Source of the DNA: a bacterium
GTDB lineage: Bacteria > Electryoneota > JAOADG01
NCBI GenBank assembly: GCA_963681965.1
Contig: OY820579.1
Coordinates: 3,072,001-3,136,000 of the forward strand
Direction of reading: 5' to 3'
DNA: 64,000 nucleotides
Below are positions 1-64,000 of this stretch, piece by piece (position 1 is the stretch's first letter; each line of letters starts with the position of its first letter). The notes under the pieces were generated by a model. The model searched no databases and was not told the DNA's origin. It worked only from the letters and a program-made list of their open reading frames with translations. The position numbers were made by a program, and so were the translations under genes.

Positions 1-735
1 TTCGAGATCACTGACAATAGTTCGAATAATTTTTCCGTCGCGAAACAACGGAATACTGGTAAATCGATCGACTTCCGCACAGATCGAAAGATCACTCTCC
101 ATACCGATACTCGTCAAATATTCACCATGTCGACAACCCGCAAGCATATTATTTAGATCGGTTCCGTAAACCATAGCCAGTGCCGATGCGGCTAACGCAC
201 CATCGGTGAAAATTGCATCGGACTGCTGCTCGGAAATCATATTCGCAATAAAACCGGCACATACTGCATCTTCGAGTGAAAATCGGTCCAATTTACCGGC
301 GCAAATGATTACGATATCACTGTTTTGATTCAGCAAAAATTGAACGGATGCCGAGAGATTAACAAAACTGGCAATGATCGATGCTTTGGCACTACGGGTC
401 TTCAATAAAGTTTTCGAACCGTTGGTTGAGGAAAATATAATCGTCTTTCCCTTTACGACATCTGGAGAATATTCGATCGGTGAATTACCTAAATCGAAAC
501 CGACGATTTTTTTCCCATCCCGTTCACCGCACAACAACAATGTCTCGCGCTCGAATTGCTGGGCTTTGTCCATCGCATCCGCCACCGATTCGGTGGGAAT
601 CACGGCACGAGCATTATGTTCCAAGGCATAGATAATCGATGTCGACGCACGAAGGACATCCACTACGGCAATTACACGATCCTTTATGCGTTCTTCAGTC
701 ACTTCCAATGGAATTAAACAGACATCGACTTTCAT
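1..735 (-). CDS. comB: 2-phosphosulfolactate phosphatase family protein (3' end runs off the window)
   Basis: Manual translation from ATG at 735: MKVDVCLIP...VVDVLRASTSI...LCGERDG...FDLGNSP...SSTNGS...FSLEDAVCAG, all ComB-family motifs; no stop before position 1. Not in the ORF track. Confidence 0.88.
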   Translation of the reverse strand, partial: MKVDVCLIPLEVTEERIKDRVIAVVDVLRASTSIIYALEHNARAVIPTESVADAMDKAQQFERETLLLCGERDGKKIVGFDLGNSPIEYSPDVVKGKTIIFSSTNGSKTLLKTRSAKASIIASFVNLSASVQFLLNQNSDIVIICAGKLDRFSLEDAVCAGFIANMISEQQSDAIFTDGALAASALAMVYGTDLNNMLAGCRHGEYLTSIGMESDLSICAEVDRFTSIPLFRDGKIIRTIVSDLE

Positions 736-835
736 AGACTCTCTTGCAGTAGTTGTATGAAATTAATTCGACAATGAATCGCTTGCTTCAAGATGAAGTA
801 AGAATCGATTGTGGTGGATTATTTCGACCGCGTTG

Positions 836-873
836 AAAAGAAGGGAAGTCGGCTTTTTACGACCGACCTCCCC
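836..873 (-). terminator. Probable intrinsic terminator after gcvT
   Basis: GGGAAGTCGG...CCGACCTCCC stem with an A-run on the + strand (U-run on the - strand), just past the gcvT stop. Confidence 0.55.
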
Positions 874-881
874 AAAATAAG

Positions 882-1988
882 TTAGTCTTTTTTGACGAAT
901 GGAACTTCGACTACAGTTGCTTTAATTGCCCGGTCGCGAACCACGATCTGGATTTCATTGCCAATCGCAGATTCATCTATTGTCACGTAACCAGTTCCAA
1001 TTCCCTTGTCGAGGGTCGGCGACCACATACCGCTGGTGGTAATACCAATAGTCATACCGGCTTTATTTCGAATTTCCATCGCCTGTCGCGGAACAGCGCG
1101 ACCTTCAACGATAAAGCCTACATTGGTTCGCGGAGTGACTTCAAGTTTTGCTTTCAAAATCGCATCGCGACCGGTAAAATCGCCTTTATTCAGTTTCACG
1201 ATCCAGCTTAATCCAGCTTCGATCGGATTGTGATAAGCATCGATTTCGTGTCCGTATAACGCGAATTTCATTTCCAACCGTAATGAATCGCGCGCTCCCA
1301 AACCGATCGGTTCGAGACCGAAATCCTTGCCATACTTCCACAATTCGTTCCAAACCTTAAGCGAATGTTCGACCGGGAAATAGAGTTCGTATCCCAATTC
1401 ACCAGTGTAGCCGGTTCGGGAAACAATACCGGGAATACCGGCGATTTGACCCGGTTGGCACCAATAGTACTTGATTGACGGAACATCGACATCGGTTAAT
1501 TTTTGAACCAATTCAGCCGATTTCGGACCCTGTACCGCTAGTAATGTATACGTGTCGCTCTTGTCTTCTAATTTCACACCATCCGCAGGAACGTGGGCTT
1601 TCAACCAAGCGAAATCCTTCTTAATGTTGGATGCGTTAACGACTAACATCACCCGGTCAGCGAGTCGATACACCAATAAATCGTCGACAAAACCACCATC
1701 CGGATAGCACAAGCCACTATACATCACTTGATTCAGTCCCAGTCCTTCGGCATTGTTGGTAACCATCGAATTCACCCACTGCAGCGCTTTCGGACCGGTG
1801 ACGATAAATTCACCCATGTGAGAGACATCGAAAACACCTACGCCTTTTCGAACGGCATGATGTTCCGCAAGAATTCCCTTTGAATAATTTACTGGCATTA
1901 GAAAACCAGCAAAATCAACCATTTTTCCACCGAGCGCAATGTGTTGGTCGGCTAGCGCCAAACGCCTGGGTTCACCGTGATTAGTCAT
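882..1988 (-). CDS. gcvT: Glycine cleavage system aminomethyltransferase T
   Basis: Motifs MVDFAGFLMP, EHHAVR, FDVSHMGE, SRTGYTGELGYE, GLGARDSLRLE. Confidence 0.97.
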   Translation of the reverse strand: MTNHGEPRRLALADQHIALGGKMVDFAGFLMPVNYSKGILAEHHAVRKGVGVFDVSHMGEFIVTGPKALQWVNSMVTNNAEGLGLNQVMYSGLCYPDGGFVDDLLVYRLADRVMLVVNASNIKKDFAWLKAHVPADGVKLEDKSDTYTLLAVQGPKSAELVQKLTDVDVPSIKYYWCQPGQIAGIPGIVSRTGYTGELGYELYFPVEHSLKVWNELWKYGKDFGLEPIGLGARDSLRLEMKFALYGHEIDAYHNPIEAGLSWIVKLNKGDFTGRDAILKAKLEVTPRTNVGFIVEGRAVPRQAMEIRNKAGMTIGITTSGMWSPTLDKGIGTGYVTIDESAIGNEIQIVVRDRAIKATVVEVPFVKKD

Positions 1989-2242
1989 TGAGTACTCCGT
2001 AGTTTTCTATCGGGGCAGTGAAGAATTGCCCTATCAGATATTGTACATATTGCAGGTTCGTGAATCGACCTGCTACGATTAGTAATACTGAGTTTTAAGT
2101 AGAAGTAGCATACACAACTGAGTAAAATACCTTTTTTTCTCATCTTGACCAAAGCACAGTTTTAGAATCAAAATGGCGACCGAAATCGCCATTTCACCTG
2201 AATCGATTTATACTAGTTCTCATGAGTGAGTTGTCATTGGTA

Positions 2243-2266
2243 GCAGGGGCGGATCCCATGTCCGCC
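2243..2266 (+). repeat. Isolated REP-like palindrome
   Basis: GCAGGGGCGGATCCCATGTCCGCC; resembles GTAGGAGCGGATCCCCTCATCCGCC at 29630 and GTGGGGTGGACCCCTTTGTCCGCCC at about 16856. Confidence 0.5.
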
Positions 2267-2331
2267 TTCAAGTAAGGCGAAGACACCGAATCATGACAAC
2301 TTCTTTTATAGCGTGACTTAAGTTCGATGCT

Positions 2332-2577
2332 TCACGTACGATTTGACCAAGCTGGAAGCTTCAACAATTGCTCTCTTGCCAATTCACGTGCGACCGATGC
2401 ATCTAATCCCTGTGTTTTTATAACAAAACCGGTCATACTGTCGAGTTTCTCTTCGAAATTCTGCATCGATCCATCCGGTTTAGCACAATAGATACAATAA
2501 TCTTTCGATGGATCACCTTGAGCGAATTGTTCTGTTCGCTCCATTGGCATCCCACAGGCAATACATTGTTTGGACAT
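2332..2577 (-). CDS. Small zinc-ribbon domain protein
   Basis: CIACGMP...DYCIYC and a C-terminal LxKLPAW, typical of the putative zinc-ribbon family often found beside regulators. Confidence 0.8.
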   Translation of the reverse strand: MSKQCIACGMPMERTEQFAQGDPSKDYCIYCAKPDGSMQNFEEKLDSMTGFVIKTQGLDASVARELAREQLLKLPAWSNRT

Positions 2578-2588
2578 AATCTTCTCCT

Positions 2589-3194
2589 TTAATTAACAGA
2601 TATTAACGACATATAATGGTCGATTAAATCACGACCGTAGCGCTCAATGACCGATTCATCCGGTGAAAATAGATTTTTGTTAATCAAATAATGATGTATT
2701 AATGCAATCCATGTATTGAATAACAAGTGTGGTGGAATTGCTTTCAAATTTCCTGATTTACAATCTTCTTCGAATACAATTTGGAGTCGATGCGAGATGG
2801 CAGATTGGATCCCCAAAAATGTATTTCGAACTGGAATCGGTAGTTGTGAAAACTCTTCGATGAGTCGGGAATAGAATGGTTCAACCTCTTTGAGGCATTG
2901 AAGATGAGCCTCTAGAACCCCTCGAACACCTACTGCCCAATCCCCTAGTTCACCAGATCGGTGAATGACGCGAGATCCAAATTCGTGAGTCACTTCGATC
3001 AATAATGCTTCCTTCGTCGGGAAATGTAGAAACAGTGTACCATGTGCCACTCCTGCAGCGCGAGCAATATTGATCGTTCGGCACTGCATTAGCCCCTTTT
3101 CCCCGAATACGCGATAAGCAGTATCAATAACTAATTTTCGAGTATCGCTTTTCCGGTCAAGACGAGTTTTTGGTGGAGTTTTCATATTGAGCAT
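2589..3194 (-). CDS. TetR/AcrR family transcriptional regulator
   Basis: N-terminal HTH: IARAAGVAHGTLFLHFPTKEALL. Confidence 0.92.
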   Translation of the reverse strand: MLNMKTPPKTRLDRKSDTRKLVIDTAYRVFGEKGLMQCRTINIARAAGVAHGTLFLHFPTKEALLIEVTHEFGSRVIHRSGELGDWAVGVRGVLEAHLQCLKEVEPFYSRLIEEFSQLPIPVRNTFLGIQSAISHRLQIVFEEDCKSGNLKAIPPHLLFNTWIALIHHYLINKNLFSPDESVIERYGRDLIDHYMSLISVN

Positions 3195-3374
3195 CTACTC
3201 ACTGAGTTACCGCTCATTATAACAAAAAAATTAGTCATTGTCAAGCATAACAGCCCTTTAGTATAAGAAATTGAATTTTTTTACTGTGAATAAGCTAGAA
3301 ATAGCAGGAAAAAAAAGTTCAATATTGATTTATCGGTATTTATATATTTCTTGTACGGACAAATTCAGAATGGA

Positions 3375-4448
3375 TTAGTTCTTCTGTTTCCCAAAAACCA
3401 CAAAATTCCAAACGCCTTTCAGAAAACCGCTACCGTACGCTAAATGGTATGTTGCAAACACAGCCGGGAAGATCGGTAAATACTTCAACCCATGTTTTAC
3501 TGCGAGCTGTATCGATGCCAGAATGGATGCACTCAGATATGCGAATGTTGAAAGTCCAAAAATTCCCAGCCAGATTTGTCCAATGATCGATGTGGTTGGA
3601 CTTTCCACCAATTGACCAAGAATTAGAGATAAAAGTCCAATCAATAAACTAGCGACCTCAACCAAAACAAATGTACCGGGGACAACGTGTCGAATCGATG
3701 TCGGTCGGGAATGTTTCTGAATTACTCGAATTTTCCAATAACCATATTCAAAATATTGCTTCCACAGTTTCGATAACGGTGTTCTGGGAGTGTAGAAACT
3801 TTTCATCCGTGGTGTCTGCCAGATCTTGCCACCACTCTTTAGCAGTCGGTAATTGAATTCATCATCCTGATTCCGGATCAATTCCTCATCAAACATGCCA
3901 ATTCTGGTAAATACGTCGCGATGATACACTCCACCGAACGTAGTTTCGGCGTACCCTTCAAAATTAATATCGTGCCATTGCGCTCCCCCCATCCCGAAAA
4001 ATGAATTGTGCGCAAACCCGATTGCCTTTTGTAAAGTTGTGTTTCCGACGGCAATCATCGAACCACCTACATCGTCGGCACCAGTTTCCTCACGAACCAG
4101 AATCGCTTGATATAAATAATCTTCGGAGTAACTACTGTGCGCTCCCATGATTGCGATCAATTCGCCACGAGCAGCGCGTATACCAGCGTTAAAAGCAAAA
4201 GGAGTATACCGATCGGGGTTATCGATCAATCGAATTCGAGAATCCTGCTTGATCAACACTTCGACGATGGAGCGAGTTCGATCAGTAGATCGACCGTCGA
4301 CAATTAGTAGTTCAAAGCCACCTTCAGGTTCTCGTTGCATCAAGACTGATCGAATCGAATTTTCGATAAACTTCTCTTCGTTGTATGTCGGCATGATTAC
4401 CGAGATTTTCGGAGGGTGATTTTCGATCAAATTGCCTTGCAATGCCAT
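3375..4448 (-). CDS. Glycosyltransferase family 2 (ExoA-like)
   Basis: ISVIMPTYNEE, VDGRSTDRT, RNQDDEFNYRL, QYFEYGYWK, and C-terminal TM helices. Confidence 0.92.
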   Translation of the reverse strand: MALQGNLIENHPPKISVIMPTYNEEKFIENSIRSVLMQREPEGGFELLIVDGRSTDRTRSIVEVLIKQDSRIRLIDNPDRYTPFAFNAGIRAARGELIAIMGAHSSYSEDYLYQAILVREETGADDVGGSMIAVGNTTLQKAIGFAHNSFFGMGGAQWHDINFEGYAETTFGGVYHRDVFTRIGMFDEELIRNQDDEFNYRLLKSGGKIWQTPRMKSFYTPRTPLSKLWKQYFEYGYWKIRVIQKHSRPTSIRHVVPGTFVLVEVASLLIGLLSLILGQLVESPTTSIIGQIWLGIFGLSTFAYLSASILASIQLAVKHGLKYLPIFPAVFATYHLAYGSGFLKGVWNFVVFGKQKN

Positions 4449-4507
4449 TACTATCCCTTATGAGTGCAGCTCTTCGTCCTGATAAATATTGAGTGTACTG
4501 AATCGTA

Positions 4508-5932
4508 TCAATCAATTGTTTTGAGAATTACCCGCTCGCGAGCTTGCCAGTATTCCACTAATTCCGTCGCAGTTGTCCACCAAATATCCGAGTCTCTGAA
4601 CAATGGAACAACGATTTCTTTGAATTTATCGATATACCTGCTATATCTATAGTCGTTGACAGCAGTCTCTTGGTGCCAATTGAATACGGATGTACCACCG
4701 ATCTGTCGATTTTGCTCGATAATGGATTGTGCTACTTCTTCGGCTTCGTCCTCTGAAACCATCCCTTCAAAGAATTGAACATCCATCATTTGCATCGGTA
4801 ATTCCCAGAAATCGATCCGCTTGCCGGATACAATATCAATCGGTCGATAAGGCAAAGATGTGCCGGATCGGTAACCCGACAAATCTCGCCATGCGATCGA
4901 GGAATCATACAGATATCCTGCTGCCATGTGGGCTTTGAAAGTTTCGATCGGATCGTCCCAATTCACAGCAAGATAATGATGTCTCACACCAGTAATCGGT
5001 AATTCAAGCATTCGCTCGATTTCCGATTTGGCGGATTGTAGACCATTCGAGATATACCGGGTCATGAGTGATGGATGAGCACCGATTTCCCATCTTTCAG
5101 TGACCATTTGGTGAAGTAATGTCCACCGATTGTCACGCCGTCCTAACGATGATCGACAATCCCTACTTTCAAATGGAATGCCAAGTGGTCGGATGTAAAC
5201 ATAGAACGTACTTCTTACATTATTCAGCCGTTCAAAATCGAACCACCATTGAAATCCATCGAGTGGGTTACCCTTCGATCGACCTAACCAAACCAATCCA
5301 TCACGCATCATTCTTAAATCGATCGGATTGCGCTTAAGCAATCCTTTGAGACCATTGGCAGCGATCTCAAGCATTCCACCCAAGTTTACAGCATCGACGT
5401 CATGTGAGAGAACCGCTGCTTGTTTTTTTCCGTCTTTCCAGCGAGGAATTGATTCTGAAAATAACTTCGGAAACTGCTTTTCACATTCGAATTTAAGCCA
5501 ATCCGCCATCAATTCGACTAGCGGTAGATGCGGATCGCGCTTCAGCTCATCGGGTAAATCACGGACCAAAAATAACCCTCTTGCATCGCGGAGCGATTCG
5601 GGAATCTGTTTCTCATCGAGCAGTGTTAACAGACGAAACGATCCACCCACGATATCGGGCAGTGCATTTGATTCAGTACGGGCGACCCCCCAATATTGAC
5701 GGTCTCCTCTATTAAAAATGGCGCAATTGGTCTCAGGTTGATAAAGTTTTTCGTCGCAGGAAATTAGAACAAAGGATTGATTGTTAAGAGAAGAACTACC
5801 ATAAACGATGTGAGGTTGATCCGATTCCGAAACGAATTGTACTCCTACTCCCCACCGAAGTGCGAATTCGATAAATATTGATCTCGCACACTCTCGTAAT
5901 TGAGATGGAACATTCAGAAATACTCGAATCAA
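4508..5932 (-). CDS. Polysaccharide deacetylase-like (NodB fold) protein of the polysaccharide cluster
   Basis: LSHDVD, EIGAHPS, GVRHHYL, YDSS, GYRSGTSLPY, ELPMQMMD, NWH motifs. Confidence 0.8.
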   Translation of the reverse strand: MIRVFLNVPSQLRECARSIFIEFALRWGVGVQFVSESDQPHIVYGSSSLNNQSFVLISCDEKLYQPETNCAIFNRGDRQYWGVARTESNALPDIVGGSFRLLTLLDEKQIPESLRDARGLFLVRDLPDELKRDPHLPLVELMADWLKFECEKQFPKLFSESIPRWKDGKKQAAVLSHDVDAVNLGGMLEIAANGLKGLLKRNPIDLRMMRDGLVWLGRSKGNPLDGFQWWFDFERLNNVRSTFYVYIRPLGIPFESRDCRSSLGRRDNRWTLLHQMVTERWEIGAHPSLMTRYISNGLQSAKSEIERMLELPITGVRHHYLAVNWDDPIETFKAHMAAGYLYDSSIAWRDLSGYRSGTSLPYRPIDIVSGKRIDFWELPMQMMDVQFFEGMVSEDEAEEVAQSIIEQNRQIGGTSVFNWHQETAVNDYRYSRYIDKFKEIVVPLFRDSDIWWTTATELVEYWQARERVILKTID

Positions 5933-6012
5933 GCAACACTCTCACGTTAAATGTTTAATAGTATTTTATTCGAGCAGAGTAGTGGTATTGAATTGTGAAT
6001 GACAACGGTAAT

Positions 6013-6060
6013 ATCATACCCCGGTTACTCAATGCATTACTTGAGTATCCGGGGTATGAT
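6013..6060. terminator. Long (about 20 bp) inverted repeat; terminator or mRNA-stabilising hairpin
   Basis: ATCATACCCCGGTTACTCAA-N8-TTGAGTATCCGGGGTATGAT (one mismatch), just past the DegT stop. Confidence 0.6.
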
Positions 6061-6069
6061 TACAGGAAT

Positions 6070-7182
6070 TTACTTATGCGACGTAAAAAAGGCTTTGATC
6101 GCATTAACCGTCGTAATGATGTGATCCTCTGTCATTTCAGGGAATAACGGTAACGAAAGCTCTTCTTCCTGATGCGCGTAAGCAAAGGGAAAATCAGCAA
6201 TCGTTGAATTCAAATAGGAATAAGCTTCGAGAAATGGGAGTGCAGTTGGATAATGAACGGCAGTCTCGATACCGTTATCGGCAAGATACTTCTGAAGCTG
6301 ATTCCGAACTGAGGTCTTGATCCCGAAGATATGATGAGTGTGAATCGAATTGGGTCTAATATTCGGGATGCAAATCTCCTCGACATCTTTCAACAAATCC
6401 CGATAACGATCTGCATGTTGTCGTCGAAGATTGTTCCATTTCGGAAGATGCGGAAGTTTTACACTCAGAATGGCTGCTTGTAATCCATCGAGTCGGCTGT
6501 TAATTCCTTCGATCCGATGTTGGTGCTTTACGATTTGCCCGTGATTGGCAAGCATTCGACAATTCTCTGCCAGTTTGTCGTCATTCGTCACAATACAACC
6601 AGCATCACCGTAAGCACCTAAATTCTTGCCCGGATAAAAACTGAATGTTCCAGCAATACCCATCGTCCCGGCTAATCTGCCATTAAAAGCGGAAAAATGC
6701 GATTGTGCACAATCTTCAACCACGAATAAATGGTGCTTATCTGCGATCGCGAGAATTTGATCCATTGCCGCCATCTGACCATATAGATGAACGGGAATAA
6801 TGGCTTTGGTACGATCGGTAATTACTGCTTCGATATTGGTCTCGTCGATGGTAAAATGCACGGGATCGATATCGACAAATACTGGTTTTGCACCGGTTAG
6901 ACTAATCGTTTCAGAAGTAGCGATCCAACTAGAAGCAGTGGTAATCACTTCGTCGCCGGCACCGATTCCGAGCATCTTCAACGCGATAAAGATTGCATCG
7001 GTACCATTGGCAACACCGATACAGTGCTTCATCCCGATCGTTGACGCAAATTGAGTTTCAAACTCTTTTACATATTTGCCTTTGATGAAAGCACATTCTT
7101 CAATAACGGAATGAATCGCGTGATCGATATCTTGCTTGATCGTTAAATACTGTGCATGTAAATCGACAAATGGGACGTGCAT
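6070..7182 (-). CDS. DegT/DnrJ/EryC1/StrS sugar aminotransferase (WbpE/WlbC-like)
   Basis: VANGTDA, IIPVHLYGQ, VEDCAQS, FSFYPGKNLGAYGDAG, NSRLDGLQAA. Confidence 0.95.
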   Translation of the reverse strand: MHVPFVDLHAQYLTIKQDIDHAIHSVIEECAFIKGKYVKEFETQFASTIGMKHCIGVANGTDAIFIALKMLGIGAGDEVITTASSWIATSETISLTGAKPVFVDIDPVHFTIDETNIEAVITDRTKAIIPVHLYGQMAAMDQILAIADKHHLFVVEDCAQSHFSAFNGRLAGTMGIAGTFSFYPGKNLGAYGDAGCIVTNDDKLAENCRMLANHGQIVKHQHRIEGINSRLDGLQAAILSVKLPHLPKWNNLRRQHADRYRDLLKDVEEICIPNIRPNSIHTHHIFGIKTSVRNQLQKYLADNGIETAVHYPTALPFLEAYSYLNSTIADFPFAYAHQEEELSLPLFPEMTEDHIITTVNAIKAFFTSHK

Positions 7183-7195
7183 AAATCCTCAGACG

Positions 7196-7660
7196 TTAAA
7201 TATTGCGAATTTTCTTTGCAGGATTACCGGCATAAATTCCTGGTTCCAGAATATCTTTAGTGACCACCGAACCGGCTCCGATCACGACATTGTCGGCTAT
7301 CTTTACCGGTAATATTGTGGAATTCGTGCCAATCGATACATGGTTTCCGATCTCAGTCGATTTCCATTTCGACTTATCGCCACCTGCTGGACCACCTTTG
7401 TTGAAAGTATCGTTGATGAACATAGCGCCGTGCGAAATGAAACAGTTCTCGCCGATATTGACCAAATCGCAGATAAACGCATGAGATTGAACTTTTGTAT
7501 TAGCGCCGATCTTAGCGCCTCGTTGAATCTCCACAAACGGACCGATAAAACAATTGTCGCCGATCGAACAGCCGTATAAATTTACCGGTGAAACAATCTT
7601 CACATTTTCGCCAAATTCAACGTCGACGATACCATTCGGAAAGATTTTTGGTTCAGCCAT
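7196..7660 (-). CDS. Hexapeptide-repeat N-acetyltransferase (WbpD/WlbB-like)
   Basis: Left-handed beta-helix hexapeptides; VIGAGSVVTKD...YAGNPA. Confidence 0.9.
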   Translation of the reverse strand: MAEPKIFPNGIVDVEFGENVKIVSPVNLYGCSIGDNCFIGPFVEIQRGAKIGANTKVQSHAFICDLVNIGENCFISHGAMFINDTFNKGGPAGGDKSKWKSTEIGNHVSIGTNSTILPVKIADNVVIGAGSVVTKDILEPGIYAGNPAKKIRNI

Positions 7661-8663
7661 TTTGCGCAGCCCTGTAAATTTTATCGATTATTTCGACTGT
7701 TTTCAATCCTTCAATACCGACCGTTCCAATTACTCCGCCATTCAACAAAACATCGCGGACATTTTGGTATACTTTATCATGATTGGACATCGATCCGACA
7801 TAGTTACCGTAATTATTCGGGGGATTTCCCTCGGGCAATCCTTCGATCCGATAATTCTCGATCTCCTGATATTCCAATTCATTGAGATATTGCCCGCCGA
7901 CTTTTACTGTCCCTTTTTCACCGAAAACAGTCAAGGAACCTTCCATGTTTTTCTTGAATGCATTAATCGAAAAATTGATCGTTCCAATTACACCATTGTA
8001 AAATTCGACAATAGCAACTCCTTCGTCCTCGAACTCGACTGTATCCTGATGTATCCGATTGTTGATATACGACTTAACATTCTTGATATCGCCGATCATC
8101 CAATATAGCAAGTCAATAAAGTGACTGAATTGAGTATAGAGTGTGCCGCCATCCAGTTTTCGAGTCCCTTTCCAATCGTCTTGAAAATATGCCGGACCGC
8201 GATTCCAGTAACAGTTCAACTGAATGCTTAATATTTGTCCTAATTTTCCCTCGTCGATCGCTTTTTTCAAGGCTTCAACAGGTGGATTATAACGATTTTG
8301 TTTTACGATAAAGAGGCGTTTGTTGGCAGTCTCGGCGGTTTTAATCATTTCAACGCAATCATGTACTTGAATCGCCATTGGTTTTTCACAGAGGACATGA
8401 AAACCAGATTTAAGCGCTTTTATTGAATGCGCAGCATGTAATCCATTCGGTGTACAGATGGATATGACGTCAATCGATTTTTCGGATTCGAGCATATCTT
8501 CGAGTTTTGAATATGCTTTACTTGAATATTGTTGTGCCAATTTCTCCGCACGGTCTGGAATGATGTCGCAAACAGCAACCAATTCACCAAATTGCGCCGC
8601 CCATTGCGCGTGACGCTGTGCGATTCGACCACAACCAATCAATCCGAATTTTAATTTTTCCAC
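7653..8663 (-). CDS. Gfo/Idh/MocA oxidoreductase (WbpB/WlbA-like sugar 3-dehydrogenase)
   Basis: GLIGCGRIA, ICTPNGLH, CEKPMA, VKQNRYNP, TQFSHFIDLL. GTG start at 8663 with a GGAG RBS preferred over 8708. Confidence 0.9.
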   Translation of the reverse strand: MEKLKFGLIGCGRIAQRHAQWAAQFGELVAVCDIIPDRAEKLAQQYSSKAYSKLEDMLESEKSIDVISICTPNGLHAAHSIKALKSGFHVLCEKPMAIQVHDCVEMIKTAETANKRLFIVKQNRYNPPVEALKKAIDEGKLGQILSIQLNCYWNRGPAYFQDDWKGTRKLDGGTLYTQFSHFIDLLYWMIGDIKNVKSYINNRIHQDTVEFEDEGVAIVEFYNGVIGTINFSINAFKKNMEGSLTVFGEKGTVKVGGQYLNELEYQEIENYRIEGLPEGNPPNNYGNYVGSMSNHDKVYQNVRDVLLNGGVIGTVGIEGLKTVEIIDKIYRAAQNG

Positions 8664-9099
8664 GATATTAATCTCCAAATTTCCGATATAATATTGAAAT
8701 TCCAGCACAAACTCACTAAGAAGTACCGATTGTCAATCAATTCGACAACACATGACTCTTAGATTTTGATTTCGGTGAGAAATAACAAAGAACCGATGCA
8801 GACTACTCGCTGGAATTGGCAATATTGTGCCATTGTTTCACATGAATATCCAAACGTATCGAAAAAAAAACCGTTCGGCAACTCGTTTCGATTTGATAAT
8901 TGTCTGCTAAATTTGTGTGAAAATGCACATTATTTCAATGTTTTCAAGTCCAAACAACATTCGATCGATTATTGTAATCTAATATTTATTATATAATTAG
9001 AGATTTTCAGTAATCACTTTCCAACGATCTTGTTATGATATTCACAACAATAAATTAAATTAGCTAATGATAATAACCAATATGGTTGTATTCTATGAT

Positions 9100-9131
9100 T
9101 CGACCCTGAAGCAATAGCACTTCAGGGTCGA
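9100..9131. terminator. Hairpin terminator after the repeat-protein gene
   Basis: TCGACCCTGAAG-N8-CTTCAGGGTCGA, a perfect 12-bp stem. Confidence 0.65.
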
Positions 9132-9153
9132 TTATCCTAAATAATCAATGAAT

Positions 9154-10785
9154 TCAATTGATCGCAGTAACCCGATAATAGTTCACCCCAGTGACACCAG
9201 TATCAATGAACGTCGTTGTCGATCCTGAGACGGTTCCGATTAGATTCCCCGTTCCCGGTGGAGTAAAATATCCGGAAGAATACCGATAAATCCGATAACC
9301 AGTTACCGAAGAACTTGATGGTGTCCAACTCAGTTGTGCTCCTGGATTGAGAAATTGAACCGACAGCAACGATGGACTCCCCGGCGGTTGTGCAACAATG
9401 AAACCTGAGAATGCGGGTGTACTCCAAACTCCATTTTCATCCCGAGTTCGAATAAAGAGCGAGTGATTTCCAAGTGCAATGCTCGATAATGAAATTAGAA
9501 AATTCGAGTGAACTGAGTCAGCGTTTGCAATCGAAACAGTGTTTGCATTTCCAATTCCCGGATCGGTGTCGAGAAAATATTCCGCTCGTGTTAGATGCGG
9601 TCGAACAGTTGTTGAATTTCCTTTCCAGAAATAGCGCGAAATCGGCATCGACCATTTACCCGCTGCATCGCGGGTTCGAAACCAGATCGAATGAAATCCG
9701 TTACTAAAAGTTGATAACGGAATATTGAACGAAGTATTCACTGAATCGGCAACGCTAACTCCCACGCTAGTGCCACTACCCGGATTTACCAATCCATCGA
9801 TCGAATATTCCGCTGCAACGATATTCCGCGATGATACCTGTTCGCACCAAAACGAGTGATTGATTGGATACGACCATACCCCATTCGCAGCCTTCACTCG
9901 AAAACCAAAGCTGTGCATACCATTGCTAATACCGGTTAAGGGTGCAATAAACCGAGAATTAACCGAATCCGAAGGAGTAACGATTACGGAATGCGCAACA
10001 CCGCGACCGGGGTCGGTATCGAGAAACCATTCTGCCGCACTGATTTGCGAACCCGACAATTGCTGCACCCAAATCGGTCGAAAAATTGGTGCTGACCAGA
10101 TGCCATTAGTCGCCTTCACTCGGAACCCAAGAGCGTGGAAGCCACTACTAATTCCAGTTAGCGATGCGATAAATTGCGAGTTGACTGAATCTGCCGGTAT
10201 GATCGTCACTGCGTGTGCAGCACCGCGACCGGGATCTTCATCGAGGAACCACTCGGCTGCGCTGACCATAGTCGAAGGAAGATATTCCACCCAGAGTGGA
10301 CGTAGGGTAGGGTGTGACCAATTTCCCTTGCGGTCGTTAACTCGAATCCCCAAGACGTGAAATCCGCGAGTTAACGTGGTGATTGGTACCTCGAAACTCA
10401 CCGACACCGAATCTGATTCCAGGAAAATGATTTCGTTGCCATGTAGCGGTCCGGGATCGACATCGAAAAAATATTCACCGTAGGGTACCACTGTCGACAG
10501 ACTTCGTTGTACCCAGATCGATTTTATCACCGGGATACTTTTCCGATTATTATTGTCGACTGTCCTGATCAGTACTGTGTGAAACCCGTCAGATAATCCA
10601 CCGATTGGAACGGTAAAACTTCCCGCTGCTGAATCGCCATTCAGCGTAATACCAGTCAGCCAGTACCCGTTGATGGATGGCGGATCGATAGCATACTCAA
10701 TTCGATTGAGCGGTGTAGCAATCGTTACGCTTACGCATATTGAAAGCATTGCCAAAAGCAACTTACGTAGAATTGATGCGTTCAT
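9154..10785 (-). CDS. Secreted protein with about six ~74-aa Ig-like 'EY/WFxDxDPG' repeats and a C-terminal FN3-like domain
   Basis: Signal peptide from MNASILRK (ATG 10785, GGAGG RBS); repeats AAEWFLDxDPGRG...GxHxxGxRVKxxNGxWS; ends LSW...GYRIYR...FIDT...YYRVTA. Confidence 0.8.
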   Translation of the reverse strand: MNASILRKLLLAMLSICVSVTIATPLNRIEYAIDPPSINGYWLTGITLNGDSAAGSFTVPIGGLSDGFHTVLIRTVDNNNRKSIPVIKSIWVQRSLSTVVPYGEYFFDVDPGPLHGNEIIFLESDSVSVSFEVPITTLTRGFHVLGIRVNDRKGNWSHPTLRPLWVEYLPSTMVSAAEWFLDEDPGRGAAHAVTIIPADSVNSQFIASLTGISSGFHALGFRVKATNGIWSAPIFRPIWVQQLSGSQISAAEWFLDTDPGRGVAHSVIVTPSDSVNSRFIAPLTGISNGMHSFGFRVKAANGVWSYPINHSFWCEQVSSRNIVAAEYSIDGLVNPGSGTSVGVSVADSVNTSFNIPLSTFSNGFHSIWFRTRDAAGKWSMPISRYFWKGNSTTVRPHLTRAEYFLDTDPGIGNANTVSIANADSVHSNFLISLSSIALGNHSLFIRTRDENGVWSTPAFSGFIVAQPPGSPSLLSVQFLNPGAQLSWTPSSSSVTGYRIYRYSSGYFTPPGTGNLIGTVSGSTTTFIDTGVTGVNYYRVTAIN

Positions 10786-10795
10786 CACGCCTCCG

Positions 10796-11764
10796 TTAGT
10801 TGCGACCCTTGGCACGGAAATCGACTTGTAAACCACCGGTAGTTGATGCCGTGGTTGGAACAAACAGATAGGTGATGGTCGGAATCGGCGGTATACCCGA
10901 AAGCACATACGGATAAGGTCCAGTATACATTCCGATATCTGCTCCGCTACGACCGGCGCCGATGCCCGCTGAATTGGCTTTCAATTGCCATCTGGTTTCG
11001 TTGTTACCCGGACCGGTAAACACCGAGTCGATCGGCGACTGCCGATTACCGGTACCGTTGGGAAAAACGGCGTAGGAAAATAACACATGATCGATCGTGC
11101 AGTTCGAAGTACTGATTGCTTGGATGGAAACGATATATGAATTGTAACAGGTTGAGTTCGCTAAATTCATTCCACCATAAGGATTGGTATAATTGAATAT
11201 GCAATGTCCTATAGTCGTTCCAGTATGATTGGAGCCATAGGAAATCGGAGAATTGTTGTTTTCGATATAGGTATTGAAGATCTGGGTATTGGAACTCCCA
11301 TTGATATTGATTGTACCTGTGATGAAACATTGCTGAATACAGACGTCGGTTACAGATCCAACAAGGATCGTAGTATTCACCAAACATCTTCTAATTAAGA
11401 TATTGGATGCGTTTACCGAAACATTGCTGTAAAAGGTCAAACTGACGAGTTGCGAGTTCTGAGATCCTTCGGACATCGTGATACCATTCAGGCGAGCTTC
11501 AGAAGCATTTGCCTGTGTTTCCAAATTGCTGGTTAGATAATATCCGGGACCAATCCACACCAGACGTTTAGTACAGTTCGGTGCTTCGTACATCGTTGCA
11601 GAGCCGATCACGTAGATCGTATCGCCGACGGCTGCGGCATCGTGACCGGATTGCGGAGTACGATATGCTGTTGGATTATTGGTGTTGTTATCGACGATGT
11701 ACACGTTGGCAAAAGCTGTGATCGAGCACGCGATGCACAATAGAAATAGCAAAAAGCGCTTCAT
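10796..11764 (-). CDS. Secreted right-handed beta-helix protein
   Basis: Signal peptide; VDNN...AAAVGDTIYV; N/I/C-rich beta-helix rungs; GAGxxGADIGMY; GIPPIP. Confidence 0.75.
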   Translation of the reverse strand: MKRFLLFLLCIACSITAFANVYIVDNNTNNPTAYRTPQSGHDAAAVGDTIYVIGSATMYEAPNCTKRLVWIGPGYYLTSNLETQANASEARLNGITMSEGSQNSQLVSLTFYSNVSVNASNILIRRCLVNTTILVGSVTDVCIQQCFITGTININGSSNTQIFNTYIENNNSPISYGSNHTGTTIGHCIFNYTNPYGGMNLANSTCYNSYIVSIQAISTSNCTIDHVLFSYAVFPNGTGNRQSPIDSVFTGPGNNETRWQLKANSAGIGAGRSGADIGMYTGPYPYVLSGIPPIPTITYLFVPTTASTTGGLQVDFRAKGRN

Positions 11765-12213
11765 AAGAGCCTCTTATGTGAAGTAGAAGAAGTGAAGTAA
11801 AAAAATGAGAAAATCCGGAAGTCATACATTATAAGTATAAATTAGAAATTAACGTCTCATATAGCAATCAATTTTCCCGATTAAGACTAGATTTCAATAA
11901 GCATTGGTTCAAGCAATAATTCTGGATAACAGAATATGAATAAAGCAGTAAGCACATACATACGATTTAGTGCTTTGAGTCGATTATTATAACTACTGAG
12001 TTTTAATGACTACGTGTAGTATCGGGCAAGCAATTAGAGAAACTTTTTACTTGACCGGAAGAACATTCAGTCGCAATTGACAGAAGTATATTCGCAAGGA
12101 ATGCATCGCTACAACAATTTTCTGGATAGCTCGAACTGGCTATTATCTCTTTGAGATCGTTATAATGCAAGTTAATTGCTAATCGGGAAAAATCAGTAAT
12201 TATTTCAATCGCT

Positions 12214-12870
12214 TCAATGAATTTTCTCGGTCACCACTGTTCCAAAATAGCGATCGCCATAATCACCAAGACCCGGATCGATATACTTCATCGCAGTTAA
12301 ATGGGGATCGATCGCAGCCACAGTAATATGGGCTTCCGGAATATGCGTTGCCAACCGATCATACCCTTCCTGTGAAGCGACAACTCCGAGAAAATGAATC
12401 TGATCGGGAATGTAACCATGATCGCGTAAAATGTCGATCGCCATGATTGCTGAGCCTGCGGTAGCAAGCATTGGATCAAGAATAATCGCATTGGTCGGGA
12501 GTGGATGAGGAAATTTCTTATAAAATAGTTTTGGTTCGGCAGTAGCTTCATCTCGTTGTATCAATAAAGAACCGACTGCTGCTTGCGGAACGACACCCAG
12601 AAAGGCTTGAACCAACGCTTGCCCGGCTCGATAGATCGGTACACCCATGACATCGGTATCGAGCACTTGCCCTTCGGCAATGCCAACCGGTGTCTGTACG
12701 GACAACGTGCGGTGCGGTAATTTTGCTACGGCTGCCGCACAAAGCAAGCGAGCTAGATTGTCGGAAGCCCATCGGAATTTTTCAGTCGTCGTCGATACAT
12801 CGCGCAAGATGTATAGATACCGTTCCATTTCGAGTGTGTTCGGATTCAAGTTGTCCTCACTAGTGAGCAA
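12214..12870 (-). CDS. upp: Uracil phosphoribosyltransferase
   Basis: LRDVST...FR, PIYRAG, IQRDEAT, LDPMLATAGS, PGLGDYGDRYFGT. Confidence 0.93.
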   Translation of the reverse strand: MLTSEDNLNPNTLEMERYLYILRDVSTTTEKFRWASDNLARLLCAAAVAKLPHRTLSVQTPVGIAEGQVLDTDVMGVPIYRAGQALVQAFLGVVPQAAVGSLLIQRDEATAEPKLFYKKFPHPLPTNAIILDPMLATAGSAIMAIDILRDHGYIPDQIHFLGVVASQEGYDRLATHIPEAHITVAAIDPHLTAMKYIDPGLGDYGDRYFGTVVTEKIH

Positions 12871-12973
12871 GTAATCGCCCCAATATTACTAAATAAAACA
12901 CCCAGGAAAAAATTTGTTGGAGTAACTGACTGAATCGCACCTTCAGTGCTGTATTGAGATATCAATCATCTGC

Positions 12974-15900
12974 TTAATTTCGATCCAGAACATACCTTAC
13001 TTTTGCCGCTAGATCTTTCATCGAAAATGGCTTCTGGATAAAATTGTACTCTTCATCCAGAACTCCCTCATGTTCGATAACTTCAGCGGTATAACCAGAC
13101 ATAAAAATATGTCTCATGTCTGGAAATCGTTGCTTAAGATTTAACATCAGATCTCGACCATTCATCTCCGGCATAACAACATCGGTAATCAGTAAGTCAA
13201 TATAATTCAGATCGGTCGAAGCGATCCGAATTGCAGCTTCTGGCGAGTTAGCGGGTACGATATTGTAGCCCATTCGTTCCAACATCGACGCAGCCATTCG
13301 CAAGATCGCCGGTTCATCTTCCACGAGTAATATCGTTTCACTACCTCGAATTGGTTGAGATGTAGAAATCTCATTCGATCGAACGATCGTAGTTTGAAAT
13401 CGCGGAAGATAAATTTCAAACGTTGTACCCTTACTCTCTTCACTCGATACTTCAATATATCCCTTGTTCTGTTCGACAATGCCGTAAACCGACGCTAATC
13501 CGAGACCGGTACCCTTTCCCAATTCCTTGGTGGTAAAGAACGGTTCATAAATGTGTTTTAAGGTCTCCTCATTCATACCACAACCATTATCGGTTACCGA
13601 CAGTACGATAAATTCACCATGTTTCGATTGGTTGTGATTGTTGTCGTTGTTATCATCTACAACAATATTGCGAGTCTGAATAGTGATTTTTCCGATGCCG
13701 GAAATTGCATCACGCGCATTGATACACAGATTGGCTAGAATCTGGTCGATTTGTGAGGGATCCATATTAATCTGCCATAAATTAGATCCTGGACTCCAAG
13801 TCAACTCAATATTTTCGCCAATCAATCGGTGAAGCATATTCAGCATACCCTCAACCGTACTATTCAAATCGAGAATTTTCGGAATCACTGTTTGTTTTCG
13901 TGCGAACGCCAACAACTTACTTGTCAAATCAGCCGATCGCATGGCTGCTTTGTGGATTTCCTCCAAATTGCGATAGTCATCACTATTCTGATCGATTGTA
14001 CTCAGAAGCATCTCAGTGTGTCCAAGAATGACACCCAACATATTGTTAAAATCGTGTGCGACACCGCCTGCCAAACGCCCGACAGACTCCATTTTTTGAG
14101 CTTGAATGAGTTGAGATTGAAGTTGCTTTTGTTCCTCCTCGGCAATTTTTCGATCGGTAACATCAAGATGAGTACCGCACATACGAAGCGGTCGACCGAA
14201 CTCGTCTCGGTCAACTACCCGTCCTTTATCAAGCACCCATACCCACTTACCTGATTTATGTCGAAGACGATTTTCGACGGCATAAAATTCAGTTTTTCCC
14301 TCCAAATGTGCGGCTAGAATTTTGTTTACTTCCTCTTTATCGTCGGGATGTACTAATTTTTCCCAAGAACTGATATCTTGCGCAATTTCTTCATATTGAT
14401 AACCGAGCATTTCTGCCCATCGGTCGTTGAATTTGACATATCCGGTCGTTACATTCCAGTCCCAGGTACCAAGTTCGGCACCGTGCAATGCTAGTTGTAA
14501 CCGTTCTTCACGCTCTTGAAGGATCTTTTCCACTTGTTTACGTTCAGTAATATCGCGTGAAAATCCTGTTGTTCCGATTATTACCCCGAATTCGTTACGT
14601 ACCGGCGTTTTAAATGTTTCAAACCACCGCATCTCCCCATTATCGAAAATTTGTTCTTCCGTGACGACGGGAATTCCTGAAGACATGATGTCAAAATCAT
14701 CTTTACGGTATTTGTTGGCTAGCTCTGCCGGCCAGATATCGAGATCGGTTTTACCAACTACTTCGGATCGTTTTTCTTTTCCACACGATTTTGCAAACAT
14801 GCGATTCACCGCGAGAAACCGGCTTTCGGCATCTTTCAACCAAACCAATCCGGGTTGGTTCTCAATGATCGCAGTCAAGTAGGATTCGCGTTGTTTCACT
14901 GCTTCTTCGGCACGACGGCGTTCAGTAATATCGATTAAGAAACCATCCCAAATGATCGCTCCCGATGGTAATCGTTCTGGTGTTGAATGAATTTCCAACC
15001 ACCCAACTTCACCATTTTTTACAAATCGGTACGAAGCGTGGTAGGGGTTCAATGAGGTCGCTGATTCTGTAATGCTAGCATAGAACGCCGCATGATCGTC
15101 GGGGTGAACCAAATTGAGGATTAGCGAGGCATCGCGAGTCGCTGCTTCAGCAGAAATCCCGGTGATATCGATCAGCACTTCATTGACGTAAGAAAAATTG
15201 AATTCACCAGTCGGAGACATTTCAAATTGAAAAACGACCGCCGGTGAGTTTTCCGCAAGTCGCTTGTATTTACCCTCGCTTTTACTGAGATCGTTAATTT
15301 TCTGGTTTAAACGACTCTTCAGAATAAATGTGATGCACAAGAGACCGACGAGTAATAACACAGCGAATGTGACGACCAACCTGAGTAGTCGTTTGGTTTC
15401 CGGATCGAATCCCGCCTCACTTTGCAGCGAAATCCACTGATTGCGAATCGTTTTAAGTTCTGATTCCGGAACACTGTTCAGCGCCTTTTGGATCGAGCTA
15501 TACAGATAGGGATATTTCCGGCTGACACCGATGCTCCAAGCGAACGAAAAGTCCGTTGTTCCCGCAACCCGAAGATTGGGAATACCACTCTTATTGATGT
15601 AATAGGCTGCTACTGCGAGATTCTCGACAAAAGCGTCGACCTGACCAAACGAAACGCTCTGTAATCCATCTTGTACATTTTTTACCGGAATCACGTGAAA
15701 CGAACCGAGTAACGCCTGATCCCGGATATACTTTTCGGTTGCGAATCCCGAAACAACACCGATCCGTTTCCCGGCAAGATTGTTTAGCGATAATTTCTCA
15801 CTAACTGAGTTTTTCGTGATGATTACAACTGGCACCGTTGCATACGGTTGTGTGAAAAACGCATACTCCTCCCGTTCGTTCGTGCGAACGATGGTCGGTG

Positions 15901-16252
15901 CGATGGCACACTCCCCACTCTTCAGAGCTGCAAGATGAGCATTCCAGTCGTCCGAGGGTTTCTTAATGAAATGCACATTGAGCAGTGTTTCAACCCGATC
16001 GACAACATCCGCACCCATCCCCACGAATGTGCCGGATTTTGAACTAAACTCGATCGGCGGAAACTCGACATTGAAGAGCAGAATCATTTTATCGGGATTG
16101 TTATCCAACCATGCCCGTTCTTCGGTAGATAGTTGGACGCGAGCGGCTTTGACTGCGCTGGCAGATGCAAACTGCAGCATGAATACAATCAGGAGGAAAC
16201 AAATTATAATTGGTAGCTTCGCAAATCGAGACATAGACCATCGAACAATCAT
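12974..16252 (-). CDS. Hybrid sensor histidine kinase (periplasmic SBP family 3 domain, three PAS domains, HisKA, HATPase, receiver)
   Basis: FPPIEF SBP region, TM helix, PAS-PAC repeats, LAGGVAHDFNNML H-box, EPFFTTK...GTGLGL, ILLVEDE...TDVVMP...KPF. Confidence 0.95.
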   Translation of the reverse strand: MIVRWSMSRFAKLPIIICFLLIVFMLQFASASAVKAARVQLSTEERAWLDNNPDKMILLFNVEFPPIEFSSKSGTFVGMGADVVDRVETLLNVHFIKKPSDDWNAHLAALKSGECAIAPTIVRTNEREEYAFFTQPYATVPVVIITKNSVSEKLSLNNLAGKRIGVVSGFATEKYIRDQALLGSFHVIPVKNVQDGLQSVSFGQVDAFVENLAVAAYYINKSGIPNLRVAGTTDFSFAWSIGVSRKYPYLYSSIQKALNSVPESELKTIRNQWISLQSEAGFDPETKRLLRLVVTFAVLLLVGLLCITFILKSRLNQKINDLSKSEGKYKRLAENSPAVVFQFEMSPTGEFNFSYVNEVLIDITGISAEAATRDASLILNLVHPDDHAAFYASITESATSLNPYHASYRFVKNGEVGWLEIHSTPERLPSGAIIWDGFLIDITERRRAEEAVKQRESYLTAIIENQPGLVWLKDAESRFLAVNRMFAKSCGKEKRSEVVGKTDLDIWPAELANKYRKDDFDIMSSGIPVVTEEQIFDNGEMRWFETFKTPVRNEFGVIIGTTGFSRDITERKQVEKILQEREERLQLALHGAELGTWDWNVTTGYVKFNDRWAEMLGYQYEEIAQDISSWEKLVHPDDKEEVNKILAAHLEGKTEFYAVENRLRHKSGKWVWVLDKGRVVDRDEFGRPLRMCGTHLDVTDRKIAEEEQKQLQSQLIQAQKMESVGRLAGGVAHDFNNMLGVILGHTEMLLSTIDQNSDDYRNLEEIHKAAMRSADLTSKLLAFARKQTVIPKILDLNSTVEGMLNMLHRLIGENIELTWSPGSNLWQINMDPSQIDQILANLCINARDAISGIGKITIQTRNIVVDDNNDNNHNQSKHGEFIVLSVTDNGCGMNEETLKHIYEPFFTTKELGKGTGLGLASVYGIVEQNKGYIEVSSEESKGTTFEIYLPRFQTTIVRSNEISTSQPIRGSETILLVEDEPAILRMAASMLERMGYNIVPANSPEAAIRIASTDLNYIDLLITDVVMPEMNGRDLMLNLKQRFPDMRHIFMSGYTAEVIEHEGVLDEEYNFIQKPFSMKDLAAKVRYVLDRN

Positions 16253-16569
16253 CTAAGACCCAAAATTAGGTAGTTCTTGAAATCCGGGGGTTGGTTACTT
16301 TGCTGTCGCTTGGCTAATTTTTTATTGAAACTGTAGCAAAGATCGAGCAAATCGACACAATCCATAATAAATGCACTGTCTCATCAGAATGCTAGCGTTA
16401 GATCGCGATAATTGAAAAAATATAGTTCGATAGGATAATCAATTTATTACGCAGTGTATAGGTCGATGAGAGGGATAGATCGCGTCAGTTGACTATGGTG
16501 GTTTTCAAAAGTTAGTTCTCATCATGCGTAACTGCGCTTCCCCGCTTCTGCCTCTTCTGTTGTAATCTT

Positions 16570-16971
16570 GTAGTAGAGGCGCCTCCCCGCGGGCGCCCGA
16601 TCTTTTATCTTTAATTTTTTTTATCTTTTCCCTAACACCCATCACCCATTACCCAACCCCCATTTTGTTGATTTGTCGTTGCGAGGAAAACCTTGCGGCA
16701 GCGAAGCGGCAAGGTTTAGCGAACACCGATGAATCTTGTAAATGTCGGGTTCGCAACACAACGTAGGAACGTGCGCAGCACTTCCGAAGCGAAGAGACGA
16801 AGCAACCCCGAAGGGCTCACCGAAGGTAATCTCCTCCTGTGTCTTGTATCCTGCAGTGGGGTGGACCCCTTTGTCCGCCCGTTTTTGTATCAGTTTTCTA
16901 CCGTAGGGGCGAATCGCATTCGCCCACTCTTGTATCTGTTTCACCAAGCACTAAGAACCAAGCACTATGCT
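16570..16971. repeat. Mosaic of REP-like palindromes and heptamer repeats 3' of a T9SS-cargo gene
   Basis: GTAGAGGCGCCTCCCCGCGGGCGCCC (16573), TGTCGTTGCGAGGAA...CGAAGCAA (16674-16805), GTGGGGTGGACCCCTTTGTCCGCCC (about 16856), GTAGGGGCGAATCGCATTCGCCC (16903); 7-mers CCCATCA/CCCATTA and CCAAGCA/CTAAGAA. Confidence 0.8.
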
Positions 16972-19344
16972 CTACTTCACCATCACGACTTTCTTCGTTG
17001 CAACAAATCCCGGCGCTTTCATCGAGATAAAGTAGATGCCCGATGAATTACGGTCAGCATGCCAGATGATCTCGTGACGACCTGCATTAAGTTGGCCATC
17101 ATGAAGTGTAGAAACAATTCTTCCCAACACATCGGAAACAATGATCGTTACTTGATCCTTTTTCGGAACATCGAAACGAATGTGCAGTGTCGAGTTGAAA
17201 GGATTCGGATAAGGAATCGAAAGCTTGAAATCGTTGGGAAGCGGATTACCGATGAGTGGTTCCACAGCAGTATCGTAGTGAGGAATGTGGTAGGTGCTGA
17301 TGGCATCATTGCCGAACAGTACAACTGTATTGTGGTATATAATCGGGTTGGCTTGCTTCATGATCCTGCCACGATACACTAATCCACTTGGTGTTATCTG
17401 GTAAACCAGCTTAAAACCATACCAATAATTATGCAAATCGACGAGAAGGATATTCCCGTCCAGGTCGATGTTTATTTCGGTATTGTACTGCTGGAATAGG
17501 GTATCGAGGGAACAATAGAGATAAGGCATACCAGTTTGCGGTAATACATAAATCCCCCGACCGTAAACAAATAGAGTGTCAAAATTCGTAGAAGATAGTA
17601 GCCCTGGACTCGCAATCGGAACGGAAAAACCAGTTTGTTGAACCCAACCAGTACCAGTCAAGCGAAACCACTTAGCTGTCGCTGGAGAAGAAGAAGTTGC
17701 AAAAACAGCATTGGAATCGCGTATCGCAAGAATGTTGTAAACCTGATTTACATTTATGGTCGTTTCCAAACGCGCACTATCAGAATCGATTCGGTAAAAA
17801 TATAAGTATGCACTTGTTCTAGGAGGAGGGGAAGCATTCAATACGAAATGTCTATTAGAGAAATACGTGATATGGAAATAGTCCGCACAATTGGCTGAAT
17901 ATGAAAGTAATGTATCAATAATTACTGTTCCATTGGTAAATCTTGCACGAAGAACTTTCTTATCTGCCGTTGTCCCTAACAATGTTGTATCATACAGTTT
18001 ACTGTCAACTACATCCAAATTCGTAACATCATTTGGTAGTATTCCTAAGATTTGATGATTGGTTCCGTTTGTATCGATTTCGAAAACACCCCAATTACCT
18101 CCTTGTAGTGATGTGCGTACTCCTCCCATCGAACCAAGTATTCGATTTCGCCACCGCATTACGCTATACGATCCATTCGTTACCGCCACCTTCGGAACAT
18201 TCGTCTGCGTTCGATAGAACCAAGCAGTGTCGATCACCGTTTGGTCGTCGATGCAGAATAAATGTGGATTTAACCCGTAACCGGTGGGGTATTCATGGGC
18301 GATTGCTCCAATGATACTTGTTTGCGTTCGTGTGACTAGTGCTGGAGGCGGAGGAGTAAACCCGCGATCCCAAGTTTGTGGTTCGAATTGATAGAACGGT
18401 ATTGAATCGAAGGGAACCGGATATCGAACACTTTGTGCCAGCGAGAAGCGCATATATTGCACATTCAATGCACCAGATGATCCGTTTGCATTTCTCGCAG
18501 TCATGCCATCGATATACTGTCGATCCGTTTGTGGCATGAGCCATTTGATGTTGTAAGGAAAAGTGATAGAATCAAGGACGGAAGGGGTTAACGAATCGTT
18601 CAGCGTCCATACAATCCATTGGTGATTATTACCAACAGTTACGAGTGTATCATTGACAAATGCCGGTACGCCGGGTAATACCGGTACTTGCACCCGACGA
18701 ACGGAAGGAGGGTGCTGCGACAAGTCGAGGATTACAAATGTCGAATCGGTACTATCGGCGCCAAACGCGATGTTGTTGCGAACTGCCCAATCGGAAACCG
18801 TCGGAACACTTAAATAATCCTGCCATTGATCGTTACTGTCGCGAATGAAGATTCGATTCAAATGAAATAAGTAATCGCCATACCGTACCGGTCGTAATGG
18901 ATAACGAAACACATCGTACATCGCCACATCTGGTTGCTGAAAGAAATTCTCATTCCCGCAGAGCGTTGTATCTATCTGAAATTGAGTCCCGTTCGGTACG
19001 GGACCGAGATAGGTTGGTGAGTTAATCCCATCCCATTGTATCCATGGGTTGGGACGAGTAAATGTTAATTTATCGCCATAACGGAACAGGTACGGAACGC
19101 CGGCATGATGGTAGTAGGGTAAAGCAAGCGACGTTAGTTGACGAAAACTATCCGGTGCCACTTCCTGCAAGGCGACAAACCCGTAATCGGTGAGACAGAA
19201 CAGCGTATCGCCATTAGCGGTAAGCGAATTCAAATGGTAGTTTGGATAGCTGTCTCCAATCCACTCGAAATCATCGCCCCAGCGCGGAGTAGCAAGCGCT
19301 ACTCCGACCAGAAGCAACCAAAAGATGATTGTCACACTGCGCAT
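16972..19344 (-). CDS. Secreted protein with a T9SS type-A-like C-terminal sorting domain
   Basis: Signal peptide MRSVTIIFWLLLVGVALA (alternative start at 19380); C-terminus PYPNPFNS...DVLGR...SSGIYF...KKVVMVK. Confidence 0.85.
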   Translation of the reverse strand: MRSVTIIFWLLLVGVALATPRWGDDFEWIGDSYPNYHLNSLTANGDTLFCLTDYGFVALQEVAPDSFRQLTSLALPYYHHAGVPYLFRYGDKLTFTRPNPWIQWDGINSPTYLGPVPNGTQFQIDTTLCGNENFFQQPDVAMYDVFRYPLRPVRYGDYLFHLNRIFIRDSNDQWQDYLSVPTVSDWAVRNNIAFGADSTDSTFVILDLSQHPPSVRRVQVPVLPGVPAFVNDTLVTVGNNHQWIVWTLNDSLTPSVLDSITFPYNIKWLMPQTDRQYIDGMTARNANGSSGALNVQYMRFSLAQSVRYPVPFDSIPFYQFEPQTWDRGFTPPPPALVTRTQTSIIGAIAHEYPTGYGLNPHLFCIDDQTVIDTAWFYRTQTNVPKVAVTNGSYSVMRWRNRILGSMGGVRTSLQGGNWGVFEIDTNGTNHQILGILPNDVTNLDVVDSKLYDTTLLGTTADKKVLRARFTNGTVIIDTLLSYSANCADYFHITYFSNRHFVLNASPPPRTSAYLYFYRIDSDSARLETTINVNQVYNILAIRDSNAVFATSSSPATAKWFRLTGTGWVQQTGFSVPIASPGLLSSTNFDTLFVYGRGIYVLPQTGMPYLYCSLDTLFQQYNTEINIDLDGNILLVDLHNYWYGFKLVYQITPSGLVYRGRIMKQANPIIYHNTVVLFGNDAISTYHIPHYDTAVEPLIGNPLPNDFKLSIPYPNPFNSTLHIRFDVPKKDQVTIIVSDVLGRIVSTLHDGQLNAGRHEIIWHADRNSSGIYFISMKAPGFVATKKVVMVK

Positions 19345-19507
19345 CGGGATCTCGATTTGCACTTTGTAATATCTATTCAATTCTCAAGATAACAACATAC
19401 TTCACCAGTTAAAATACTTTATCCCTGCATTTTCAATTTTCTCTTTAAAAAAATGCGCCGAATCGCTTCAGCGCATCGATATCTTTCAATCACTTCAGTC
19501 GAAAAAT

Positions 19508-20302
19508 TTACATCGTAAATTTGATGGTTTGCGCGATCCAGACTTCCACCGGTTGCTGATTATTCAGTGCCGGTTTGAATTTCCAACTTCGCACCGCTTT
19601 GACCGCTTCGTCTTCGAAACCAAGACCGGACGGATTGGACTTCACCACCACAACCTTACTGACAGCTCCCTGCCGGTTCACCCGAATCTGTAACACCACG
19701 CTGCCCGTAACATGCGCAGCACGCGCCAATTCCGGGTAAGCAGGTTGATTCTTCACTACCAATACCGGTTCATCCTCATAGGGTATGAACTTCGCATATT
19801 CCGGTACAGTATCGGTCACCGGTGGATTGATTACTGCGATTCCCGATCCACCTTCCGTTCCCGCACCTGTACCTGATCCATTACCCGTACCACTACCGGA
19901 ACCCGGTTCGTCTGGATAGCGGTTTTCATCCTTGGTTGATATCACAATCGTGTCGGGTACTTCTTGATCGTGAGTCAATCTGAATTTCTCGGTTTTCGGC
20001 GGAATAAACTCTTTAATCCTGAGCCGAATTCTATCAGAAACATCTTTGATAATCGTAGGCGGACCGGGATTGATGATCACCACTCCTCCCGTTCCGGTTG
20101 GAGGTGTTATCGATAGTGAAATATCGAACTGTTTCAATAAGAGAACTGTGGCTCCAATCAGAGTCCAGAGCGTAAGAGTGGCGATTGCGACGGCGCGTAT
20201 CAGGTTGGGACCAACGACCGAGCGAAGAACCAATGCGCCGTATTCCCGCGCGAGCAGTTCATCGTAAATCGTCAGGTTAGCATCTGCTGTTTTCGTTTGC
20301 AT
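19508..20302 (-). CDS. tonB: Energy transducer TonB
   Basis: N-terminal TM helix, P/G-rich linker, TonB_C domain: PAYPELARAAHVTGSV...AVKAVRSWKFKPA. Confidence 0.9.
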   Translation of the reverse strand: MQTKTADANLTIYDELLAREYGALVLRSVVGPNLIRAVAIATLTLWTLIGATVLLLKQFDISLSITPPTGTGGVVIINPGPPTIIKDVSDRIRLRIKEFIPPKTEKFRLTHDQEVPDTIVISTKDENRYPDEPGSGSGTGNGSGTGAGTEGGSGIAVINPPVTDTVPEYAKFIPYEDEPVLVVKNQPAYPELARAAHVTGSVVLQIRVNRQGAVSKVVVVKSNPSGLGFEDEAVKAVRSWKFKPALNNQQPVEVWIAQTIKFTM

Positions 20303-20776
20303 GGTTCATCCTCCCTATTCGTTGTAACCGCTCGCACCTCCCACATTCATCGCATCGACAACTGAATAACGTGTAATGAACCGACATTGACATTTCCAGC
20401 AAATCGACCGAATGCAGATGGTGTTTGTGGTTGTTGTTTGTCGATCGTCAGCTTCCGGTGAAAACCGGGCTGATCCTTCCAAATCCGGGTTTCCCCGCAG
20501 CGAAACCCTTCTATAAATAAGATAGTATATCTCCTCCGAAAAATAAATAGCGAATATCAAACTATCTCATTTTATTTCAATCTCGTTCGTGAACTTGAGC
20601 GCAAGTGTACACGATAATCCGTTATTACCTGATAATTAAGAACATTTGCTTCGAGCTAAAATCGATTGAGAAAATCCGCATTCCAAAGTAACTTGATCGA
20701 GACCCACAGCGATCCACGGCTTCACCTAATTCGAAAAAGTCAAGTTTCATCTCAATCTTGGACATTGGAGACTGCA

Positions 20777-22546
20777 ATGAACTCTCGATTCCTGCTAATT
20801 ACAGTTGTTCTTCTTTCAATTTTACTGCTACCTATCACCGGAAGTTGCAAACCAATCGCTCATCCGGTCCGCTTTTCAATTCTTGGAGATCGCACCGGCG
20901 GTCATGAAAAAGGGATCTACGAAGGGATCATTTCCGAAGTGAATGCACTACATCCTGATTTTACCGTTACAGTCGGAGATATGATTGAAGGCTATTGCAA
21001 ACCCGAACAGGCAGAAAAACAGTGGCAAGAGTACAAACAAATCATTGCGAAATTGCAATCGCCAATCTATTACACACCGGGTAATCATGACTTGGATTTC
21101 CCCGGACTCGAACAGATCTATCGCAACAACATCGGTAAACCGTATTACTCGTTCGAACGCGACAACATCCATTTTACGATTATCGACAATAGCCGCTGGG
21201 AATGTTACGATTCCCTTCCCCGGGAGCAAAAAGATTGGATCGAACAAGATCTGAGTGCCAAGACTACTGCCGCCTATAAAATTGTGCTGATGCACATACC
21301 CTTCTGGTCGCTGGCACTGGATCGTCATCAACCCGACAATCTGCATGCGATCCTGAAACGAAACGGTGTCGATGCCGTTTTCTGCGGTCATCACCACCAT
21401 TATTATATGGAACGTATCGAGGGGATTTTATATGTCGCTTGCGGTAGCAGCAGTGGCATAATCTTAGATCCGATCAAACAGAATACATACATGCATCATC
21501 TGGTAACTGTCGATTCGAATGGCATCGAAATTCATCCGATCTGTAATGGGATCACGAAACCAATGGATATGTATTCGTATGAAGATCAATTGCAAGGTTG
21601 GAGACTGGGTCACGAATCGATACCGGAGTTTCATACGACCAAATGCATGATCCCCGTTCTGAGTAATCCCACGGATCATCTGGAAATTACGAATTGTGAG
21701 CTGGTATTTAAAAATGTCAGTAAATTTTCTCAATCGGATACGTTTCATTTGACCACTGTTGATGGCTGGGAAATCACTCCAGCATCGATTCCATTCGCAA
21801 CGAAACCGGATGAAACCTTCAAGATTACTTGGTCTGCCAGACCGATCAACAGTTCCGCTTCCTATCCAAAAATATCGCTGTCGACAAATTTTATATTCAA
21901 TCCGAACAAGCCAGTAATGAAGTACGAAATTCCAATTCAAGTGAATCGCAAATTACTCTGCGAAACTGCATCGGTATTGCCTACTCTGGATGGAGTGATT
22001 CAACCGGATGAATGGCATCAGCCTGTCACAGTCTTGTTCGATCTTAATGGGGAAAACTCACATACCGAACCGACCAAATTCTATTTCACTCACTCTCAAC
22101 ACGATTTGTATATCGCAGTGGAATGTACCGAATCAAATCCGAAATCGATCATTGCTAACGTTAATCAACGCGATGATAACAATATCAGTTCGGACGACTG
22201 CGTCGGTTTCTTTTTTGGAGTAGGTGAACTACCCGCCTCGATTTATCAAATTTACTTTACAACGAATGGATCCGTTTTCGACGGCGAATATTCCTACCGA
22301 AATGGTCATCTTGGTAAAGTCGACTTGAAATGGAATAGCGAGTACGAAGTGAAGACGCACATTGGAACGAAATCATGGAGTATCGAAATTCGAATACCTC
22401 TTGCGCAATTGGGTCCGAATGCCGAGATTGAAAAAAATTGGAAACTCAATTTCCGAAGACGTCAACAGCGAACTCATTCTGTCGCAGATTGGGAACCATT
22501 GGACCGCGACTTAACCGCAAAATATGGGTCGATGGAATTTCGGTAA
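20777..22546 (+). CDS. Secreted calcineurin-like metallophosphoesterase with a C-terminal CBM9-like sugar-binding domain
   Basis: GDRT, VGDM, PGNHD, MHIP, CGHHH; C-terminal PTLDG...W, DCV.FF, WSIEIRIP, NFRR. ATG 20777 has a GGAG RBS and starts a signal peptide. Confidence 0.82.
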   Translation: MNSRFLLITVVLLSILLLPITGSCKPIAHPVRFSILGDRTGGHEKGIYEGIISEVNALHPDFTVTVGDMIEGYCKPEQAEKQWQEYKQIIAKLQSPIYYTPGNHDLDFPGLEQIYRNNIGKPYYSFERDNIHFTIIDNSRWECYDSLPREQKDWIEQDLSAKTTAAYKIVLMHIPFWSLALDRHQPDNLHAILKRNGVDAVFCGHHHHYYMERIEGILYVACGSSSGIILDPIKQNTYMHHLVTVDSNGIEIHPICNGITKPMDMYSYEDQLQGWRLGHESIPEFHTTKCMIPVLSNPTDHLEITNCELVFKNVSKFSQSDTFHLTTVDGWEITPASIPFATKPDETFKITWSARPINSSASYPKISLSTNFIFNPNKPVMKYEIPIQVNRKLLCETASVLPTLDGVIQPDEWHQPVTVLFDLNGENSHTEPTKFYFTHSQHDLYIAVECTESNPKSIIANVNQRDDNNISSDDCVGFFFGVGELPASIYQIYFTTNGSVFDGEYSYRNGHLGKVDLKWNSEYEVKTHIGTKSWSIEIRIPLAQLGPNAEIEKNWKLNFRRRQQRTHSVADWEPLDRDLTAKYGSMEFR

Positions 22547-22582
22547 AGATATATTCTGCTGATTCACGTCTCGCTAAAAATC

Positions 22583-22609
22583 GAACCGCCTCTGACAAGG
22601 AGGCGGTTC
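22583..22609. terminator. Terminator between the convergent phosphoesterase and flagellin genes
   Basis: GAACCGCCTC-N7-GAGGCGGTTC. Confidence 0.7.
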
Positions 22610-22639
22610 TGGAGAACGGAGCAGAATGATAAGATGATC

Positions 22640-23482
22640 TTAGCCGACGAGCTGAGCGACTTGCTGTGGCGTCTGATTGGCTTGCGATAGCATCGAGATG
22701 CCAGTCTGCATCAAGATTTGAGCGCGAACGAAATTCGACATTTCCACTGCGATATCGGCATCGCGAATTTGCGACTCGGAAGCAGTTGCATTTTCGTGAG
22801 CGATTTGAATATTTGTGATCGAATTCTGAAGACGACTGACATAGGCACCCAATCGTGTACGTTCGGAATCTTTGGATTGGATTGCGACATCCAACGTATC
22901 GATTGCTGCTTGGCTAGCGACGGTGTCGGTAACACTCAGTGCACCGATTCCGAGCGCCTGTGAAGTCATGCTGTTGATGGAAACATAATAATAATCTTGA
23001 TTCTGGATATTGTTCGTTCCGATGTGGAATTTGATACCATTGGAACCGGATCCGGAGTATGTACCATTCAATAAGTAGAGACCATTGTAATTGGTAACAC
23101 TGGCGATACGCGTAATTTCACTCTTTAATTGTTGGAACTCAACATCGAGTGCACCACGGTCGTTTCCAGTCAGCGAGCCATTGGAAGCTTGTACTGCAAT
23201 GGAGCGTAGTCGAATTAATTTTTCATCGATCACCGACATCGAGCCTTCGGCAGTAGACAGGAGGTTGATATTGTACTCCATGTTCCGTTCGGCTTCAGTC
23301 ATTGAATCGATTTGAGCGCGGAAACGTTCCGACACGGCTAAACCGGCGGGATCGTCCCACGAATTGTTAATACGGAGTCCACTTGATAGACGATTGATCG
23401 CCGTATCGAGAGATTTCTGGGTTGCGTAAATATTACGTTGTCCTGTTATCGACAGGATATTGTGATTGATTCGGGTAGACAT
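22640..23482 (-). CDS. fliC: Flagellin (short, 280 aa)
   Basis: RINHN...RLSSGLRIN..DDPAGLAVSE; ASESQIRDADIAVEM...LSQANQTPQ. Confidence 0.96.
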   Translation of the reverse strand: MSTRINHNILSITGQRNIYATQKSLDTAINRLSSGLRINNSWDDPAGLAVSERFRAQIDSMTEAERNMEYNINLLSTAEGSMSVIDEKLIRLRSIAVQASNGSLTGNDRGALDVEFQQLKSEITRIASVTNYNGLYLLNGTYSGSGSNGIKFHIGTNNIQNQDYYYVSINSMTSQALGIGALSVTDTVASQAAIDTLDVAIQSKDSERTRLGAYVSRLQNSITNIQIAHENATASESQIRDADIAVEMSNFVRAQILMQTGISMLSQANQTPQQVAQLVG

Positions 23483-23641
23483 TTCCTACTTCCCTCCCCT
23501 GGCTCGGGTAGGCCTGCGCGGTGGCTAGGCCCGGCCCGGATCGGTGTTATGCGAATGCCGCCCGAAGGCGGCGTTTCGACGAATGAATAATAATTGATGA
23601 ACTTCTAGCTCGGCACTTCCACTAGGGATCATCCAGAACCG

Positions 23642-24040
23642 TTAGGGTCCGCCAGTTCGCTCATTGGCTTTCTGGAAGAACTTCCGCAGTAAGTAGTCAG
23701 ACATTGTCTCGGCTAACTTATCCAATCCGGTTTCAGGTTCGGTATGTTCCGGTGCACTTCCGTTTACCACAACATCTTTGACTTTGCCGTACTGAACCTC
23801 GAGCTTCCGTCGGGCTCCTTCCAGGGTAAACCCTTCCTCATGCACCAGGCGACGAATATTTTCGAGCACTTCGACCGTGTGTCGGTCGTAACGCCTTTGG
23901 TTACCTTCCGTTCGAAGGGGACTCAGAAAATCACTGAATTCCTTCTCCCAGAAGCGGATCGTCGGTTTGGGGATCCCGGTTAGTGCGTTGACCTGCCCAA
24001 TGCTATAAATCTGATCGGGAGGACCAGCGAACTGAACCAT
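23642..24040 (-). CDS. MerR-family (MlrA-like) HTH regulator
   Basis: YSIGQV..LTGIPKPTIRFWEKEF...RTEGNQRRY...GFTLEGARRKL. Confidence 0.9.
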   Translation of the reverse strand: MVQFAGPPDQIYSIGQVNALTGIPKPTIRFWEKEFSDFLSPLRTEGNQRRYDRHTVEVLENIRRLVHEEGFTLEGARRKLEVQYGKVKDVVVNGSAPEHTEPETGLDKLAETMSDYLLRKFFQKANERTGGP

Positions 24041-24082
24041 GATTTCCTCACTTCCTGGTATCGGTTCCGCTCTCCAGCACTT

Positions 24083-24109
24083 CTATCGTTTATTTATGGA
24101 AAAGCTTTA
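24083..24109 (-). promoter_or_regulatory. Putative sigma28 promoter for merR and the downstream flagellin
   Basis: Minus strand reads TAAA-N15-AACGATAG; consensus is TAAA-N15-GCCGATAA. Confidence 0.6.
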
Positions 24110-24276
24110 ACGATTTTCTTTTGAACTCACAGAAACTTAAAGTGTTAGTAGAAGTGTCTACCCGAATTCTTCTTCATCTTACACTTTAATTATTCTTGAC
24201 GGCTTGCATGAAAATCGTACAGTCTACACAGATCCAGTCAGCTCCGCGCAGAGTGACTGGATTGAAAGTGTTCGAC

Positions 24277-25119
24277 TTACCCGATCAGCTGTGCTACAAC
24301 TTGCGGCAACTGGTTTGCCTGACCCAACATCGCCATTCCGGACTGATACTTCATCTGATTGCGCAGGAAGTTCGACATTTCCGCTGCGATATCGGCATCG
24401 CGAATCTGCGATTCGGCATTGGAAGCGTTCACTTGCTGCGTCTGAAGATCCAGGATTGTGTTCTGGAGCCGGTTGACGTAAGATCCTAAGCGAGTCCGTT
24501 CGGAGTCTTTCGATTCGATCGCGGTATCGAGTTCGGAAATACATGCTTGGCTGTTTACGGTATTCAACACATCCATGTCGGCGATCTTTAACGCATCGGC
24601 GGTCAAATTCGACATACTGACATAATAGTAGTCGATGCCAAACGTATTGTTGGTGCCGATATGCAGCTTGATACCATGCGATCCGGTACCGGAGAATGCG
24701 CCATTCAATAGATGCAGACCGTTGTAATTGGTGATGTTCGCGATCCGGTTGATTTCTGACTTCAACTGTTGGAACTCAAAGTTGATTGCGATACGATCCG
24801 AATCGGTGAGTGCACCATTCGATGCATCTACAGACAATGCGCGCATCTTGATCAGTTTTTCGTCGATAATCGACATCGAACCTTCTGCCGTGGCGAACAT
24901 GTTGATCGAGATATTCGCATTCTTTTCAGCTTCCGCCATCGAAGAGATTTGTGCTCGAAGTTTCTCGGACATTGCCAAACCGGGTGCATCGTCCCACGAA
25001 TAGTTGATGCGAATGCCGCTGGAAAGTCGTTCAACAGCAGTTTCCAATGACTTCTGGGTATCGTAAATATTCTTCTGTGCGGTCAGCGAAAGAATATTGT
25101 GATTAATTCTGGTACTCAT
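24277..25119 (-). CDS. fliC: Flagellin (short, 280 aa), second paralog
   Basis: RINHN...RLSSGIRIN; NAESQIRDADIAAEM...LGQANQLPQ. Confidence 0.96.
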   Translation of the reverse strand: MSTRINHNILSLTAQKNIYDTQKSLETAVERLSSGIRINYSWDDAPGLAMSEKLRAQISSMAEAEKNANISINMFATAEGSMSIIDEKLIKMRALSVDASNGALTDSDRIAINFEFQQLKSEINRIANITNYNGLHLLNGAFSGTGSHGIKLHIGTNNTFGIDYYYVSMSNLTADALKIADMDVLNTVNSQACISELDTAIESKDSERTRLGSYVNRLQNTILDLQTQQVNASNAESQIRDADIAAEMSNFLRNQMKYQSGMAMLGQANQLPQVVAQLIG

Positions 25120-25170
25120 CCTACTTCCTCCTCCTGCGATTGGTTAACCGCTTGTGCGGTGTCAGTTCTA

Positions 25171-25197
25171 TCATCGGCAACCGGAAGCAGAACTTTA
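25171..25197 (-). promoter_or_regulatory. Sigma28 (FliA) promoter of flagellin
   Basis: Minus strand reads TAAA-GTTCTGCTTCCGGTT(15)-GCCGATGA, a near-perfect consensus 52 nt upstream of the ATG. Confidence 0.85.
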
Positions 25198-25391
25198 ACT
25201 ATTTTTCATTATTCAGAAGAGAGTTTCTTAATGTATTATTATCATAATAGTTATGTAGTGCATGAGCTTATCTTGAAGCAACTATTTACTGATTTACACT
25301 CCAGTTCAGTTAGGATTCTGAGAGCACGCTCAAAAAAAATCCAAGGTAACATTGTTACCTTGGATTTGGCTGCGTTCAAAATGGATTTGTC

Positions 25392-26810
25392 TTATTGCGC
25401 GGGAAGAACCAATGTCCGCAGTTCCATCATTTCCTGCATCGCAAATCGAACCCCCTCACGACCGCTTCCCGAAAGTTTCACACCGCCATAAGGATAGGAG
25501 TCTTCGCGGAAAGTCGGAATGTCGCCGGCAATCAAACCGCCGACATGAAGCTGCTCAAATGCAGCAAGGACGCGTTTCAAGTCGGTAGTGAAGTAACCAG
25601 CTTGCAAGCCATACTTCGAATCTTCGATTGCATTGATTCCAGCTTTCCAATCAGACACCGGCGCCACCCAGCACACAGGACCGAAGACTTCCTCTTGCGC
25701 GAGTCGACAATTGTGTGGAACATCGATCAGTAGCGATTGCCCTAACCGGTTACCCACGCGGTTGCCACGAACCAGAATCGATGCGCCTCCAGCTTTCGCC
25801 TCGGCAATCCACTCCTCTACTCTGATTGCAGCGGCTTCCGAGATCAGACACGCGAAATCGGATCGTTCGTCAAGTGGATTGCCTAATTGTAATGTGTTAA
25901 CCGCATCCTTGAACCGCTTAATAAATTCCTGATACCGTGTCTCAACGACAAATATCCGTTGTACCGAGATACAGACTTGACCAGCATACGAGTAAGCCCC
26001 GATCAAACATCGCTTCACTGCAAATTCGAGATCGGCAGTCTCATCGATCAATACCGCGCCATTCCCACCCAATTCGAGAGCCACCGGTACATCGGCTAAT
26101 TTCCGCAATTTCCATCCGACCAGCGCACTTCCGGTAAACGAAACGAACTTAATTCGCGGATCCGACACAAACGGCTCGATTGTCTTCCCATCGCAGGGAA
26201 TCACTTGTAATACACCGGGTGGAAAACCGGCTTTCGCGACCAATTCCGCCAGTCGTAATGCCGTCAACGGAGTCTGTGGCGCCGGTTTTAACACGATCGT
26301 ACAACCGGCAGCGAGTGCCGGTGCCACTTTGTGCGCAACCAAATTCAAGGGGAAATTGAACGGCGTAATTCCTAGTATCACGCCACGCGGAAAGTGCTTG
26401 ACTATCGCCGATCGACCATGTGCGGCAGCGGTTCGATCCAAGTTCAAATATTCCCCGTCACCCGAGCGAACAGTTTCTTCCGCTGCCAAACGAAAGGTGG
26501 CAATCGCGCGGAATACTTCACCCCGGGCATCGCGAATAGGTTTGGCGGCTTCTTGCGCAATCAACTTTGCCAGCTCTTCGCTTGCATTCGCTAGCAGCTC
26601 GACTAATTTCAGTAACCAATCGCACCGCTGGTAGAGTGGGGTTTGTGCATACCCCGGAAAAGCGCGCTCGGACGATGCAATTGCAGCGTCGATTTGTGTA
26701 CTCGAAGCTTGATTGAAGTCGACGAGCAGCTCGCCACTCCATGGGGCGCGGACTTGATACGGTTCACCTGTTCCGGTCACAGACTGATTGTCGATCCAGA
26801 TGTAGGACAT
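25392..26810 (-). CDS. Aldehyde dehydrogenase family protein
   Basis: ITPFNFPLNL, KPA, SFTGS, LELGGN, GQVCIS, EEVFGP, YGGVKLSGSGREG. Confidence 0.95.
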   Translation of the reverse strand: MSYIWIDNQSVTGTGEPYQVRAPWSGELLVDFNQASSTQIDAAIASSERAFPGYAQTPLYQRCDWLLKLVELLANASEELAKLIAQEAAKPIRDARGEVFRAIATFRLAAEETVRSGDGEYLNLDRTAAAHGRSAIVKHFPRGVILGITPFNFPLNLVAHKVAPALAAGCTIVLKPAPQTPLTALRLAELVAKAGFPPGVLQVIPCDGKTIEPFVSDPRIKFVSFTGSALVGWKLRKLADVPVALELGGNGAVLIDETADLEFAVKRCLIGAYSYAGQVCISVQRIFVVETRYQEFIKRFKDAVNTLQLGNPLDERSDFACLISEAAAIRVEEWIAEAKAGGASILVRGNRVGNRLGQSLLIDVPHNCRLAQEEVFGPVCWVAPVSDWKAGINAIEDSKYGLQAGYFTTDLKRVLAAFEQLHVGGLIAGDIPTFREDSYPYGGVKLSGSGREGVRFAMQEMMELRTLVLPAQ

Positions 26811-26991
26811 GGAATCTCCCGATCGAAGTATTTTTAGAAGGTAATAAGGGTAATACTTAGTAACAAAAGCCGTCGGAGCACGATGAAATAAAAAAAAATC
26901 GCAGTGATCGTTTTACTTCCATTCATGACACTCATTTAATATATTGCATACAATACAATTCAATTATCAATTGGACTGAAGCGAGGTCATT

Positions 26992-29595
26992 ATGCGACTG
27001 TGTGCTGTTCGACGATGGCTGGTAGGGCTGTTCTTTATTAGCCTGATTGGCTCGACCTTCGCAGTCTCGGTACAATCCTCGCGATTGCCGCACCCGTTTC
27101 AGTTTACCGAGAACAAAGGGCAGTGGGATTCAGCGGTCGTATACAAGTGCGAGGTGCGCCGCGACGGCTTCACGTGGTTCCTTGAGCGCGATGGCGTCAC
27201 CCTTGTCACCTCCGTAATCGATTCATCTTCTTTGGTAGGGGCGGTTCGCGAACCGCCCGTGTCCGTTAATGATTCACGATTTGATCCCAATGGTCGTATC
27301 CCACATCCTCGGTTAAAATCTCACGCGCTCAAATTCAAATTCGTGCAACCATCCGGGGACACGGGCGGTTCGCGAACCGCCCCTACCATGAATAAATACG
27401 CCTCCGCGAAATGGATTGATGCACAAGGTGAACTATCCTGGCACAACAATTATTTCTTGGGGAATGATTCTACGAAGTGGGCACCGGATTGCCGCAATTT
27501 CTCTCGCGTGGTGTATCATGACGTGTGGCAAGGAATCGATGTCGAATGGTATGAGAGCAAAGGTCATCTCGAATTCGATTTTGTGGTACATCCCGGTGCC
27601 GATCCCAAGCAAATCAAGCTGGTGTGTGAGGGGTTGGAAGCGCCAATCGCAGGCGGAGGACGGACACTCTTGTCCGTCGACTCAGATATTTCTGTCACAA
27701 AAGGGAGTCGGACAGGAGTGTCCGACCTCCACTTATCGAATGAACTTTCGCTTCCCACCTCCCTCGGTGAATTGCGGATGTCGATTCCGGGCGCATACCA
27801 AACCACCGCGAATGGCACTCATGGAAACACTGTCACGGCACAATTCAGACTCGTTTCAGAAAATCTCTTCGCCATCGCTTTGCCGAACGGGTACGATAAC
27901 TCGCAGACGCTCCGAATCGATCCGCTGGTGTATAGTACGTATTTGGGAGGTGGTGGAAACGATTATGGCGATGGCATCGTCGATGACGGAAGTGGGGGAG
28001 TCATCGTTTGTGGTTGCACAAACAGCTTCGATTTTCCAGTCACTGCCGGAGCCATCGATGTTAGCTACAATGGTGCATCGGTTGGTACTGGCGACTGTTT
28101 CGTCACAAGAGTGGATAGTACTTTTTCACAACTGATTTATAGTACTTTTCTCGGTGGACCGGGTGACGATCGCGCGGAAAGTATTGTCAGTGATTCTTTG
28201 GGTAATTGCACGATCACCGGGTATGCCGATACTCTGTTTCCGACCACTAGTGGTTCATTTGACAGACTATTCAATGGCTCAGAGTGGGATTGTTTTGTAG
28301 CTCGATTAAATAGCTCTGGCTCGAGATTGATATATAGTACTTATCTGGGCGGTTCATCTTGGGATCGAGGTCATTCGATTATCAATGATGATAGTGGTGG
28401 TGTTTTTATCGGTGGAAAATCTTGGAGCGACAATTTTCCGACCACTGAAGGCGCATACAACACGACCAATTCTGGTGGATTTGTCGCTCATTTAAACAAT
28501 ACCGGTTCTGGTCTGATCTATAGCACCTTTCTCGGGCGCGGTCCAGAATTATGGTCGATTACATCAGATGGGTCGGGGGGAATATTCGCAACTGGACATA
28601 CATTAACTGGATTATATACAACCCCCAATGCGTTCGATACGACTTATAATGGCGGTGAAACCGATGCATTTGTACTACGCTTGAATTCGACCGGCTCGCA
28701 GTTGCTGTACAGTACTTATCTCGGTGGTTCCGGCGACCGTGAATGGGCAGTTGGGATTACAGGTGATGGAAACGGTAACTGTTTTGTAACAGGTTCTACT
28801 ACCAGTCCCAATTTTCCAATTACAGTCGGTGGGTTTGATACAGTCTATAACGGAGGCACCACAGTTATCGGTGATTGTTTTATTTCATATCTCAACAGCA
28901 CTGGATCGAATCTTTTATACAGTACTTATCTCGGTGGTTCTGGTGAGGATGCAGGTAGGGGAATCCTGTACTATGCTGATACTAGTGTTACCATTGTGGG
29001 GGGAACAAAGGGTACTGACTTTCCAACTACAATAGGCGCTTATTCAGAACACCTTAACGGTACAGGAAACTGTTTTGTAACTCATCTTAAAGTCAATACA
29101 TCTCGATTAATTTACAGCACGTATTTTGGTGGGACAGGCAGCGATGTCGCTTATGCATGTATGAAACACCATTCTGATGGAATCATTTTTACTGGTATTT
29201 GTGGACCTGGTTTTCCCACGACCCCGGAGGTCGGTGACACGAGTTTCAACGGGGTTACTGATGGCTTCATTGCGCGTTTGACACTTATTCCGGACTCATC
29301 AGCCAGTACACCGGAACGATTCATACAACCATCCGGTTTCGCTTTGGCGCAGAATTACCCGAATCCGTTCAACTCCACCGCCACTCTTTCCTACACAATC
29401 CCAATCACTTCTCATGTCGATCTCCGTCTTTACGACATTACCGGTCGCGAAGTATCGACGCTGGTGCAGCGCGAACAAATTGCCGGAACCTATCGTGTGT
29501 TGCTCGATGGTTCGCGCTTGGCGAGTGGAACCTATTTCGTGCGATTGCAGGCGGGTGCGTTTTCGAAGACCCAGAAGATCGTGCTGTTGAAGTAG
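26992..29595 (+). CDS. SBBP (beta-propeller) repeat protein with a T9SS type-A-like sorting domain
   Basis: Signal peptide; FTENKGQW; IDPLVYSTYLGG and repeated YSTYLGG...D units; QNYPNPFN...ASGTYF...KIVLLK. Confidence 0.92.
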   Translation: MRLCAVRRWLVGLFFISLIGSTFAVSVQSSRLPHPFQFTENKGQWDSAVVYKCEVRRDGFTWFLERDGVTLVTSVIDSSSLVGAVREPPVSVNDSRFDPNGRIPHPRLKSHALKFKFVQPSGDTGGSRTAPTMNKYASAKWIDAQGELSWHNNYFLGNDSTKWAPDCRNFSRVVYHDVWQGIDVEWYESKGHLEFDFVVHPGADPKQIKLVCEGLEAPIAGGGRTLLSVDSDISVTKGSRTGVSDLHLSNELSLPTSLGELRMSIPGAYQTTANGTHGNTVTAQFRLVSENLFAIALPNGYDNSQTLRIDPLVYSTYLGGGGNDYGDGIVDDGSGGVIVCGCTNSFDFPVTAGAIDVSYNGASVGTGDCFVTRVDSTFSQLIYSTFLGGPGDDRAESIVSDSLGNCTITGYADTLFPTTSGSFDRLFNGSEWDCFVARLNSSGSRLIYSTYLGGSSWDRGHSIINDDSGGVFIGGKSWSDNFPTTEGAYNTTNSGGFVAHLNNTGSGLIYSTFLGRGPELWSITSDGSGGIFATGHTLTGLYTTPNAFDTTYNGGETDAFVLRLNSTGSQLLYSTYLGGSGDREWAVGITGDGNGNCFVTGSTTSPNFPITVGGFDTVYNGGTTVIGDCFISYLNSTGSNLLYSTYLGGSGEDAGRGILYYADTSVTIVGGTKGTDFPTTIGAYSEHLNGTGNCFVTHLKVNTSRLIYSTYFGGTGSDVAYACMKHHSDGIIFTGICGPGFPTTPEVGDTSFNGVTDGFIARLTLIPDSSASTPERFIQPSGFALAQNYPNPFNSTATLSYTIPITSHVDLRLYDITGREVSTLVQREQIAGTYRVLLDGSRLASGTYFVRLQAGAFSKTQKIVLLK
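27233..27388. repeat. Intragenic REP doublet (perfect 32-bp inverted repeat)
   Basis: TGGTAGGGGCGGTTCGCGAACCGCCCGTGTCC (27233-27264) and its exact reverse complement (27357-27388). Confidence 0.9.
27653..27732. repeat. Second intragenic REP doublet
   Basis: GCGGAGGACGGACACTCTTGTCCGTC and GTCGGACAGGAGTGTCCGACCTCCAC, a 22/26 inverted match. Confidence 0.8.
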
Positions 29596-29990
29596 GGGCG
29601 ACCCACTGCGGTCGCATACCTTTTTTTCTGTAGGAGCGGATCCCCTCATCCGCCGCAAGCGGCAACGTCGTTGCCGCCGTAGGGGCGTATAACAAAGACA
29701 AAATCAGGATACAAGATACAAGATACCTGAAGATTGCTTCGTCACTTCGCTACGGCTATCCGCCTACGGCGGATGATCCTTCGCTGCATTCCTCGCAACG
29801 ACAAATCAAGATACATGATTCAAAATGTGGGCGACCGCAGTGGGTCGCCCTACTACAAATTAGAAGAAATGGTCAGAACAAGTTCTGACCTACGGAAAAG
29901 AAGAATTACGCCCAATCGGAGTTGGGCAGTACTGCAAGAAAAGATTCAACAACTCTGGCTCGGAGACCTGCACTCCCCAATCGTCTCCGC
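29592..29990. repeat. Mosaic of REP-like palindromes 3' of the SBBP/T9SS gene
   Basis: GTAGGGGCGACCCACTGCGGTCGC (overlaps the TAG stop) with an inverted copy at about 29829-29853; GTAGGAGCGGATCC; GATACAA 7-mers; AGATTGCTTCGTC...CCTCGCAACGACA; GGTCAGAACAAGTTCTGACCTAC; GCCCAATCGGAGTTGGGCAGTAC. Confidence 0.85.
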
Positions 29991-30082
29991 AATTGAATTC
30001 GATTGTCCCGTTATGTACATTGCTTGATACCCGCGCAAATTCGCATTGATCTCTATTGCCAATGAAAATTGTAGGAGTTTCT

Positions 30083-31117
30083 ATGACCGTCGACCTTCGA
30101 TCCGATACCGTAACCCGCCCCTCGAAAGCAATGCTTGCCGCAATGATGGCTGCCGAAGTCGGCGATGATGTCTTTGGCGACGACCCATCAGTGATCAAGT
30201 TGCAAGAGACAGTTGCCGATCTGACTGGTAAAGAAGCAGCGCTTTTCGTACCGTCCGGCACCATGTCCAATCAGATTGCGTTGCATGTGGCGACAACACC
30301 CGGCGACGAAATCTACTGCGACGAAGGGGCACACATCCTCAACTTCGAAGCCGGTGCCGGTCCACTTCTTTCAGGCATCCAACTCTATCCGATCCGAGGT
30401 GATCGCGGAATATTTACTCCGGATCAAATCGAAGAACGGTTACGCCCACCGAACAACGAGCACTTCGCGCCATCAAGATTAGTGGAAGTGGAGAATACCC
30501 ATAACCGCGCTGGCGGTGTCGTCTGGAAAGTAGAACAGATGTCGGTTCTGCAACAATTCTGTAACGAACGCGGTTTGCATCTTCACCTCGACGGTGCCCG
30601 AATCTGGAACGCAGCAGCAGCGACTGGTCTAAACATCCGCGCTTGGACCGATCTCGCCGACTCTGTTTCGGTCTGTTTCTCCAAAGGACTCGGTTGTCCG
30701 GTCGGATCTGCGTTATGCGGCAGCAAGGAATTCATTTCGAAAGCTCGCCGAGCGCGAAAACGCTTCGGAGGCGGCATGCGCCAGTCCGGGTATTTAGCGG
30801 CAGCAGCGCTCTACGCGCTAACCAACAATCGCGAACGACTCACTGAAGATCACCGCCGTGCACAACTCTTAGCACAAGCATTGCAAGCTTTGGGATACCG
30901 AATCGACGCGAAACTCGTTGAAACGAACATCATCATATTCGAATTACCGGACCAGAGCGATGCTACACAACTCGTCAATTTCGGTAAGGAAAACGGAGTT
31001 TGGTTTACATCTTTCATGAAGACGAGAATGCGTGTCGTAACTCATCTTGACCTTGACGATGAAAAAATTACGAAGGCAATTGACGTCTTTGAAAAATTCT
31101 TGAAATTCAATCGATAA
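30083..31117 (+). CDS. ltaE: Low-specificity L-threonine aldolase
   Basis: DLRSDTVTRP, GDDVFGDDP, PSGTMSNQ, ENTHN, HLDGARIWNA, CFSKGLG, GGGMRQ. ATG 30083 has an AGGAG RBS. Confidence 0.95.
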   Translation: MTVDLRSDTVTRPSKAMLAAMMAAEVGDDVFGDDPSVIKLQETVADLTGKEAALFVPSGTMSNQIALHVATTPGDEIYCDEGAHILNFEAGAGPLLSGIQLYPIRGDRGIFTPDQIEERLRPPNNEHFAPSRLVEVENTHNRAGGVVWKVEQMSVLQQFCNERGLHLHLDGARIWNAAAATGLNIRAWTDLADSVSVCFSKGLGCPVGSALCGSKEFISKARRARKRFGGGMRQSGYLAAAALYALTNNRERLTEDHRRAQLLAQALQALGYRIDAKLVETNIIIFELPDQSDATQLVNFGKENGVWFTSFMKTRMRVVTHLDLDDEKITKAIDVFEKFLKFNR

Positions 31118-31218
31118 ATACCGATAACTCACTCAAATTGGTTCGAAATACGCCGCGAATTCCGATCGTAACTCGTGTAATTCGCTTGAATTTCTACGCT
31201 TCTCACAATGATCTCGAT

Positions 31219-31236
31219 TTGTGAAAGAATTTGCAA
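31219..31236. promoter_or_regulatory. Rex-like operator upstream of the hydrogenase operon
   Basis: TTGTGAA-AGAA-TTTGCAA against consensus TTGTGAA-N4-TTCACAA; a weaker second box at 31415-31432. Confidence 0.4.
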
Positions 31237-31462
31237 TGATCCAAGAAATTCTGTATCTTTTCGGCAGTTTGAGGTTAGATCCTACGTTTTTCCCACGAAG
31301 GACACCAGCTCTGTAAAAACCCAACCTCGTTCGAGGCTATATTATCTAGTTGATATTACTAAAATGATTCAATGGTAGGTAGTCATTTTTACGAACGGAT
31401 TTCGGTCGATTATTATGCGGGAATATTCACAAACTATGTTTATCTCTCTGCGGGGGTAGTAC

Positions 31463-32506
31463 ATGCTCTTTCGGATCGTATCGAAAAGTGCTTTCAAGAA
31501 GTTTATCGAGTCGCTCTTGGAATCGACGGAAGTCGTCGCGCCCAAACGAGTTGGATCGCACGCTGACGGAAAGCCAGTAAATCAGTTTCTACCGGTCGAA
31601 AAGTTCGACGAAATCGAATTCAGTCATGAAAAATGCGATTTCTCGGCGAAGACTTATTTTCTTCCGTTCAAAGCGAGACTGTCCACCTTTAAACTCAATG
31701 AGAACGATTGGGAACAAGTGATCCAATATCGGATCTTCCCGCGAGCAATCGTTGGACTTCATCCATGCGATATCAATGCCTTATTGAAGCTGGATAAAGT
31801 CTTTGCCCGCGAGTTTTATCCCAATCCTTATTATATCTCGCGGCGACGCAATACTTTTATTGTCGGTATCGATCACGATCCCTGCGATGACGGTTTCTGC
31901 CACGCTTTGAACGCCAATAACGTCACCCACGGTTTCGATTTGTTCCTAACCGATTTAGGCGATCGTTATTTCGTTAAAATCAATTCCGACCGCGCATTCA
32001 TGGCACTGAACGAAGTACCAAACCATGAAATCACCGAATCCGACACCAACGATTATCTGAAGGTTCGCAAACGGATCACCGAGGCATACAAGACCCGTGT
32101 GAAGATGGAAGATTTGCCGAACCTTCTCGATATCGAATTTGAATCCGATGTCTGGAAAAAGTGGGGCAACAAGTGTCTGAGCTGTGGTACCTGCGCAATG
32201 GTTTGCCCGACTTGCCACTGCTACGGTGTCACCGAGCAAGTTACGATGGATCATAAAGAGGGTCACAAGATTAACTACCTGTACTCTTGCAACCTGCTTG
32301 ACTTTGCAATGGTAGCTGGTGGACACAACTTCCGTCCCGCTAAAGAGACCCGTCTTAAATACCGCTTCTATCACCAGCACCGAGGTTTTGTCGAAACCTA
32401 TGGCGAACCGATGTGCGTCGGTTGTAACCGTTGCGGTCAAGCGTGTCTAGCTGGAATCAATCCGGTAGAGGTTATTCGCGATCTGCAGGAAGAAGGTAAG
32501 CTATGA
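31463..32506 (+). CDS. hydB: Group 3b (sulfhydrogenase-type) hydrogenase beta subunit, 4Fe-4S
   Basis: [43 protein letters not shown]. Confidence 0.9.
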
Positions 32507-33408
32507 ACATTTTCACGACCTACGATGTCACCAAGGAAACTGAAATGGTCTTGCCGTTGGAGTTTAATCGCTCGAACCGGCTGATGCATGTTGATAAGAC
32601 CTTCAAGGCAGAAATAACCAACGTAATTCGTCTCACCGACATGGAGAAACTATTCCACGTCCGCATCATCGATCCCGATGAACGCGAACGCTTTACATTT
32701 CTTCCCGGTCAGTTCGTGATGATGGAAGTCCCAGGCTACGGCGAAGTACCGATTTCGATTTCCGGTTCCCCTTCCAACAAGGGATATTTGGAACTCTGTA
32801 TCCGTCGCGCAGGTGTCGTGACGACGTTGCTCCACAAAGCACGACGCGGCGCCCGAATCGGTATTCGTGGACCGTTCGGCAACTCCTTCCCGATGGAAAA
32901 AATGAAGGGACAGAATGTCCTATTGATCGCCGGTGGTCTGGGATTAGCGCCACTCCGCGCTCCAATTTTCCACGTAACGGAAAATCGCTCCGAATTCAAC
33001 GATGTCCACATTTTATACGGTACCCGAACTGCCGACCAATTGCTGTTCGACTACCAATACGATGAATGGCGCCGGATCGACGATGTGAATCTTCAGATCA
33101 TCGTTGAACAGGGCAATGCCGCCTGGACCGGAAAAGTGGGATTGATCACCAAGCTGCTCGACGAAATGACGATCGATCCACTGAATACCTACGCCATCGT
33201 GTGTGGACCGCCAATTATGTTCAAATTCGTGTGCAACCGCTTACGCAGCATGGGCGTGCCGATGCACCGTATGTTCGTTTCGCTCGAACGCCGAATGCAT
33301 TGCGGTATGGGCAAGTGCTGCCGATGCAATATCGGTTCGACCTTTATTTGTGTTGACGGTCCGGTGTTCGATTATTGGTCCGTTCTGAATCTGAAAGAAG
33401 CGATCTGA
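32503..33408 (+). CDS. hydG: Sulfhydrogenase gamma subunit (FAD/NAD(P)-binding, 2Fe-2S)
   Basis: [50 protein letters not shown]...CVDGPVF. Confidence 0.92.
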
Positions 33409-33420
33409 CGGGGGACCTTA

Positions 33421-34182
33421 ATGAAATATCTTAGTATAGAACCAGCGCGCCCGAAAATTGCGGTTTTCGATTTCACCGATTGCGAAGGGTGCGAACTGCA
33501 ATTGGTAAATAAAGAAGATACTTTGGTCGACTTCCTGAAAGCGATCGAAGTAGTCAACTTCCGCGAAGCCATGACCAGTGATCGCGACGATTACGATATC
33601 GCGTTCATCGAAGGTGCAATCAGCCGCGCCGACGAAATCGAGCGATTGTTGAAGATTCGCAAGAAAGCGAAAGTCTTGATCGCATTCGGAAGTTGCGCTT
33701 GCTTTGGCGGTGTCAACCGATTGAAGAATTTTTACAGTCTGCACGAACTGAATCGCGAAGTCTATGGCGACAAACCGAAAGATACGATGCCTGTCCGTGC
33801 TGTCAAGGATATCGTGCAAGTCGATTTCGAAATTCCCGGTTGCCCGGTAAATAAAATTGAAATCGAACGCATCGTTCAACACCTGATCTGGGAAGTACCC
33901 TATCAGTTCCCGGTATATCCCGTCTGTTTCGAATGTCGTCAGCGGTTTTCGATTTGTCGGTGGGAACTTGGCGAAATGTGCCTCGGACCGATCTCTGCTG
34001 CAGGTTGCAATGCTCCCTGTCCGACTGGTGGGATGGGTTGCTGGGGTTGCCGTGGTGTCGCAGCGGCACCAAACTTTGAAGAATTCTTCGAAATCGCAGC
34101 CAAGCGCGGATATACTCACGACGAAGTAATCGAGCGGATGAATTTTTACGGTGGGTTCAAGGAAGTTACGGGGGATAAATAA
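33421..34182 (+). CDS. hydD: [NiFe]-hydrogenase small (delta) subunit
   Basis: CEGC, EGAI, GSCACFGG, PGCP, VCFEC, CLGP...GCNAPCP...CWGCRG. Confidence 0.92.
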   Translation: MKYLSIEPARPKIAVFDFTDCEGCELQLVNKEDTLVDFLKAIEVVNFREAMTSDRDDYDIAFIEGAISRADEIERLLKIRKKAKVLIAFGSCACFGGVNRLKNFYSLHELNREVYGDKPKDTMPVRAVKDIVQVDFEIPGCPVNKIEIERIVQHLIWEVPYQFPVYPVCFECRQRFSICRWELGEMCLGPISAAGCNAPCPTGGMGCWGCRGVAAAPNFEEFFEIAAKRGYTHDEVIERMNFYGGFKEVTGDK

Positions 34183-35459
34183 TGAAACTCGACCTCAATG
34201 TTGACGTTCACCACCTAACTCGCGTCGAAGGTCACGGTAACATCCGGATCCGCGTCGAAAGTGGAGAATTGAAAGAAGCCGCTTGGGAAGTGATCGAGAC
34301 TCCGCGTTACTTCGAAGTGATGCTCAAAGGCAAGAAGTACGATGCCGCGCATATTCTTACCTCGCGAATTTGCGGTATCTGCTCGATCGGTCACACTTTG
34401 GCAAGCCTCCGCGCAACCGAAAATGCCTTTGGGATTGAAATTCCCGAAGCTGCCCGAAAATTGCGTTGGTTAGCCAAACACGGCGAAACGCTCCAGAGTC
34501 ATTATTTACATCTGTTCTTTTTGGCTGCTCCGGATTTTCTCGGATTGCCAAGTGCAATACCGTTGATCGATTCCAAACCCGAAGTCGTGGCGATTGCCGC
34601 TCGATTGAAGGGCATGGCGAACAATATGTGCGATCTGATTGCCGGAAGAACCACTCATCCGGTATCGATCCACGTCGGTGGCATGACGAAAGCACCTACG
34701 AAGCGCGATTTGTTGGCGCTACGTGATGCTCTTGCGCGTTCCGTGGAAGATGTCCTCCCCACAATCGATTTGTTCAAGACGCTCGAGATCCCCGATTTCG
34801 CTCGCGAAACCGAATTCGTCGCGTTGAAGGGTGTGAAAGAATACCCATTCATCGGTGGCGATTTGGTTTCGACCGATGGTATCGTCAAACCGGAAAAAGA
34901 CTATTTGGCTATGACCAACGAATTTGTCGTCGACCACAGCACTTCCAAGTGGTGCAAGTTGTCGCGCAATTCGTTCGCAGTCGGTGCGCTGGCACGTGTC
35001 AACAACAACTACAAGTTGCTGCACAAAGAAGCGCGCAAGGTTGCCGAGGCATTCGGTTTGAAACCGGTGAATCACAATCCGTACATGAACAATATCGCGC
35101 AGTTGGTGGAAGCGGTACATTGCACCTACGAATCGATTCGCATTATCGAGGAGTTGGTCGCAATGCCGGAACCGTGGGAATTACGTGCCCCGGTAACACC
35201 AAAGGCAGGTTATGGCGTCGGTGCGGTCGAAGTTCCTCGCGGCATCTTGTATCATGCTTACGAGTACGGCGACAACGGTCGAATCGTCAAAGCCGATTGT
35301 ATCATTCCAACGACCCAAAATCATGCGAATATCTACGACGACATGTATGCATTGGTCAAGAAATTCGCTGTCAAGGGAATGAACGATACGAAGATGGAAC
35401 TGCTTTGCTCGATGCTTGTGCGCGCATACGACCCCTGCATTTCCTGTTCGGTACACTAA
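34182..35459 (+). CDS. hydA: [NiFe]-hydrogenase large (alpha) subunit, group 3b-like
   Basis: TRVEGHG, L1 motif RICGIC, EVPRG, L2 motif DPCISCSVH followed by the stop. Confidence 0.95.
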   Translation: MKLDLNVDVHHLTRVEGHGNIRIRVESGELKEAAWEVIETPRYFEVMLKGKKYDAAHILTSRICGICSIGHTLASLRATENAFGIEIPEAARKLRWLAKHGETLQSHYLHLFFLAAPDFLGLPSAIPLIDSKPEVVAIAARLKGMANNMCDLIAGRTTHPVSIHVGGMTKAPTKRDLLALRDALARSVEDVLPTIDLFKTLEIPDFARETEFVALKGVKEYPFIGGDLVSTDGIVKPEKDYLAMTNEFVVDHSTSKWCKLSRNSFAVGALARVNNNYKLLHKEARKVAEAFGLKPVNHNPYMNNIAQLVEAVHCTYESIRIIEELVAMPEPWELRAPVTPKAGYGVGAVEVPRGILYHAYEYGDNGRIVKADCIIPTTQNHANIYDDMYALVKKFAVKGMNDTKMELLCSMLVRAYDPCISCSVH

Positions 35460-35477
35460 GCGGTGCATTCATTTTGA

Positions 35478-35513
35478 TAAAATCGGGGCGTCGGAAACGG
35501 CGCCCTGTTTTTT
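35478..35513 (+). terminator. Intrinsic terminator after the hydrogenase structural genes
   Basis: GGGCGTC-GGAAAC-GGCGCCC stem followed by TGTTTTTT. Confidence 0.7.
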
Positions 35514-35514
35514 C

Positions 35515-35595
35515 ATCGGAGGTTAGACTTTCGTCTGACTTCATTTGAATCTTTTTCAGAATCAGTATTTGTCATGCTAAAGCACAACCTCCGAT
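35515..35595. repeat. Degenerate REP doublet
   Basis: ATCGGAGGTT(AGACTTTCGTCTGAC)...(GTCATGCTAAAGCAC)AACCTCCGAT. Confidence 0.5.
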
Positions 35596-35683
35596 ATGAA
35601 TGCCTCGACATCTGCTTCCGATTGTTGTAACTTCTTAGTAAGCAGATTCAATTCTAATACTGAATAAATATTAGTAAACGCTG

Positions 35684-38032
35684 ATGAATAATAGCATTCG
35701 ACACATCTATAAAATCACTGGTTTCGTCCAAGGGGTTGGCTTTCGCCCCTTCATATATCGTATTGCCCACGAATGCGGTATCAGTGGCTTTGTGCGGAAT
35801 CTCTCCTGGGGTGTCGAAATCGAAGCGCAAGGGGATCCTGAGCAGATAACGTCATTTGAAGTAAAACTTCGATCGGAACTACCACCACTTGCCGAAATTC
35901 ATTCGCTGGAAATAATCGAAATGCCTTTGCTCGATGATTCTCTAGATCATAAATTTTTCATAATTGAAAGTGGCACGAGTACCGCCGAAGCTGCCCTGAT
36001 CAGTCCCGATGTCGCCACTTGTACCGATTGTTTGCGCGAGCTAAACGACCCATCTGATCGTCGTTACCATTACCCCTTCATCAACTGTACGAACTGCGGA
36101 CCCCGTTTCACCATCATTGAGGAAGTACCATATGATCGGGCTAAAACGACGATGCATTGCTTTCCGCTCTGTTCCGATTGCGAACGCGAATACCGCGATC
36201 CCGTCAATCGCCGCTTCCATGCCGAACCGGTCGCATGCCCCGTCTGCGGACCGCATCTTGCATTCGTCGATGGTTCGCAACCGATACCCGCTGAAAATGT
36301 GTTCGGTCAAGATGAAGCGCAATTACAATTAACGATCGGTTCGCTCAAAGCCGGAAAAATAGTCGCAGTGAAAGGCTTGGGGGGATTTCATCTTGTCTGC
36401 GATGCGACAAATGAACCAGCCGTTTTTCGTCTCCGTCAGCGCAAACATCGACCCGATAAACCGCTGGCAATCATGGTTCCAGATCTTGATCAGGTGAGAC
36501 AATTCTGTTTCGTCTCTGAATCGGAAGCAAATGAACTGAAAAGTTTTCGCCAACCGATCCTGTTACTGAAACGTCGAGCAAGTGATGTGCAAGCGAAGAT
36601 ATCTCAACTTGCCGACTCTATTGCGCCCAATCTCAATGAAGTCGGCGTAATGCTCCCTTACACTCCGCTACACCATCTGTTATTCCAACTTGGACAGTTC
36701 CCGGCACTGGTCATGACCAGCGGCAATCGATCCGAAGAACCGATCGTCATCGATAACGATGAAGCAATCCAAAAATTATCGGATATTGCCGACGATTTCT
36801 TGTTACACAATCGTGTCATCTGGAATCGCTGTGACGATTCGGTTGGATACTTTCGCGACCAAACCCCGGTACTGACCCGACGCGCGCGGGGCTTCGCGCC
36901 TCGTCCGGTACCGTTACTCCACGACGCTCCGCCGACTTTGGCAGTCGGTGCGATGTACTGCAATGTCTTCGCACTTGCCGAAAATCGGCGAACATTTTTA
37001 TCGCAACACATCGGCGATGTCGACTCCACCAAAACACTAGATTTCCTGGCTGAATCGGTCGACAAACTGAAACGGTGGTTGCAAATCGATCCTGAGTTGA
37101 TCGTTCACGATCTTCATCCGGATTTGCTCACAACCCGCTATGCGCAACAGGTTGCCGATGGAAAACAATTGTTCCCGGTTCAGCATCATCAAGCTCATTT
37201 CGCTTCAGCACTAACTGCGAATGGTATTGCCGAACCTACTGTCGGGATTGTATTCGATGGCACTGGTTTCGGAACTGATCGGACTATTTGGGGTGGCGAA
37301 TTCTTTGTAGGATCCATTCGGCAAGTGGAGCGAGTCGGTCACCTCCTCCCCTTACCGCTTCCGGGTGGCGACGCTGCTATTCGACGACCGGCTCGGGTAG
37401 CGATCGCTTATATACACACACTACTGCCGGATTACTCCATCGCCCCATTAGCACTCTGGAATAATGTAGATAATGACGTGATCACTGTCGTTCGACAAAT
37501 GGTTGATCAGCGATTCAATACAATCCCAACTTCAAGTATCGGGCGCTTATTTGACGCTGTATCGGCATTACTAAGTGTGCGATTCGAAGTATCTTACGAA
37601 GGACAAGCCGCCATCGAGCTGGAAAGTCTGGCAGAACGCTCCTCAACCGATATTTCCAAACTAGCAGACTACAAGTTACATTTTGCTATTGAGAAGCGCG
37701 ACAACCAATGGATCATTCAACCCAAACCGATGCTGGAGGGATTGATCAATGCGCTGATTGCCGGTCAATCGCGAGCCGATTTAGCGTATCACTTTCATCA
37801 TTCGCTTGCAGAAGTTTCGGCTGATATATCTGAACATATCGCACAGCATCACAGACTGAAGAAAATCGTGTTATGCGGCGGTGTTTTCCAGAATCGATTG
37901 TTGACTCGATTGACCGCATCGAACCTTCGTGCAAGGGGTCTAGAACCCGTTCTGCCGGGAATTATTCCGGTGAATGACGGTGGCATAGCATTAGGGCAAG
38001 TCGCCGTCGCAGCGGCAAATAGAAAGCAGTAG
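35684..38032 (+). CDS. hypF: Carbamoyltransferase HypF
   Basis: GFVQGVGFRPF, two Zn fingers (CTNCGPRF; CPVCGP), KGLGGFHL, QHHQAH, VNDGGIALGQ. Confidence 0.97.
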   Translation: MNNSIRHIYKITGFVQGVGFRPFIYRIAHECGISGFVRNLSWGVEIEAQGDPEQITSFEVKLRSELPPLAEIHSLEIIEMPLLDDSLDHKFFIIESGTSTAEAALISPDVATCTDCLRELNDPSDRRYHYPFINCTNCGPRFTIIEEVPYDRAKTTMHCFPLCSDCEREYRDPVNRRFHAEPVACPVCGPHLAFVDGSQPIPAENVFGQDEAQLQLTIGSLKAGKIVAVKGLGGFHLVCDATNEPAVFRLRQRKHRPDKPLAIMVPDLDQVRQFCFVSESEANELKSFRQPILLLKRRASDVQAKISQLADSIAPNLNEVGVMLPYTPLHHLLFQLGQFPALVMTSGNRSEEPIVIDNDEAIQKLSDIADDFLLHNRVIWNRCDDSVGYFRDQTPVLTRRARGFAPRPVPLLHDAPPTLAVGAMYCNVFALAENRRTFLSQHIGDVDSTKTLDFLAESVDKLKRWLQIDPELIVHDLHPDLLTTRYAQQVADGKQLFPVQHHQAHFASALTANGIAEPTVGIVFDGTGFGTDRTIWGGEFFVGSIRQVERVGHLLPLPLPGGDAAIRRPARVAIAYIHTLLPDYSIAPLALWNNVDNDVITVVRQMVDQRFNTIPTSSIGRLFDAVSALLSVRFEVSYEGQAAIELESLAERSSTDISKLADYKLHFAIEKRDNQWIIQPKPMLEGLINALIAGQSRADLAYHFHHSLAEVSADISEHIAQHHRLKKIVLCGGVFQNRLLTRLTASNLRARGLEPVLPGIIPVNDGGIALGQVAVAAANRKQ

Positions 38033-38041
38033 GAATTCAAA

Positions 38042-38287
38042 ATGTGTTTAGCAGTACCGGGACTCATTAAACAAATCGACCACGGAATGGCAATCGTCGA
38101 TTTCGGCGGCGTTGCCCGTCAAATCGCATTGGATCTTCTTCCCGAAGCAAAACCGGGTGAATACATCCTTGCCCATGCCGGATTTGCCCTCCAGATCATC
38201 GATGAAAAAGAGGCACTCGAGTTATTCGATCTCTTCCGTGAATTGGACGAAAAAATCGCCAGCGATTCGGAGCAGTCGGAGCAATGA
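38042..38287 (+). CDS. hypC: Hydrogenase chaperone HypC
   Basis: MCLAVPG...HAGFAL. Confidence 0.97.
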   Translation: MCLAVPGLIKQIDHGMAIVDFGGVARQIALDLLPEAKPGEYILAHAGFALQIIDEKEALELFDLFRELDEKIASDSEQSEQ

Positions 38288-39363
38288 GTACCGAGCATAA
38301 TCATTCAGTCTCCGATCAATATTTCAATCAAATCGCGAAACTTGTTACACATCCCATCAATCTGATGGAAGTCTGCGGTACCCATACTGTTGCAATCAGC
38401 CGGTTTGGCATCCGTTCACGCTTACCACGCGATCTGCGCTTGCTATCCGGTCCCGGGTGTCCTGTCTGTGTCACCCCCACTGCCATTATCGATACAATCA
38501 TCGAATTATCGCGCCTTCCCGATGTTATCATCGCCACTTTCGGTGACATGCTCCGAGTACCGGGAACAGCTTCTTCGCTGCAGCAGGAACGTGCCAGTGG
38601 AAAATCGATCAAGATTATTTATTCACCGCTGGAAGCGATCGAACTAGCCCAGCAACAACCATCCAAAACGATCGTTTTGGTTGCAGTAGGATTTGAAACG
38701 ACACTACCGGTACTAGCCGCAACGATGATTCGTGCCAAAGAAATGAAATTGGAAAATTTCTTTGCGATACCATCCGGGCGTCTTGCACCTCCGGCAATGG
38801 CTGCACTCCTTCAATCGAACGATGTCAAGATCGATGGTTTCATTTGTCCCGGTCATGTTAGCACCATCATCGGCAGCGCCCCATATCTTCCATTGGCGCG
38901 AGATTATCATGTACCCTGCGTCGTTACCGGTTTTGAAGCCAACGATATTCTTCAGGGCGTAGTGCAATTACTGGAACAGATCGCCGACAATCGTACCGAA
39001 GTCGAGATTCAATACAAACGTGCTGTTTCCGATTCCGGCAATAAAATTGCGCAAGATGCGATCGCTCGCGTCTTCCAAATCGTCGATGCGGAATGGCGCG
39101 GAATTGGTGTAATTCCTCTTTCTGGAATGGAATTCAACGAAGAATTTCACTATTTCGATGCTCGACAGCGCTTCTCAATCACAACTTCGACAACATCAGC
39201 CATGCCAGCCGGATGCCGCTGTGGCGAAATAATGCGGGGAATGAAATTGCCGCCGGAATGCGAGCTATTCGGTCGGAGCTGTACCCCTCAACACGCGGTC
39301 GGTCCCTGCATGGTATCAAGTGAAGGGTGTTGTGCCGCTTACTATCGGTACGGTAGTACATAG
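38284..39363 (+). CDS. hypD: Hydrogenase maturation protein HypD
   Basis: MEVCGTHT, GPGCPVCV, GFETT, PGHVS, GPCMVSSEGCC. Confidence 0.97.
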   Translation: MSTEHNHSVSDQYFNQIAKLVTHPINLMEVCGTHTVAISRFGIRSRLPRDLRLLSGPGCPVCVTPTAIIDTIIELSRLPDVIIATFGDMLRVPGTASSLQQERASGKSIKIIYSPLEAIELAQQQPSKTIVLVAVGFETTLPVLAATMIRAKEMKLENFFAIPSGRLAPPAMAALLQSNDVKIDGFICPGHVSTIIGSAPYLPLARDYHVPCVVTGFEANDILQGVVQLLEQIADNRTEVEIQYKRAVSDSGNKIAQDAIARVFQIVDAEWRGIGVIPLSGMEFNEEFHYFDARQRFSITTSTTSAMPAGCRCGEIMRGMKLPPECELFGRSCTPQHAVGPCMVSSEGCCAAYYRYGST

Positions 39364-39375
39364 GATTTACTTACA

Positions 39376-40383
39376 ATGAGTATTTATCGGGAAACAGCAA
39401 TTATCTTGGATCACGGCGAAGGTGGTGCCGCCACGAATCGACTCGTTCAAAATCTTTTTTTCAAGCATCTTGGTGCACCGACCGTACCAGAAGATGCTAC
39501 GATTGTTCCCGGAAACGATCGACTTGCTATCACCACCGATTCGTTTGTCGTCCGACCAGCCGAATTTCCCGGTGGTAACATCGGCAAGCTTGCGGTCTGC
39601 GGTACAGTTAACGACTTGGCAGTGATGGGTGCTAAACCAGTTTATCTCACAGCGGGATATATTCTGGAAGAAGGGCTGTCGCTTGAAATTCTTGAGCGAA
39701 TTGTCATAGCGATGGCACAAACAGCTCGAGAAGCGGGTGTCAGCATCATTGCCGGTGATACAAAAGTCGTGGGTAAAGGCGATGCCGATGGAATTTTCAT
39801 CAATACTACCGGCGTCGGTTTCGTTCCCGCCGATCGCAATCTTTCCAGTGCCAGCGTCAAACCGGGCGATGCAATTATCGTGAGTGGTACCATTGCTGAA
39901 CACGGAATCGCAGTCATGGTTGCTCGTGAGAGTTTCGGAATTTCCGGAGATCTCCAATCCGATTGCCAGCCGCTGGCGGATTTAGCTGAAGCGCTTATAG
40001 CAGTCGTTCCACAAGTCCGATGTATGCGCGACCCGACTCGCGGCGGCGTCGCGACGACGCTACTCGAAATTGCTACGGCGTCGAATGTCGGAATGATCTT
40101 GAATGAAATGGCTATACCATTGCGTCGACCGGTTCGCGCGGCATGCGATCTGCTTGGGATCGATCCGCTGTATGTCGCTTGCGAAGGTCGCTTTCTCGCG
40201 ATCGTTCCCGATGAGTTGAAAGAAGAAGCGTTGCTTGCGCTTCGACGTCATCCCCGTGGCAAAAACGCCTCGATCATCGGGCAAGCTGTCGTGAGTCCGA
40301 AAGGAGTACATCTAGAAACAATCAACGGTGGCGAACGACCATTGATTGCACTCGAAGGTGCTCAGTTACCGAGAATTTGCTGA
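39376..40383 (+). CDS. hypE: Hydrogenase maturation protein HypE
   Basis: TTDSFVV, GTVNDLA, GDTKVV, RDPTRGG, C-terminal PRIC. Confidence 0.97.
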   Translation: MSIYRETAIILDHGEGGAATNRLVQNLFFKHLGAPTVPEDATIVPGNDRLAITTDSFVVRPAEFPGGNIGKLAVCGTVNDLAVMGAKPVYLTAGYILEEGLSLEILERIVIAMAQTAREAGVSIIAGDTKVVGKGDADGIFINTTGVGFVPADRNLSSASVKPGDAIIVSGTIAEHGIAVMVARESFGISGDLQSDCQPLADLAEALIAVVPQVRCMRDPTRGGVATTLLEIATASNVGMILNEMAIPLRRPVRAACDLLGIDPLYVACEGRFLAIVPDELKEEALLALRRHPRGKNASIIGQAVVSPKGVHLETINGGERPLIALEGAQLPRIC

Positions 40384-40410
40384 AAGTTTAACACGAAGTA
40401 GAAGATTATT

Positions 40411-40764
40411 ATGCACGAAGCATCGATCGCACAACATATCATCGACCAATTGAATGAGCGCATCGCGGACGGAACACTTCCGCCCCGCATCGAAAAAATT
40501 CATTTGAAGATTGGAAAACTTACTGCCGTCGTTCCGGATAACCTCGCTTTTATGTTCGGCGTCTTAGTACAGGGATCTGATCTCGAAAAAGTGCAACTGG
40601 ACATGACGGAAATCGCGGTGCGATGTCAGTGCTTACATTGTAACGTCGAGTATGAGGCTGAGGAGATGAATTTCTGGTGTCGCGAATGCGGATCGCCGGA
40701 AGTGAAAATTGTAACGGGTCGAGAATTATTAATTGATTCGGTAGAGGTAGAAGATGCAAACTAA
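40411..40764 (+). CDS. hypA: Nickel metallochaperone HypA
   Basis: MHE start, two CxxC motifs, GRELLI. Confidence 0.95.
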   Translation: MHEASIAQHIIDQLNERIADGTLPPRIEKIHLKIGKLTAVVPDNLAFMFGVLVQGSDLEKVQLDMTEIAVRCQCLHCNVEYEAEEMNFWCRECGSPEVKIVTGRELLIDSVEVEDAN

Positions 40765-41521
40765 AACCATAAGTGTCGTCACGAAAATATTGGATGCAAA
40801 CACGCGAGTAGCGGCAGAAAATCGACATCGCTTTCAACACGCCGGGGTCTTGACGATCAATCTGATCAGTAGTCCCGGATCGGGAAAAACGACGATCCTT
40901 GAAACCACGATTCCGCGGTTGATTGCCGATGGCTACAAAGTTGGTGTGATCGCCGCAGATATTGCAACCACCGCCGATGCCGAACGCATTGCGGCACACA
41001 ATATTCCCGTCATTCAAATTACAACCGACAGTTTCGGTGGTGCTTGTCATCTTGAAGCGCCTACTGTCCGGCAAGCGCTGGATCAATTCCCACTGGATGG
41101 ATTGGATCTCCTCTTCATTGAAAATGTCGGTAACCTGGTCTGCCCTGCTGAATTCGATATCGGCGAAGCACTGCGCGTGACGCTGATTTCGGTTACCGAA
41201 GGCGAAGACAAACCGTTGAAATATCCATTGGCATTTCGCGTATCCGATTGTGCAGTCGTGACAAAAACCGATCTTATACCCCATCTCCGGATATCGATGG
41301 AGAAACTGCGAAATTGCATTGCCCAGATCAATCCGAAAATGCCGCGATTTGAAGTCTCGTCGCACTCTGGCGAAGGGATGGAACAGTGGATCGATTGGCT
41401 TAAAGCGCAGATTGCGAACAAGGAAGAATTACTGGAGCACGTTCATGCTCACGACGACGGTCTGGAGCACGAGCATGGGCATTCGCACGGACACAGCCAC
41501 GGACATACGCATAGCCACTAA
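40754..41521 (+). CDS. hypB: Nickel-incorporation GTPase HypB with a C-terminal His-rich tail
   Basis: SSPGSGKTT, ACHL, ENVGNLVCPA, TEGEDKPLKYP; tail HEHGHSHGHSHGHTHSH. Confidence 0.96.
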   Translation: MQTKTISVVTKILDANTRVAAENRHRFQHAGVLTINLISSPGSGKTTILETTIPRLIADGYKVGVIAADIATTADAERIAAHNIPVIQITTDSFGGACHLEAPTVRQALDQFPLDGLDLLFIENVGNLVCPAEFDIGEALRVTLISVTEGEDKPLKYPLAFRVSDCAVVTKTDLIPHLRISMEKLRNCIAQINPKMPRFEVSSHSGEGMEQWIDWLKAQIANKEELLEHVHAHDDGLEHEHGHSHGHSHGHTHSH

Positions 41522-41539
41522 TAGCTTAGAGCTAATAAG

Positions 41540-41571
41540 AAAACGGGAAGCGATCTGCTTCCCGTGTTTTG
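41540..41571. terminator. Bidirectional terminator
   Basis: AAAACGGGAAGC-GATCT-GCTTCCCGTGTTTT between convergent genes. Confidence 0.7.
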
Positions 41572-41592
41572 ATTATAATACTAAATGATTCA

Positions 41593-42402
41593 TCAATTAT
41601 CATTTCTTACAATTCGAAATCCAAAATCAAACCCTTGATCGACCGGGGCGCTTGCTAATCGACTAGTTGAAAAACAATTTCCCGGTGTGTCATTCCAAGA
41701 CCCGCCCCGGAGTACTCTAAGCTGAGTGATCGGGTTAAGCCACGCACTTTCAGTCGCTGGTGCACCATTATAGTCATCGTGATAGTAATCTTCACACCAT
41801 TCGTAAATATTACCTGCCATATCGAACAGATTCCAAGTATTGGAGTGTTTTCTTCCTACAATATGTGTCGATTGCGAGCTATTTCCGGAATACCAAGCAT
41901 AATCGTTAATGAGGCTTAGATTATTATCGTTTCCCCAATAGAAATTCGTGGATGACCCGGCTCGAATTGCATATTCCCACTCGGCTTCGCTTGGCAATCG
42001 CCAAAGCACATTACCTGACTGCCGATTCAATGAATCAATTAAAGCGTGAATGTCGATCCAAGAAACACTTTCGACAGGAAGACTATCACCAATAAAATGA
42101 GAAGGATTACTTCTCATGATACCTACCCATTGGTTCTGAGTGAACTCAGTTCTTCCCAACCAGAATCCGGATCGAATATTAACTTGATGTGGAGGACCAG
42201 AATTTTCCGATCCCATCGAGTAAACACCGTTGGGAATCCATGACATCTCAATATTTATACCTGAATTTCCCAACGTGAATGATTGTGTAGTACCTGCAAG
42301 TCTTGTTTGAATTATTGTTACAGGATTAGAAGTGTCGTCGGATTTATTACATCCCGAAAAGCACAAAGCACAACTGAGGAACAATAAAAAAAATAAAAGC
42401 AC
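41593..42402 (-). CDS. Formylglycine-generating enzyme family (SUMF1) lipoprotein
   Basis: Lipobox FSGC; RLPSEAEWEYA, DMAGNIYEWC, RVLRGGSW, GFRIV. Confidence 0.9.
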   Translation of the reverse strand: MLLFFLLFLSCALCFSGCNKSDDTSNPVTIIQTRLAGTTQSFTLGNSGINIEMSWIPNGVYSMGSENSGPPHQVNIRSGFWLGRTEFTQNQWVGIMRSNPSHFIGDSLPVESVSWIDIHALIDSLNRQSGNVLWRLPSEAEWEYAIRAGSSTNFYWGNDNNLSLINDYAWYSGNSSQSTHIVGRKHSNTWNLFDMAGNIYEWCEDYYHDDYNGAPATESAWLNPITQLRVLRGGSWNDTPGNCFSTSRLASAPVDQGFDFGFRIVRNDN

Positions 42403-42556
42403 TTTGCCTCCTTCGACAATTTCAAACTATATCGTGATTATTTACACATTATGATAACCGATAATTAACATTCGATTCTAAGGTGATATGCAGATTAGTA
42501 AACGATCGGGTTATCGTTAAATAGAACTAAGCATTGATCAGAGAAGATCTTGCCGA

Positions 42557-42985
42557 TCATATTCGTTTTGTCAGCGGCGCTCGACCGCATTGATCAATTA
42601 AGGAGCGTGCCAGTTCTGTATAAGCATTGTTGAGTATCACTTCACGCGGGGTGCTAGTACCAAAGCGAGCCGCCACAATCAATACGTTCAATAATTTCGC
42701 ACGATCCAACTCATTGATCAATACTTTGCTCGCAGTGCCGGGCACTTCACCATTGTCCCGAAATCGAGCCAATGGCTTTTCTGTGGGTGGAAACGCATAA
42801 ACCAGCGGCATCACCTGCGCATCGGCAAAACGTTCTTCGGCATATTTGCGTTTCTCTTGAACTTCTTCCGGTGTGTAAACCGGGAATAGCAACGCTTCGA
42901 AACGATTATGCCCTAAGTTCACCAATGCTTGCGCTGTTCGCGCAGGAGAAGAAAAAACGGCTACGTTTCCCGCCGGTTTGTTCAT
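42557..42985 (-). CDS. Divergent YigZ/IMPACT-family N-terminal domain protein
   Basis: DNGEVPGTASKV...LNVLIVAARFG resembles YigZ DDGEPxGTAG...NVxVVVxRYFGG; ATGA overlap with the upstream methyltransferase. Confidence 0.6.
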   Translation of the reverse strand: MNKPAGNVAVFSSPARTAQALVNLGHNRFEALLFPVYTPEEVQEKRKYAEERFADAQVMPLVYAFPPTEKPLARFRDNGEVPGTASKVLINELDRAKLLNVLIVAARFGTSTPREVILNNAYTELARSLIDQCGRAPLTKRI

Positions 42986-43719
42986 CCTTTTCTCCAAACA
43001 GAAACCCAATCGGTCGATAATACCGGATCGAAACCGATTCCAGCTAAATTACCGCTGATGCGAACCGGTTTCCAACCAGCCTTACGGAAAATATTTTCCA
43101 ATTTTTTGGCGCGAATTGGCCAGAGCGGCACACTTGAAGATTGCCACCGATCCTTATGCCAAAGAGCAACAGTCATAATGACCGGCTGACGCGGGGTTTT
43201 GGGGAAATCCAACACTCGTAAGAATAAATGATCTTCGCTCATCACCGGTTTTAAAAAGCGTTCGCGGACTTCCAGTAAACGATCCCAATTTCGATTTTCG
43301 ACGATTAACATGCCACCGCGTTTAGCGCGCTTGAATGTTGCTTCGGCAAAGTCGCCGATTCGAGTCGGCGTCAGGTGAGAAAGCGTATTCCCCAGACAGA
43401 GTTGAGTGGCAAATCCCTTCCAATCTGCTGGCGTACCATCAACCATATCGCCGACAACGATGGGTGGATTCCATTTCGCCAATTTCTTCTGAGCAACTTT
43501 CACGATATTTTCGGAGAGATCCACGCCGTAAGCATGATAGCCTCGTTCTAACAGAGGTTTTAGATGTCCTCCGGTACCACAACCCAAATCTAGAATTGGA
43601 CCAGCTTCCGGTTCGGGAAGAACCAGCATCAATCCCGGTAATTCACGTTGCAAGCGATCCTGCCAATTGATCAACCGGTCGTAATTGTCCTGTAACCAGT
43701 TATAAAGTATAGTTGGCAT
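42982..43719 (-). CDS. Class I SAM-dependent methyltransferase
   Basis: ILDLGCGTG, GVDLS, GDM, CLGNTLSHL. Confidence 0.88.
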   Translation of the reverse strand: MPTILYNWLQDNYDRLINWQDRLQRELPGLMLVLPEPEAGPILDLGCGTGGHLKPLLERGYHAYGVDLSENIVKVAQKKLAKWNPPIVVGDMVDGTPADWKGFATQLCLGNTLSHLTPTRIGDFAEATFKRAKRGGMLIVENRNWDRLLEVRERFLKPVMSEDHLFLRVLDFPKTPRQPVIMTVALWHKDRWQSSSVPLWPIRAKKLENIFRKAGWKPVRISGNLAGIGFDPVLSTDWVSVWRKG

Positions 43720-43743
43720 AGTGTGCTCTCTTTGTTAGTGTGA

Positions 43744-44562
43744 TTATTTTATTCCTAAATCACGATGTTGTAACGCCCATAACGTAGTGAACCAGCCAAA
43801 TGTCGATACCAGCGATAAAATGATCAATCCCGTCCAATTCCAACCATCGGTTGGAAACAAGGTTCGCGGTTCGACCCAGTGCCACAACGAAAATATAATA
43901 TAGGGCTTTAATAGCTTTATGCTTCTACAGATTACTTCCCACAAAATCATTATTAAAACAAAACCGACGATACCTCCCAGAGCAATTCGAAAGCGACCCC
44001 AAATCGCCGCTAACATAGCCCCGAGACTTCCAATCGCGATCGACCATAATATTTGCATCCCCAGCGCTGCGAACAACATCGGAACGCGAACATTCGATAA
44101 TTCCGTGAAATGCAATGTAGCAATCCACCATGTAAATGTTCCGATAAGCTCGATAATCAGAAAACCGGTCAGTTGCGCGAGAATGATCGCTGCTAACCAC
44201 GTCTGCCGGCTGATCGGTCGCGAAAAAACAACGTCTAGCACTCCCCGCTCCTGATCCGATGCAATGTGCCGTAGCGGGAGTTGGATCGCCCAGAAAAGCA
44301 ACGTGACAGTGAATAACGGGTGAGCAAGCGATAACAACAGTGAACCGGTTGGATCCAGTAACATCGGTACATCGGACGAAACCGAAGCTTGAAATTGCGC
44401 GGGCAACATCTTCATCAATTTTACCAATCCCTCGCGAAGGGCTGTCTGTGCAGTCATCCAAGCAAATAGCCAGTTAGCCAACCCAATCCATAGCGAAAGT
44501 AGTAGTAAAACGATCCGATGACGGCGATAGAAATACCGGATGACAATGAGAAATTGTTTCAT
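43744..44562 (-). CDS. ABC-2 type transporter permease
   Basis: Six hydrophobic segments; ERGVLDVVFSRPISR; C-terminal RDL. Confidence 0.85.
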   Translation of the reverse strand: MKQFLIVIRYFYRRHRIVLLLLSLWIGLANWLFAWMTAQTALREGLVKLMKMLPAQFQASVSSDVPMLLDPTGSLLLSLAHPLFTVTLLFWAIQLPLRHIASDQERGVLDVVFSRPISRQTWLAAIILAQLTGFLIIELIGTFTWWIATLHFTELSNVRVPMLFAALGMQILWSIAIGSLGAMLAAIWGRFRIALGGIVGFVLIMILWEVICRSIKLLKPYIIFSLWHWVEPRTLFPTDGWNWTGLIILSLVSTFGWFTTLWALQHRDLGIK

Positions 44563-45260
44563 TTCATTGCCACCATTTCGAAAAAGATCTCTTCGATTTC
44601 AGTTGTCGACGAATAATCCGAACGCTTCAGTATACCGGCTAACTCACCATTGTTAAACACCGCGATCCGATCTGCAAGTTCGTAGGCTTCGCGAAGATCG
44701 TGCGTCGATAGTAAAAGCGTCGTATTGTTCGATCGGAGTTTGAGCAGATTCAGTAAACTTCGCTGTTGGATCGGATCGAGACCATCACTTGGTTCGTCTA
44801 GTATGATTAGATCGGGACGATGCTCCAGTGTGGCAACCAATCCCAATTTCCGTTTCATGCCTTGCGAAAGTGTGCCGGTATAGGAGGTAAGACGATCCTG
44901 CGGAAAATTCAATTGATCTAATAATTCAAGCCGGTAGCTGGGATCCGGTCGACCAGACAGTTCTGCAAGAAATGTCAACCACTCTCCACATTTCACTCCT
45001 AATGGCCACCCCATTTCGCCCGGTAAGTATCCCACTCTCGCACGGGAAGCATTTGATGACGGTTCTCGATCGAAGATGGTAATCGTACCGGAAGTCGGAG
45101 AGATGAGACCGAGCAAGAGGCGAATCGCAGTGGATTTACCCGCGCCATTGGGTCCTAGAAACACCAGACATTCGCCGGAACAACCTTGCAACGTTAATGA
45201 ATTTAACGCTGTAAACGAACCATACTGCTTCGTTACGTTCACATATTCAAATGGTGTCAT
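44559..45260 (-). CDS. ABC transporter ATP-binding protein
   Basis: GPNGAGKST, LSQGMKRK, ILDEPSDGLD, STH. Confidence 0.95.
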   Translation of the reverse strand: MTPFEYVNVTKQYGSFTALNSLTLQGCSGECLVFLGPNGAGKSTAIRLLLGLISPTSGTITIFDREPSSNASRARVGYLPGEMGWPLGVKCGEWLTFLAELSGRPDPSYRLELLDQLNFPQDRLTSYTGTLSQGMKRKLGLVATLEHRPDLIILDEPSDGLDPIQQRSLLNLLKLRSNNTTLLLSTHDLREAYELADRIAVFNNGELAGILKRSDYSSTTEIEEIFFEMVAMK

Positions 45261-45287
45261 TAAAATGTTCCGGTAGATCGTATATCG

Positions 45288-46340
45288 TTATTGCGCTTGA
45301 ATAAACGAACTGACCAGCCTGAAGGTCGCATCCAATGCATCGATATGAGTCCGCTCGTAGCCGTGCGAAGCGGCTACACCGGGACCGATCAATGCGACTT
45401 TCACGTCTTTTCCAGCGCGTAGTGCCGCCGAGCCGTCGGAACCATAAAACGGGAAAACATCGGTTTTGTACGGAATTTTATTTTTCTCGGCAATTTCGAT
45501 CAACTGCTGAGTCAATTCGTAATGATATGGACCCGAGGAATCTTTAACACAGATCGACACGCTGTATTCATCGCCTGCGACGCCATCTCCTACGACACCC
45601 ATATCGACAATAATGAGGGCGTCAAGATTCTCCGGTAGCCCGGCAAGACCCTGCCCGGTTTCTTCGGTTATGTTAAAGAGGATGTAAATCTCCTGAACTT
45701 CTTTCAACAATCCCGATTTCGGATCGAGTAATTGATCCGATAACGCCAGCAATACTGCGGCGGACGCTTTGTCATCCAGAAATCGTGAGTTGATATATTC
45801 GTTGTCGAATCGGAAACCGGGATCCAGTGTGACATAACTCCCGATCGGAATCAATTTATCCAACTTTTCCTTTTCGCGAATCCGCTTATCAATCCGAACG
45901 TGTAGATCGTCGAATTTTATTCGCTCTTCTTCCCATTTCTTCGAAACATGAGTGGATGGATTATCTGGTAGGATTGTTCCGGAATACTTCGTGCTATCGA
46001 AAGCGTGTATCGTACAATGATCGCCGATTACATTGAATGCCGGAAGGCTTCCGACCGGTGCGATTTTAATTTTCTCGCCAGTCACACTCCGAACCATCGC
46101 CCCGAGTGTATCGACGTGCGCCGCAAAGGCGAGTACTTTCCCTGCCTCATTCTCGCCTTCGAACGAAAATCGCACTGCCCCTTTTCGGGTTGTCGTGACC
46201 TGAATGTTTTTCGATCGTGCCTGTTCGACCAGAAAATCCTGAACATATCTGGTAAATCCTGTCGGAGAGGGGATCCTAACCAATTTCTCGAAATAGGAAA
46301 CAATGGTTTTGGGATCGATTTTGAGGGTGGATGATTGCAT
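45288..46340 (-). CDS. M42 family metallopeptidase
   Basis: PSPTG, AHVDTLG, SRFLDDK, TEE, VDMG, KDSSGPY, GSDGS, SHGYER. Confidence 0.92.
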   Translation of the reverse strand: MQSSTLKIDPKTIVSYFEKLVRIPSPTGFTRYVQDFLVEQARSKNIQVTTTRKGAVRFSFEGENEAGKVLAFAAHVDTLGAMVRSVTGEKIKIAPVGSLPAFNVIGDHCTIHAFDSTKYSGTILPDNPSTHVSKKWEEERIKFDDLHVRIDKRIREKEKLDKLIPIGSYVTLDPGFRFDNEYINSRFLDDKASAAVLLALSDQLLDPKSGLLKEVQEIYILFNITEETGQGLAGLPENLDALIIVDMGVVGDGVAGDEYSVSICVKDSSGPYHYELTQQLIEIAEKNKIPYKTDVFPFYGSDGSAALRAGKDVKVALIGPGVAASHGYERTHIDALDATFRLVSSFIQAQ

Positions 46341-46470
46341 GGATAAGTCCTTCCTGCCTAAGTCAGACTAATTTCATAACCATTTAATATATCCCGCTAA
46401 TAAAACAGGAAGCAAGGGGAAAAGATAGTTCTACGATATTCATGCATTGTCATTGGTATAAGTAATACAT

Positions 46471-46497
46471 AAAAGGGAGGGCTTCCGCGCCCTCCCT
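46471..46497 (-). terminator. Intrinsic terminator of the gatED operon
   Basis: Minus strand reads AGGGAGGGC-GCGGAA-GCCCTCCCT-TTT. Confidence 0.75.
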
Positions 46498-46531
46498 AAC
46501 TTATCACCACGAACTATGAACCAAGCACCTA

Positions 46532-47920
46532 TTACTTCCGAACCTTCGAGATAAATTCCTCGACTTCGGGAATACCGCCTTGCATGATCAGATAACCGTT
46601 GCTGGGTTCGCGATCAGTGATTTCACCATTGATCGGAGTATACATGATTTTCCGGACTTCAGCCAAATCTTCCGTTTGACCAAGTGCCCACCCCAACTTC
46701 ACATAAGCGACTTCGGGAAGCATATTCGCCATTGGTACGACTCCCAGTTCCATCATGTCCCGACCGGTATCGTACACATACATCTGGACATAGCCCCAGA
46801 GTGTTTGAACCGTCATGTAGACCGCGATGTTCTTCTCTTTGGCACGTTTCAATGCCGGATACAGCGGTTTATTGACATGACCCAATCCGGTACCTGCAAT
46901 AATAATACCCCGATAGCCATTATCGATCATGGAATCGATCATATCCGGTTTCATGTTCGGGTAGTAGTAAACGATTCCGACCGCTTCTTCGAAGGCGGTA
47001 TTGATCGTCACTTCACGGTCGTAACGCCGTTTCTTGTAATCGGTACGAAGTGGTGTAATTTTACTTCGACTTACCATAGCAATCGGAATATCGCCGATCG
47101 TGCGGAACGTCGAACGGTAACTCGAGTGCATCTTACGTACCCTTGTACCGCGATGCAGTAAACCATATTCGTCGGAAGTAGGACCGAACATACAGACCAT
47201 CACTTCGGCGATATCGCCTTCGGCAGCGGCTTTGACACTGTGCATCAAATTCAATGCCGCATCGGAAGAGGGACGATCGCTGGAACGTTGCGAACCGACC
47301 ATCACAATTGGAATCGGCGAATTCTGAACCATGAACGAGAGAATCGCCGCAGTATGATGCATCGTATCGGTACCATGTCCGATCACAATACCCTGTACGC
47401 CCTTGGCAATCTCCCTACCGATCGCTTCGGCAGTACCACGCCACTGTTCCGGACCCATATTTTCACTGAATACACCGTACAGTTTTTCAGTCTCCAGATT
47501 GCAGATGTCTGCCAATTCCGGTACTGATCCATACAATTCACCCGGGGAAAAAGCGGGAATTACCGCTCCGGTACGATAGTCCAACCGACTCGCAATCGTA
47601 CCACCGGTTCCTAACAATTTTACCTTCGGTCTTCGAGGATCGAACGGAAAATCTTTTTCGGGAATTTTGTAGTGTGCTTCTTTGCGTCCGATAATATTCA
47701 CTCCGCGGACATTTTCGGCATTCACTCCGATATTGTAACCCGAACGCAACTTCATCACGATATGTAACGGATCGGCAGTTTCCGATCGCGGTAAAATAAT
47801 ACCGGTAAATACGCCGGTATCGGTCTTCAATTCGATATCGCTCCAGACTTTCGCATCGAATTTTTGAAGCGTTGCTAGTGCTTCGCCGCGATACCCTTTA
47901 TAGTCGTCATTCGCCGTCAT
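46532..47920 (-). CDS. gatD: Glu-tRNA(Gln) amidotransferase subunit D (archaeal type)
   Basis: GatD N-domain (GIILPR...IVMKLRSGYNIGV) plus a type I asparaginase core: TGGTIASRLDYRTGAV, HGTDT, GSQRSSDRPSSD, RKMHSS, MLPEVAYVKL. Confidence 0.93.
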   Translation of the reverse strand: MTANDDYKGYRGEALATLQKFDAKVWSDIELKTDTGVFTGIILPRSETADPLHIVMKLRSGYNIGVNAENVRGVNIIGRKEAHYKIPEKDFPFDPRRPKVKLLGTGGTIASRLDYRTGAVIPAFSPGELYGSVPELADICNLETEKLYGVFSENMGPEQWRGTAEAIGREIAKGVQGIVIGHGTDTMHHTAAILSFMVQNSPIPIVMVGSQRSSDRPSSDAALNLMHSVKAAAEGDIAEVMVCMFGPTSDEYGLLHRGTRVRKMHSSYRSTFRTIGDIPIAMVSRSKITPLRTDYKKRRYDREVTINTAFEEAVGIVYYYPNMKPDMIDSMIDNGYRGIIIAGTGLGHVNKPLYPALKRAKEKNIAVYMTVQTLWGYVQMYVYDTGRDMMELGVVPMANMLPEVAYVKLGWALGQTEDLAEVRKIMYTPINGEITDREPSNGYLIMQGGIPEVEEFISKVRK

Positions 47921-49896
47921 GCTTGCTTCTCCTGCAACGCGCTATTCAATCTGCTGGCAACCAGTTTGCCTTCTACCCGTCCGCGAACTTTTTTCATGAC
48001 CATCCGCATCGCCGTCCGGAACTTTTGATCGAATTGCGGGATTGGTTTGTGCGTCACTTCAACTGCTGCAACTTTTACAACCGTATCGAATTCTCCGGCA
48101 GTACAGATCGGCGGTAAAGCCTCGATGCAGAATTGCCCCGAAATCGCCGTACGTTCCATCGCTTCGTAAATACCTTCTTTGGCGATTCGACCGTTCTTGT
48201 ACGCAAAGAAAATCTGCTCAATCACTTCGGGGGTAATAGCAGAAATCGAAATACGCTTTCTGCGAATTCGCTTCGGGAATTGAATCAACGCGACAGCAAC
48301 TGTTGTCGGATTTAATTTCCACTCATCGACCAATTTGTCGAACAATGGTGCATACTTCGATAGCGCTAGCGGTTGAACGCAGTCTTCGGGAATTTTGTGC
48401 TCACGATACTTGCGCTCGCGAATCCAATAATACTCCGGTAATCCTTTTTGAATGCGCTCTCTGCGCTCGGTTGTAATGCGCTTCGGTGGAAGATCGGTAT
48501 CCGGATACATGCGATCGGCACCGGGAAGAATTCGTTCGAAACCATTCGTTCCGTCACTGAGTGCCTGACGAGTTTCGGAGGGAATACCGATCGTTGCTTC
48601 GCGTGCGCGGATGATAATCTCTTTGGTTGCAGTCTCGACATCGACGAGATCGCCCCAAACCAATACAACAGTATCGTTTTCGGTTGCACCGGACGCCTTC
48701 TTCACGGCTGCCCATTCGGCAGACGATAACGTATCGTTCGGACTATCCGAGTGCAGAATGTTTGGGAGTACAGTCATACAGGCAATCACGCGAATCCGGT
48801 CTGATATCTCGCGCGAGAAATAGGTATCCGTCTGGGTTTGCCAACGGAGCAGCCCCTTGAAGCCAACGAGATTTACACAGCGGACAGTCTTACCGAGTCC
48901 GATTGCATCCCGAACCGGCTGGAACCGCGTCTTACGGAGAATCTTGGTGACATCTTCAATTCGAGATTTGAAATTTTCCGGTGTCACACCACGGCGATGG
49001 AGTTCAGCGCGTAAACGTAACAGATTCCATTGCCGCATTGCTTCGTTGTATGTCAACAATGGAATATTCGGTATCCGTGGCACACCCTTGATTTCGATTC
49101 GGGTACCGCCCTGAACACTGACATTGACATCCTGCCGTGCTGCACCGATACCGGTACGTACTTTTCCAGTGCTTCGCACCATGCGTCGCAAAATATCGCA
49201 CACTTCCGCAACTTCGATCGGGGTTTTCATCGATGGTGCAGTCACTGTTTCGATCAATGGCATACCCAATCGATCGGTCAAATAGACACGTCGGTGACCG
49301 ACATCGCTGAATTCCCGACAGGCGTCTTCTTCCAGACCCAACTGAACGATCGGAATCTCGCGATCTTTGTACGGAATATTCCCATTGACACCGACGATCG
49401 TCGTTCGTTGAAAGCCAGTGGGAATACTACCATCGAGATATTGTTTACGTGCAATGTGAATTTCATCGACCAGCGACATACCGTACAGCAATCCGATTTC
49501 CAGAGCGATGTCCAACGCTTCGTCGTTTAGTTCGAACGGTGGCGTATCGTCCATCTCGTAGGTACAGACTGTTTCGCGGTTGATGTGGTAGATGATCTCT
49601 TTTTTCGTTTTGAATTCCATCAATGCCGTACCGTCGTATTCGCCCAATTCGGACAACGTCGGTCGCATGTGTCGAAGAATTTCGGCATGGAACACATCGC
49701 TATACCGACCTGCGGGACAGCGGCAAAACAGCTTGCGTTCGGTATAAACTTGTTGGTGAATTTCCAATCCCGATTTGAATCCGACATAATCATAGTCGGA
49801 GTTCGTCATCTCGGAAAAGGGTTTGAATAGAAAAGCTTGAAGCTTCTGATCAAGCTCCTGATCGGTTTCGATTGCGTTTTGATTCGCAGAATCCAT
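47917..49896 (-). CDS. gatE: Glu-tRNA(Gln) amidotransferase subunit E (archaeal type)
   Basis: GLEIHQQ..KLFCRCP, RPTLSELGEYD, DGSIPTGFQRT, LEEDA, DRLGMPLIE, RQDVNVS, an AspRS-like insert, PGADRMYPDTD. Confidence 0.93.
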   Translation of the reverse strand: MDSANQNAIETDQELDQKLQAFLFKPFSEMTNSDYDYVGFKSGLEIHQQVYTERKLFCRCPAGRYSDVFHAEILRHMRPTLSELGEYDGTALMEFKTKKEIIYHINRETVCTYEMDDTPPFELNDEALDIALEIGLLYGMSLVDEIHIARKQYLDGSIPTGFQRTTIVGVNGNIPYKDREIPIVQLGLEEDACREFSDVGHRRVYLTDRLGMPLIETVTAPSMKTPIEVAEVCDILRRMVRSTGKVRTGIGAARQDVNVSVQGGTRIEIKGVPRIPNIPLLTYNEAMRQWNLLRLRAELHRRGVTPENFKSRIEDVTKILRKTRFQPVRDAIGLGKTVRCVNLVGFKGLLRWQTQTDTYFSREISDRIRVIACMTVLPNILHSDSPNDTLSSAEWAAVKKASGATENDTVVLVWGDLVDVETATKEIIIRAREATIGIPSETRQALSDGTNGFERILPGADRMYPDTDLPPKRITTERRERIQKGLPEYYWIRERKYREHKIPEDCVQPLALSKYAPLFDKLVDEWKLNPTTVAVALIQFPKRIRRKRISISAITPEVIEQIFFAYKNGRIAKEGIYEAMERTAISGQFCIEALPPICTAGEFDTVVKVAAVEVTHKPIPQFDQKFRTAMRMVMKKVRGRVEGKLVASRLNSALQEKQA

Positions 49897-50139
49897 AACA
49901 TCGCTCCATCTGGCGGGGATCGCGCGGAATATACATAGAATGAAAAAACAATATAAGCGATTCTAATGGATTTGAGAAAAAACGCCTCTATTTACAAAGC
50001 CTAAAGTTTCGCTTTTCATGCAACTAACTTCGTAAATCCGCAAAAAAGAATTGGTAAAGCTTAGAGAGACGGTTATATTATTGGTTTATTCACGAAAACT
50101 CTCAATTAATCGAACGATTCTCGCGATTCTGGATCTTTC

Positions 50140-51024
50140 ATGGAAATATTCGACCACTGTTTACTTTGTCAATCGGATAGAATCGTTACAATCGATGAAG
50201 ATTGTAATATTATCCGATGCAAAACTTGTGGCTTTGTTTTCCATTCTCCGCGTCCAACAGCAACTGAACTCGCACAATTCTATTCCACACCTGCACAATC
50301 CCATGATTGGCTTTCAAACGAACAAGTCCGCGACGAAATGTGGCTCCGAAGACTTCGTAAAGTACACAACTATCGGACCGAAGGATCGTTATTGGATGTT
50401 AGTACTGGGATCGGACAATTTCTTCATTTTGCTCGGAATATGTTTTTTCCGGTGACTGGTTCAGAGGTTTCCGACAGTGCGATTCGGATTGCCCGGCAGA
50501 AATATGAATTGACGTTAGAGAAAGGCACAATCAATTCCATCGATTGGAAGAACCGAAAATTCGATGTTATTACCCTATTCCATGTGCTAAATCACGAACT
50601 TGATCCGCTGGAGTTGATATTCTCTTGTAAGAAGTTGTTAAAGCCGTCCGGACTGCTGATAATCACTGTTCCGAACGATCTATCGGCGTTCAGTGCAAAA
50701 CTGAGTTCGATTTTTAAAACAATTGGAATCGGAAAATTGGTGAAGACAGAGGTAGGATTGCATAAAATCGATCTCGAAAACCCAGTTTCGAAAATTCAAT
50801 TGTCGTACTTCAATTCCAAAGTCTTGCAGATCTGTCTGCAACGATGTGGTTTTAAAATTATTGAAACCGATCTCGACCCGTATTACATCGCATCCGGATT
50901 TGATCGAGTGATGTATTCCGCTAATTACGGTTTGAGTCGAATCGTGAAAAAAGTATTCCGCACCAATATTTACGATACAATTTGGCTCGCAGCCGAATTA
51001 CCCCCGAATTCTCCACACGAATAA
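50140..51024 (+). CDS. Class I SAM-dependent methyltransferase with N-terminal CxxC pairs (polysaccharide-associated type)
   Basis: CLLC...CKTC; LLDVSTGIG; FDVITLFHVL; LKPSGLLIITVPN. Confidence 0.8.
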   Translation: MEIFDHCLLCQSDRIVTIDEDCNIIRCKTCGFVFHSPRPTATELAQFYSTPAQSHDWLSNEQVRDEMWLRRLRKVHNYRTEGSLLDVSTGIGQFLHFARNMFFPVTGSEVSDSAIRIARQKYELTLEKGTINSIDWKNRKFDVITLFHVLNHELDPLELIFSCKKLLKPSGLLIITVPNDLSAFSAKLSSIFKTIGIGKLVKTEVGLHKIDLENPVSKIQLSYFNSKVLQICLQRCGFKIIETDLDPYYIASGFDRVMYSANYGLSRIVKKVFRTNIYDTIWLAAELPPNSPHE

Positions 51025-51045
51025 CGCATTTCTAAGAATCGCAAA

Positions 51046-51948
51046 TCACGGTTTTTGCTTACAGCCAAACATGATGCTGAGGATTTGCAATGCAGCAGTA
51101 AATCTTCGCTGAACGATTCGCTTAAAAAGACTGTAGATCATCATCAAATACACAGTCGGTAGAAAATACCAATAGTGTTTTCTGGTTAAATAAATCCGAT
51201 TTCTGAACGTATAGAAATCGGAAAACAGCGTTTTTTTTCCAGCGCGATCGTTGGTTCCGATACTCGCACCCTGTTTATGGTACACAATACTTTTTTTGGC
51301 ATAAGATAGGTTAAAATGTTGTTTCTTAGCTCGGATCCCCCAATCAATCTCTTCCATGTACAAAAAAAGAAATTCATCCATCAATCCAACCGTCTGTAAG
51401 AATTCTTTCGATGCTAACACCGAAGCGCCGCAGATCAGATCTAGCTGCTTGTTTCGTATATTTGTATCTACCTTGTTGCGCGCTAATCCTTCACCGTAAA
51501 AACCGGATAATCCTGTCGCAGGCTGGTACCAACCGCCACCTAACGCCTGTACCCGATGTCGATCGTCTTCATACAAAATCGTCGATCCACACAACCCCGT
51601 CGTCGGATCATTCTTCATCGTATCGACTAAACTGGTCAATGCCTTCGGATCGACCCGCGTATCGTTATTGAGGATCCATACGTAGTCACAATCGGATTGA
51701 GCAAGTGCATGTCGGATCCCGACGTTATTTCCGCCGGCATAACCGAGATTCTCGCCTGTGAATAACAGGTCAAATCGTTTGTTACAAAACTCCGATAATT
51801 TGACCTGTGACTCGTCCGTCGAACCATTATCGACAACGATTACACGGTAGGAAGGATAGGACAATTGAAAGATGCTTTCGAGACACTGGATTGTTTCCTG
51901 CCACCCGTTCCAATTCAGGATGACGATATCGACGGTAGGTTGTTTCAT
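51046..51948 (-). CDS. Glycosyltransferase family 2 (rhamnosyltransferase-like)
   Basis: IVILNWNG, VDNGSTD, NLGYAGGNN, LNNDT, FLYMEEIDW. Confidence 0.92.
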   Translation of the reverse strand: MKQPTVDIVILNWNGWQETIQCLESIFQLSYPSYRVIVVDNGSTDESQVKLSEFCNKRFDLLFTGENLGYAGGNNVGIRHALAQSDCDYVWILNNDTRVDPKALTSLVDTMKNDPTTGLCGSTILYEDDRHRVQALGGGWYQPATGLSGFYGEGLARNKVDTNIRNKQLDLICGASVLASKEFLQTVGLMDEFLFLYMEEIDWGIRAKKQHFNLSYAKKSIVYHKQGASIGTNDRAGKKTLFSDFYTFRNRIYLTRKHYWYFLPTVYLMMIYSLFKRIVQRRFTAALQILSIMFGCKQKP

Positions 51949-53051
51949 TTCGAAGACCCTACCCGATTGAGTAAAAATCGTTCGAATGCAGCAATCGATT
52001 CTTCCCAGCGAAATCGCTGAATCGCTTGATTTGCCTGTCGAGCTAATTGAATGCGGTATTCCGGTTGCTCAATCAAATGAATGATGTTTATCGCCAAATC
52101 GCTGCTGAGTTTTGGCGGACTAAGCAATGCTGTTTCGTTATGGATCGCAAATTCGCGGTGTCCGCCGATATCGGTCAGACAAAGCGCTGCCCCGCATTGT
52201 GCTGCTTCAGCAGGCGGTAATCCCAGCCCTTCGATATGACTTGGTGATATAAAGATCGCAGCCTGATTGTAAATCGCTCTTAATTGAACTTGGGTTGGTT
52301 TTTGTCGGTAAACAATCCAATCCGGTAAAATCTCCGGTCGCGGTATCACACCGAAACAAACGCACGCGAGATCGGGAAATCGCTGTTTTACCTCTTCTAG
52401 CGCAGAAATACCGTCTGCAGTCCCTTTTAATTTCTCTTTATGACATAACATGACTACCGACTTCGGATTTCGATGCTCGATCTGCGTATCGATCCCGAAT
52501 ATTGAAAAGTCAAGTCCGTTCGGGATATACTCGCATTCAACATCCAGCTTCTGTCCGTATTCCTGTAACCAGCGGGAAATGACGATTTTATCCAAAGGCA
52601 ATCGCCAAGTTCTTACGACTCGATCGTGATCGACATTTTCAAATACTGTTTCGAGACCTTGGATTAAATAGATTTTCTTACCTTTTTCGGGTTGGTATGA
52701 ATTTACCCACTCAGCAGTTTCCCAAGCAGTTGCTACGACAAAATCGGCGTCGGGAATATTTTTTTCGGATAAACTGGGGATCCAGATCATGTTTACTTGA
52801 TTGTCGATTTGAAACCACTCATGTGGTAAATACCCGCCAAACATACCGATTTTTCGAACCAGATAGATCAAAAATCCGCGTATCAGCCGCCAAGTTCTGG
52901 ATTCATCGATCAACCGATAAGGACTGTGAACAACGGTTACATCGTGACCGCGTCGAACCAAACCGTTGGCATATTCATAGACAACTTTAAATCCTCCGAC
53001 AGGATTTTGTCCGGATCCGGGAAGTAAAATTGTGATTTTTATCTGTTTCAC
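51945..53051 (-). CDS. Glycosyltransferase family 4
   Basis: PVGGFKVVYEYAN, ATAWETA, EGLGLPPAEA. GTG at 53051 preferred because it avoids overlap with the upstream gene. Confidence 0.9.
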   Translation of the reverse strand: MKQIKITILLPGSGQNPVGGFKVVYEYANGLVRRGHDVTVVHSPYRLIDESRTWRLIRGFLIYLVRKIGMFGGYLPHEWFQIDNQVNMIWIPSLSEKNIPDADFVVATAWETAEWVNSYQPEKGKKIYLIQGLETVFENVDHDRVVRTWRLPLDKIVISRWLQEYGQKLDVECEYIPNGLDFSIFGIDTQIEHRNPKSVVMLCHKEKLKGTADGISALEEVKQRFPDLACVCFGVIPRPEILPDWIVYRQKPTQVQLRAIYNQAAIFISPSHIEGLGLPPAEAAQCGAALCLTDIGGHREFAIHNETALLSPPKLSSDLAINIIHLIEQPEYRIQLARQANQAIQRFRWEESIAAFERFLLNRVGSSK

Positions 53052-53059
53052 AAATCGGT

Positions 53060-54040
53060 CTAGTGTAAGAAATAAATGGATGCCAATCGTTGTGAATGTA
53101 GGAGACCGGCAAGATACCCGACCACCGACTTCACTTTCCATCGAATAGGCAATGTTCTAACTGCAATCAAAAAATTCGAACAGGCTTTCGACCAATTCGA
53201 TCGCCCTAAATTTGCTTTTCCCCAGTACCAATTCATTGCGCCTTGGGCTCGTTGAAGATCGACTACCGCCAATTTTTCGATGCTAGTCTTTTCAGCTATT
53301 AGAAATTGCTGAATTGCGTCGCCGTGACTTTGGAACATCGCATATTTGTGTTCGATACTCATTTGCGACGAATGAATTCGCCACATTCCCAAGTTAGAAT
53401 CGATAAATGAAAACTTCCCGATCAACGCTAACTTCAACCAGGTAGAATAATCGACAAATACAACGCCATCCGGTTGCCAAAAACCACCGATGCGATCCAG
53501 TGCGCTTCTTCGAATCATTACTGAAACGGCTGGAACGATATGATTCACCAGAAAGAGATGGTTCTGAATCGAACCGATTGGATTATTTAGATAAGATTCA
53601 TCGAGTATAGGGGTAGCGGGAATCTCTCTAATTTGATTGCCATCGTCACTGATCGAGAAAAATCTGCCCCAACTTAATACTACATCCTGCTTGTTAAATC
53701 CGCCAATCTGCACCGCCAACTTGTCTTGCGGCCAGACATCATCCCCTTCCAGAATCGCAATAAACTCTCCCTGTGATTGCTTTAGCGCTAGATTGTAAGA
53801 TTCACCCAATCGTTCGATTCCGCCATGCTCTTTGCTGATGATTGTTATTCGCGCATCGGTAAACGATCGAGCTATTTCTACTGTTCGGTCGGTCGAACCG
53901 TCATCTACAATCATCATCTCCCAATGACTGTAAGTCTGTGCCAAAACACTTCGGATACACTCACCAATATATTGCTGATGGTTATAAGTCGGCGAAATGA
54001 TTGTTACGAGGGGATTTGACATATCTAGCTCTGCCATCAT
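53060..54040 (-). CDS. Glycosyltransferase family 2
   Basis: PTYNH, VDDGSTDRT, ILEGDDVW. Confidence 0.9.
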   Translation of the reverse strand: MMAELDMSNPLVTIISPTYNHQQYIGECIRSVLAQTYSHWEMMIVDDGSTDRTVEIARSFTDARITIISKEHGGIERLGESYNLALKQSQGEFIAILEGDDVWPQDKLAVQIGGFNKQDVVLSWGRFFSISDDGNQIREIPATPILDESYLNNPIGSIQNHLFLVNHIVPAVSVMIRRSALDRIGGFWQPDGVVFVDYSTWLKLALIGKFSFIDSNLGMWRIHSSQMSIEHKYAMFQSHGDAIQQFLIAEKTSIEKLAVVDLQRAQGAMNWYWGKANLGRSNWSKACSNFLIAVRTLPIRWKVKSVVGYLAGLLHSQRLASIYFLH

Positions 54041-55296
54041 ACCGACTTATTTCTTCGAAGATAGAGGATGAATAACACAAAAATCACTAATTCCGTTAGT
54101 ATGACGGATAACGCCATTCCGATTCCTTCGAGTCGGGGAACCAGAATGATTGCCGCGATAATATTAACCGTTGCCGCAAAAATTAGTGTTCGATTGTAAG
54201 CTTTATCCATTCCTAAAGATAACATCCACTGCCCGCCAAGCATACCGTTGATCGCCGATAGCGGAGGCAGGATCGCCAAAACACGAAGGATGGTTACAGC
54301 ACCGGTAAATTCACTACCGAGTAGCCACTGAACTAAATATGGCGCAGTTAGAAAGATCACCGCACCGACCACGATATTACCACATCCCGAGACGATAATA
54401 CCAATTTTCGCCCATCGATACCCTTCATTGCGGTCTTTGTGCGTCAAGTAAGTCAATCGCGGATACATCGCTTGACTGAGCGGTGCCATCATTCCCAAGA
54501 CCGCTTTGCTGATTTTATCGGCACCGGCAAATTGCCCGATCACATACGGTGTCGAAATTAAACCCACGATAAGAACATTACCGATCGTGTAAACATTCAC
54601 TGCCAGTTTCGATACGAAGAGTGACCATCCGTCTTTCATAACCCGACGAATCGACGTGAAATCGGGAAGAAGAAGGGGAATTTCCTGCGATGCGATAAAA
54701 TAGGCGGTTCCTACCGATAGCAGACTGCCGGCAGCTTGAAAAATAAAGATCCGCTCTACATCTGTAGGTGTGTGTACAAATACAAAAATACAAACTAGAC
54801 TGAGCGCTTTCATCGAAACATCGAGTATCGCAACCAATTTCATCCGCTCTAACCCTTGGAAATACCACATTAGGTTGAACGATTGTAATATCGACCATGT
54901 CACGCCAATCCAGAGTAAAGTGATATGCGATCGTAAATTCTCGACAAATGGAGTAATAATGAGCAGAATGATAATGACAATGAGACTTAAAATCAGCTTA
55001 GCACCAAATACCGAAGCGATTAGGTTTCCCAATCGAGAGGTATCATCACGGTGTCGCGCAACTTCGCGGGTTGCCGACATCGTGAAACTGTATTCGATCA
55101 CACTGAGCGAATATAGTGCGACAGCCTGAACAAAAGCATAATTTCCCCAAACAACGGCGCCGAGAATTCTGGTCAAGTAAGGGATTGTGATAATTGGAAT
55201 TAAGTAATTGATAAAATGAACACAATACAATGCAAACACGTTTTGAACAAATCGCGTTTTGATGAGATTTCGCACATTGTCAATCAGATTATTCAT
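54037..55296 (-). CDS. Polysaccharide flippase (Wzx/RfbX family)
   Basis: YLIPIITIPYLTRILG, WYFQGLE, about 12 TM segments. Confidence 0.92.
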   Translation of the reverse strand: MNNLIDNVRNLIKTRFVQNVFALYCVHFINYLIPIITIPYLTRILGAVVWGNYAFVQAVALYSLSVIEYSFTMSATREVARHRDDTSRLGNLIASVFGAKLILSLIVIIILLIITPFVENLRSHITLLWIGVTWSILQSFNLMWYFQGLERMKLVAILDVSMKALSLVCIFVFVHTPTDVERIFIFQAAGSLLSVGTAYFIASQEIPLLLPDFTSIRRVMKDGWSLFVSKLAVNVYTIGNVLIVGLISTPYVIGQFAGADKISKAVLGMMAPLSQAMYPRLTYLTHKDRNEGYRWAKIGIIVSGCGNIVVGAVIFLTAPYLVQWLLGSEFTGAVTILRVLAILPPLSAINGMLGGQWMLSLGMDKAYNRTLIFAATVNIIAAIILVPRLEGIGMALSVILTELVIFVLFILYLRRNKSV

Positions 55297-55367
55297 TCAA
55301 CTTCGAGATGAATCCTTTTGCTGTGTTCCAAGAGAATAAAATTAATTTAATGAAGATGCCGTAATCG

Positions 55368-56747
55368 TCAGCAGTCGAAAATCTTTCCCGGATTCAGAAT
55401 TCCGTTGGGATCAAATGTTGCTCGGATCGAGCGCATGATTTCCAATTCAACTGATCCGTGTTCCTTTTCGAACAAATCCTTATGACCGATTCCAATCCCG
55501 TGTTCGCCTGACAGCGAGCCGCCGATCGATAACGTAAACTCTTTCAGTTCGCGATTAAGAAGCTTTCCTGCTGCCCAGCTCTGATCGTTTCTTGGATCGG
55601 CAATAATCAATGCGTGCAAGATTCCCAATCCACAATGACCGAGTGTGAACAACTCAAGATCATTTCCTTCCTGCTTGAGTGTCGTTGCGCGATGATGAAC
55701 AAATTCGACTACTTTGGGTAATGATGCTACCGGAAAGACGACATCATTTCGAATAATCTGCCATCCTTCGTGAAATAGTTTGATCGCAGGCGTAGTGTAA
55801 TGACGTACTTCCCAGGGATCCTGTCCATTCGGAAGTTCGAATACCTCCCCACCGTTGCCTTCGACAATCGAAGTCGCCAGCTCGATCGATTCTTCGACCG
55901 ATGCAGTAGTACCGTGTGCTTCCAGGAAAATCATCGGTTGTTCGGTCAAACCGTAACCACGCAATTTGTTCACTGCTCGAACGGTATTGGCACCCAGATA
56001 CTCCACTGCAGCCAAATCGAGCCCGTACCGCATCATCTCAGCAATTGCGGTTACTGCGCTCGTTTCATCGTTAAAGCGATAAGCCGATTGTTTCTTATCG
56101 GAAGGTAAGCCACGGAGTCGAAGCGTGATACTAGTTGCAATTGCCAATGTTCCTTCGCTTCCCGAGATCAAATCGCTAAGATTGTATCCACTCGAACGCT
56201 TGACACATTTATTGCCGAATGTTACAATTTGTCCCGCTCCTGTCACTACATCGAGAGCCAGTACGTGTTCCCGGGTTCCGCCATATTTCACCGAATAAAT
56301 ACCACTCGCATTCGTTGCAACCATCCCTCCAATTGATGCAACATCAGCGCTGCCACCCGGTGAAGGGGGAAAAAACAAACCGTCTTTCCGTAGTCGTTCA
56401 TTGAGTTTATCGTAAACAACTCCCGGTTCTACAGTTGCCTGAAGATTATCGAGATCGACCTCGATGATACGATTCATCAAGGACAGATCCAGCACTATTC
56501 CTCCCGGAATTGGGATGGTATTCCCTTCCAGTGCTGAACCAGCGCCGCGTACAGTTAGCGGAACACGATGTCGATTGCACCATTCTACTAATAGCACAAT
56601 CTCGGGAACTGTCGTTGCATGAATAACCGCAATCGGTATCACTGGATCGAATGAGGATTCGTCGTGCGAAGCCACTTCCAGGGAATCGGGGTGAAAGTCA
56701 GCCTTATCGCCAAATAAGTCGGTAAGCTCGTTGTGAAATTGATTCAT
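55368..56747 (-). CDS. FAD-linked oxidase (GlcD / D-lactate dehydrogenase family)
   Basis: RGAGSALEG, IGGMVATNASG..VKYG, GSEGTL, SGEHGIG, FDPNGILNPGK. Confidence 0.93.
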   Translation of the reverse strand: MNQFHNELTDLFGDKADFHPDSLEVASHDESSFDPVIPIAVIHATTVPEIVLLVEWCNRHRVPLTVRGAGSALEGNTIPIPGGIVLDLSLMNRIIEVDLDNLQATVEPGVVYDKLNERLRKDGLFFPPSPGGSADVASIGGMVATNASGIYSVKYGGTREHVLALDVVTGAGQIVTFGNKCVKRSSGYNLSDLISGSEGTLAIATSITLRLRGLPSDKKQSAYRFNDETSAVTAIAEMMRYGLDLAAVEYLGANTVRAVNKLRGYGLTEQPMIFLEAHGTTASVEESIELATSIVEGNGGEVFELPNGQDPWEVRHYTTPAIKLFHEGWQIIRNDVVFPVASLPKVVEFVHHRATTLKQEGNDLELFTLGHCGLGILHALIIADPRNDQSWAAGKLLNRELKEFTLSIGGSLSGEHGIGIGHKDLFEKEHGSVELEIMRSIRATFDPNGILNPGKIFDC

Positions 56748-56889
56748 AAATCTGTAACCCTAGGATTGAAGCCAATATACTACGATTTCAACACTAAATA
56801 TACTTTTTACGTCACTTCATTGCGAATGCACCACTTTTCCGATCTAGCGTTTTTACGTATTATATCCTTTCATAGAGGAGTACGCTTTC

Positions 56890-58044
56890 GTGTCGTTTAA
56901 GGTTCAAATGTTGCTTTTCTTCGTCATCGCTTTTTCCGTTCTATTCGGAATACACTGGGTGGTATATCGCCACCTCCGATTTGCATTCGACATTCCATCC
57001 AATAGTCTCTGGCTGAAAATCAGTTTAGCTAGTCTCGCGATCTGGTTGCTCGTAGCAATGGTTGCCGGACGCAATTGGCCCAATGCATTTACCGAATTCA
57101 TGGTACTAATTGCATATTACTGGTTAGGATTCGCTGTATATCTATTTGTTCTAGGGTTTAGCTGCGAAATTCTTTCAGGAATAGCAGTACTTACCAAAGC
57201 ACCGAAGTGGTCCGGTTACTCGTTTGAAACGATACGCCACGCGATTGGCTTAGTTACTTTTTCAATTGCAATTCTGTTGTCGATCGCTGGAATCATCGTT
57301 GCCAATGGCAAACTAGTGGTTCGCCAGATTGAATATCAAACGGAAAAGCTTGATCCGTCACTAAATGGTTTTAAAATTGTCATGGTCAGCGACATTCATC
57401 TTGGGGCAGTGAATCGCTTAGGATTTGCCAATAAAGTCGCAACCGCCATCAATGACCGAAATCCCGATTTGGTAGTCATTCCCGGTGACGTCGCTGATGG
57501 CGATCGGCATCATTTACCCGAGAAAATCGCCGGTTTAAACAATATTCATGCGAAATATGGTAAATTCTGGTCGACTGGAAACCACGAGTACTATACCGGA
57601 ACTGGAATGGTAACTAATTCAATGGCAGCGAGTGGTATTCCTGTCCTGCGAAACAGTGCGATCCCAATTGCCGACGGGAAAATATTTGTCGCGGGCGTGA
57701 ATGATCCTACCGACAAATCGATGGGTGGAGAAGGGTGCGATATCCGAAAAGCGCTTTCAGAGATTGATCGGACTAAACCAGTCATCTTACTCTCACACCA
57801 GCCCCGACAATTTCGTGACGCATTCCAACTGGGCGCTGACATTATGCTTTCCGGACATACCCATGGCGGTCAAACCTGGCCGTTTAATTATATCGTCGAT
57901 CGCGTCTGGGAAATTCCTCGCGGTTCGCATTACGAAGGGAAAGGGTTACTCTATGTCTCGGTAGGATGTGGGACGTGGGGTCCACCGATGCGACTTTCAC
58001 AACCCCCGGAATTAGTCGAAATTACGCTGAAACGACCGAATTGA
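56890..58044 (+). CDS. Membrane-anchored metallophosphoesterase (YkuE-like)
   Basis: N-terminal TM helices; SDIHLG, PGDVAD, GNHEYY, LSHQP, SGHTHGGQ, GTWGPPMR. Confidence 0.92.
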   Translation: MSFKVQMLLFFVIAFSVLFGIHWVVYRHLRFAFDIPSNSLWLKISLASLAIWLLVAMVAGRNWPNAFTEFMVLIAYYWLGFAVYLFVLGFSCEILSGIAVLTKAPKWSGYSFETIRHAIGLVTFSIAILLSIAGIIVANGKLVVRQIEYQTEKLDPSLNGFKIVMVSDIHLGAVNRLGFANKVATAINDRNPDLVVIPGDVADGDRHHLPEKIAGLNNIHAKYGKFWSTGNHEYYTGTGMVTNSMAASGIPVLRNSAIPIADGKIFVAGVNDPTDKSMGGEGCDIRKALSEIDRTKPVILLSHQPRQFRDAFQLGADIMLSGHTHGGQTWPFNYIVDRVWEIPRGSHYEGKGLLYVSVGCGTWGPPMRLSQPPELVEITLKRPN

Positions 58045-58065
58045 CTTTTCTTTTCTGGCAATTAT

Positions 58066-58650
58066 ATGTTTGAAAATATTAAAATTGGAATTTTAGCATT
58101 ACAAGGCGATAGCGAACCGCACCGGTTAATGATTGAATCGGTTGGTGCAATCGCTACCTATGTCCGGCGACCTCAAGAGTTAATCAATCTACACGGATTG
58201 TTGTTACCGGGTGGTGAATCGACCACTATGACCAAATTACTTGCATTTTCCGGTCTTGATTTAGCAATTCCGGAAGCAGTTCGCAGCGGAATGGCAATTT
58301 GGGGAACGTGTGCCGGTTGCATTTTGTTAGGCAAACAAGGTTCCGATCCCCGTGTTCGAAGCTTCCAATTACTTGATATTACCGTATCCCGAAACGCCTA
58401 TGGTCGGCAAACGGAATCGTTCACTGCACCAGTGGTTTTGAAATTCTCAACCGATCCAATTCCCGGCGTATTCATTCGCGCGCCGATCATTGAAACGATT
58501 GGATCGGGCATCGAAATCGTCGGAACTTACGAAAATCGTCCGGTTCACATCGAATCGGGACGCATTTGGGCTAGTACTTTCCACCCGGAGTTAACTCAGG
58601 ACAATCGGCTGCACCAGCGATTCATCTCGATGGCGGGATCTAACAAGTGA
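58066..58650 (+). CDS. pdxT: PLP synthase glutaminase subunit
   Basis: GILALQGD, PGGESTT, GTCAG, RNAYGRQ, FIRAP, FHPEL. Confidence 0.96.
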   Translation: MFENIKIGILALQGDSEPHRLMIESVGAIATYVRRPQELINLHGLLLPGGESTTMTKLLAFSGLDLAIPEAVRSGMAIWGTCAGCILLGKQGSDPRVRSFQLLDITVSRNAYGRQTESFTAPVVLKFSTDPIPGVFIRAPIIETIGSGIEIVGTYENRPVHIESGRIWASTFHPELTQDNRLHQRFISMAGSNK

Positions 58651-59540
58651 TGACAAAAGCGACTCGTAATGCGATTTTTGATCTCAAACGGCTTAGTACC
58701 GCTTACGAAAATGCCAGTCAGAAACAGCAATCGCTTCTGGTTGAATTCGACAATCTGGACTTCATGCGAGCCATTCCAGCGGAACAATTCGATCTAATCT
58801 ATCTCGATCCACCATTCTGCACCGGAAAACGCCAACAATTAATCGACAAAAGTACCTCCGATAAATGTGAATATGACGACCGTTGGACCGAGGGTTTCGA
58901 GCATTATCTGGAATGGATGAAAGTACGATTGACCGAAATCCACCGGTTGCTAAAACCAACTGGTACCCTATTTCTACACCTTGACAATCATGCTTCGCAT
59001 TATCTCAAAATCGAGTTGGACCGGATCTTCGGTGCTCAGCATTTCATTAATGAAATCATTTGGCATTATACCGGTGGCGGGAGAAGTCGAACGCGCTTCT
59101 CGAAGAAACACGACACCATCTTCTGGTATGGAAAATCGAAGAACTTCACTTTCAATATCGATACGATTCGCCAACCCTATAAATCGACTAGCGGCTACGC
59201 CCAATTTGGCATCGTCAGTGCTGCTGGAAAAAAATACTTGCCTCATCCCGACGGAACCCCGCTTGACGATGTCTGGGAGATTCCAATTGTCAATCCGATG
59301 GCAAATGAGCGGATTGGATATCCTACCCAGAAGCCCGAACAATTATTGGAAAGAATCATTCAAGTCGCATCCAATCAAGGTGATTTAATCGGCGATTTCT
59401 TCTGTGGGAGTGGAACGACGCTGGCTGTTGCGGAACGCTGTATGCGTAAGTGGGTTGGCTGTGATGCCTCGAGACAAGCAATCGATGTAGTCAAGAAACG
59501 ATTAACCGAAATCAATGCAAACTATTTATTTGTATCCTGA
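58647..59540 (+). CDS. Site-specific DNA methyltransferase (N6A/N4C, beta class), orphan
   Basis: DLIYLDPPF precedes YPTQKP and DFFCGSGTT; no adjacent endonuclease. Confidence 0.9.
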   Translation: MMTKATRNAIFDLKRLSTAYENASQKQQSLLVEFDNLDFMRAIPAEQFDLIYLDPPFCTGKRQQLIDKSTSDKCEYDDRWTEGFEHYLEWMKVRLTEIHRLLKPTGTLFLHLDNHASHYLKIELDRIFGAQHFINEIIWHYTGGGRSRTRFSKKHDTIFWYGKSKNFTFNIDTIRQPYKSTSGYAQFGIVSAAGKKYLPHPDGTPLDDVWEIPIVNPMANERIGYPTQKPEQLLERIIQVASNQGDLIGDFFCGSGTTLAVAERCMRKWVGCDASRQAIDVVKKRLTEINANYLFVS

Positions 59541-59543
59541 TGA

Positions 59544-59882
59544 TTAAAATGGCATTCCCCCATTGAAGAACGAAGCAAATGGACCCGCCGCCTCCTGTAG
59601 TTGTCGGTACGCCTCTTGCTTGGTCTTTTCGAATGCTTTATTCATTACTTCTTGTACTTTCGTTTGAAGTTCGGTGTGTCGTTCTGGTGTCGATAGTTCC
59701 TCGCTAATCACAACCGATAAAATCGTTCCCGTTCCCGAGATTCTCACTTCAATCAATCCATCTTCGGAACGTTCAGTTAGTACCAGTGTACTAAGCTTTA
59801 ATTTCATCTCGGCTAGCTTGCCCTTCATCTGCTGCGCTTGCTGCATGATATCGAACATGCCACCGCCACCAAAAAGACTCAT
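59544..59882 (-). CDS. ybaB: YbaB/EbfC nucleoid-associated protein
   Basis: MQQAQQM...GLIEVRISG; directly downstream of dnaX. Confidence 0.85.
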   Translation of the reverse strand: MSLFGGGGMFDIMQQAQQMKGKLAEMKLKLSTLVLTERSEDGLIEVRISGTGTILSVVISEELSTPERHTELQTKVQEVMNKAFEKTKQEAYRQLQEAAGPFASFFNGGMPF

Positions 59883-59912
59883 CGAATATCTCCAAAGTCT
59901 GGTATGTGAAAA

Positions 59913-61340
59913 TCAATCGGGAATTGGCATCAATTTGTATTTCTCGACCAATTTCTGTAACTCCGGATACTCGGCAATCATCGCTGCCAATCGTTGATCC
60001 AGCGTGCCGGAAGGTCGAATTTCGTCTTCTTGATTGTGAGTAGTTGGCGCAACCGATCGCGGTCGAGCATGACGATTGGGGTCAATCGTCGGTCGACTTG
60101 GAGTTGGCGGTGTTTCAGTCGAGGTTTCGATCTTAGGTTTAGGGATTACGCGAGATTGAGCGACAACCGGTTCAACGATTAGAGTTTTTTTTTCCTCGCT
60201 GACACTCGCAATGCCACTTTCCAACGATTTTAGTAACGTTGCCAGATCGACTGTTCGATCGAGACGCGTTAATCGTTGCAATAGCATTTCGACGCGAAGT
60301 CGGGGATTGTAACTACCGCGCAGGGAAGTCTCGGTTTCGGCAGTCAATTTCAACATTCGCAACAAATCGTTTTCGTCGAAGAGTGGCGCTTCAGTTTCGT
60401 ATAATCGCCGCTCTTCAGGTGTGAGAGCCAATCCATTGGCAGTCTTGAGCACATTCACCCGTAAAAGTAGTAAAAGATGCTCCATCAGACCGCGAATGAA
60501 ATCCGACAAATCGGCGCCGGTATTCATTAATGCTGCTACAAACCCAAAAGTCTCCGCAGTCTCATTCATTCGAACCATGCGCGTAATATCGAAGAATCGG
60601 TCGCTTCTGATCAATCCCAGTGCAGTGATCACTTCACTTTCAGTGACATTCGTTCCGCAAAACGCAATCATTTGATCAAGTAGCGACAATCCATCGCGTA
60701 ACGATCCATCGCTGCGTCGTGCAAGGATCGCTGCCGCTCCCGGTTCCAACTCAAGCCCTTCTTTCGCAGCCAATGCGGTAAGATGTCCCGCGACTTCGGC
60801 GGCATCCAACCGACGAAATTCGAAGCGTTGGCATCGTGAGAGTACAGTTGGTGGAACTTGATGAACGTCGGTGGTGGCAAGAATGAATACTGCATGTTCC
60901 GGAGGTTCTTCCAATGTCTTCAAGAATGCGTTGAATGCTTCCTTGGTGAACATGTGGACTTCGTCAACGATGACGACCCGTCGACGACCGGTTGATGGGG
61001 CGAACCGGATGTTATCCCGTAAACTGCGGACATCTTCGACACCGCGATTGGATGCCGCATCGATTTCCAATACGTCTAGACTACGCCCTTCAGTAATCTG
61101 AACACAGCTTTCGCATTCGCCGCACGGTTCGGTAGTATCACCGTTTTTACAATTCAATGCTTTGGCAAGAATTCGGGCGACGGTTGTCTTTCCCACTCCG
61201 CGGGGACCACCAAACAGGTAAGCGTGAGCGATCCGTTTTTGTGAAATAGCGCGTGTGAGTGTTCCGGTAACGTGTTCTTGTCCAATCACTTCATCGAAGC
61301 GTTGGGGGCGATAACGGCGAGCTAAGACGATATAGGACAC
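59913..61340 (-). CDS. dnaX: DNA polymerase III subunit tau/gamma
   Basis: YIVLARRYRPQRF, GPRGVGKTT, EIDAASNRG, DEVHM, LKTLEEPP, SRC. True start is GTG 61340 with a GGAG RBS; the ORF-track extension overlaps the SRP RNA. Confidence 0.97.
   Translation of the reverse strand: MSYIVLARRYRPQRFDEVIGQEHVTGTLTRAISQKRIAHAYLFGGPRGVGKTTVARILAKALNCKNGDTTEPCGECESCVQITEGRSLDVLEIDAASNRGVEDVRSLRDNIRFAPSTGRRRVVIVDEVHMFTKEAFNAFLKTLEEPPEHAVFILATTDVHQVPPTVLSRCQRFEFRRLDAAEVAGHLTALAAKEGLELEPGAAAILARRSDGSLRDGLSLLDQMIAFCGTNVTESEVITALGLIRSDRFFDITRMVRMNETAETFGFVAALMNTGADLSDFIRGLMEHLLLLLRVNVLKTANGLALTPEERRLYETEAPLFDENDLLRMLKLTAETETSLRGSYNPRLRVEMLLQRLTRLDRTVDLATLLKSLESGIASVSEEKKTLIVEPVVAQSRVIPKPKIETSTETPPTPSRPTIDPNRHARPRSVAPTTHNQEDEIRPSGTLDQRLAAMIAEYPELQKLVEKYKLMPIPD
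60185..60193 (-). other. A9 run, a candidate slippage/frameshift site in dnaX
   Basis: GAA AAA AAA ACT CTA ATC GTT GAA; both shifted frames stop within a few codons. Confidence 0.7.
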
Positions 61341-61360
61341 GAATACTCCGGATAACGAGA

Positions 61361-61479
61361 ACCGACCCGGTGGGTTCGGCGACCCGCGGCACAGGGATTC
61401 AGGCGGACCGTTGCTCCCTTCCGGGCCTAGCGGGGTTGAGCCGTCGCACCTTGCGCGGGACCGGACCCAGCGGGTCGGC
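61361..61479 (-). ncRNA. ffs: Signal recognition particle RNA (small bacterial 4.5S type)
   Basis: Minus strand contains AACCCCGCTAGGCCCGGAAGGGAGCAACGG (domain IV) inside a long closing stem, upstream of dnaX. Confidence 0.93.
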
Positions 61480-61574
61480 AGTCGATCATCATGCGGAGAA
61501 TCACCGCACGAAGTGCAGGAAAGTTGCGATAAAAACGCGCAATTTCCAAATCTGAAACACAAAACTACTGAGAG

Positions 61575-61647
61575 TGGACCTGAGCGGGCTCGAACCGCTG
61601 ACCCCCACGTTGCGAACGTGGTGCTCTCCCAACTGAGCTACAGGCCC
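61575..61647 (-). tRNA. tRNA-Ala (anticodon CGC)
   Basis: GGGCCTGTAGCTCAGTTGGGAGAGCACCACGTT-CGC-AACGTGGGGGTCAGCGGTTCGAGCCCGCTCAGGTCCA; G3:U70 pair; CCA not encoded. Confidence 0.96.
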
Positions 61648-61967
61648 TTCGAACCGTCAAATATAAAAGCTCCGGTTACACAAGTCAAATTGCCGAACTG
61701 AGTGGCTCGATTTGATCACTTGCTTGAGATAAACCTACAGTTTATTGCTATTTGACCCGATATAACATCGGAAGAACTTTATAATTTTCATTAGTTTACA
61801 TATAACACTCTATTTCTTTTAAATCATTTATCATTGGATGACATTCATTGCGATTCTACTCATTCAACTGTATTCTGTAAATACCACTAAACTGATCGCA
61901 TTCGATTGCATGAACGGATCGGTAGTATTTCAATAGTTGTTCCGATCATTTACCATTTCACTGTGAG

Positions 61968-62618
61968 TTGAATATGATCGATTTTCGAACCATCGAGGCA
62001 GATTTTCACGCCGAATTGGCGATGTTAAATCAGCAAAACGCCGAAAAGATCCTAGTCGATGCTGCATCTCAATACCCGATCTCAGATTTCGTCCAGGATG
62101 TAATCGTCCCCCTGCTGGTAAAATTGGGGAATGAATGGGAACAAGGGAAATTGGCGTTGGCACACATTTACATGAGTGGAAAGATCTGTGAACGAATCAT
62201 CGATCGCCTGCTCCCACCAGCTTCCCCGAGTCGAATGAAAACGCCACTCATCGGTATCGCGGTACTTGAAGATTATCATTTACTTGGCAAGCGCATCGTG
62301 ATATCTGCCGTTCGGTCGGCAGGTTTCGATATTGTGGATCTGGGACACGGGATGAAGGCAAATCAATTGGTTGAAAAAACCGTCGCTCGAAATATTGACG
62401 TCCTGCTGATCTCGACGCTCATGCTCCCTTCTGCATTGAAAGTAAAGGACGTTCGAACCGCACTTAATATTTTAAAGCCGAATGTGAAGATTATCGTTGG
62501 GGGTGCTCCATTCCGGTTCGATGATGCGCTTTGGCAGGAAGTTGGAGCCGATGCAATGGGATTGAATGGATTCGATGCTCCCGAACTAATCGCACGATTT
62601 TCTCGAGGTGCAGCATGA
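61968..62618 (+). CDS. Corrinoid (B12-binding) protein
   Basis: B12-binding cap (LVKLGNEWEQG), EDYHLLGK (DxHxxG), ISTLM, VGGAPF. Confidence 0.92.
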   Translation: MNMIDFRTIEADFHAELAMLNQQNAEKILVDAASQYPISDFVQDVIVPLLVKLGNEWEQGKLALAHIYMSGKICERIIDRLLPPASPSRMKTPLIGIAVLEDYHLLGKRIVISAVRSAGFDIVDLGHGMKANQLVEKTVARNIDVLLISTLMLPSALKVKDVRTALNILKPNVKIIVGGAPFRFDDALWQEVGADAMGLNGFDAPELIARFSRGAA

Positions 62619-63667
62619 ACGAACAATATACTCCGATGCAACGGGTATTGACTGCACTGAGTCATAAAGAACCCGACCGCATCCCTTTTCTTCTGGGTCT
62701 TACTCTGCATGGTGCCAAAGAGACCGGTCTCACGATCAAGGATTATTTCAGTCATCCCGATCATGTTACTGCAGGTCAATTGCAGTTGCAGGCAAAGTAT
62801 CAGGATGATGGCGTCTATGGATTTTATTATGCAGCTGCGGAAATTCTCCCTTGGGGTGGTGAAATCATCTTTTCCGAGGATGGTCCACCCAATTCAGGAC
62901 GACCTCCGCTGCTCGATCTTGAATCGATCCTCAAGCTGAAAGCACCCAGCTATCGCGATGCACCAGTCTTGATGCACACGATTGAAACGATCAGACAATT
63001 GAAACATCAATTGGGTGAAACCATTCCGATTTTCGGCGTTGCGATTTCGCCATTCTCGCTGCCAGTGTTGCAATTGGGCTTCGATCACTATTTCGATATC
63101 ATGAGCGAACGGCACGATCTGTTCGACCGGTTAATGGAATTGAATCAAGCGTATTGTATTGAATGGGCGAATGCCCAACTGGAAGCCGGTGCTACGGCGA
63201 TCGTCTACTTCGATCCGGTATCGTCTCCGACCATTGTACCTCGGATTGAATATCTCAGAACCGGTTTTCAAATCGCTAAGAAAGTTATTCCGCAAATCAA
63301 GGGAGCTGTTGCTGTTCACTTTGCGTCAGGCAATACCTTTGGCATAGTAAACGATGTAGTGGATTCCGGTGCTCTGGTAGTGGGCGTTAGTTCGAAAGAA
63401 GATCTTGCAGAATTGAAAAAAGTTACCGCGGGTCGAATTGGGATCATCGGCAATTTGAATGCGATTCGAATGCGGCGCTGGACACCGGCTGAAACGGAAG
63501 CGGAAGTAAAATTTGCGATTGCTTCGGCTGGTCCCGGAGGCGGTTTTGTTTTATCCGACAACCATGGTGAGATTCCCTGGCAAGTACCGGATGAAGTTCT
63601 ATTCGCAATCGCCGAGAATGTCCGGAAATGGGGTCAATATCCTTTAACCTGGATTCATCAGAAATGA
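62615..63667 (+). CDS. Uroporphyrinogen decarboxylase / MtaA-CmuA-family methyltransferase
   Basis: RVLTALSHKEPDRIP, ISPFS, FDPVSS, IIGNLN, GGGFVLSDNHGEIP; ATGA overlap with the corrinoid gene. Confidence 0.9.
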   Translation: MNEQYTPMQRVLTALSHKEPDRIPFLLGLTLHGAKETGLTIKDYFSHPDHVTAGQLQLQAKYQDDGVYGFYYAAAEILPWGGEIIFSEDGPPNSGRPPLLDLESILKLKAPSYRDAPVLMHTIETIRQLKHQLGETIPIFGVAISPFSLPVLQLGFDHYFDIMSERHDLFDRLMELNQAYCIEWANAQLEAGATAIVYFDPVSSPTIVPRIEYLRTGFQIAKKVIPQIKGAVAVHFASGNTFGIVNDVVDSGALVVGVSSKEDLAELKKVTAGRIGIIGNLNAIRMRRWTPAETEAEVKFAIASAGPGGGFVLSDNHGEIPWQVPDEVLFAIAENVRKWGQYPLTWIHQK

Positions 63668-64000
63668 AATCGAAAATTGGATTGATTGTTTGTCCATTTC
63701 TGCGAACTGAACTCGAGCTGGCAGCAAAAGACGATTTCTTTAAAGGGATGGAAATCCTCCACGCACCGCTCAATTGCAATGCTCGAAACAATGACAAAGA
63801 ACGGTTCAAACAGTGGCTGGAAAAAAACTGTGAAGACTTCGAAGTGATCTTCTCGATCGGATGTCGCTGTATCAATTTCGATTTCGTCGAAACTAGCAAT
63901 CTGAAAGCCAAAATCAAGTATCTCTCCAGTGAACAATGTATGGATGTGCTGGCTGGCAAAGCCTTCATCCGACAGTTACTTGCCGATGGGGCTTATCTGA
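63664..64000 (+). CDS. Partial CDS, probable DUF1638-like N-terminal domain (runs off the window)
   Basis: ATGA overlap; MKSKIGLIVCPFLRTE...C...GCRC...EQCMDVLAG...GAYL; open to the end of the window. Confidence 0.6.
   Translation, partial: MKSKIGLIVCPFLRTELELAAKDDFFKGMEILHAPLNCNARNNDKERFKQWLEKNCEDFEVIFSIGCRCINFDFVETSNLKAKIKYLSSEQCMDVLAGKAFIRQLLADGAYL

Follow-up and report, generated by a model that had tools for sequence, protein, structure and literature searches.

An archaeal-type GatDE amidotransferase in a bacterial chromosome, possibly retained for Asp-tRNA(Asn)

The gatDE locus and its surroundings

The window, i.e., the whole 64-kb stretch of DNA that was analysed, carries two genes encoding the subunits of a GatDE tRNA-dependent amidotransferase. 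The genes and their putative signals all lie on the reverse strand:

47917..49896 (-): gatE, intact ORF of 659 aa; kinase/amidotransferase and tRNA-binding subunit, bacterial GatDE clade
46532..47920 (-): gatD, intact ORF of 462 aa; asparaginase-type subunit that releases ammonia and carries the GatD N-terminal domain
47917..47920 (-): ATGA in which the stop codon of gatE and the start codon of gatD overlap, read directly; translational coupling
46474..46497 (-): intrinsic-terminator-like hairpin 3' of gatD; stem of 9 pairs (7 G-C), 6-base loop, T-rich tail
50105-50077 and 49978-49950 (-): two sigma-70-like matches upstream of gatE (stretch 49950..50105); possible promoters only

The hairpin (46497-46474), situated 35 bases past the gatD stop, runs into the tail TTTATGTATT. 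The two intact reading frames, their overlap and this hairpin confirm an earlier note on the same DNA, which had described two intact genes coupled by ATGA and followed by their own terminator. The sigma-70-like matches score 10/12 and 9/12; they are weak evidence for promoters because the scan gave 13 sites as compared to 6.5 in shuffled sequences. No T-box or other Rfam family was detected at gathering scores in the 64-kb window.

The flanking genes encode a small SRP RNA of the bacterial type, tRNA-Ala, DnaX, two flagellins and two Por_Secre_tail proteins, so that the surroundings are as clearly bacterial as the earlier note had held. The host contig is a closed bacterial chromosome in a single piece (4,244,867 bases, or 4.24 Mb; 99.91% complete). 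Logan contigs from two sequencing runs of two different studies (X1 and X3), one of which may itself be the source sample of the assembly, each span window positions 43500-53000 in a 35,208-base piece with 0 differences and thereby bridge both flanks of the operon. The GC content of the operon (0.490 vs. 0.474 for the genome) also matches that of the flanks, and the composition of gatDE has ameliorated to that of the host genome. Furthermore, homologues occur in hundreds of bacterial assemblies, several of them on contigs of >1 Mb. Within the limit that X1 or X3 may be the source sample, the single contig, the bridging by two runs, the GC content and these homologues rule out a chimeric assembly or contamination by archaeal DNA, leaving next to no probability for either. 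A genome of the same genus (G042) has no GatE and was used for an empty-site comparison; since its flank pieces are mostly 67-70% identical and lie on short contigs, synteny could not be read.

Identity of the two subunits

Both proteins pass the NCBI equivalog profiles of their families in an HMM search. GatE scores 541.6 bits with NF003107 (cut-off 456) and 482.3 bits with TIGR00134 (cut-off 319.55), whereas the best GatB model reaches 128.3 bits, under its cut-off of 338. GatD scores 512.5 bits with NF003217 (cut-off 310) and 505 bits with TIGR02153 (cut-off 324), and the Pfam domains GatD_N, Asparaginase and Asparaginase_C bear out the proposed architecture of an N-terminal domain plus an asparaginase core. 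Assignment to GatB and a plain L-asparaginase is thus excluded by the profiles. The motifs previously listed for GatE (GLEIHQQ, RPTLSELGE, DGSIPTGFQRT and RMYPDTD) are all present in the translation.

GatE can be aligned over its whole length with two chains of known structure, 1zq1_C (355 bits) and 2d6f_C (325 bits). The alignment to 1zq1_C is continuous over its residues 8-629 and would therefore include both the AspRS-like insertion and the YqeY-like helical/tail domain; Pfam GatB_Yqey scores 25.6, just below its cut-off of 27, and the GAD domain has no Pfam match in this GatE copy. Residues H47, E189 and E216 align with His15, Glu157 and Glu184 of Methanothermobacter GatE, which are described as Mg ligands (PMC2330236). 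GatD aligns with 1zq1_A (401 bits) and 2d6f_A (387 bits), and the alignments preserve the motifs TGGTIAS (105-111), HGTDT (182-186) and RKMH (262-265). Within these motifs, both GatD chains of known structure share T108 (in TGGT), T184-D185 and K263; the roles of these residues as Thr nucleophile, Thr-Asp and Lys are presumably those of the asparaginase family.

The catalytic core is nearly invariant over the 48 bacterial-clade rows of the alignment. Compared to a genome of the same family (G043), protein identity is 85% for GatD and 66% for GatE, with pN of 0.10 and 0.25, respectively, and saturated pS (0.79 and 0.84); purifying selection on gatDE is evidently strong. Judged by sequence, the locus encodes a genuine GatDE of the archaeal type, and not a GatB accompanied by a plain asparaginase, within a real bacterial chromosome.

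Archaeal GatDE of Methanothermobacter thermautotrophicus (2D6F) and Pyrococcus abyssi (1ZQ1) consists of the same two subunits with the same domain order, aligns over the full length, and shares the Mg ligands, the asparaginase-type catalytic residues and the equivalog profiles. In contrast, the host described here is bacterial, its tRNA-Gln carries U1:A72 and GatCAB is also present. The GatE of this genome is 31-38% identical to the archaeal-clade rows (41% in one case), and 12 positions are fixed differently between the 48 bacterial-clade and 77 archaeal rows. Bacterial CTYEMDDTPP corresponds to archaeal CLVE.DEEPP, and bacterial RKQYLDGSIPT to archaeal MRK.ViDGSNts. In the AspRS-like insertion domain, the bacterial rows contain a 3-residue insertion and have lost the archaeal HsDELpYgi (hsd only).

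A bacterial GatDE clade

Relatives are encoded by 584 species-representative genome stretches, the best 80 of which are all bacterial-labelled. In trees, these best-80 relatives form one clade which is nested among archaeal GatE, beside a Heimdallarchaeota-labelled cluster. The bacterial nature of the deep branches is assumed, as the atlas taxon labels are heterogeneous and in part contradictory (e.g., ‘Archaea 62%, commonest Fermentibacterota’); among 20 bacterial-clade representatives looked up, one bears an organism label, Deltaproteobacteria. The clade was found in Ignavibacteria-, Calditrichota-, Kapabacteria-, KSB1- and Aminicenantes-labelled genomes. Of the earlier picture of a singular archaeal-type operon, the archaeal-type identity therefore stands while the singularity does not: membership of a very large bacterial clade lowers the surprise of the single locus and raises the interest of the clade.

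gatD accompanies gatE in 61 of the 80 loci, compared to 11/80 for the second most frequent neighbour family. Beyond gatD, no conserved neighbour was found over the 80 loci, all of which are free of tRNA genes within 6 kb. Within the phylum of the host, 43 of 79 genomes have intact reading frames. One genome with a copy broken by internal stops (G035) was set aside, leaving 78 genomes with 46 GatE carriers and 32 non-carriers. This patchy distribution, the broken copy and the lack of GatE in the same-genus genome would suit a decaying passenger or an enzyme with another substrate or role, e.g., quality control of mischarged tRNAs or an aminoacyl-tRNA pathway outside translation, as would a gene content which makes GatDE dispensable for translation in almost every host. 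Such explanations are very unlikely given the strong purifying selection, the many intact frames, the ameliorated composition and the absence of neighbours, tRNA genes included, pointing to a dedicated pathway.

In the literature searched, which leaves most subscription journals outside, no paper on bacterial GatDE was found, and amidotransferases go unmentioned in the genome papers on Caldithrix and Melioribacter. The papers covered still call GatDE archaea-only (e.g., PMC2811023). A large conserved bacterial clade, which in 44 of the 46 phylum carriers exists beside a bacterial glutamine route, changes this picture. It also offers a natural experiment on how the tRNA identity recognised by an amidotransferase can shift from A1:U72 to U1:A72.

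GatDE and the route to Gln-tRNA(Gln)

The earlier note offered two explanations, a stably acquired archaeal Gln-tRNA pathway with changed tRNA recognition or an enzyme repurposed for another tRNA or substrate. The first finds no support in gene content. The genome encodes adjacent gatA (544.6 bits) and gatB (530 bits), two GluRS and AsnRS, while GlnRS is absent. An 85-aa ORF directly upstream of gatA matches no NCBIfam or Pfam family, so that the completeness of GatCAB is judged from gatA and gatB. Both tRNA-Gln genes (anticodons CUG and UUG) carry the bacterial U1:A72 pair, and the archaeal A1:U72 pair is absent from both. The host therefore lacks two marks of the archaeal Glu-tRNA(Gln) pathway, an A1:U72 tRNA-Gln and GatDE as the only glutamine route, and tRNA recognition must differ from that of archaeal GatDE.

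Gene content across the phylum agrees. GatB and GlnRS behave as alternatives in the 78 genomes (66 have exactly one of them, 7 have both and 5 have neither), and the 46 GatE carriers possess GlnRS only (24), GatB only (16), both (4) or neither (2); the last two genomes are 87% and 92% complete. A single GluRS is found in 19 of the 24 GlnRS-only carriers. AsnRS is encoded by 73 of 79 phylum genomes, and GlnRS and AsnRS occur together in all five carriers examined outside the phylum. GatDE is thus a second amidotransferase beside GatCAB and not the route on which Gln-tRNA(Gln) of the host depends. In fact, an amidotransferase is retained in this genome and in the 24 GlnRS-only carriers even though AsnRS and a separate glutamine route exist.

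GatDE could nevertheless be a classical Glu-tRNA(Gln) amidotransferase whose first-pair recognition has switched to U1:A72 and which serves as a backup or under particular conditions beside GatCAB, e.g., with asparagine as donor. Amidation of Glu-tRNA(Gln), for which the archaeal enzyme is described as specific (PMC2811023), is the only demonstrated activity of the family, the catalytic residues of GatE are unchanged, and a genome without GlnRS but with two GluRS certainly makes Glu-tRNA(Gln). Archaeal GatDE reportedly accepts Asn and Gln as donors with about equal efficiency (PMC2330236), and supply of an asparagine donor would fit the asnA genes found inside three gatDE operons (see below). 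However, lineages relying on GatDE alone would then be predicted, and only the two incomplete genomes lack both GatB and GlnRS. The Glu-tRNA(Gln) substrate is not expected in the carriers with GlnRS and no GatB, most of which have one GluRS, and according to a 2014 account no bacterium was then known to have both routes to Gln-tRNA(Gln) (PMC4206432). This explanation, which also leaves the AsnA pattern of the phylum unexplained, is rather unlikely.

GatDE and asparagine supply

AsnA is encoded by 4 of the 46 GatE carriers as opposed to 24 of the 32 non-carriers, and the contrast recurs in two same-genus comparisons (this genome, G000, vs. G042, and G022 vs. G023). On the AsnRS tree, eight independent pairs differ in GatE, with AsnA opposite in about 5.2 and the same in 0.3 (sign test over independent pairs, median p 0.0625, range 0.031-0.375). 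Outside one family (f7) the split is 38/39 vs. 13/15, a post hoc cut which ignores kinship. Comparative genomics within the phylum thus suggests that GatDE tracks asparagine supply. The anticorrelation is absent in the class around genome G080, where among 111 genomes (65 with GatE, 24 with AsnA) 14 have both against 14.05 expected. In the class around G079, none of the 22 carriers has AsnA; this is a weak test because only 12 of 111 genomes encode AsnA and the expected overlap is 2.4.

Ten phylum genomes and two Aminicenantes-labelled genomes have GatDE without GatB, AsnA or an AsnB-family gene, which leaves the ten without a further asparagine route. The genome studied here has no AsnA and one AsnB-family gene, located among glycosyltransferase genes, which scores 362 bits with a broad model and 239 bits with that of AsnB proper (cut-off 499); many other GatE carriers have an AsnB-family gene too. 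asnA sits between gatE and gatD in three genomes from three genera (in G054 with 294.5 bits for TIGR00669, cut-off 292.8), an arrangement that speaks for a link to asparagine but could instead mean that asparagine is the amide donor of GatD. tRNA-Asn carries U1:A72 in this genome as well as in G007 and G033, while tRNA-Asp and tRNA-Glu of this genome carry G1:C72. An archaeal-type second AspRS (AspRS2, as in Thermus) exceeds the cut-off in none of the 79 phylum genomes, and this genome encodes one bacterial-type AspRS.

The best explanation, with a probability of about 0.4, is that GatDE is functional and has been retained chiefly to act on Asp-tRNA(Asn). The second explanation of the earlier note, an enzyme repurposed for another tRNA or substrate, is tentatively favoured, with the comparative data pointing to tRNA-Asn. 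The chemistry is predicted from homology and conserved residues. On a mischarged tRNA that already bears an acidic amino acid, GatE would phosphorylate the side-chain carboxylate at the expense of ATP, GatD would free ammonia from glutamine or asparagine, and the ammonia would amidate the activated intermediate. Recognition of the acceptor end has probably changed from that of the archaeal enzyme, as the presumed substrates carry the bacterial U1:A72. Gene content across genomes suggests that the retained task may be amidation of Asp-tRNA(Asn) produced by a non-discriminating bacterial-type AspRS, i.e., tRNA-dependent asparagine synthesis, possibly alongside some activity on Glu-tRNA(Gln). A second enzyme is not obviously needed for this in the present host, because its own GatCAB could amidate Asp-tRNA(Asn) if AspRS is relaxed.

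GatDE might instead have dual specificity like bacterial GatCAB and accept any mischarged U1:A72 tRNA with the right D-loop, its role in each host being set by whichever synthetase is relaxed. Both amide tRNAs of this genome share U1:A72 and both acid tRNAs share G1:C72, GatDE occurs with either glutamine route and with or without asparagine synthetases, and archaeal GatDE is described as distinguishing Gln and Asn substrates by the tRNA and not the amino acid (PMC2330236; PMC2811023). Dual specificity predicts hosts with GatDE as the only glutamine route, and none were found among the phylum genomes, which makes it unlikely.

A move from tRNA-Gln to tRNA-Asn as substrate is a directly testable claim. 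In its widest and somewhat doubtful form, retention for Asp-tRNA(Asn) would apply to the clade as a whole: old and widespread, it would have been seeded once from an Asgard-like archaeon and swapped jobs, with GatDE making Asn-tRNA(Asn) and asparagine, GatCAB or GlnRS providing glutamine, and GatDE being the sole asparagine route in a dozen or more lineages without AsnA, AsnB and GatCAB. Such a division would mirror the archaeal division of labour. If the substrate has indeed moved to tRNA-Asn, asparagine auxotrophy is wrongly predicted from genomes of the phyla that carry the clade, and a footnote is due in the history of how the genetic code acquired its two amide amino acids.

Comparison with asparagine-forming GatCAB systems

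In Clostridium acetobutylicum, Saad and co-workers are said to have described in 2012 an operon of amidation genes under T-box control in which an asparagine synthetase gene lies beside gatCAB. That system uses GatCAB, whereas GatDE is encoded here in a window without a T-box at gathering scores. The gene content of GatDE carriers follows the same logic as that of Bdellovibrio bacteriovorus, Thermus and Deinococcus, where GatCAB serves asparagine: AsnRS, a separate glutamine route and one amidotransferase, with AsnA and AsnB often absent and tRNA-Asn carrying U1:A72. In contrast to these systems, GatDE employs an asparaginase-type GatD instead of the amidase GatA, has no GatC, and its GatE is a distant paralogue of GatB (128 bits); its activity on Asp-tRNA(Asn) is proposed from gene content. 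Bdellovibrio is described as having GlnRS, AsnRS and one bacterial-type non-discriminating AspRS, with GatCAB used for asparagine (PMC4206432). The same source lists nine genera with AsnRS and GlnRS and without GatCAB, AsnA and AsnB (PMC4206432), and these might include GatDE carriers.

An archaeal-type operon in a bacterial chromosome

The gatE and gatD ORFs overlap by the four bases ATGA, and 35 bases past the gatD stop comes a hairpin rich in G+C, followed by a T-rich tail. The operon and its direct neighbours are as follows.

47917–49896, minus strand: gatE, ORF of 659 aa
46532–47920, minus strand: gatD, ORF of 462 aa, downstream of gatE
45288–46340, minus strand: M42 aminopeptidase
43744–45260, minus strand: ABC transporter ATPase with ABC-2-type permease
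50140–51024, plus strand: class I methyltransferase, divergently transcribed

On the NCBI equivalog models, GatE scores 541.6 bits (cut-off 456) and GatD 512.5 bits (cut-off 310); the highest GatB-model score for GatE is 128 bits. Since both scores exceed their cut-offs, the profile models uphold the archaeal-type GatDE identity proposed in the earlier note, and a GatB accompanied by a plain asparaginase is ruled out. Pfam recognizes the N-terminal GatD domain and both asparaginase domains in GatD, and the two proteins align over their full length to the GatDE of Pyrococcus and Methanothermobacter, whose subunits have been solved. In these alignments H47, E189, and E216 of GatE are equivalent to the Mg ligands His15, Glu157, and Glu184 of the Methanothermobacter enzyme (PMC2330236), while GatD retains the TGGTIAS, HGTDT, and RKMH motifs. 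Amidotransferase chemistry is thus well supported at the sequence level; which tRNA the bacterial enzyme selects is something we infer.

A bacterial small SRP RNA, DnaX, and two flagellins are encoded around the operon, as are proteins carrying type IX secretion tails. The window is part of one contig of 4.24 Mb, with completeness rated at 99.91%, and positions 43500–53000 are spanned in one piece, with zero differences, by independent Logan contigs from runs of two studies, one of which may be that of the source sample. G+C content is 0.490 in the operon and 0.474 in the genome, with no step at the borders. The bacterial chromosomal location is therefore confirmed, and a chimeric assembly is rejected on the grounds of the single contig, the Logan contigs, and the smooth G+C profile.

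Distribution, origin, and constraint

The operon is not the singular oddity that it had first seemed. The best 119 protein clusters outside the window's genome are 63–71% identical to its GatE and carry exclusively bacterial organism labels (Calditrichaeota, Ignavibacteriae, Bacteroidota, KSB1, FCB group, or "bacterium"). A collection of species-representative genomes yielded 599 candidate stretches, 584 of which encode a relative. The titles of the best 80 of these all denote bacterial bins, several on contigs longer than 1 Mb; gatD adjoins gatE in 61 of the 80 loci, and other loci are truncated at contig ends. Around these 80 loci no neighbor other than gatD is conserved, including the aminopeptidase, transporter, and methyltransferase genes found here, and no tRNA gene occurs within 6 kb of gatE/gatD. 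Within the window's phylum, GatE exceeds the cut-off in 43 of 79 genomes, and three more hold fragments at contig ends. The operon looks functional and belongs to a large clade of bacterial GatDE, of which no description was found in the searchable literature; reviews up to 2022 call GatDE archaea-only.

A FastTree phylogeny of 125 full-length GatE sequences splits with full support into two sides, one of 48 rows (the window's copy, every row with a bacterial label, and 33 cluster representatives that carry no label) and one of 77 rows bearing, where labelled, only archaeal labels (Heimdallarchaeota, Thorarchaeota, Thermoprotei, and Parvarchaeota). The sides differ at 12 alignment positions fixed differently in each, most of them in the catalytic cradle, and by a small insertion in the AspRS-like domain. 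In a tree with six bacterial GatB sequences as outgroup, the bacterial-type clade (29 rows, SH-aLRT 100) falls inside the archaeal rows, and its sister is a Heimdallarchaeota-labelled cluster (SH-aLRT 96). Bacterial GatE may therefore have arisen inside Archaea, perhaps in the Asgard part, a reading kept cautious because the rooted tree came from a rapid search and its outgroup is distant. GatE of one family of the phylum (f7) does not share a sub-clade with the window's copy, so the gene has also moved among bacteria.

Relative to a family-mate of the window's genome (G043), gatD has a pN of 0.10 and gatE one of 0.25, with synonymous sites saturated, and the catalytic core is almost invariant across phyla in the alignment. 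Both genes are under purifying selection and appear not to be decaying passengers. That GatDE serves something else, or is in decay, is improbable, the selection on both genes speaking against decay. Losses do happen, as illustrated by a pseudogene in G035 and by absence from G042, a genome of the same genus as the window's.

The broken GatE-like frame of G035 (G035:C33:547245-549124) consists of two adjoining matches with 1 and 3 in-frame TGA codons, and a second copy in G052 (G052:C2:14298-16137) contains 2; both are probably decaying copies. A small ORF also separates gatE from gatD in two further f7 genomes (L097 5857-6237 in G052; L096 8376-8777 in G073). One of these ORFs is DUF559 endonuclease-like (111.7 bits) and the other matches no family, which suggests insertions into the operon.

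Relation to glutaminyl-tRNA formation

In the window's genome gatA adjoins gatB, and neither GlnRS nor AsnA was found. Two GluRS copies are present, one divergent in its C-terminal part, together with AsnRS and a single, bacterial-type AspRS. The only AsnB-family gene is set among glycosyltransferase genes and resembles a polysaccharide-type paralogue more closely than it does AsnB proper. An 85-aa ORF (L105 4283-4540; genome C1:2814282-2814539) ends 8 bases before gatA, the expected place of gatC, and matches no NCBIfam or Pfam family.

Among the 47 tRNA genes of this genome, the two for tRNA-Gln and the one for tRNA-Asn carry U1:A72, and those for tRNA-Glu and tRNA-Asp carry G1:C72, a pattern that follows the usual identity rule of bacteria. 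The pair that archaeal GatDE reads, A1:U72 (PMC2330236; PMC2811023), is absent. For tRNA-Gln(CTG), located outside the window (genome C1:2010625-2010700), the ARAGORN model has eight acceptor pairs and one additional T at the 5' end; if the gene is taken to begin at the second base, its acceptor stem has the usual seven pairs, with U1:A72 and G73. A further ARAGORN call outside the window, at genome C1:2414708-2414803, is a tRNA-SeC with anticodon TCA, which makes selenocysteine use by the organism probable.

GatE, GatB, GlnRS, AsnRS, the AsnB family, GluRS, AsnA, and archaeal-type AspRS were scored in every one of the 79 phylum genomes, of which 78 were tabulated; G035, with its GatE broken by stops, was set aside. 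GatB and GlnRS behave as alternatives (66 genomes have one of them, 7 have the two together, and 5 lack both), and the presence of GatE is indifferent to the choice between them.

GatB and GlnRS in the 46 GatE carriers of the phylum
GlnRS only: 24/46
GatB only: 16/46
GatB and GlnRS: 4/46
Neither: 2/46 (genomes 87% and 92% complete)

A single GluRS is found in 19 of the 24 GlnRS-only carriers. GlnRS and AsnRS occur in all five carriers examined from other phyla, two of which also have GatB. A competent GatDE route to Gln-tRNA(Gln) would be expected to have a dependent lineage, and none is clear among the 46 phylum carriers and these five; the acquired archaeal glutamine pathway offered in the earlier note is therefore not what keeps the gene, 44 of the 46 phylum carriers having GatB or GlnRS. 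The same lack of a dependent lineage speaks against a parallel Glu-tRNA(Gln) enzyme, which is somewhat unlikely even though the archaeal enzymes with solved structures are specific for Glu-tRNA(Gln). Almost every genome of the phylum has AsnRS (73 of 79), so GatDE is unneeded for charging tRNA-Asn too. An accessory status of GatDE is well supported.

GatDE and the supply of asparagine

Within the phylum the presence of GatDE follows how asparagine is supplied. Among the 78 genomes, 4 of 46 GatE carriers have AsnA as against 24 of 32 non-carriers, and outside f7 the figures are 1 of 39 as against 13 of 15, the latter comparison being a post hoc cut in which kin are not independent. On an AsnRS tree of 73 genomes, which leaves out six without an AsnRS match, eight independent pairs differ in GatE; AsnA changes in the opposite direction in about 5.2, in the same direction in 0.3, and stays unchanged in 2.5 (sign test, median p = 0.0625). 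Two of the pairs are same-genus contrasts, including the window's genome (GatDE, without AsnA) versus G042 (no GatE found, an AsnA fragment). The three f7 carriers with AsnA all have asnA, the aspartate-ammonia ligase gene, inside the operon.

gatE-asnA-gatD, each on one strand
L093 5670-10235 (G054): asnA 294.5 bits on TIGR00669, cut-off 292.8
L094 4483-9982 (G057): a 216-aa ORF also between asnA and gatD
L095 1009-5648 (G071)

Ten phylum genomes, in one of which (G018) GlnRS is seen only as a fragment, possess GatDE, GlnRS, and AsnRS without GatB, AsnA, or an AsnB-family gene, and two Aminicenantes-labelled genomes share this gene content. Bdellovibrio, whose gene content differs only in having GatCAB instead of GatDE, was shown to form asparagine on tRNA with GatCAB and a relaxed bacterial-type AspRS (PMC4206432). 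By analogy, a relaxed AspRS would form Asp-tRNA(Asn) and GatDE would amidate it, and we favor, with a probability of roughly 0.4, the tentative reading that GatDE is retained chiefly for this tRNA-dependent asparagine synthesis. Several points weigh against it. In the class around G080, an Aminicenantes-labelled genome, GatE (65/111) and AsnA (24/111) coincide in 14 genomes, exactly the chance expectation; in that around G079 (111 genomes), they never occur together, yet the test is weak because AsnA is rare there. The genome's own GatCAB could serve likewise if its AspRS were relaxed, AspRS specificity is unreadable from sequence, and asnA in the operon could equally point to asparagine as the donor for the asparaginase-type GatD. 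The Glu-tRNA(Gln) specificity of the archaeal enzymes with solved structures is a further point against it. Dual specificity, under which GatDE would act on both tRNAs, is quite unlikely.

The tRNA-Asn genes of two Aminicenantes-labelled genomes have an anticodon loop interrupted by a group I intron (Rfam RF00028), owing to which ARAGORN makes no tRNA call there.

L187 208-457 (G083), minus strand: intron-split tRNA-Asn, RF00028 90.3 bits
L188 1526-1775 (G080), plus strand: intron-split tRNA-Asn, RF00028 87.8 bits

On the AsnRS tree, the sequences of G030, G034, and G039 (L159, L117, and L135) are separated from the other 70 of the phylum by a branch length of about 4.7, and are of a different type, possibly acquired separately.
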